A DNA stretch of 14,022 nucleotides. Source: Abditibacteriaceae bacterium (GTDB lineage: Bacteria > Armatimonadota > Abditibacteriia > Abditibacteriales > Abditibacteriaceae). This document shows, one piece after another, positions 1-14,022 of the stretch. The stretch spans positions 1-14,022 of the forward strand of contig JANPJS010000240.1 of assembly GCA_031425655.1 (NCBI GenBank). Reading direction: 5' to 3'. Under the pieces are notes generated by a model. It had not been told where the DNA came from and made no database searches. It saw only the letters and a list, made by a program, of their open reading frames with translations. A program made the translations under genes and the position numbers. Within the stretch, counting starts at the first letter, position 1; every line of letters begins with the position of its first letter.

Positions 1-1
1 G

Positions 2-1324
2 GCGAACCTGACCTTCAATACCGCCTACTACGCCCAAAACGGGATGGGCCTGATCACCAGCAGCGGCGCAGAAAATGCCAATGCCGCGCCGACCAAGGCG
101 TTTGACCACGACGATAAAACCGCCTGGCGGGATAAGGCCGCGTCGAGTTGGATTCAGTGCCAATATGCCGATGCCCGCAAATATCGCGTCACTTCCTATG
201 CGGTCGTCTGCAACGATCAAAATCGTCTTCCGCGCACTCTGGAATTATCCGGCTCCAACGATGGCGGAATCAGTTGGACATCGCTTGACACCCAAATTGT
301 CCCTGGCTTTACCGAACAGACAGCGCGCCGCGAGTTCACCCTCGCCAGGCCGGCCAAATGGAACATTTACCGGCTCAACGCCACGGCAGCCAACGAAAAC
401 GAAGGCATCCAGATTTCGACGATAGAACTCAACGAGGCGATTAGCCATCGCCCTGATGTCGCAGTCGAAAGCATGACTTTAGACCAGAAGGCACTTACGC
501 TGCCCGCCAACAGCCGGGCGACGCTCAACGCGACGATTATGCCCCTGCAAACCTCTGAGCGAGAAGTCGCGTGGGTTAGCAGCGATCCAAGCGTCGCCGA
601 AGTGCGGCACATTGGTGAGCAAATCGCCATCGTAGTCGGCAAGAAACCCGGCAAATGCACCGTCACGGCAACTATTGGCACGGTGAAGCAGACCTGCGCG
701 GTGACCGTAACTCCTACGACGCTGCCACCCGGCTGGAGCTATGATGAACTCAACGCGCCGCCTATTCCCGGCGCGGTTTCGGTCGCGGGCGGTAAGTTCA
801 CCCTTACGGGCAGCGGCCATGCCATGACTTCGTGGTGGGAAAGGGTGCGGGATCAAGGCGTCTTTGCAAGCAGAGCTGTCATCGGCGATATTGAACTCTC
901 CGCCCGCCTGACGAGCCTGGCCCCGAACGTCGGCGGCCCCAAAAACCCACGGGAAAGCAAGCCGCCCACCGCTTCAGGTTTGATGATCCGCGAATCGCTG
1001 ACCGAGAAGTGTGGCCGCTATTTTCTGGTGCAGGTTGAAGCATCAGGCAATCTCGTCAGTCGCTGGCGCGACAAGACCGGTGATCAGGACGACAACCAGA
1101 AAAAAGAACTGGGCACGGTGACACTGCCGATTCACCTCAAACTCGTGCAAACCGGCAAGGAAATTCAGGTCTTCACTTCGGACGACGGCCAAAACTGGGG
1201 CCAGCCTCGGATGACCCACACCGCCACCTTCGATAACAAGAGCCGAATCGGTCTGTTCGTCTGCTCTGGCAATACTTTTTCGTCCACAACGGCCACCTTT
1301 GATTCCGTCGCGCTCGGCAAATGA
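2..1324 (+). CDS. 5'-truncated multidomain carbohydrate-binding/active protein (discoidin/F5-8-like beta-sandwich, bacterial Ig-like group 2 domain, C-terminal ConA-like/DUF1349-like domain)
   Basis: The frame is open from base 2 (ANLTFNTAYYAQNG-MGLIT...), so the true start is probably upstream of the window. WIQCQY...Y.V....P...LSGSNDG..W..LD resembles F5/8-type C domains. V.SMTLD...L.L......TLNATI.P.......V.WVSSDPSVAEV...GKKPG...VTAT is typical of Big_2. The C-terminal GLMIRESL...S.DG.NW...IGLFVCSG resembles ConA-like modules. Domain calls come from motif recognition only. Confidence 0.7.
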   Translation, partial: ANLTFNTAYYAQNGMGLITSSGAENANAAPTKAFDHDDKTAWRDKAASSWIQCQYADARKYRVTSYAVVCNDQNRLPRTLELSGSNDGGISWTSLDTQIVPGFTEQTARREFTLARPAKWNIYRLNATAANENEGIQISTIELNEAISHRPDVAVESMTLDQKALTLPANSRATLNATIMPLQTSEREVAWVSSDPSVAEVRHIGEQIAIVVGKKPGKCTVTATIGTVKQTCAVTVTPTTLPPGWSYDELNAPPIPGAVSVAGGKFTLTGSGHAMTSWWERVRDQGVFASRAVIGDIELSARLTSLAPNVGGPKNPRESKPPTASGLMIRESLTEKCGRYFLVQVEASGNLVSRWRDKTGDQDDNQKKELGTVTLPIHLKLVQTGKEIQVFTSDDGQNWGQPRMTHTATFDNKSRIGLFVCSGNTFSSTTATFDSVALGK

Positions 1325-1570
1325 ACCAAATTCCGCCAATGGCGGACGTGTTTTGTGCTTGGTGAGAACCGGCACCAGCGCTGCGATGGGCGTAGCATTG
1401 GAAGAGGATACGCAGTTCAACGGCGCTCTGAATGCGCCGAACTGGCCGAAAACGCGGGGCTTGAGCGCCTCCGATTTACGCCGGCGCAATGCCGGCACGG
1501 CCTGACTGGTGAAAGCCAATCCAAACACAGAAAGCAGCGCAGCCGGGCAACTCGGCTTTGATCATTCCAA

Positions 1571-1811
1571 CTCATGTTACGCAGTGAGACTATGGTAGCA
1601 GTGCAAAGAGCGACTTCGTTGCTCGCCCCTCACCCTAACCCTCTCCCCAAAAGGGGAGAGGGGACTGAGCGCCTTTTGTTTGCGAAAGGTTTTGACTTTT
1701 CCCAAGCGCGAGGCTTTGGTTCCCCTCTCCCCTTTTGGGGAGAGGGTTAGGGTGAGGGGCGAGCGACAGAGTCGCTCTTAGGCCTACCACAACCCAACCG
1801 CGTAACATGAG
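1571..1811. mobile_element. 241-bp non-coding MITE-like element with long imperfect terminal inverted repeats containing two inverted BoxC-like units
   Basis: The ends CTCATGTTACGC (1571-1582) and GCGTAACATGAG (1800-1811) are exact reverse complements. Internally, GCTCGCCCCTCACCCTAACCCTCTCCCCAAAAGGGGAGAGGGGA (1621-1664) is mirrored exactly at 1721-1764. No transposase or clear target-site duplication was seen. Confidence 0.65.
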
Positions 1812-2203
1812 ATCCCAATTACCGCGACGATTTCGACACCGGCGACGAGCCGTATCGCTATTACAACTGGTGAAAATCACGGCGCGTCCAGTGTTACGGC
1901 GCCGTCCGGCGCCACGTTAGAGGCGCGCTGCTTTGCGCCGCCAATGCGATTGCCCTGCCCGTTTCCCCAGGGCAATTGCATTGCTTCCCCGGCCTGCTCG
2001 CTGGCGATTGAAATCGCGGCTCAGGGCGCCTGTGGCGCCGATAGTCCGCCTACGCGGACTGAATTTCGAGCTAAATCTTGTGTCGGCGCAGGCCGACAAT
2101 CAGCCGTAGGCTCTGAGCCGCGAATTTATTCGCCGGGCACCACGAGCAATGCCTTTGCCCTGCCCGTATCTCTGGTTTTGGTTCTTCTGCGTGGCGCTTG
2201 CTG

Positions 2204-2283
2204 TATAATTCGAGAAATTTCTGATTTTTCCACAGTGAACGTCTAATGCACTCTGGCCTGTAGAAATTATAAGCACAGAGGTG
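2204..2283 (+). promoter_or_regulatory. Putative promoter/operator/RBS region of the WYL-cas3 unit
   Basis: AT-rich patch with TATAAT at 2204-2209 (no convincing -35), an imperfect palindrome CCACAGTG-N11-CACTCTGG at 2230-2256, and SD GAGGTG at 2278-2283, 5 nt before ATG 2289. Confidence 0.4.
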
Positions 2284-2288
2284 TTTTC

Positions 2289-3272
2289 ATGTCGCAGCGG
2301 CACCAATTACAGCGGATATTAGAGATTGATCGCAGCATCCGTTCCGGACAGTTTCCTAACGCCGATTCTCTTTCAGCGGAATTGGAAGTGGGGCGCCGCG
2401 TCATTTTCAACGACCGGCGCTTCATGGTGGATCAGCTCGGCGCGCCGATTGAGTTTGATAAGCAGCGGGGCGGCTGGCGGTATGCCAGCGAAACTTATGC
2501 GCTGCCCTCTACTTTGGTCACCGAAGGCGAGTTGATGGCGTTTTTTATCAGCGTTGAAGTCGCCCAGCGTTATCTGGGCACGGCCTTCGAGACGCCGTTG
2601 CATTCGGCGGTGGGGAAGATTGCTCGCAGCCTTCAGGGGCGCGCTTTAGTGAGCCTGCACACGCTGCATCAGCATTACACGTTTGCGCCGCCGCCGTCGG
2701 CTCCAACTAATGAGGCCGCGCTGCTGGCGTTGCACGAAGCCATCGAAAGCCGGCGCGCCGTAGCGATGTCCTACCACACGGCCAGCCGGCGTGAGAAAAG
2801 CGAACGCATCGTGCATCCCCATCATTTACTGCATCAAAGCGGCGAATGGTATCTCCTCGCTTATGATCGCAAGCGGGCCAAGATACTGACTTTCAATATC
2901 GCGCGCATCGAGTGGTGGCGCGTGCTGGACGAACGATTTACGCGCGAAGCCAACTTCGATCCTATCGAGCAACAGCGCGCGGCCTTCGGCGCCGAATCGC
3001 AGACTGGCGTGCTGCCCGTCGTGATTCTTTTCGCGCCCGAAGAAGCGGTTTACATCCGCGAGCGGCGCTGGCACGAAACGCAGCAAATCGAGGAATTGCC
3101 CGGCGGAGGCTTGATTTTGCGCTTCCAAACCAGCGGTTTAGGCGCCGTCAAACGCTGGGTGCTGGGCTACGGCCCACACGCCGAAGTTTTGGAACCTGTC
3201 ACATTGCGCGAAGAAATCGTGAAAGAGATTGAAGCGATGAAAACGGTTTACGAAGGAGAAAATGAACGATAA
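2289..3272 (+). CDS. WYL-domain transcriptional regulator (N-terminal wHTH, WYL, WCX; PafB/PafC/YafY-like)
   Basis: 327 aa. It has an N-terminal HTH (LSAELEVGRRVIFNDRRFM...LGAPIEFD...GWRY), a WYL core (R.VHPHHL....GEWYLLAYD..R..ILTFNIARI) and a WCX-like tail (WVLGYGPHAEVLEPVTLREEI). A good SD is present. Confidence 0.93.
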   Translation: MSQRHQLQRILEIDRSIRSGQFPNADSLSAELEVGRRVIFNDRRFMVDQLGAPIEFDKQRGGWRYASETYALPSTLVTEGELMAFFISVEVAQRYLGTAFETPLHSAVGKIARSLQGRALVSLHTLHQHYTFAPPPSAPTNEAALLALHEAIESRRAVAMSYHTASRREKSERIVHPHHLLHQSGEWYLLAYDRKRAKILTFNIARIEWWRVLDERFTREANFDPIEQQRAAFGAESQTGVLPVVILFAPEEAVYIRERRWHETQQIEELPGGGLILRFQTSGLGAVKRWVLGYGPHAEVLEPVTLREEIVKEIEAMKTVYEGENER

Positions 3273-6036
3273 ATTGCTTGTGTTGTGGGGCAAAACCTGC
3301 CGCGACCCGAAAGAACCCGAAGCGGATTTGATTTACCATCCGCTGTTGTTTCATTTGCTCGACGTTGGGCACTGCACGCTGGAATTGTGGGACACCTTTT
3401 TGAGTGATGGCTGGAAAAAGCGCATCGCCGAAACTTTGGCGTGCGACGAAACGACCGCGCGCTGGGCTATGGCGTTTTTGGCGGGCGCGCACGATTTGGG
3501 AAAAGCCACGCCCGGCTTTCAATTCCAAAAAACGCCTCTCGACTGGCTCCGCGAACGCTTGCACTCGGCAGGTTTTATGGCTCCTGCTAATCCCGAAAAC
3601 AAGCCGCACAATTTTGTTTCCAGCAAGGAACTGCATCATTTCTGGATGCAAAATCTGTGGCGATGGCAAGCGCAAAACCGGCGTGTCGCTCCGGTTTTGG
3701 CGCATATCACCGGCGCCCATCACGGCACGTTTCCTAACGCCGGCGATTACAGCAAATGGAACGATGATGTTTTAGGAAGCCCTATCTGGCGCGAAGCACG
3801 ATTGGCGCTTTTAGATGCTTTGGCCGCACATCTTTGTCCACCTGATTTCGCGTTTCCGCCGACGCTAAAGTGGGATGATGCCGGAGCAATTCCCGTTTTG
3901 GCGGGTCTGATTTCGGTCGCCGACTGGATTGGCTCATCAAGTCATTTCAGAATCGAAGGGCACCGCGACAAGCTGATAAGCGTGCCCGATTATCTTCTGA
4001 AGTCGCGCAAACGGGCGCGGACAGCGTTGGATGATTTCGGTTTTGCAGCCACGCCGCGCTTTGTCGCGCCGAAGCCTGATTTCGCAGAGTTTTGGGGCTT
4101 TGAGCCTAATCCTCTGCAAGATGCTGTCATCGCGCAAACGCAAAACGCCCAAGCACCGTTTTTGCTGCTTTGTGAAGCGCCGATGGGTTCGGGCAAAACC
4201 GAAAGCGCCTTTTGGGCGGCTGACGCGGCATTCACGGGCGCGCTCAATCAAGGGCTTTACATCGCGCTACCCACGCAAGCGACCTCCAACGCCATGCACG
4301 CGCGCACCCGCAAATTCTTGGAAAAGCGATTGCCGCGGGGCGCCATTCACTTGCAGTTAGTTCATGGAAATGCTGGGCTTTTGGAAACGCCCAATGTGGT
4401 CTTTGAGCCGCTTTCCACGCTTTACGAGCAACTGGAAAACGACCCCGAAAAAGCGCGTGTGATGGCGCTGAGTTGGTTTTCGGGCGCCAAGCGTCCGCTT
4501 CTGGCACCCTTTGGCGTCGGCACCATTGACCAAAGCCTGCTGGGCGCCTTGCAAAGCCGCCACTGGTTCGTGCGCCTTTTTGGTTTGGCCGGAAAAGTCG
4601 TGGTATTCGACGAAGTTCACGCCTACGACACCTACATGAGCCGCTTGCTCATCGTGCTGCTGCACTGGCTGCGCGAATTGGGATGCAGCGTGATTTTGCT
4701 GTCGGCGACACTGCCGTCGGGCAAGCGCCGCGAATTAGTCGAAGCGTGGGGCGCGGCTTTGCCTGATGCAGAAGCCAAATATCCGCGCTTGACCTGGTGC
4801 GACGACAAGCCCAATGCCGTTTCCATCGGCATCGAAGGCGCGGAAATGGCGCCCAAAAACGTTGCTGTTTCAGTTTTGAAGCCGGAAAATCTCGCCGCCG
4901 AATTGCGCCGCAAATTGAAAAACGGCGGTTGCGCGGCCATCATCTGCAACACCGTCAAAGAAGCTCAAGCCTTGTTTCAGATTTTGCAAAGCGAACTCGG
5001 CGATTTCATTAAACCTAAGGGCTTAATACTGTTTCACGCACGAATGCCGTTTAAGTGGCGCCGAAGAATCGAAAGCAAAGTCCGGCGGCTTTTTGGCAAA
5101 CGCAAGGCAATGCGACCGCATCGCGCTATTATTGTGTCAACGCAATTATTAGAGCAGTCGCTTGATCTCGATTTTGATTGGATGGCTTCGTTCATGGCGC
5201 CCAGCGACTTGTTGTTGCAGCGCGTGGGCCGTTTACATCGCCACCCCGAAACGCCGCATCGCTACGATTTAACGCAGCCACAGTTAGCGATTCTTTGCGA
5301 TGCCGAAGGCGACGCTCCGCCCAATTTCGGCGCATCCGAGTGGGTTTACGAGCGGGAAGTTTTGCTGCGTTCGTGGCTTTTGTGGCGCGGCAAAACCGTG
5401 TTGAAATTGCCCGGCGAAATCGAATCGCTGATTGAGAACACCTACGAAAACGCGCCCCATCTGCCCGACGAAATTTGGCGCAAAGCCATCGTAGACGCCC
5501 AAGCCCATGCCGAAAACGAACGGAGCAAGGCCGAAGGGAAGGCCAAAAACGTCGTGGTGAAGCTGCGAACCGAACGTGGCAATCGCCGCGCGCCCAGCGA
5601 ATTAGTGGAAGCGCCGTCGTTGGATTTGCGCGATGATGACGACCCGGCGATTCACGCCGCTCTGCGCGCCTCAACGCGCGATGGCGACGAATCCGTCACA
5701 GTGATTTGCCTTTGCCTTGTGGGAAAGTCGTTTTATCTGCCGTCGCCTGACGGCACGCCCAATCTACAGTCGCCGGTGAGCCTAAAGCAGGAGCTGGCTA
5801 AAAACGAAGCAAAAAAGCTGATGGATTTCGCGGTTTCGCTGTCGCAAAAAGGGCTTTATGGGGAACTGTTGCAAATCGAAGTGCCCGCCGCGTGGAAAAA
5901 ATCGCCGTTCTTGCGCCACGCCCGCCCGCTGTGCTTCCACAACGGCGCCGTTGCCATCGGCAACTTCGTTTTGCGCTTGGACGGCGCGTTAGGAATTGTC
6001 ATCGAAAAGGAGAAAAGCGAAACAGGAGCCGAATAA
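3262..6036 (+). CDS. cas3: CRISPR-associated helicase/nuclease Cas3 (HD + SF2 helicase), type I-E
   Basis: 924 aa. HD motifs HLLDV, HDLGKA, HHG and ADW; Walker A APMGSGKTE; Walker B DEVH; SAT; motif VI QRVGRLHRH. SD GGAG; overlaps the WYL gene by 11 nt. Confidence 0.97.
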   Translation: MNDKLLVLWGKTCRDPKEPEADLIYHPLLFHLLDVGHCTLELWDTFLSDGWKKRIAETLACDETTARWAMAFLAGAHDLGKATPGFQFQKTPLDWLRERLHSAGFMAPANPENKPHNFVSSKELHHFWMQNLWRWQAQNRRVAPVLAHITGAHHGTFPNAGDYSKWNDDVLGSPIWREARLALLDALAAHLCPPDFAFPPTLKWDDAGAIPVLAGLISVADWIGSSSHFRIEGHRDKLISVPDYLLKSRKRARTALDDFGFAATPRFVAPKPDFAEFWGFEPNPLQDAVIAQTQNAQAPFLLLCEAPMGSGKTESAFWAADAAFTGALNQGLYIALPTQATSNAMHARTRKFLEKRLPRGAIHLQLVHGNAGLLETPNVVFEPLSTLYEQLENDPEKARVMALSWFSGAKRPLLAPFGVGTIDQSLLGALQSRHWFVRLFGLAGKVVVFDEVHAYDTYMSRLLIVLLHWLRELGCSVILLSATLPSGKRRELVEAWGAALPDAEAKYPRLTWCDDKPNAVSIGIEGAEMAPKNVAVSVLKPENLAAELRRKLKNGGCAAIICNTVKEAQALFQILQSELGDFIKPKGLILFHARMPFKWRRRIESKVRRLFGKRKAMRPHRAIIVSTQLLEQSLDLDFDWMASFMAPSDLLLQRVGRLHRHPETPHRYDLTQPQLAILCDAEGDAPPNFGASEWVYEREVLLRSWLLWRGKTVLKLPGEIESLIENTYENAPHLPDEIWRKAIVDAQAHAENERSKAEGKAKNVVVKLRTERGNRRAPSELVEAPSLDLRDDDDPAIHAALRASTRDGDESVTVICLCLVGKSFYLPSPDGTPNLQSPVSLKQELAKNEAKKLMDFAVSLSQKGLYGELLQIEVPAAWKKSPFLRHARPLCFHNGAVAIGNFVLRLDGALGIVIEKEKSETGAE

Positions 6037-6050
6037 CTTCGGCTCCTGTT
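6021..6050. terminator. Perfect 13-bp hairpin, probable intrinsic terminator (U-rich tail on the minus strand)
   Basis: AACAGGAGCCGAA-TAAC-TTCGGCTCCTGTT, with the cas3 stop codon in the loop. On the minus strand it is followed by TCGCTTTTCTCCTTTT. Confidence 0.65.
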
Positions 6051-6135
6051 CATCCCTGCGCTTGCTGGGAACTAAATAGCGAACGCGAAACTACTCAGCG
6101 TAATTGCGGTTCATACCCGCGCTTGCGGGTAACAA
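6046..6135 (-). CRISPR. Single-spacer mini-CRISPR with degenerate repeats (CreA/CreR-like regulatory guide)
   Basis: On the minus strand: TTGTTACCCGCAAGCGCGGGTATGAACCG (6135-6107, 24/29 identical to the array repeat), a 32-nt spacer CAATTACGCTGAGTAGTTTCGCGTTCGCTATT (6106-6075), then TAGTTCCCAGCAAGCGCAGGGATGAACAG (6074-6046, 22/29). The 61-nt period is the same as in the main array. Confidence 0.9.
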
Positions 6136-6168
6136 AAAGAGGTTACCTTTTTTGATTTCACAATGCAG

Positions 6169-6197
6169 TTGACAGAAACCGTCAGCTTTTGTAAATT
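6169..6197 (+). promoter_or_regulatory. Sigma70-type promoter upstream of the Cascade operon
   Basis: TTGACA (6169-6174), 17 nt, TAAATT (6192-6197). A second, weaker candidate is TTGCTT (6240-6245), 16 nt, TAATAT (6262-6267). Confidence 0.65.
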
Positions 6198-6210
6198 TTG
6201 AGTCGGAGGT

Positions 6211-6245
6211 GAGACATTACGCGATACAACGCAACGTAATTGCTT
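6211..6245 (-). promoter_or_regulatory. Self-target (protospacer plus AAG PAM) of the 6046-6135 mini-CRISPR
   Basis: The minus strand reads AAG-CAATTACGTTGCGTTGTATCGCGTAATGTCTC. It matches the mini-array spacer at 20 of the 24 PAM-proximal positions, including positions 1-8. Confidence 0.85.
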
Positions 6246-6479
6246 GCAAAAATGCAAAAAATAATATTTGAAGGCGCGTTCTGATAGGATTGTTGGCTCT
6301 GGCGCGCCAACGCCAGAGCCAACTGTGCAATCCCGTCGGACTTCGATAAATGCTGTTTGCTCCAACGTTTATCGAAACGGGTCGCGCGCCGCCCATCCAT
6401 GCTTCGGCAACTGCCGAATTTGACCTTGGCGGGGACGACACAGAGTAGTTTACCGTGTCGTCCCCGCTCCGGGAGGACG

Positions 6480-8087
6480 ATGAATTTTACTTTTAATCTG
6501 CTCACTGAGCCGTGGATTCCCGTTTTGCAGAATGACGGAAAAATCCGCGATGTGGGGCTGCGTGAGCTTTTGCTCGACGCTCACAATTTCCGCGAAATCG
6601 CCCACGATTCGCCGCCGTTCGTAGCGTCGCTGCTGATGGTTGGCGTGGCGTTGCTGCACAGCGCGTGGCCCGGCGAAACGACTATCGAACGCGAGGACGA
6701 ATGGGAGCGCGTGTGGAATCTGGGGCGCTTCGACGCCGACGTTCTGGAAGCGTATTTCCAAAAGTGGGCCGACCGCTTCGATTTGTTTCATCCTCAATTT
6801 CCGTTTTACCAGACGGCGGGCATGACGATGGAAAAGGACAGCGCGCTTTTTCGTCTGGCACTGGATGAGAACAACGCCGGGATGTTCGCCAACGAAGCTA
6901 ATCCCGAATGGCAGGCGCCCTCGCCGCAAATCGCCGCGCAATTGCTGCTTTGCATCCAAAGCTACGCCGTTGGTTTGGGTCTGACCAGCAACGCCAAAAT
7001 CGGCGCCGAAGTTTTGGAAACGCCGCGTTTTACCAACGGCGTGCTGATGAGTGGTCTCACCATTTGGCCGTCGGGCGCCACGCTTTTTCAAACTTTGATG
7101 CTTAATACGGTGCCGCACGAACGCGCCGAAGACGACAAGCCCTGCTGGGAACTGGACGCGCCGCATCTTTTGCGCGACACCGAAAGCAAGGCCGGGCGCC
7201 GCGTGGAGCCGGTGCGTGGCATTTGCGATTTGCTGACGCTGCAAAGCCGCTTAATTCGGCTGTTACCGGTTGAGCGCAACGGACAAGTTGCCGTTCCCAG
7301 CGTGTATTTCACGCAGGGTCGCAGTGTCAGCAGAAGCGGCGGCACCGAGTTTCATCCTTTCAAACTCTATATTCCCAGCAAAGAAACCGGCTTCACACCG
7401 CTGTCTTTGAGCGAAAACAAGGCAATTTGGCGCAACAGCGCGGCGCTTTTATCGCCCGAAACGCGCAAGCACGACGCACGCAATCCTTTATCGTTTGTAG
7501 CGCAGATGGCGCAGGGCGGCGTGCTGGCGCCGGATTTCCGCGCCGGTTTGGACGTTGTCGGCATTGCTACCAAACCGGGCAAAGCGGCCAGTATTTTGTT
7601 GTGGCGCCATGACCGCTTGCCACTGCCTCCGGCGCTTTTGCTCGACCGCAACGTCGAAAGTCGCGTTCACGCAGCCATTGACGAGGCCGACAAACTCGCT
7701 GACGAAATGCGCCTGCGCTTTTCCATGGTGGCGCGCACGCTTTTGGTGCCGGAAAAAATGGCCGGTCACAGTCCCGACCCGGACGACGTAAAGAATCTGG
7801 TTGCTAAGTTCGATCCGCGCCGGGCGTTTTGGCCGCAACTGGAAACTCCGTTTCTCGATTTTCTCAAGCGACTGCCCACCGAACCCGATGCGGCGCGCAG
7901 CGATTGGCGCACGGCTATCGAAATGACGGCCAACGAATGTTTTGGCGCCGCGTGCAACGCGCTGGGCACCGGGCCGGACGCCGTTGTCGCCGTCGCGCAG
8001 GTTTCGCGCTTTTTCAAGCTCGAACACATTCTCGAACGCGCCGAAAAATTCAAATCTTCCCGGCCTAAAACCGCCAAAAAGCGGTAA
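6480..8087 (+). CDS. cas8e: Type I-E Cascade large subunit Cas8e (Cse1/CasA)
   Basis: The start was reassigned to ATG 6480 (SD GGGAGG at 6471-6476). The N-terminus FNLLTEPWIPV and the motifs RFDLFHPQFPFYQ, G.TLFQTLMLN and LTLQSRLIRL are typical of Cse1. 535 aa. Confidence 0.95.
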   Translation: MNFTFNLLTEPWIPVLQNDGKIRDVGLRELLLDAHNFREIAHDSPPFVASLLMVGVALLHSAWPGETTIEREDEWERVWNLGRFDADVLEAYFQKWADRFDLFHPQFPFYQTAGMTMEKDSALFRLALDENNAGMFANEANPEWQAPSPQIAAQLLLCIQSYAVGLGLTSNAKIGAEVLETPRFTNGVLMSGLTIWPSGATLFQTLMLNTVPHERAEDDKPCWELDAPHLLRDTESKAGRRVEPVRGICDLLTLQSRLIRLLPVERNGQVAVPSVYFTQGRSVSRSGGTEFHPFKLYIPSKETGFTPLSLSENKAIWRNSAALLSPETRKHDARNPLSFVAQMAQGGVLAPDFRAGLDVVGIATKPGKAASILLWRHDRLPLPPALLLDRNVESRVHAAIDEADKLADEMRLRFSMVARTLLVPEKMAGHSPDPDDVKNLVAKFDPRRAFWPQLETPFLDFLKRLPTEPDAARSDWRTAIEMTANECFGAACNALGTGPDAVVAVAQVSRFFKLEHILERAEKFKSSRPKTAKKR

Positions 8088-8112
8088 TGGCCTACTTCGT
8101 TAAGGAGAATTT

Positions 8113-8655
8113 ATGACCCACTGGGAAACATCCGAAGAACTGCGCGCTCGCGTGGGGCGGCTGGTCGGACGGCTGGCGAGCCTCGAAAGCAACGACGCCG
8201 GCTCCGACCGCGCGACGATGGCCGCTTTGCGCTCTGGCTTGCGGCACAGCGACGGCGTGGCGTTGGAGATGATGCCGTTTCTCTCCAAATTTTTGCCGCC
8301 GCAGGAATCCAAGCGCGACGCGCGCTGGTTTCAAGTCGCCGCGCTGTTTGCGCTGCATCCGCAAAACACGCGGCGGGAAACCTTCGCGCAAGCGTTTCGC
8401 AAATTAGCCGACGCCGGTTCGGAATCGGTTGAAAAACGCTTTCAACTGCTCTTGTCTTGTCACGGCGACGACTTGTTTCGTCACCTGACGCAGTGCGTGG
8501 GCTTATTGCACGCGCAAAACATCTCGCTCAATTGGTATCAATTGCTGCTCGACTTGTCCGCCGGCGATTGGGACGATCCGCGCCGCACCATCCAAATGCG
8601 CTGGGCGCGTGAATTTTACCGCCAGCGTGCCGAAGAATTTGCCTCGCAAAACTGA
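8113..8655 (+). CDS. cas11: Type I-E Cascade small subunit Cas11 (Cse2/CasB)
   Basis: 180 aa helical protein with A.LR.G, VAALFALHP, SVEKRFQLLL, NWYQLLLDL and RWAREFYR. SD TAAGGAG. It lies between cas8e and cas7. Confidence 0.93.
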   Translation: MTHWETSEELRARVGRLVGRLASLESNDAGSDRATMAALRSGLRHSDGVALEMMPFLSKFLPPQESKRDARWFQVAALFALHPQNTRRETFAQAFRKLADAGSESVEKRFQLLLSCHGDDLFRHLTQCVGLLHAQNISLNWYQLLLDLSAGDWDDPRRTIQMRWAREFYRQRAEEFASQN

Positions 8656-8665
8656 AAGGAATTTT

Positions 8666-9925
8666 ATGAAACTTGAACTGCACCTCATCCAGAGCTTTGG
8701 CCCGTCGTGCCTGAACCGCGACGCGACCAACTCGCCCAAAGACTGCGAATTCGGCGGCGTGCGCCGCGCCCGCGTCTCGTCGCAATGCTTCAAACGCTCC
8801 ATCCGCGAGTTTTTCCGCGACAACAATCTCGTGCCGGTTGGCGAGCGCACCAAGCGTCTGCGCGCTGAAATTGGCACCTTCCTGCCTGAATTGGAGCCGC
8901 AGGAGCTTGTGCCTTTCGCCGTTGACGCCTTCGTGGACACCTATTACGCCAAAAACGATTCCAAAAAGCCCGAACACTCTTCGGTTTTGCTGTTTTTGTC
9001 GCAAGTCGAACTCGAAGAAGCGGCCAAGTGCATTAGTGACAGTTGGGCCGATTTGAAGCCTTTTGCCGACGCGCGGCGCAAGGAAATCGAAAAAATCGCC
9101 GCCAAAGCCTCCAAAAAAGGCGCGACTCCGGCGTTGCCGCTCGAAGGTGAAGAACCGGCGCCCGAAGCCAGCGACGATGGCGCGGCAGGCGATGGAAAAT
9201 ACAAAAATCTGCCCAAAGCCAAAGAAGATAAAACCATCGTGGAGCGGCTTCGCAGCGCCGCGCTGTCATCGGACATCGCGCTATTTGGGCGAATGTTGGC
9301 CGAACACACCGAGCATCGCATCGAAGCCGCCGTGCAAGTCGCGCACGCGATTTCGACGCACGCCGTAACGCCGGAACTGGACTTCTTTTCGGCGGTGGAC
9401 GACCTCAACAAAGATGACGCGGGTGCTGGAATGCTCGGCGTGACCGGCTTTAACGCCGCCGTGTTTTATCGCTATGCGCTGCTCGATTTCGACGCATTGG
9501 AACTGAATCTCAAGGGCGACCGCGCGGTGGCGCTGCAAACGGCGCGGGCGTTTTTGCGGGCTTTCGTGGAAGCGATTCCCAGCGGCAAGCAAAACTCGAT
9601 GGCCGCGCAAAGCCTGCCGTCGCTGGGCGTTTTCGTGGTGCGCGAAAGCGGAGCGCCGTGCAGTCTGGTGAATGCTTTTTGCGAGCCGATTAGCACTAAA
9701 AAGAAAACGCAGGGAGAGCAAGAATCGCGCGGTTTCTTGCGAGATTCGGTGGACGAATTCGCCGGCTACTGGGAACGCTATGCAAAGGTTTACGGCGAGG
9801 ACGGCATCACTGAAAAAGCCTTGTTTTGCATGGAAAAGGCGCCGCAACTGGGCAGTTTGGCGGCGGCTGACAAAGGCTCGGCCAAAGCCGCCATTGACGC
9901 TGCGATGAAAGCTCTGGGCGAGTAA
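8666..9925 (+). CDS. cas7: Type I-E Cascade backbone Cas7 (Cse4/CasC)
   Basis: Start at ATG 8666 (SD AAGGA). Motifs LELHLIQSFGPSCLNRD...PK...FGGVRRARVSSQCFKR, DIALFGRMLA, AAVQVAHAISTH, DFFSAVDDL and PSGKQNS. Confidence 0.97.
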   Translation: MKLELHLIQSFGPSCLNRDATNSPKDCEFGGVRRARVSSQCFKRSIREFFRDNNLVPVGERTKRLRAEIGTFLPELEPQELVPFAVDAFVDTYYAKNDSKKPEHSSVLLFLSQVELEEAAKCISDSWADLKPFADARRKEIEKIAAKASKKGATPALPLEGEEPAPEASDDGAAGDGKYKNLPKAKEDKTIVERLRSAALSSDIALFGRMLAEHTEHRIEAAVQVAHAISTHAVTPELDFFSAVDDLNKDDAGAGMLGVTGFNAAVFYRYALLDFDALELNLKGDRAVALQTARAFLRAFVEAIPSGKQNSMAAQSLPSLGVFVVRESGAPCSLVNAFCEPISTKKKTQGEQESRGFLRDSVDEFAGYWERYAKVYGEDGITEKALFCMEKAPQLGSLAAADKGSAKAAIDAAMKALGE

Positions 9926-9935
9926 AGGAGGCGCC

Positions 9936-10604
9936 ATGCCACATACATTATTGCTGGATTTGGTCGGCCCAATGCAGTCGTGGGGCCATCGCTCGCGCTT
10001 CGACAACCGAGACACCGGCTTGGAACCCACGAGATCAGGCGTGGTGGGCTTGTTGTGCGCGGCGCTGGGCTGGGCGCGCGACGCCGATTTAAGCCGCTTC
10101 GAGTCGCTCCAAATGGGCGTGCGCGTGGAAAAACCGGGGCGCGTGGCGCTGGATTTTCATACCGCGCAGCGTCGCCCCGACGAAAACGCCACGATTTCAA
10201 GCCGCTATTACCTCGCCGATGCGCGTTTTCTGGTTGGTCTGGAAGGCGATTTGGAATGGCTGCAAACTTTGCAAGCGGCGCTCAATAACCCGAAATGGCC
10301 ACTTTTTCTGGGGCGTAAAGCCTTTCCCCCGGCGTTGCCCGTGGCGCGTGGCATCGAAGAGGGAGTAGTAAAAACTGTTTTGCAACGCGCAGCATGGATC
10401 GCCCTGACAAGCGCCGAAAAGCGGCGAGGCGAAAAGTTGGCGCCGCTAAAATTGGTTTTGGAAACGCTCAATCCTGCCGACGGCGAAACCATCATGGACG
10501 CGCCGCGCGACTTCGAGCGGCGGCGCTACGGCGTGCGGTATTTGACGTTCGAGAGCGTTTCTTCGCCTCCCATCGCCTTATGGAACGAAGGAGCAAACTC
10601 ATGA
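9936..10604 (+). CDS. cas5: Type I-E Cas5 (CasD)
   Basis: Motifs LLLDLVGPMQSWG...R.T...PTRSGVVGLLCAALG, DFHT, RYYLADARFLVGLEG and LFLGRKAFPP. SD AGGAGG. Confidence 0.96.
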   Translation: MPHTLLLDLVGPMQSWGHRSRFDNRDTGLEPTRSGVVGLLCAALGWARDADLSRFESLQMGVRVEKPGRVALDFHTAQRRPDENATISSRYYLADARFLVGLEGDLEWLQTLQAALNNPKWPLFLGRKAFPPALPVARGIEEGVVKTVLQRAAWIALTSAEKRRGEKLAPLKLVLETLNPADGETIMDAPRDFERRRYGVRYLTFESVSSPPIALWNEGANS

Positions 10605-11419
10605 TTTATCTTTCGCGCTTGTTTCTCGATCCGTTTGCGCGGCGCGTGCAAAACGAGTTGGCGGCGCCTTACGAAATGCACCGGACGTTGTGTCACGCGT
10701 TTCCCGATTTGTCGAAAGAGCAGTGGGAAGCGGCGCGCGTGTTGTTTCGCGCCGACGAGGAAAAAGGCCGCATCGCCTTGATTGTGCAGTCGAAAATCGC
10801 GCCGAATTGGGCAGATTTCGCGGCCAAAGTTGAGGGACGCTATCTGCTGGCTGCGCCGGATGTGAAAGCGTGGCAGCCGCAGTTCCAAGTCGGGCAAAAG
10901 CTGCGCTTTCGCTTGCAGGCGAATCCGACGTTTTCGCCAAAAAGCGAAGGCAAGCGCGGCCAAAGGCGCGGCCTTTACCGCGAAGCTGAGCGTTTGGACT
11001 GGCTGCGGCATCGTGGCGAACGCAACGGCTTCGAGTTGCCGTTGGTTGAAACCACGCTTCGCAAAATGGGCAGCAGCAAAATCGTTTTTCGTGGCAAAGA
11101 ATTGGACGAAAGCGAACTCACGCTCGATTTGCCGCTGTGCGAAGTCGTGGATTTGAACGGCGGGCGTTTAGTCAGCGAGAAACCGCTGCGCCACAGTGAC
11201 CGCACACGGCGCACTTTGAGCCATCCGATGCCGCTGGATCGGCCAGAAGGTGAAAACCAGCCGCGCCGCGTGAACTTCGGTTCGAGTGAATTTTCCGCTG
11301 CACGCTTCGACGGCGTGCTGCAAGTCACCGAGTCGGAAAAGTTCGTGGCGGCGGTGGAAAACGGCATCGGCAAAGCGCGAGGCTTTGGTTTCGGTCTGCT
11401 CTCGCTGGCTCGCGCCTAA
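10601..11419 (+). CDS. cas6e: Type I-E crRNA processing endonuclease Cas6e (Cse3/CasE)
   Basis: Start at ATG 10601 (ATGA overlap with the cas5 stop; SD GGAG). Motifs MIYLSRL, YEMHRTL, LRFRLQANPT, FDGVLQV and the glycine-rich loop GIGKARGFGFGLLSL. 272 aa. Confidence 0.96.
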   Translation: MIYLSRLFLDPFARRVQNELAAPYEMHRTLCHAFPDLSKEQWEAARVLFRADEEKGRIALIVQSKIAPNWADFAAKVEGRYLLAAPDVKAWQPQFQVGQKLRFRLQANPTFSPKSEGKRGQRRGLYREAERLDWLRHRGERNGFELPLVETTLRKMGSSKIVFRGKELDESELTLDLPLCEVVDLNGGRLVSEKPLRHSDRTRRTLSHPMPLDRPEGENQPRRVNFGSSEFSAARFDGVLQVTESEKFVAAVENGIGKARGFGFGLLSLARA

Positions 11420-11509
11420 AGGTTCCTCGCCTGCGCGGGGATGAACCGGTGCGCGACTCACTCACTTATCTTTACGTCGAGTGTTCCCTGCGAGCGCGGG
11501 GACGAATTA
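11420..11509 (+). CRISPR. Single-spacer mini-CRISPR with degenerate repeats; the spacer derives from a cas1 gene
   Basis: AGGTTCCTCGCCTGCGCGGGGATGAACCG (11420-11448, 23/29), a 32-nt spacer GTGCGCGACTCACTCACTTATCTTTACGTCGA (11449-11480), then GTGTTCCCTGCGAGCGCGGGGACGAATTA (11481-11509, 21/29). Both stems are preserved through G-U pairs, and the period is 61 nt. Confidence 0.92.
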
Positions 11510-11521
11510 TGGAGGTGCATC

Positions 11522-12487
11522 ATGGGACGCATGGACGACCTGCACATCTTGCCCAAAATTAGGGACAGCCTGACATACCTTTACGTCGAACACGCGACGA
11601 TTGACCGTCACGAAAACAGCATCGCGCTGTGGGACAAAGAAGGCTGCACGCCGGCACCGGCTTCGTCGCTGTGTGTGCTAATGCTGGGGCCGGGCACGCG
11701 CATCACGCAGGCCGCTATCACCATGTTGGCCGACAACAATTGCCTGACGGTTTGGTGCGGCGAGGAAAACGTGCGTTTCTACGCGTGGGGCACGGGCGGC
11801 ACACGCAGCGCCGCGCCGCTTTTGCATCAGGCGCGCATGGTCAGCAATGAAACGCTGCGCCTTGAGGTAGTGCGGCGGATGTATCGAATGCGTTTTGAAG
11901 GCGATCTCGATCCGGCGCTCACGGTGGAGCAGTTGCGAGGCATGGAGGGCGCAAGGGTGCGCGAGACTTACAAGAAGTTCAGCAACGACACCGGCGTCGC
12001 GTGGGAAGGAAGGTCTTACGACCGGACGCGTTGGAACAACACCGATTTAGTCAACAAAGCGCTGTCGTGCGCGAACTCCTGCCTTTATGGTTTGTGCCAC
12101 GCCGCGATTTTGGCGACCGGCTACAGTCCGGGGCTGGGCTTCATTCATACCGGAAAGCAGTTGTCGTTCGTCTACGATATTGCCGACCTCTATAAGGCTG
12201 AACTGACGATTCCACTGGCCTTTTCGGTGGCCGCGGATGCTCCGGCGCAGTTGGAACGCACGGTGCGTTTGCGCTGCCGCGATATTTTCCGCGAAAGCCG
12301 TCTTTTGCAGCGCATCATCCCCGACATTCGCCGCGCTTTAAATGCCCCCGCCGACGCAGATGGCTGGGAATCTCCGCTGGACGAAGACCCGGCGCAGCCG
12401 ACGGATTTGTGGACGCCGTCGTGGGAGCAAGCCGGCAATGCAGCGCCTGAATCGCAGCCCGGCGACGAACAATGGGGTAACGGCTGA
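11522..12487 (+). CDS. cas1: Type I-E Cas1 integrase
   Basis: The start was reassigned to ATG 11522 (SD GGAGGT at 11511-11516); ATG 11531 is also possible. Motifs LMLGPGTRIT, WCGE, QLRGMEGARVR, GYSPGLGFIHTG and SFVYDIADLYK. It has an acidic C-terminal tail. Confidence 0.97.
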   Translation: MGRMDDLHILPKIRDSLTYLYVEHATIDRHENSIALWDKEGCTPAPASSLCVLMLGPGTRITQAAITMLADNNCLTVWCGEENVRFYAWGTGGTRSAAPLLHQARMVSNETLRLEVVRRMYRMRFEGDLDPALTVEQLRGMEGARVRETYKKFSNDTGVAWEGRSYDRTRWNNTDLVNKALSCANSCLYGLCHAAILATGYSPGLGFIHTGKQLSFVYDIADLYKAELTIPLAFSVAADAPAQLERTVRLRCRDIFRESRLLQRIIPDIRRALNAPADADGWESPLDEDPAQPTDLWTPSWEQAGNAAPESQPGDEQWGNG

Positions 12488-12508
12488 GACCCGGCAAGGA
12501 GCAAAGCG

Positions 12509-12823
12509 ATGGTAATCCTCATCATGGAGCGCGTGCCGACCGGCCTGCGCGGAGAATTGTCCCGCTGGATGATCGAGCCGAAGGCCAACGTTTTTGTGGG
12601 CAAGATGTCGGCGATGGTGCGCGATAAACTGTGGGACAAGGTGTGCGAAAAATCAAAGGATGGCGCAGCGACCTTGATTTTTCCGGCGCCCAATGAACAG
12701 GGCTTCGCCATGCGAACTTGGGGCAGCAGCCGGCGCGAATTGGTAGATTACGAGGGGCTGACGTTGGTTCGCATCCCAAAGCCTACCGAAAAGGAGGACA
12801 AAGAAGAAGTCAGCACTTTGTAA
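12509..12823 (+). CDS. cas2: Type I-E Cas2
   Basis: MVILIMERVPTGLRGELSRWMIEP...VFVG..SA.VRDKLW, NEQGF and DYEGLTLV are characteristic of Cas2 in I-E systems. SD AAGGAG. Confidence 0.96.
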   Translation: MVILIMERVPTGLRGELSRWMIEPKANVFVGKMSAMVRDKLWDKVCEKSKDGAATLIFPAPNEQGFAMRTWGSSRRELVDYEGLTLVRIPKPTEKEDKEEVSTL

Positions 12824-12884
12824 GTCCACCTGCGTTATCCTTCTAAGCCGGCAATTAAGGGTTGATTTCCACTGGTCGCTAAGT
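12824..12884 (+). promoter_or_regulatory. CRISPR leader (short, 61 nt from the cas2 stop) with a near-consensus IHF-like site
   Basis: It lies between cas2 and the first repeat. TTAAGGGTTGATT (12855-12867) differs by one base from YAANNNNTTGATW and ends 17 nt before the first repeat. Confidence 0.55.
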
Positions 12885-14022
12885 GTGTTCCCCGCAGGTG
12901 CGGGGATGAACCGTCGTTCAATCGCTGCGCGCTCTGTGTCGCATTGTGTTCCCCGCAGGTGCGGGGATGAACCGGTAGTTTCAGCGTTCATAATACCCCG
13001 GAAATTGTGTTCCCCGCAGGTGCGGGGATGAACCGGGTATCGCATGGTGTCTTTCCTTGTTCATGGGGTGTTCCCCGCAGGTGCGGGGATGAACCGACAA
13101 GAATGATGATATTGTCATACCTGCTGGCGTGTTCCCCGCAGGTGCGGGGATGAACCGATAACCGCGACGATTTTTCCGGTGCCATATAAGTGTTCCCCGC
13201 AGGTGCGGGGATGAACCGAAGAGGAAGACGATATTTACGGGGGTATTCAAGTGTTCCCCGCAGGTGCGGGGATGAACCGTATTGACCGCCGCGCGTGATG
13301 AGGCGAGAGCCGTGTTCCCCGCAGGTGCGGGGATGAACCGGCATCGGCGTCTTCACTAATACGCGCCCGCTTGTGTTCCCCGCAGGTGCGGGGATGAACC
13401 GAACCGATGCCTTCGCCCACGATCTCGCCGCTGGTGTTCCCCGCAGGTGCGGGGATGAACCGTTTGAAGATGTTTATATTGAAGGATATAAGACGTGTTC
13501 CCCGCAGGTGCGGGGATGAACCGGCCGGGCGGCGCGGGCCGCATCTCTTCGCTCAGTGTTCCCCGCAGGTGCGGGGATGAACCGAGTTGGGCCGCGCTGG
13601 CGATGGGTTTGGACATGTGTTCCCCGCAGGTGCGGGGATGAACCTGGTGACAAACATCGCAGAAAGCGCCGTGGTCGGTGTTCCCCGCAGGTGCGGGGAT
13701 GAACCGCAGCAGAGGCAGCAAAAGCAATAGCAGCGCAGGTGTTCCCCGCAGGTGCGGGGATGAACCGCCGCCACTGCGCGACTTATGGACGCCTGCCGAG
13801 TGTTCCCCGCAGGTGCGGGGATGAACCGCGGAACCGTGACTCTGAGCGCCGACCCGTTCAGTGTTCCCCGCAGGTGCGGGGATGAACCGCGCTCAAAATA
13901 GACTTGTCGCCCGTTTTCGTCGTGTTCCCCGCAGGTGCGGGGATGAACCGACCTGTGTGGCCTCGCCTGTCGAACTGGCATGGTGTTCCCCGCAGGTGCG
14001 GGGATGAACCGAGCAGTGGATT
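12885..14022 (+). CRISPR. Type I-E CRISPR array: 19 repeats, 18 complete 32-nt spacers, truncated by the window end
   Basis: The 29-nt repeat GTGTTCCCCGCAGGTGCGGGGATGAACCG occurs every 61 nt from 12885 to 13983. It has a 7-bp stem TCCCCGC/GCGGGGA and the 3' handle ATGAACCG typical of I-E. The only variant seen is a terminal T at 13645. Confidence 0.99.

What the first reader, a model, noticed from the sequence alone, without database searches (positions are those of the whole stretch)
6046..6245. Antisense mini-CRISPR between cas3 and cas8e that targets the neighbouring promoter region with an AAG PAM (CreA/CreR-like)
Seen: the spacer CAATTACGCTGAGTAGTTTCGCGTTCGCTATT aligns to AAG-CAATTACGTTGCGTTGTATCGCGTAATGTCTC (minus strand, 6245-6211). 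Positions 1-8 are perfect, the only mismatches within the first 24 nt are at 9, 12, 15 and 18, and pairing collapses after position 24. The first repeat has a compensatory C-G to A-T change in its stem (TACCCGC/GCGGGTA) and an intact ATGAACCG handle. Both repeats share an AAGC loop instead of AGGT. Established: every sixth base (12, 18) is flipped out in Cascade R-loops. Missing PAM-distal pairing allows binding without Cas3 licensing, which is how CreA/CreR RNAs repress promoters. Inference: Cascade represses transcription toward its own operon or a toxin RNA. The site lies just downstream of the TTGACA/TAAATT promoter and overlaps the -35 of a second candidate promoter.
Basis: partly seen in the sequence, partly recalled or inferred. 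Interest (0 to 1): 0.8.

Follow-up and report, generated by a model that had tools for sequence, protein, structure and literature searches.

The report
Self-repressing mini-CRISPR upstream of Cascade genes
Between cas3 and cas8e of this type I-E CRISPR locus lies a decayed two-repeat mini-CRISPR whose guide matches a site just after the Cascade promoter, so Cascade most likely throttles its own genes, a feedback loop (CreR) already described in other bacteria.

Summary
On the minus strand lie a degenerate repeat (6135-6107, 24/29 to the array repeat, hairpin kept by a compensatory change, 8-nt handle intact), a 32-nt spacer (6106-6075) and a second degenerate repeat (6074-6046, 22/29), followed by a terminator. 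The spacer matches an AAG-flanked site (6245-6211) at 20 of its first 24 positions. That is the single best partial match in the 5.98-Mb genome, and it starts 14 nt after the -10 of the only consensus promoter before cas8e.

Five other type I-E loci have the same layout. These are one genus-mate, one metagenome relative and three other genera of the phylum. Their spacers are unrelated, yet each matches its own AAG-flanked promoter-proximal site: own scores 13-14 of 15 in five of the six loci and 9 in the sixth, cross scores 4-8. Mismatches pile up at positions 6 and 12, the bases Cascade does not pair.

This is a CreR / cr-like-RNA autorepressor, a known kind (Salmonella CreR; mini-arrays in about 19% of bacterial I-E loci). 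This scan has reported it before on other DNA. There is no expression data. Extras: a conserved structured leader with an AUA-AUA mini-ORF, and a second mini-array before cas1.

The parts
6107..6135 (-). Degenerate repeat 1 (PsiR1): 7-bp hairpin with tetraloop, intact 8-nt 5' handle ATGAACCG at 6114-6107
   Evidence: 24/29 to the array repeat. It folds in register with the array repeat at -12.1 kcal/mol.
6075..6106 (-). 32-nt spacer-like guide (PsiS)
   Evidence: Lies exactly between the two repeats at the 61-nt period of the array.
6046..6074 (-). Degenerate repeat 2 (PsiR2): same hairpin shape with an A.A mismatch in mid-stem
   Evidence: 22/29 to the array repeat, -7.7 kcal/mol.
6054..6114 (-). 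Predicted mature 61-nt cr-like RNA (8-nt handle, 32-nt guide, 21-nt hairpin)
   Evidence: Inferred from the type I-E processing rule (recalled) applied to the repeats. No RNA data.
6020..6051 (-). Terminator-like 14-bp hairpin plus T-run directly after PsiR2. The hairpin spans the cas3 stop codon.
   Evidence: The same arrangement is found in L035.
6211..6242 (-). Protospacer. Positions 1-24 (6242-6219) match at 20/24 and pairing is lost beyond.
   Evidence: Unique best genome-wide match.
6243..6245 (-). AAG PAM (CTT on the + strand)
   Evidence: CTT is invariant in the 3-locus alignment while the protospacer varies.
6169..6197 (+). Promoter-like site TTGACA-17-TAAATT (10/12), presumed promoter of the leader and the Cascade operon
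   Evidence: The -35 is invariant in G000, G002 and L035.
6127..6148 (+). Terminator-like hairpin plus T-run on the + strand. It is the likely end of the cas3 transcript and overlaps the start of PsiR1.
6252..6284 (+). 10-codon mini-ORF with tandem ATA ATA at 6261-6266. The same letters read as a TATTAT -10-like box on the minus strand.
   Evidence: In frame in 3 of 3 related loci. Function unknown.
6273..6467 (+). Conserved structured 5' leader of cas8e (long-range helix, two internal hairpins, and a hairpin at 6428-6467 before the cas8e ribosome site)
   Evidence: 69 predicted pairs, 12 with compensatory change. z = -6.8. No Rfam family.
6480..8087 (+). [quoted passage not shown]
   Evidence: Pfam CRISPR_Cse1, E = 2.9e-87.
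3262..6036 (+). cas3 (HD nuclease-helicase), convergent with the mini-array
   Evidence: Pfam Cas3_HD, Cas3-like_C_2 and Cas3_C.

Best explanation
This is a CreR-type (cr-like RNA) autorepressor of the type I-E effector operon. A minus-strand transcript of the mini-array would be cut by Cas6e in the two degenerate repeats. That would give a 61-nt guide (about 6114 to 6054), which is loaded into Cascade. Cascade would recognise the AAG PAM at 6245-6243 and pair with the + strand over guide positions 1-24. This site lies in the first ~40 nt of the transcript made from the TTGACA/TAAATT promoter, so a bound Cascade would block RNA polymerase from entering the leader and cas8e-cse2-cas7-cas5-cas6e. 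Pairing is lost beyond position 24, so the R-loop should stay incomplete and Cas3 should not be licensed: repression without self-cleavage. More free Cascade would mean less Cascade transcription. Competing crRNAs or anti-CRISPRs would relieve the repression.

Shown here: the anatomy, the PAM, the match statistics, the promoter position and the covariation in other loci. Inferred: transcription, processing, loading, binding and repression.
For: (1) Repeat anatomy. The repeats are 24/29 and 22/29 identical to the array repeat at the exact 61-nt period. The hairpin is kept by a compensatory change and the 8-nt handle is intact. In the whole genome, the only degenerate repeat-like sequences (21/29 or more) outside arrays are these two and two more inside the same cas locus.
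(2) The target is the unique best genome-wide partial match (20/24; next best 18/24 at 4 sites). It lies 136 nt away and carries AAG.
(3) The protospacer starts 14 nt after the -10 of the only promoter-like site in 5900-6600. No terminator-like site lies between it and cas8e in G000.
(4) Covariation. Six loci with unrelated spacers score 13, 13, 13, 13, 14 and 9 of 15 against their own region with AAG required, against 4-8 in all 30 cross pairs. 0/2000 shuffles reach the own score in five loci. All six targets lie on the mini-array's strand, 210-245 nt before cas8e.
(5) In the alignment of the three related loci, the -35 and the CTT of the PAM are invariant while the protospacer differs.
(6) Mismatches fall at positions 6 and 12 in 8/12 cells, against 12/84 cells at the other positions 1-16 (Fisher p = 2.8e-4). 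This is expected if selection acts through Cascade pairing.
(7) A terminator follows PsiR2 on the minus strand in G000 and in L035.
(8) The same device is published for type I-E. Salmonella CreR gave 8.6-fold reporter repression and uses an AAG PAM (passages). Mini-arrays between cas3 and cas8, antisense to cas3, occur in about 19% of bacterial I-E loci (passages).
Against: No sigma-70-like promoter was found on the minus strand upstream of PsiR1 in G000 (one search lists one promoter-like site, and it is on +). PsiR2 has an A.A mismatch in its stem, which may weaken Cas6e binding. Positions 9 and 15 are true mismatches inside the paired zone. G002, L035 and L013 have a mismatch at seed position 2 or 3; from recalled E. 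coli work this should weaken binding. The L013 own match is not significant on its own (166/2000 shuffles). L011 has no promoter-like hit on the gene strand at the scan's threshold. The site lies downstream of the start point and not over the -35/-10 boxes, so repression would be by roadblock, whose strength is unknown. There are no expression or binding data.
Confidence: 0.8

Rival explanations
1. CreTA-like guard. The promoter covered by the guide mainly drives a toxic small RNA, namely the leader, whose mini-ORF with two consecutive rare AUA codons plus a downstream stem-loop would sequester the AUA-reading tRNA-Ile. On this view the mini-array is the antitoxin (CreA) that makes the cell addicted to Cascade. 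This can coexist with autorepression.
For: A mini-ORF with ATA ATA in frame behind an ATG is present in 3 of 3 related loci, and ATAATA is invariant while the flanking codons vary. ATA is the 7th rarest codon at 3.1 per 1000. No tRNA with a UAU anticodon was found, so AUA depends on a modified CAU tRNA. A strong conserved stem-loop follows the mini-ORF. Halobacterium hubeiense CreT is a six-codon ORF with two AUA codons plus a stem-loop, repressed by a two-repeat creA (passages of PMC8501985).
Against: In G000 the ATG at 6252 has no ribosome-binding motif nearby and sits in a predicted hairpin. The same invariant letters read TATTAT on the minus strand, a -10-like box that could be the mini-array's own promoter (hit in L035). 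No consistent terminator separates the leader from cas8e: none in G000 or G002 and a weak one in L035. So the leader looks like a 5' UTR and not a separate small RNA. There are only three sequences. Three other loci with the same guide layout carry a ~62-67-aa ORF instead of this leader.
Confidence: 0.1
2. Non-functional relic: a decayed fragment of an old array or an ectopic spacer integration. On this view the match to the neighbouring DNA reflects a past self-acquired spacer or a local duplication, with no regulatory role today.
For: Both repeats are degenerate and PsiR2 has a broken stem pair. No minus-strand promoter was found in G000. There are no RNA data (which is a blank and not evidence). 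A second degenerate mini-array in the same locus (11420-11509) shows that such remnants do arise here.
Against: A relic would not keep the handle, the hairpin (through a compensatory change), the PAM and the seed-proximal match. The same layout would not recur with unrelated spacers in six loci with own-versus-cross scores of 13-14 against 4-8. Mismatches would not concentrate at positions 6 and 12.
Confidence: 0.07
3. The two similar 24-nt stretches (6083-6106 and 6219-6242) are two operator sites for a DNA-binding protein, for example the WYL-domain regulator encoded before cas3, and not a guide-target pair.
For: A WYL/WCX protein is encoded at 2289-3272 and overlaps the cas3 start. In G002 two similar AAG-flanked sites flank the promoter.
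Against: One copy sits exactly as a 32-nt spacer between two CRISPR-like repeats, and the other is flanked by the type I-E PAM. Similarity is graded from the PAM-proximal end and is relaxed at every sixth base, which a protein operator does not predict. The pairs differ completely between related loci.
Confidence: 0.03

Closest known systems
CreR (Cas-regulating RNA) of the Salmonella enterica type I-E locus (Liu et al., bioRxiv 10.1101/2023.03.10.532045; passages read)
   Same: A degenerate two-repeat mini-CRISPR beside the Cascade operon. PsiR1 keeps the 8-nt handle. The match is partial and PAM-proximal, to an AAG-flanked site upstream of casA/cas8e. The proposed outcome is Cascade autorepression that senses crRNA load and anti-CRISPRs.
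   Different: Here the match is 20 of 24 with interruptions, against 15 consecutive nt in Salmonella. The site lies about 238 nt before cas8e (Salmonella about 140), in the first part of a long, conserved, structured leader. The host is an uncultured freshwater-sediment genome of another lineage. Nothing has been tested experimentally.
Regulatory mini-arrays / cr-like RNAs of type I-E loci (Shmakov et al., bioRxiv 10.1101/2023.03.03.530964; passages read)
   Same: They lie between cas3 and cas8 and are transcribed opposite to cas3. The repeat next to the seed is the better conserved one. The target is in the cas8 promoter region with AAG, and mismatches at sixth positions are tolerated. They were reported in about 19% of bacterial I-E loci.
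   Different: I could not see that paper's supplementary lists, so I cannot say whether this lineage is already in them. Here the target is downstream of the -10. Two of the six loci studied here have 20-nt spacers.
CreTA of Halobacterium hubeiense, type I-B (PMC8501985; passages read)
   Same: A two-repeat creA-like guide that represses a neighbouring promoter. Downstream of that promoter lie a mini-ORF with two consecutive AUA codons and a stem-loop.
   Different: It is archaeal and type I-B. The toxin is a short separate RNA with a leaderless AUG. Here the AUA-AUA mini-ORF is embedded in the 5' UTR of cas8e, lacks a clear ribosome site in G000, and toxicity is untested.
Long tracrRNA (tracr-L) autorepression of Cas9 (named in the passages; the paper itself was not read)
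   Same: A natural non-canonical guide turns the effector into a repressor of its own promoter.
   Different: Class 2, single-protein effector, with no mini-array.

Membership tests
CreR / regulatory mini-array of type I-E | Degenerate repeat - spacer - degenerate repeat unit inside or beside the cas operon, outside the CRISPR array | tested here: met
   The repeats are 24/29 and 22/29 identical to the array repeat and are spaced by 32 nt, between cas3 and cas8e.
CreR / regulatory mini-array of type I-E | PsiR1 keeps the nucleotides of the 5' handle, and PsiR2 keeps the hairpin that becomes the 3' handle | tested here: met
   The handle is 8/8. The first 21 nt of PsiR2 match at 15/21 and fold into the same hairpin with one A.A mismatch.
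CreR / regulatory mini-array of type I-E | Partial, PAM-proximal complementarity to a site with the cognate PAM in the effector promoter region | tested here: met
   AAG plus 20/24. The site lies 14-48 nt after the -10 of the only promoter-like site.
CreR / regulatory mini-array of type I-E | Guide and target change together in related loci | tested here: met
   Own scores are 13-14 of 15 in five of six loci (9 in the sixth) against 4-8 for the 30 cross pairs. The PAM is invariant while the protospacer varies.
CreR / regulatory mini-array of type I-E | The RNA is made and processed to a crRNA-like species | not testable with these tools
   No RNA run was listed for this DNA. No minus-strand promoter was found by the consensus scan in G000.
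CreR / regulatory mini-array of type I-E | Cascade-dependent, Cas3-independent repression of the promoter | not testable with these tools
   This needs reporter or binding assays.
CreR as opposed to CreA | No toxin gene under the repressed promoter | tested here: inconclusive
   There is no protein ORF in the leader, since the frames are broken in G002. A conserved AUA-AUA mini-ORF and a structured RNA are present.
CreTA (CRISPR-repressed toxin-antitoxin RNA pair) | creT: a small RNA with an efficient start, consecutive rare codons and a downstream stem-loop | tested here: inconclusive
   ATA ATA is in frame in 3/3 loci, ATA is rare (3.1 per 1000) and a stem-loop is present. G000 has no ribosome site, its AUG lies in a predicted hairpin, and no consistent terminator separates the leader from cas8e.
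CreTA (CRISPR-repressed toxin-antitoxin RNA pair) | Toxicity when Cascade or creA is removed | not testable with these tools
   This needs an experiment.

The most novel reading that the evidence does not exclude
The guide does more than autorepress. Together with the promoter it covers and the lineage-specific ~220-nt structured leader, whose mini-ORF carries two consecutive rare AUA codons, it would form the first type I-E, bacterial tRNA-Ile-sequestering CreTA-like module. Loss or inhibition of Cascade would then unleash a growth-arresting RNA fused to the Cascade mRNA.
Probability: 0.1. Interest if true: 0.6.

Novelty: new member of a known kind. Interest (0 to 1): 0.3.

Why it matters
On its own it is one more CreR-type regulator. 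Its value is as a clean natural data set. Six loci have unrelated guides that each track their own promoter, the PAM is invariant, and matching is relaxed at exactly the bases Cascade does not read. This is comparative evidence, from uncultured bacteria outside the enterobacterial models, that selection acts through Cascade binding. Three unusual features could repay a bench test: 20-nt guides in two loci, a conserved structured leader with an AUA-AUA mini-ORF between target and cas8e, and a second mini-array before cas1.

Tried and rejected
- The Cas8e scan of genome contigs gave 1 distant relative out of 47 pattern hits and was of no use.
- The DNA search of the intergenic region found a match only in G002, in 2 of 41 relatives and 2 of 28 genomes of the order, G000 included in both counts.
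- The de novo screen for 60-62-nt-spaced repeat pairs was uninformative outside G000 and G002.
- The screen by likeness to the G000 repeat (17/29 or more) is a lower bound. It cannot see mini-arrays with other repeat types in the remaining loci.
- Rfam on 5950-6550 gave only a chance miRNA match far below threshold.
- RNA evidence: no RNA holder was listed. The three DNA runs gave contigs only. One contig of X3 matches the cas3 end and PsiR2 and then continues with other letters, so a close relative probably has another spacer. Only 30 letters are shown, so its target could not be checked.
- Plasmid searches with the mini-array region and with the second spacer found nothing useful.
- Leader as protein: rejected, because the frames that are open in G000 carry stops in G002.
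- The period-3 spacing of mismatches (9, 12, 15, 18) as a sign of coding: rejected. No start codon opens that frame at the target, and the overlapping ORF at the spacer lies out of frame over the cas3 end.
- The second + promoter (TTGCTT-16-TAATAT) falls below threshold and its spacing is not conserved.
- The small ORF of L010, L011 and L013 has no Pfam or NCBIfam family, and the Atlas gave no hit above 0.82.
- One search failed on a frame error and was corrected.

Full report
**Context.** The window is a complete type I-E locus on the + strand (Pfam):
- a WYL/WCX regulator (2289-3272) overlapping the start of cas3 (3262-6036)
- cas8e (6480-8087), cse2, cas7, cas5, cas6e, cas1 and cas2
- a CRISPR array from 12885 with a 29-nt repeat at a 61-nt period

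The window is contig C240 of a 5.98-Mb, 327-contig genome. The best DNA holder is labelled a freshwater sediment metagenome.

**The observation.** Read on the minus strand, the 443-nt cas3-cas8e spacer holds three parts:
- A first degenerate repeat at 6135-6107, 24/29 identical to the array repeat.
- A 32-nt spacer at 6106-6075.
- A second degenerate repeat at 6074-6046, 22/29 identical.

The first repeat folds into the same 7-bp, tetraloop hairpin as the array repeat (-12.1 against -14.4 kcal/mol). One stem pair has changed on both sides, and the last 8 nt (the future 5' handle) are unchanged. The second repeat keeps the shape but has an A.A mismatch in mid-stem (-7.7 kcal/mol). Both share the loop AAGC where the array has AGGT. 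Directly after the second repeat on the minus strand comes a 14-bp hairpin with a T-run, which spans the cas3 stop codon. On the + strand, a terminator-like hairpin at 6127-6148 overlaps the start of the first repeat. The cas3 transcript therefore probably runs antisense through the mini-array and ends there.

**The match.** The spacer aligns to minus-strand 6242-6211, preceded by AAG (6245-6243).
- Over both strands of the whole genome, the first 24 letters score 20 only at this site. The next best scores are 18 (4 sites) and 17 (57 sites).
- With AAG required and positions 6, 12 and 18 ignored, 0 of 2000 shuffled spacers reach the observed 13 of 15 in the local region.
- The only promoter-like site in 5900-6600 is TTGACA-17-TAAATT at 6169-6197 on the + strand (10/12), so the protospacer begins 14 nt after the -10.
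- No terminator-like site lies between it and cas8e.

**Related loci.** A DNA search of 41 relatives matched only G000 itself and one genus-mate, G002. In G002 the cas3 end and the part from the PAM to cas8e are conserved (74-81%), but the stretch between them is not. That stretch nevertheless holds a minus-strand mini-array with a wholly different 32-nt spacer.

A Cas8e search of 401 genomes of the phylum found relatives in 48, G000 included, and 30 loci were fetched. A screen by likeness to the G000 repeat showed minus-strand repeat pairs upstream of cas8e in L005 (G000), L006 (G002), L011 and L013, and a single repeat in L010. One of 12 metagenome loci, L035 (Cas8e 67% identical), has one too, with a 20-nt spacer like L013.

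For these six loci I scored every spacer against every intergenic region, with AAG required, both strands, and 15 positions counted.
- Own regions give 13, 13, 13, 13, 14 and 9. All 30 cross pairs give 4-8.
- Shuffled spacers reach the own score in 0/2000 for five loci and in 166/2000 for L013, whose match covers only the first 12 nt.
- All six targets lie on the strand of the mini-array, 210-245 nt before the cas8e match.
- A promoter-like site of 10-12/12 lies just upstream on the gene strand in five loci. L011 has none at that threshold.
- In the alignment of G000, G002 and L035, the -35 and the CTT of the PAM are invariant while the protospacer letters differ.
- Over the six pairs, positions 6 and 12 are mismatched in 8 of 12 cells, against 12 of 84 cells at the other positions 1-16 (Fisher p = 2.8e-4). 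Every sixth base is not paired in Cascade R-loops (stated for type I in the passages). This pattern is therefore what selection through Cascade binding predicts, and what a protein operator or a plain duplication does not.

**Mechanism.** The best reading is a CreR-type autorepressor. Cas6e would release a 61-nt guide (6114 to about 6054). Cascade would bind the AAG-flanked site in the first ~40 nt of the transcribed region and block transcription of the leader and the Cascade genes. The missing PAM-distal pairing would keep Cas3 from cutting.

All steps after the DNA anatomy are inferred. No RNA run was listed. The consensus scan finds no minus-strand promoter before the first repeat in G000. 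The conserved leader letters AATAATA read TATTAT on the minus strand. In L035 the scan calls a promoter there (TTCAGA-16-TATTAT). If that promoter is real, the guide would also sit across its own transcription unit.

**What is known.** This device is in print.
- Salmonella enterica type I-E CreR has 15 consecutive matching nt, an AAG PAM and a site about 140 bp before casA. It gave 8.6-fold reporter repression with E. coli Cascade, and repression was relieved by crRNA excess and by AcrIE8 (passages).
- A survey found mini-arrays, antisense to cas3 and aimed at the cas8 promoter with AAG, in about 19% of bacterial I-E loci (passages).
- I saw only passages of these two preprints. Their supplements are closed, so this lineage may already be listed there.
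- This scan has filed at least six such type I-E cases on other genomes.

The finding is therefore a new member of a known kind.

**The leader.** From the PAM to cas8e, G000, G002 and L035 share a conserved leader.
- RNAalifold gives 69 pairs, 12 with compensatory change.
- The G000 leader folds at z = -6.8.
- Rfam has nothing for it.
- A covariance model finds it in 2 of 151 phylum genomes (G000 and G002) and in L035 only.
- It is not coding, because the frames open in G000 carry stops in G002.
- At its start all three loci have a mini-ORF with ATA ATA in frame (G000 6252-6284). ATA is the 7th rarest codon, and no UAU-anticodon tRNA was found.

This recalls the AUA-AUA CreT toxin of Halobacterium hubeiense. 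Against that reading, G000 lacks a ribosome site there, the AUG lies in a predicted hairpin, the leader runs into cas8e without a consistent terminator, and the same letters may be a -10 box. I put the toxin reading at about 0.1.

L010, L011 and L013 have a ~62-67-aa ORF of no known family in this place instead.

**Second mini-array.** Between cas6e and cas1 on the + strand lie two more degenerate repeats (11420-11448, 23/29; 11481-11509, 21/29) around a 32-nt spacer, and both repeats fold as hairpins.
- The spacer encodes the same peptide as cas1 codons 14-23 and differs from the locus's own cas1 mainly at synonymous sites (22/32, PAM position AAA, seed mismatched).
- It matches the G002 cas1 at 27/32.
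- In 20 of 29 relatives the homologous site follows a lysine codon AAG, which is the type I-E PAM.
- G002 and the 28 other cas1 loci examined lack such a mini-array by the same screen.

It looks like a spacer taken from a related cas1 gene. Whether it acts on foreign I-E loci, is a Cas6e processing site in the operon mRNA, or is a fossil remains open.

**Verdict.** It is a known mechanism with good comparative support and no expression data.

Noticed in passing
window 11420-11509 (+), between cas6e and cas1: There is a second degenerate mini-array inside the operon: repeats 23/29 and 21/29, both hairpins, around a 32-nt spacer at 11449-11480. The spacer encodes the same peptide as cas1 at 11559-11590 but differs mostly at synonymous sites (22/32, seed mismatched, PAM position AAA). 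It fits the genus-mate's cas1 better (27/32). In 20 of 29 relatives the homologous site follows an AAG lysine codon, the type I-E PAM. It was not found in G002 or in 28 other cas1 loci of the phylum.
   Followed up: partly
window 6273-6467 (+); L003 and L035 equivalents: There is a conserved, highly structured 5' leader of cas8e: 69 predicted pairs, 12 with compensatory change, z = -6.8. It has no Rfam family and was found only in G000, G002 and one metagenome contig. It may be an unknown cis-regulatory RNA.
   Followed up: partly
window 6252-6284 (+): There is a mini-ORF with tandem rare ATA ATA codons, in frame in 3 of 3 related loci. The same letters are a TATTAT -10-like box on the minus strand.
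   Followed up: partly
L010:1316-1504 (+), L011:1290-1493 (+), L013:3027-3227 (-): In three other loci with the same guide layout, a conserved ~62-67-aa ORF sits between the guide's target and cas8e. It has no Pfam or NCBIfam family and no convincing Atlas neighbour. It may be cargo under Cascade control.
   Followed up: partly
L035:2109-2128 and L013 (mini-array spacers): Two of the six mini-arrays have 20-nt spacers (repeat start-to-start spacing 49 nt). This is 12 nt shorter than the standard 32, which is two of Cascade's 6-nt steps.
   Followed up: no
window 2289-3272 (+): A WYL/WCX-domain protein gene overlaps the cas3 start by 11 nt. It is probably co-transcribed with cas3 and may be a second, protein-based regulator of the locus.
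   Followed up: no
G002:C183, about 20713-20741: In the genus-mate, a second AAG-flanked site resembling the first 11 guide positions lies upstream of the -35, on the way to the mini-array. It may be a second, weaker Cascade site (read by eye).
   Followed up: no
window 6012-6072, run X3: A contig of another sample matches the cas3 end and the second repeat with 3 differing letters over 61 nt. It then continues with different letters where the spacer should be, so a near relative seems to carry another guide (only 30 letters shown).
   Followed up: no

Follow-up and report, generated by a model that had tools for sequence, protein, structure and literature searches.

A cas1-like spacer in a degenerate single-spacer CRISPR unit between cas6e and cas1 of an Abditibacteriaceae type I-E locus

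The type I-E CRISPR-Cas locus of an Abditibacteriaceae bacterium (GCA_031425655.1) carries, between cas6e and cas1, two degenerate CRISPR repeats enclosing a single spacer, which reads as the 5' end of a cas1 gene and resembles the cas1 genes of several other bacteria more closely than that of its own genome. The reading that we tentatively regard as the best, on the basis of the sequence, is that of a maintained guide, competent to form a crRNA and directed against non-resident versions of cas1. Nearly as likely as such a guide is a functionless scar, left where a piece of an array recombined beside its own target. The composition of the unit, its relation to cas1 genes inside and outside the genome, and its recurrence in Acidobacteriota are presented below, followed by the explanations that they allow.

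Organization of the type I-E locus

The window, i.e. the whole stretch of DNA that was analyzed, is an entire contig of 14 kb (14,022 nucleotides; contig C240 of the source genome G000), and contains a complete type I-E locus, in which the cas genes are all open and have clear Pfam matches. A gene for a WYL-domain regulator (2289-3272) is followed on the plus strand by the interference genes cas3, cas8e, cse2, cas7 and cas5 (3262 to 10604; identified by Pfam, all frames open), by cas6e (10604 to 11419, the start being approximate; Pfam PF08798 on 10394-11419), the product of which is 80% identical to Cas6e of the congener G002, by cas1 (11522 to 12487; 321 amino acids; Pfam PF01867) and by cas2 (12509 to 12823; Pfam PF09707). 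A search of the genome returned one cas1 match, showing that G000 holds a single copy of this gene. The nearest Cas1 records in the database came from Armatimonadota and similar uncultured bacteria. The main CRISPR array (12885 to 14011, plus strand) has 19 repeats in the window and runs off the contig end; it probably continues at the end of contig C194 of the same genome, which has 14 further repeats at one of its ends. None of the 31 main-array spacers of G000 resembled a cas gene.

A single-spacer CRISPR unit in the cas6e-cas1 gap

The gap of 102 nt between the cas6e stop codon (ending at 11419) and the cas1 start (11522) is occupied by a first degenerate repeat (R1), a spacer, a second degenerate repeat (R2) and a linker, all on the plus strand. 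R1 (11420 to 11448), which abuts the cas6e stop codon, is identical to the main repeat at 23 of 29 positions, with mismatches at positions 1, 2, 8, 12, 13 and 15; its hairpin is intact, as is its 8-base 3' part (11441-11448), the would-be 5' handle of a crRNA. The 32-nt spacer (11449 to 11480) copies, in the sense orientation, codons 13-23 of an I-E cas1 gene. R2 (11481 to 11509) matches the main repeat at 21 of 29 positions (mismatches at 9, 12, 13, 15, 23 and 27-29) and R1 at 19 of 29; it has retained positions 1-22, which comprise the 5' tail and the hairpin, its last 7 positions have diverged, and the would-be ATG is gone. The linker of 12 nt (11510 to 11521) holds a Shine-Dalgarno-like run, the cas1 ribosome-binding site, which aligns with that of the G002 cas1 gene.

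According to a repeat search, R1 and R2 are in register with the main array, on the same strand and 61 nt apart from start to start, and the folds of R1, R2 and the main repeat are alike, with a 7-bp stem and a 4-nt loop. By these features, what lies inside the cas operon is a true type I-E CRISPR unit with one spacer. The first-pass annotation of the contig, which was made from the sequence alone, had described a repeat-spacer-repeat unit of 29/32/29 nt filling the cas6e-cas1 gap, and both its coordinates (11420-11509) and its lengths hold. An assembly artefact is unlikely, since a separately built contig, probably from the source sample, is identical base for base over positions 11100-11900. 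No target-site duplication was visible around the unit when it was compared with the corresponding junction of G002.

The capacity of the unit to yield a crRNA was assessed by classing repeat positions beforehand, after Cas6e and Cascade of E. coli and Thermus, into those needed (both stems, together with the 3'-terminal 8 bases of R1 and the 5'-terminal 4 of R2) and the others. Changes affect 2 of the 39 needed positions in the window unit, compared with 12 of the 19 others (Fisher p 4e-6), and both changed stem positions still pair through wobble. When the two related units described below, from genomes G061 and G089, are included, all 7 stem pairs are retained in 6/6 repeats, and the 5' handle part is changed at 1 of 24 positions in the R1 repeats against 11 of 24 in the R2 repeats (p 0.002). 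In the window unit itself the handle is kept at 8/8 positions in R1 and at 4/8 in R2, an asymmetry that is the same as in regulatory mini-arrays; the ATG of the R2 handle is absent from all three units.

The unit looks able to yield one normal crRNA, which agrees with the first-pass annotation, where a normal crRNA had been predicted from the intact R1 handle and both stems. The distribution of changes suggests that the window unit has been under selection to remain competent for crRNA formation. I-E repeats of different lineages, however, generally differ mainly in their loops and termini, and some of the distribution may therefore go back to functional arrays and not to maintenance at the present site. 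A search of 10900-12950 gave no promoter-like site, and read-through of the operon is therefore the simplest source of a transcript.

Relation of the spacer to the resident cas1 gene

The resident counterpart of the spacer, together with the preceding Lys codon AAA in the place of a PAM, is found at 11555 to 11589 on the plus strand, the site proper being 11558-11589. This site lies 109 nt downstream of the spacer and 36 nt after the cas1 start, and agrees with the spacer at 22 of 32 nucleotides and 10 of 11 residues; the next best match in the window reaches 18/32. Alignment thus confirmed two earlier claims, namely the degree and distance of the match to the resident Cas1, and the exact start of the spacer after a Lys codon. 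The mismatches are at spacer positions 1, 3, 4, 6, 10, 11, 12, 15, 18 and 21, with positions 22-32 matching throughout. These ten differences fall in six codons, five of which are changed synonymously (including a three-base Ser switch), the sixth being a Val/Ile exchange; the codon-position tallies of the spacer against the resident gene and against G002 were made by eye. With all differences either synonymous or Val/Ile, the spacer still reads as a real cas1 sequence.

The count of 22/32 proves little on its own, since the 6-Mb genome has two unrelated sites with the same score. It is the location of the site, 109 nt away and right after a conserved Lys codon, together with the codon pattern, that marks the match as non-random. 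At spacer positions 4-6 the resident gene has the Arg codon AGG, which accounts for 5 of the 270 Arg codons in nine cas genes, and nearly all relatives have CGC at this place. With its seed mismatches and this rare codon the resident site looks, as far as sequence can indicate, like an escape from the guide. The spacer may be seen as a snapshot of the cas1 5' end, taken either from an older version of the gene in its own lineage or from a sibling allele.

Elsewhere in G000, no other copy of the spacer and no target within 3 mismatches were found. Seed-anchored targets stayed at chance level, the best runs being of 12 nt, at 4 sites where approximately 11 were expected. An 8-nt seed match with an ATG PAM in cas2, at 12617, was considered as a target and judged to be due to chance.

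An internal control is provided by a second, CreR-like mini-array in the cas3-cas8e gap (6046 to 6135, minus strand), which consists of two hairpin-forming repeats (6135-6107 and 6074-6046; 24/29 and 22/29 to the main repeat) and a spacer (6106-6075), and which has a counterpart at the same place in G002. The predicted target of its spacer, upstream of cas8e (6211 to 6245, minus strand), has an AAG PAM, a perfect seed over positions 1-8 and 22/32 matches overall. Spacer and target are 136 nt apart, and the pair was also found as a direct-repeat family. That this target combines AAG with a perfect seed indicates that the system uses AAG. Towards its resident target, the CreR-like unit has kept both PAM and seed, the opposite of what is seen in the cas1 unit.

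Comparison with the cas1 genes of other genomes

The spacer was compared with 167 distinct I-E cas1 sites, taken from the loci fetched. In the congener G002, where 17 nt separate the cas6e stop from the cas1 start, the unit is absent, and the cas1 gene matches the spacer at 27 of 32 positions, with positions 1-8 perfect and the preceding codon AAA, not AAG. An equally good match (27/32), preceded by an AAG PAM, is present in the cas1 gene of locus L114. When every sixth position, which is flipped out by Cascade, is set aside, 3 mismatches remain for G002 compared with 7 for the resident site, three of the latter in the seed. Four of the five differences between the spacer and G002 are at third codon positions, and at the discriminating sites the spacer agrees with G002 in 7 states and with the resident gene in 2 (both counts by eye).

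Over the whole set, AAG or AAA stands at the place of the PAM in 148 sites, the seed is perfect in 24, and 30 of the 167 sites resemble the spacer more than the resident gene does. The earlier claim that the guide fits foreign cas1 genes better than the resident one is upheld in this respect, by these 30 sites, by the matches of G002 and L114 and by the mismatched resident seed. The part that did not stand is the near-perfect target: the search for such matches preceded by AAG, which the first-pass annotation had proposed, gave no near-perfect natural target among the 167 distinct sites, and with 27/32 as the best match the source allele of the spacer was not found. A back-translated spacer pattern had no match in viral contigs; contigs classed as viral contain only 6 I-E-like cas1 genes.

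The proteins of the window locus show similar levels of identity to those of G002 (Cas6e 80%, Cas1 82%, Cas2 73%, Cas7 and Cas5 77%), on the basis of which a swap of the adaptation module was rejected; there is no sign of the module swapping that had been suggested earlier. Nor was an excess of local divergence found at the cas1 site between the window and G002 (rank 88 of 312 windows). The four family relatives with an I-E cas1 gene (G002, G005, G013 and G014) have no such unit. As it was seen only in G000, conservation of the window unit itself cannot be demonstrated.

Recurrence of the layout in Acidobacteriota

A survey of 156 I-E cas1 loci from genomes and metagenomes brought to light one further unit directly upstream of cas1 (locus L068), on contig C5 of the Pyrinomonadaceae genome G061. 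Its spacer counts 34 nt, with a 32-nt core that corresponds to cas1 nt 13-44, right after a Lys codon. This core matches the cas1 gene of G080 at 27/32 positions (by eye), the paralogue on contig C3 of G061 itself (G061:C3) at 26/32 and locus L054 at 25/32, compared with 19/32 (by eye) for the cas1 gene next to it. The spacer is 2 nt too long and has a stop codon in the cas1 frame. In the gene downstream of the unit, the site corresponding to the spacer is the most divergent stretch relative to C3: its 11 codons contain 13 differences, where the mean is 4.7, which places it in the top 4 of 310 windows.

A unit orthologous to that of G061:C5, with the same cas1-start remnant upstream and the same derived R1 loop, is present in the related species G089. 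Its spacer, of 33 nt, differs from that of G061 and corresponds to cas1 nt 115-147. Three other alleles agree with it at 28/33 positions, the five differences from G061:C5 all being third codon positions; the cas1 gene of G089 itself agrees at 26/33, and there the PAM codon and seed positions 1 and 3 have changed. Identity between the two species amounts to 90% for the repeats, compared with 71% for the non-coding flanks. Both are flanked by a duplication of approximately 35-40 nt of the cas1 start, and the uninterrupted site is present in G061:C3 and G080; the cas1-start remnant upstream of the G061 unit is nearer to the G080/C3 allele type than to the resident one. The Cas1 tree places G089 next to the pair formed by G061:C5 and G061:C3 (support 93/91 and 97/92), and from this branching the unit was probably ancestral to all three and lost from C3.

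No further units were encountered in 14 loci of the order of the Pyrinomonadaceae, in 29 loci of the phylum of the window, or in 23 loci of two other phyla, 15 of which were testable (8 being without a repeat of their own). Among I-E cas1 loci sampled regardless of the presence of a unit, the frequency is 1 in approximately 215. Solitary repeats upstream of cas1 did not emerge from the surveys as a general feature. A handle-like octamer occurs at the cas1 start in 2 of 102 loci. A DNA-level scan for copies of the cas1 5' end lying upstream lacked the necessary sensitivity, the real cases scoring no better than shuffles. The layout is nevertheless not a one-off: the scan of I-E loci for units in this gap, as proposed by the first-pass annotation, found it again in G061 and G089.

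All three single-spacer units upstream of cas1 have cas1-derived spacers (3/3), compared with none of approximately 165 ordinary spacers, comprising the 31 of the G000 main array, approximately 76 from arrays of G061, G002 and G014, and 58 from full arrays located upstream of cas1. The position of the unit and the origin of its spacer are thus coupled. The full arrays in question (L103, L121, L253 and L254) show that such arrays exist at this position, but as their 58 spacers are ordinary, the unit was not regarded as a relic of one of them.

Comparison with known CRISPR-related elements

In the available text of two preprints, the I-E examples of CreR/CreA are located between cas3 and cas8e and target the cas8e promoter through a PAM and a 5' seed (Shmakov et al. 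2023, 10.1101/2023.03.03.530964; Liu et al. 2023, 10.1101/2023.03.10.532045). Like these elements, as far as they are described there, the cas1 unit has two degenerate repeats and one spacer within a cas locus, has retained the parts that form a crRNA with the rest decayed, and has a spacer that is partly complementary to a site in the same locus. Unlike the CreR elements of those descriptions, it is located in the cas6e-cas1 gap, its spacer is a piece of cas1 coding sequence, and the match to the resident site is PAM-distal, the seed having been lost. A PAM and a 5' seed match to a resident target were looked for and not found, so the cas1 unit is not a standard CreR; in addition, the only related site lies inside the cas1 coding region, not in or near the promoter of a cas or toxin gene.

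Mini-CRISPR arrays borne by archaeal viruses have been connected with heterotypic superinfection exclusion (Medvedeva et al. 2019, PMC6858448). The one or two spacers of such arrays fit the homologous region of close relatives and not that of the carrier, and so discriminate between sibling alleles; the present spacer behaves likewise (27/32 to G002 compared with 22/32 to the resident gene), as do those of G061 and G089. The viral arrays, as portrayed there, are carried by viruses without cas genes and target rival viruses, in contrast to the cas1 unit, which is part of a chromosomal cas operon and has a cas-like spacer.

Self-targeting spacers were reportedly interpreted by Stern and colleagues, in 2010, as relics of autoimmunity. 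The cas1 unit resembles them in that its spacer derives from the host's own kind of gene and its target has mutated so that the cell survives. Those relics are said to reside normally in regular arrays, often with damaged cas genes, in contrast to the separate unit beside its target and the open cas genes found here, and the genome has no site near-identical to the spacer, the best being 22/32. Off-target spacer integration by I-E Cas1-Cas2 was reportedly found by Nivala and colleagues, in 2018, to create neo-CRISPR loci, which similarly consist of a spacer between two direct repeats outside the regular array. The flanking repeats of those loci are, reportedly, duplicated ordinary genomic DNA; off-target integration was ruled out as an origin of the cas1 unit because its flanks are true CRISPR repeats with a hairpin.

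The first-pass annotation knew of no described system of this layout, and full-text literature searches were likewise without a description of a cas6e-cas1 mini-array with a cas1-derived spacer, although the supplementary tables of the preprints may list such positions.

Possible function and origin of the unit

As a guide against non-resident cas1 versions, the unit would be transcribed by read-through from the Cascade operon, and cleavage by Cas6e at the base of both hairpins would release one 61-nt crRNA, as the features retained suggest. This crRNA is predicted to consist of the 8-nt R1 handle, the 32-nt guide and the 21-nt R2 hairpin part. Under the seed and PAM rules applied here, which are those of E. 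coli, Cascade loaded with it would ignore the resident cas1 gene because the seed is mismatched at positions 1, 3 and 4. It would pair with a cas1 gene that keeps the older sequence after the conserved Lys codon; for G002, as an example, the pairing is evident from the alignment, and interference would be expected to follow. The unit would thereby keep a guide in readiness against homologous CRISPR modules, incoming or rival, that have a non-resident I-E cas1 gene. We counted in favor of a guide the identity of the repeats between G061 and G089 (90%, against 71% for the flanks) and the recurrence and persistence of the layout, and against it the stop codon and the 2 extra nucleotides of the G061 spacer, as in a decaying relic, the ceiling of 27/32 among natural cas1 sites, the restriction of the window unit to G000, the ordinary divergence of the cas1 site from G002, and the lack of an obvious advantage to the host in excluding foreign cas1.

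The position of the unit next to cas1 is best explained, in our analysis, by a recombinational origin. Homology between spacer and protospacer may have brought an array-derived piece beside cas1, as the duplicated target in the Acidobacteriota suggests. A small circle or fragment excised from an array could have recombined through spacer and protospacer, which would leave a unit flanked by the duplicated target. Neighbouring spacers acquired in a single primed episode would be expected to derive from one stretch of 150 nt and from one strand, which agrees with the observations.

The same facts are, for the most part, accounted for if the unit is a functionless scar, a possibility to which we give substantial weight without considering it probable. 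A spacer acquired from the cell's own or a near-identical cas1 gene would have been carried, with a piece of the array, to its target by recombination; cas1 would then have mutated away from it, and the unit would now be a harmless passenger. The rarity of the unit (1 in approximately 215 I-E cas1 loci) and its absence from four family relatives with an I-E cas1 gene fit this course of events. In G061 and G089, the flanking duplication of approximately 35-40 nt, set against the uninterrupted sites of G061:C3 and G080, has the pattern of a recombination by-product; the resident site of G061, the gene's most divergent stretch relative to C3, points to past self-targeting pressure; and the G061 spacer has decayed. 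What argues for a guide instead of a passenger is that substitutions spare exactly the positions needed for a crRNA, that the unit was retained in two species with conserved repeats, that the spacers of the window and G089 are without non-synonymous decay despite heavy change at non-essential repeat positions, and that spacer turnover in an orthologous unit gave a second cas1-derived spacer.

A broader form of the guide against non-resident cas1 versions, which we judge unlikely as it stands, would make the mini-arrays before cas1 self-renewing allele-exclusion modules, each consisting of a crRNA directed at the conserved I-E cas1 5' end with its flanking Lys codon and of a resident cas1 gene recoded at the PAM and seed. 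Mismatched targets could then prime new-spacer acquisition from the same 150 nt, resulting in an arms race with faster evolution of the cas1 5' end. One module would exclude, and in the extreme replace, homologous modules that arrive by gene transfer.

It is rather improbable that the unit is a regulator acting in cis, either through Cas6e cuts at the hairpins that uncouple the cas1-cas2 mRNA from the Cascade mRNA, or through a CreR-like crRNA that throttles adaptation at the cas1 5' end. The unit is situated within the operon, at a distance of 12 nt from the cas1 start, and is probably co-transcribed, since 10900-12950 is free of promoter-like sites; the loss of the R2 handle ATG in all three units would fit a protection of cas1 translation, and mini-arrays of the CreR type are, according to the two preprints, established for I-E systems (10.1101/2023.03.10.532045; 10.1101/2023.03.03.530964). 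Yet the resident site has no seed match (positions 1, 3 and 4), and its complementarity is PAM-distal, the reverse of CreR targets; the CreR-like unit of the same locus, with AAG and a perfect seed, offers an internal contrast, and the genome has no seed-anchored target above chance. Processing alone, moreover, needs neither the R1 handle nor an intact spacer.

The first-pass annotation had also raised the idea of a homing or drive element, for which no direct evidence came forward and which we consider very improbable. Such a cassette, consisting of the unit and an immune cas1 allele, would spread by killing chromosomes with a susceptible allele and replacing that allele by recombination. The units of G061 and G089 are indeed cassettes between direct duplications, which recombination could insert or excise; two of the three members of one Cas1 clade have the unit; and the remnant cas1 start upstream of the G061 unit is closer to the G080/C3 type than to the resident gene. 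Against this, the window locus has undergone no module swap (Cas6e 80% and Cas1 82% to G002), neither a transfer event nor a perfect target was encountered, and the rarity of the unit is unexpected for a successful drive. Finally, chance resemblance or an assembly artefact, for which it could be said that two unrelated genomic sites also score 22/32, is effectively refuted already by the two hairpin repeats in register at a distance of 61 nt, the codon-level pattern of the spacer-resident differences, the agreement of the independent contig and the finding of the same layout in other genomes.

Significance

The mini-arrays known from cas loci aim Cascade at the promoters of their own locus. 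The cas1 unit, by comparison, has no target in the genome that carries it and uses part of a cas gene as its guide; a second phylum provides two more units of this kind, with other parts of cas1. An active guide against non-resident cas1 versions would be a first example of a chromosomal CRISPR system that polices the identity of its own adaptation gene or excludes rival modules, and it would account for locally fast evolution at the cas1 start. Should the unit be a scar, it would still show that a fragment of an array can be carried to its own target, which is a plausible route for the birth of regulatory mini-arrays. The recurrence of the layout hints at conflict between CRISPR systems.

Probable regulatory elements of the type I-E locus

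A canonical CreR-like mini-array, of the regulatory type that aims Cascade at promoters of its own locus, occupies the cas3-cas8e gap on the minus strand (window positions 6046-6135). The predicted target of its spacer is located upstream of cas8e (6211-6245) and combines an AAG PAM with a perfect 8-nt seed and an overall match of 22/32. The congeneric genome G002, which has no mini-array upstream of cas1, possesses a counterpart of the CreR-like mini-array at the equivalent place with a different spacer. Directly upstream of cas3, and overlapping its start, lies a gene for a protein with WYL and WCX domains (2289-3272), which is conserved in G002 (70%) and in the family relative G014 (42%) and is probably a transcriptional regulator of the I-E locus. 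A site within cas2 (12617-12648) resembles the spacer of the mini-array in the cas6e-cas1 gap, with an ATG PAM and spacer bases 1-8 matched, and was judged a chance resemblance as a target (15/32 overall).

Reading frame from the first repeat into cas1

The handle of the first repeat (R1) of the cas6e-cas1 mini-array contains an ATG that opens a frame in phase with cas1, running without a stop into that gene to give an ORF of 348 amino acids (11441-12487). Cleavage by Cas6e would place this ATG at the extreme 5' end of the downstream RNA. The corresponding ATG of the second repeat is gone in all three units, namely that of the window and the orthologous units of the Acidobacteriota genomes G061 (contig C5, locus L068) and G089.

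The region upstream of cas1 in other loci

At the cas6e-cas1 junction of G002 (locus L181, about 14106-14137), the first five bases correspond to repeat positions 2-6, and the first eight bases of cas1 are those of the 3' handle of the repeat; such a handle-like cas1 start was found in 2 of the 102 loci with a known repeat. These repeat-like stretches may be remains of a lost repeat, or may be due to chance. Two hairpins precede cas1 in G014 (L094, about 1360-1480) and in L101 (about 2370-2500), their arms copying each other in swapped order and the first being followed by a T-run, a pair that looks like a terminator/anti-terminator arrangement. In four of the I-E loci scanned (L103, L121, L253 and L254), a full array with ordinary spacers, oriented like cas1, ends 50-215 nt upstream of that gene.

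Possible gain and loss, and probable age, of the mini-arrays

The Acidobacteriota units are bordered by a duplication of the cas1 start region of about 35-40 nt, and one genome with such a unit has a further I-E locus in which the site is uninterrupted (duplication and uninterrupted-site positions: L068, 2871-2997; L192, about 617-749; L184, about 1500-1540). Together these fit an insertion followed by loss through recombination at spacer-sized homology. A small gene of about 96 amino acids on the opposite strand (L068, 2518-2808, minus strand) separates cas6e from cas1 in G061, both on contig C5 and in the paralogous I-E locus on contig C3, as well as in G080 and G089.

Compared by eye, R1 (11420-11448) is identical at 25/29 positions to one repeat of the G002 CreR-like unit (L181, about 8603-8631, minus strand) and has two derived bases in common with that repeat, to which it is nearer than to any main-array repeat seen. 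Loop position 15 is T in the main-array repeat (12885-14011) and C in each of the four degenerate repeats that make up the window's two mini-arrays (11420-11509 and 6046-6135), and the repeats of G002 and L101 also have C. Judged from these bases, both mini-arrays are probably older than the C/T change at position 15 of the main array.

Follow-up and report, generated by a model that had tools for sequence, protein, structure and literature searches.

A decayed single-spacer mini-array with a cas1-derived spacer inside an intact type I-E operon: a candidate guide against related adaptation modules

The anti-cas spacers of Escherichia coli (type I-F) are reportedly the subject of a study by Almendros et al. 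in 2016. They occur in residual arrays and are directed against cognate cas1, cas3 and csy2, according to the parts of Touchon and Rocha (2010, PMC2886076) that we draw on, and the part of a summary used here (in PMC8616872) states that they were later shown to block the uptake of I-F cas genes. As described in those parts, the arrays are very short, their spacers match a cas gene of their own subtype, cas1 included, and their proposed or shown effect is the exclusion of incoming DNA with cognate cas genes; their hosts carry no cognate cas genes, and the known alleles are closely matched. Mini-arrays with decayed repeats are also known as regulators of cas loci, the CreR/CreA elements, which in the excerpts used here (10.1101/2023.03.03.530964, 10.1101/2023.03.10.532045) have one spacer, two decayed repeats and a position between cas genes, the decay sparing what one crRNA-like RNA needs. 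Those described for type I-E in these excerpts lie between cas3 and cas8e and join a cognate PAM to a PAM-proximal partial match at a cas promoter. In the family at large, the partial match is expected to span about 10 nt or more, in or beside the promoter of a cas or toxin gene, which Cascade is expected to repress.

We analyzed a locus that contains two small elements, each with one spacer between two repeats. The window, by which we mean the whole stretch of 14,022 nucleotides, holds a type I-E locus with cas3, cse1, cse2, cas7, cas5, cas6e, cas1e and cas2e; its repeats measure 29 nt and its spacers 32 nt. Each of the eight cas genes passes the cut-off of one or more NCBIfam models, and the family match of cas6e begins at residue 72 of its listed open reading frame. 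The canonical array has 13 more repeats on contig C194. A search of positions 5900-14022 returned no Rfam family at E up to 0.1. The features used below are as follows.

6046..6135, minus strand: mini-array B, between cas3 and cse1 (repeats 6107-6135 and 6046-6074, spacer 6075-6106)
6211..6245, minus strand: target of mini-array B, an AAG PAM (6243-6245) and protospacer, with positions 1-8 matched and 22/32 in all
10394..11419, plus strand: cas6e, open reading frame as listed (TIGR01907 casE_Cse3, E 2.4e-26)
11420..11448, plus strand: repeat-like A1, by comparison with the canonical repeat
11449..11480, plus strand: spacer of mini-array A, 32 nt, a Cas1e gene fragment
11481..11509, plus strand: repeat-like A2, by comparison with the canonical repeat
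11511..11515, plus strand: GGAGG, by its sequence the probable ribosome-binding site of cas1, separated by 6 nt from the ATG (11522)
11522..12487, plus strand: cas1 (Cas1e, 321 aa; TIGR03638 cas1_ECOLI, E 7.3e-111)
11555..11557, plus strand: PAM position of the resident cas1 site, AAA (Lys12), not AAG, read from the sequence
11558..11589, plus strand: resident cas1 site homologous to the mini-array A spacer, by alignment
12509..12823, plus strand: cas2 (TIGR01873, E 5.5e-22)
12885..14022, plus strand: canonical I-E CRISPR array, 19 repeats on the contig with a 61-nt period, running off the contig end

Mini-array A (11420-11509) lies within the cas locus and consists of two degenerate repeats that enclose a single 32-nt spacer. 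It immediately adjoins the TAA stop codon of cas6e (11417-11419) and occupies the whole gap from there to the ribosome-binding site of cas1. An artefact of the metagenomic assembly at this place is ruled out, because a second contig, assembled independently from the probable source run, reproduces positions 10900-12300 with 0 differences at a depth of 13; this contig is from the same sample and is not independent biological support. The source sample also yielded a contig of 176 nt with 81% likeness to cas6e (depth 3.2), which shows that a related I-E locus co-occurs there. A search of sequencing runs returned no RNA run, its hits being the probable source DNA run and two others from that study in which almost none of the words occur.

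Repeat decay in mini-array A is confined to the parts that a single crRNA can do without. A1 is identical to the canonical repeat at 23 of 29 positions, with changes at 1, 2, 8, 12, 13 and 15, and A2 at 21 of 29, with changes at 9, 12, 13, 15, 23, 27, 28 and 29. In A1, one G.U pair preserves the hairpin, and the 8-nt 5' handle is complete (8/8), while A2 has kept its 5' part and hairpin and has decayed in the segment past the Cas6e cleavage point (4/8). The stem changes in both repeats are C-to-T, each keeping a G.U pair. When positions are divided by need, the changes in A1 fall on 5 of the 9 free positions versus 1 of the 20 needed for the crRNA (Fisher p 0.005), and those in A2 on 7 of 12 versus 1 of 17 (Fisher p 0.003). 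Any array that is dying would show this pattern at its trailer end as well.

These features have to be weighed against the possibility that mini-array A acts in cis only, or is a relic, with a functionless spacer whose likeness to cas1 merely marks its origin. In the cis version, the two Cas6e hairpins would set the Cascade and cas1-cas2 messages apart within a polycistronic cas mRNA; in the relic version, the element would be the last trailer unit of a former array between cas6e and cas1. Positions 11150-11650 contain no promoter-like or terminator-like site, so that co-transcription with the Cascade genes is likely, and the preserved hairpins of both repeats are in keeping with either version, as are the single known carrier and the target searches reported below. 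Terminal repeats of ordinary CRISPR arrays typically decay at their 3' ends, which favors a relic. However, the contrast between the intact handle of A1 and its decayed equivalent in A2 concerns a segment that Cascade loading needs and Cas6e cutting does not, the array fits exactly between the cas6e stop codon and the cas1 ribosome-binding site, and a neutral spacer would be expected to lose a codon-perfect likeness to cas1 during the 6-8 changes that each repeat has accumulated. We consider a purely cis-acting element or a relic improbable.

The spacer itself is a captured fragment of a Cas1e gene, encoding V-R-D-S-L-T-Y-L-Y-V-E (codons 13-23). It is identical to the resident cas1 site at 22 of 32 positions, and all 10 mismatches lie within positions 1-21 (1, 3, 4, 6, 10, 11, 12, 15, 18 and 21) with none at 22-32, exactly as the original prediction had described; its description of the PAM position as AAA (bases 11555-11557, Lys12) is equally accurate. 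The predicted conservation of the peptide is borne out (V-R-D-S-L-T-Y-L-Y-V in the spacer, I-R-D-S-L-T-Y-L-Y-V in the resident gene), and so are the codon differences CGC/AGG, TCA/AGC and GTG/ATT and the preference of these cas genes for CGC, which accounts for 60% of their Arg codons compared with 2% for AGG (in cas1, at codons 14, 145 and 164). The raw identity of 22/32 is not above chance, since two unrelated sites in the 6-Mb genome equal it, although the next best match inside the window is 18/32. We take the homology to be real because the codon register and peptide are kept, the site lies 77 nt downstream of the spacer, and the match rises to 27/32 at this very site in other Cas1e genes. 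The reading frame of the spacer differs from that of the resident cas1.

We next consider CreR-type autoregulation, where an RNA derived from mini-array A would guide Cascade to the resident cas1 and repress cas1-cas2 without cleavage. Besides the described regulators, the locus already contains one of its own: mini-array B has the sequence features of a CreR-like regulator and serves as an internal control. Its target lies just downstream of a promoter-like site (6169-6197). Mini-array B is conserved, with a different spacer, in the nearest relative by Cas1, G002, and in both genomes (2/2, the genome studied here, G000, and G002) an AAG PAM adjoins a target that is matched at its PAM-proximal end, with spacer and target co-varying. 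The partial match of mini-array A, for its part, sits at the start of the adaptation genes. However, its complementarity lies at the PAM-distal end (positions 22-32), the PAM position reads AAA and there are mismatches at 1, 3, 4 and 6, the first three being seed mismatches, whereas mini-array B in both genomes, and the regulators in the excerpts cited above, have a cognate PAM and a PAM-proximal match. Genome-wide, the spacer has 21 sites with a functional PAM and at least 12/16 matches, which is the chance level, and none is on the cas contig. The original prediction had judged CreR-style repression of the resident cas1 unlikely and had excluded antisense pairing; the first view agrees with the missing AAG and the seed mismatches, and the second holds because spacer and cas1 are both on the plus strand, which gives the guide the sense of the mRNA. 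From established type I-E behavior, neither CreR-style binding nor interference would be expected at the resident cas1, and we regard such autoregulation as very improbable indeed.

Nor does the rest of the genome offer a target, as we found no PAM-flanked site for the mini-array A spacer beyond chance. One site, on contig C146 (ATG PAM, 20/32, peptide-like), is at chance level and lies within a large unrelated gene; a second, on C326 (AAG, 9-nt seed match), is likewise at chance level. By eye, the C146 gene is macroglobulin-like. The viral contigs contained 0 matches to the spacer, and the plasmids contained one 23-nt match at E = 4, which is not meaningful.

The array is absent from relatives. 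A combined pattern of repeat handle and Cas1 motif occurs in 1 of 401 genomes of the phylum, G000 alone, and mini-array A is found in 0 of 84 other Cas1e loci. A cruder search for a repeat-handle motif up to 450 nt upstream of cas1 identified 2 of 93 loci, G000 and a weak match in L090, while the in-frame N-terminal extension (residues 1-48, open reading frame 11441-12487), used as a protein query, returned only the window's own Cas1. An array relic in the cas6e-cas1 gaps of G005, G013 and G014 was rejected, as local alignment with the G000 junction was no better than with shuffles (the observed scores were reached by 27, 67 and 54 of 500 shuffles, respectively). In G002, where the cas6e-cas1 gap is 17 nt long and holds no array, only an 8-mer aligns with the repeat, at a score reached by 59 of 2000 shuffles, and the TGTTC-gap-handle pattern has two occurrences outside arrays in 11,969,654 positions, a suggestive but post hoc observation.

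The spacer's closest matches are in cas1 genes other than the resident one. G002 belongs to the same genus, does not carry the mini-array and has the Cas1 nearest to that of G000 (82% amino acid identity, sister in the tree); its cas1 matches the spacer at 27 of 32 positions, compared with 22 of 32 for the resident gene. Among non-carrier Cas1e loci, 13 of 84 match the spacer better than the resident does. A pattern scan of metagenomes gave 8 hits, all of them cas1 genes and none a spacer (0/8), with a best match of 27/32; five of the eight combine an AAG PAM with a 27/32 match, and these have a seed mismatch at position 3. No collection searched contained a perfectly matching cas1 allele, the best again being 27/32. 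Placing the spacer by parsimony costs 3 additional steps on the G002 branch, 4 on the stem of the G000-G002 pair and 5 on the resident branch, which, from 32 nt, weakly favors a position beside G002 over one beside the resident. The spacer's Ser codon, TCA, occurs at that position in 0 of 84 loci.

The original prediction was that the resident cas1 had been recoded under selection to escape its own guide. In one form of this proposal, the lineage's own ancestral cas1 would have been sampled at an AAG, and the PAM and PAM-proximal codons would then have been selected to change as far as the protein permitted, with the end of interference and self-priming as the selective gain. The confinement of the mismatches to positions 1-21, four of them at 1, 3, 4 and 6, is in line with it, and the local peak in synonymous divergence that had been anticipated is present in part. 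In the 21-nt window at the site, G000 and G002 differ at 11 nt (mean 5.15; reached in 13 of 314 windows), and the synonymous-only differences number 7, the maximum for cas1 (2 of 314 windows). Arg14 uses the rare AGG where all four close orthologs (G002, G005, G013 and G014) have CGC, and Ser16 (AGC in G000, TCG in G002) is the sole switch of Ser codon family among 15 conserved Ser positions in cas1. In a three-way comparison counted by hand, the resident is the odd one out at 7 positions, G002 at 2 and the spacer at 1, despite gene-wide derived changes of 97 in the resident versus 111 in G002. Against the proposal, a single change in PAM or seed would suffice for escape. In its favor, Fineran et al. 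reportedly found in 2014 that priming tolerates many mismatches, and selection could in that way be prolonged beyond the first escape mutation.

The remaining comparisons point to ordinary allelic variation and in part give the outcomes that the original prediction had named as refuting it. G002 does not carry the array, yet its cas1 likewise has AAA at the PAM position and is identical to the spacer at positions 22-32; the mismatch polarity is therefore a property of the clade's cas1 and not of the guide-target pair. The resident codons, expected to be specific to the carrier, are present in non-carriers: AAA in 31 of 84 (AAG in 37), AGC in 30 of 84, where it is the commonest codon at the Ser16 position, and AGG in 4 of 84. 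AAA is also the preferred Lys codon here (59-67%), and the site of the non-carrier L091 is identical to the resident site at 27 of 32 positions. Codon-level divergence is ordinary, with 5 of 10 same-residue codons differing between spacer and resident against 118 of 249 (47%) gene-wide between G000 and G002. Polarizing the local differences with outgroups yields 5 resident-derived, 5 G002-derived and 1 ambiguous, and 35 of 314 windows contain at least as many resident-derived changes as the site. The CGC-to-AGG change recurs at codons 145 and 164, outside any guide match, the final three full codons do not differ between spacer and resident, and position 15 of the spacer has a state found in neither the resident nor the G002 allele. 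All 30 canonical spacers match only themselves (0/30 match elsewhere in their own genome), and so there is no trace of self-priming.

The difference between resident and spacer thus appears to be about that between natural alleles, and deliberate recoding is not demonstrated; the local peak, the rare AGG and the Ser family switch, in one carrier, keep selected recoding possible. That the lineage sampled and then recoded its own cas1 we consider unlikely. A variant in which the locus has a built-in guide against the most conserved cas1 stretch of its sister lineages, its own cas1 having been synonymously recoded (Lys12 AAA, Ile13, Arg14 AGG, Ser16 AGC), strikes us as decidedly doubtful. If true, it would describe an allelic-exclusion or incompatibility device by which the locus destroys related adaptation modules that come in, or primes against them, and is itself immune, and continued selection against self-priming would explain why recoding went well past one escape change.

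Our preferred reading, to which we give roughly even credence, is that mini-array A encodes an anti-cas1 guide of non-self origin, present in one known carrier, and that the resident cas1 is simply another natural allele. Mini-array A is a leaderless unit that would share a transcript with the Cascade genes, from which Cas6e would release one crRNA that Cascade can load. Its spacer would have been acquired within the genus-level clade, from a Cas1e gene, at the conserved N-terminal motif beside an AAG, the source being an allele other than the present resident cas1. The resident gene would be spared as a different natural allele, with AAA instead of AAG and with positions 1, 3 and 4 of the seed mismatched; the mismatch pattern would be what two such alleles show anyway, with adaptive recoding unneeded. 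The likeliest role, if there is any, would be an anti-cas one, in which the guide directs attack or priming against incoming DNA with a related I-E adaptation module and leaves the resident locus untouched.

A functional guide of this kind would mean that a CRISPR-Cas locus could police which related loci enter and yet tolerate itself, which would bear on the rare co-residence of closely related systems and on the exchange of cas modules. If it is only a relic, mini-array A records, as a dated fossil, the traffic of cas genes between strains. The finding has a clean internal control in mini-array B, the CreR-like element of this operon whose spacer and target co-vary.

We finally compare mini-array A with the systems nearest to it. 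Like the E. coli anti-cas arrays, it is very short, and its spacer is homologous to a cognate-subtype cas gene (Cas1e codons 13-23, best 27/32). Those arrays are orphans in genomes without cognate cas genes; mini-array A, in contrast, lies inside an intact cognate I-E operon, with decayed repeats, a mismatched resident allele and no known perfect target allele. It shares with CreR/CreA elements the single spacer, the two decayed repeats, the intergenic position among cas genes and a decay that spares one crRNA-like RNA, but its place is between cas6e and cas1, and it lacks a target of the kind described for type I-E, while mini-array B fits that family. Self-targeting spacers whose targets escape by mutation resemble it in their homology to a gene of their own genome with mutated PAM and seed; here, the ten mismatches go far beyond need, and the spacer is nearest to a relative's allele and not to the resident's. 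Type I-F3 CRISPR-associated transposons keep atypical, privatized guides outside the main array and direct them to one fixed target, a chromosomal site or a gene. Mini-array A is likewise a dedicated guide with atypical repeats, separate from the main array, but it has no transposon genes beside it and its target is a family of cas genes instead of an attachment site. In the literature searched, we found no precedent for a cas1-derived guide within its cognate operon. Anti-cas spacers in orphan arrays and regulatory mini-arrays at cas promoters are already known; mini-array A combines both, as a cas1-derived guide in a mini-array that is predicted to be processable and that stands within the intact cognate operon.

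The type I-E locus is complete on the window, which is the whole 14,022-base contig C240 of a 6-Mb metagenome-assembled genome (G000), and includes one mini-array (A) between cas6e and cas1 and another (B) between cas3 and cse1:

3262-6036, cas3
6046-6135, minus strand, mini-array B, between cas3 and cse1
6357-8087, cse1
8113-8655, cse2
within 8609-9925, cas7
9936-10604, cas5
ending at 11419, cas6e (stop codon 11417-11419)
11420-11448, repeat-like unit A1
11449-11480, spacer of mini-array A, 32 nt
11481-11509, repeat-like unit A2
11511-11515, GGAGG, likely ribosome-binding site of cas1
11522-12487, cas1
12509-12823, cas2
12885 to the contig end, canonical CRISPR array

Contig C194 of the same genome holds 13 further canonical repeats. 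When the probable source run is put together with a different assembler, it yields a contig that covers 10900-12300 with 0 differences (depth 13). The canonical repeat at 13617-13645 ends in T, not G, which fits the PAM of an incoming spacer supplying the last repeat base. Upstream of the cas locus, a 96-nt inverted repeat (1595-1790; 80% complementary, 4 nt between arms) is nested inside a further 28-nt pair (1571-1598 and 1784-1811). A 327-aa ORF (2289-3272), directly upstream of cas3 and overlapping its start, has a weak, sub-threshold match to the CRISPR-associated family TIGR03985 (E 3.4e-4) and could have an accessory or regulatory role in the locus.

The mini-array A spacer is identical to cas1 11558-11589 at 22 of 32 positions (mismatches 1, 3, 4, 6, 10, 11, 12, 15, 18 and 21), the PAM position (11555-11557) is AAA, and the encoded peptides are V-R-D-S-L-T-Y-L-Y-V in the spacer and I-R-D-S-L-T-Y-L-Y-V in the resident gene. 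The original prediction had all of its facts right, codon-usage remarks included, when coordinates, mismatches and codon counts were rechecked. By itself the raw identity carries no significance in a genome of 6 Mb, where two unrelated sites also reach 22/32; the match is real because codon register and peptide are kept, and because the same site in other Cas1e genes matches better.

At this site lies the conserved N-terminal motif of Cas1e, L-P-K-x-R-D-S-L-S/T-Y-L-Y-V-E-H, present in all 84 other Cas1e loci compared (the non-carriers). Their sites agree with the spacer at 20 of 32 positions in the median case and at 27 at most; 13 of the 84 are nearer to the spacer than the resident site is. 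The closest belongs to G002, a genome of the same genus whose Cas1 is the nearest relative of the resident protein (82% at the amino acid level, sister in the tree): it matches at 27/32, with mismatches 9, 12, 15, 16 and 18 and AAA at the PAM position. Scanned with a sequence pattern, metagenome contigs yielded eight matches, all cas1 genes with AAG directly before the site, identical to the spacer at 27/32 in five (mismatches 3, 10, 11, 12 and 21), 26/32 in one and 25/32 in two. Given these 27/32 matches at the Cas1e motif of G002 and of metagenomic cas1 genes, the spacer is a captured Cas1e gene fragment from this clade; no perfect source allele was found among the 84 loci or in the scan.

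The original prediction held that the resident cas1 had been recoded at the PAM and seed to escape its own guide. We consider selected recoding after self-acquisition unlikely. The check proposed with it looks for a local peak of synonymous divergence in carriers only, and between G000 and G002 a local peak does exist: the 7-codon site window has 11 nucleotide differences (mean 5.15, sd 2.72; 13 of 314 windows reach 11), and its seven differences in same-residue codons are the gene maximum (2 of 314 windows). The peak stands for a single carrier. Compared with the ortholog in G014, divergence at the site is nothing out of the ordinary (equalled or exceeded in 211 of 309 windows), nor is it against L105 (288 of 309 equal or above) or L111 (301 of 310), two comparisons biased towards likeness because both loci were found by a pattern fixing part of this site. 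Same-residue codons differ in 118 of 249 cases (47%) between G000 and G002 gene-wide and in 5 of 10 between spacer and resident, an unremarkable number at codon level. The unusual feature is that two of these codons switch family by more than one base. Between G000 and G002, Ser16 (AGC/TCG) is the sole Ser family switch of 15, and Arg14 (AGG/CGC) is one of three among 25 Arg codons, the others lying at codons 145 and 164, where there is no guide match.

The direction of change is divided. Polarised by the majority of six outgroups, which is crude at fast sites, the 11 differences are 5 resident-derived, 5 G002-derived and 1 ambiguous, and at least five resident-derived changes occur in 35 of 314 windows. 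In favor of recoding, a three-way comparison by hand gives 7 resident-specific and 2 G002-specific positions (1 spacer-specific, 2 where all three differ); gene-wide, the resident is the less derived (97 changes versus 111). A source allele that split off on the G002 side would produce such an excess, and so would recoding. Attached to the Cas1 tree by parsimony, the spacer costs three extra steps beside G002, four on the branch leading to the G000-G002 pair and five at the resident or several other places, a placement that, over 32 nt, speaks weakly against recoding and gives no preference for the resident lineage.

The mismatch polarity had been read as a sign of selected self-immunity. All five differing codons fall within the first six of nine full same-residue codons (6/126 by hand calculation, p ~0.05, uncorrected for post hoc choice). 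However, the array-less G002 has the same polarity: its last three codons are those of spacer and resident, and its five spacer mismatches also lie within positions 1-21. Since G002 has the identity at positions 22-32 and just 2 of the 84 non-carriers share it with the spacer, that stretch marks the clade of origin and not a guide-target relation. Lys is mostly encoded by AAA (59% in the cas genes, 67% across the genome), which occupies the PAM position in G002, in G014 and in 31 of the 84 non-carriers (AAG in 37). Other resident codons also occur in orthologs lacking the mini-array (AGC 30/84, AGG 4/84), and the non-carrier L091 matches the resident site at 27/32.

A1, spacer and A2 exactly fill the space from the cas6e stop to the cas1 GGAGG. 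Relative to the canonical repeat, A1 is changed at positions 1, 2, 8, 12, 13 and 15, and A2 at 9, 12, 13, 15, 23, 27, 28 and 29. In both, the sole stem change is C-to-T, which retains a G.U pair and the canonical hairpin fold. The 8-nt crRNA 5′ handle is intact in A1 (8/8) and decayed in A2 (4/8), where it would serve only a next spacer. With classes set after the data were seen, changes affect 5/9 free versus 1/20 needed positions in A1 (Fisher p 0.005) and 7/12 versus 1/17 in A2 (p 0.003). The same repeat decay is described for regulatory mini-arrays in two preprints (10.1101/2023.03.03.530964, 10.1101/2023.03.10.532045). Arrays that are dying decay in this way at their trailer end too, which would fit a plain relic; we hold the reading of mini-array A as a cis-acting processing site or a plain relic to be unlikely. 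Neither a promoter-like nor a terminator-like site lies within 11150-11650, so mini-array A is most simply assumed to be transcribed together with the Cascade genes. Starting at an ATG within the A1 handle, an uninterrupted reading frame continues in frame into cas1 (11441-12487), which would extend the protein by 27 residues to 348 aa; the ATG lacks a preceding ribosome-binding site, and the protein collection contains no such extended protein.

Mini-array A has one known carrier, G000, as searches of ortholog loci and phylum genomes yielded no other apart from a weak match: a repeat-handle motif precedes cas1 in 2 of 93 loci (G000 and, weakly, L090), and the repeat end joined to the Cas1 motif occurs in 1 of 401 phylum genomes, G000 itself. 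In none of the 84 other loci does the cas1 site recur (best second matches 17-21/32 versus 22 for the resident). G002 has no array, only 17 nt separating cas6e stop and cas1 start, and the longer gap of G014 has no repeats. Gaps of at least 80 nt are common (30 of 90 loci; median 33), and no repeat-like hairpin was seen by eye in the others inspected. Several distant I-E loci (among L051, L071, L075 and L087) share an unrelated, conserved CCCGGGTTTGTACCTTAACAAC-like motif in long gaps, and others have TTGACA-type motifs, with tandem short repeats added in L071; these motifs suggest that cas1-cas2 has its own promoter or regulatory site in this Cas1e clade. At the G002 junction (L003 1476-1510), cas1 opens with an unaltered copy of the 8-nt repeat handle followed by G, with TGTTC 12 nt upstream. 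This resembles a decayed solo repeat, which, if real, stood there before the G000-G002 split; only the 8-mer aligns to the repeat, at a score reached by 59 of 2000 shuffles, and the TGTTC-gap-handle pattern occurs only twice outside arrays in the G000 genome.

Mini-array B provides an internal control. Its spacer has an AAG-flanked target at 6211-6242 (positions 1-8 matched, 22/32 overall), just downstream of a promoter-like element (6169-6197). In G002 (L019), a mini-array B in the same place carries a different spacer, with an AAG-flanked site downstream matched at 13 of the first 16 positions. Judged by sequence, mini-array B is a CreR-like autoregulator whose spacer and target co-vary between the two genomes, matched in each, in agreement with the I-E CreR-type arrangement described in the preprints (10.1101/2023.03.03.530964, 10.1101/2023.03.10.532045). 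It shows AAG to be the PAM in use in this clade and provides a model of a regulatory guide aimed at its own locus. In the G000 copy, the PAM-proximal mismatches (9, 12, 15 and 18) recur at every third position. The target shares its reading frame with a minus-strand ORF (6111-6365), and in that frame three of these four changes would leave the residue unchanged.

Mini-array A, unlike B, lacks an AAG-flanked, seed-matched cas target: across the genome, sites with a functional PAM and at least 12/16 matches number 21, none of them on the cas contig, which is chance level, as are the 15 of mini-array B, its true target among them. CreR-type repression of cas1 by mini-array A is very improbable, as the original prediction had also judged from type I-E behavior. 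Type I-E interference depends on the seed and on directional R-loop formation. The resident site would not be engaged, having no AAG, mismatches at pairing seed positions 1, 3 and 4, and seven effective mismatches when every sixth position is discounted.

Our best reading, to which we give roughly even chances, is that mini-array A yields a Cascade-loaded guide that spares the resident cas1 and engages the Cas1e genes of related lineages. The cas operon transcript would carry A1-spacer-A2, and Cas6e would cleave both hairpins to give a 61-nt product for Cascade loading. Related Cas1e genes would be engaged in proportion to match: G002-type sites would present three effective mismatches, all outside the seed, but AAA, and metagenomic AAG-type sites one seed mismatch. 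A 176-nt contig of low depth (3.2) from the probable source run is 81% like the cas6e region 10906-11013, and the same sample therefore holds a second, related I-E locus at low abundance.

Regulatory mini-arrays (10.1101/2023.03.03.530964, 10.1101/2023.03.10.532045) and anti-cas spacers (PMC2886076, PMC8616872) are both already published. We found no published description of a cas1-derived spacer in a cas6e-cas1 mini-array inside an intact cognate locus, although the preprints' supplementary tables may list such cases; this combination, known from the DNA of one metagenomic genome, would be what is new here. For a guide that engages related cas genes, the nearest precedent comes from anti-cas spacer arrays in E. 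coli (PMC2886076, PMC8616872).
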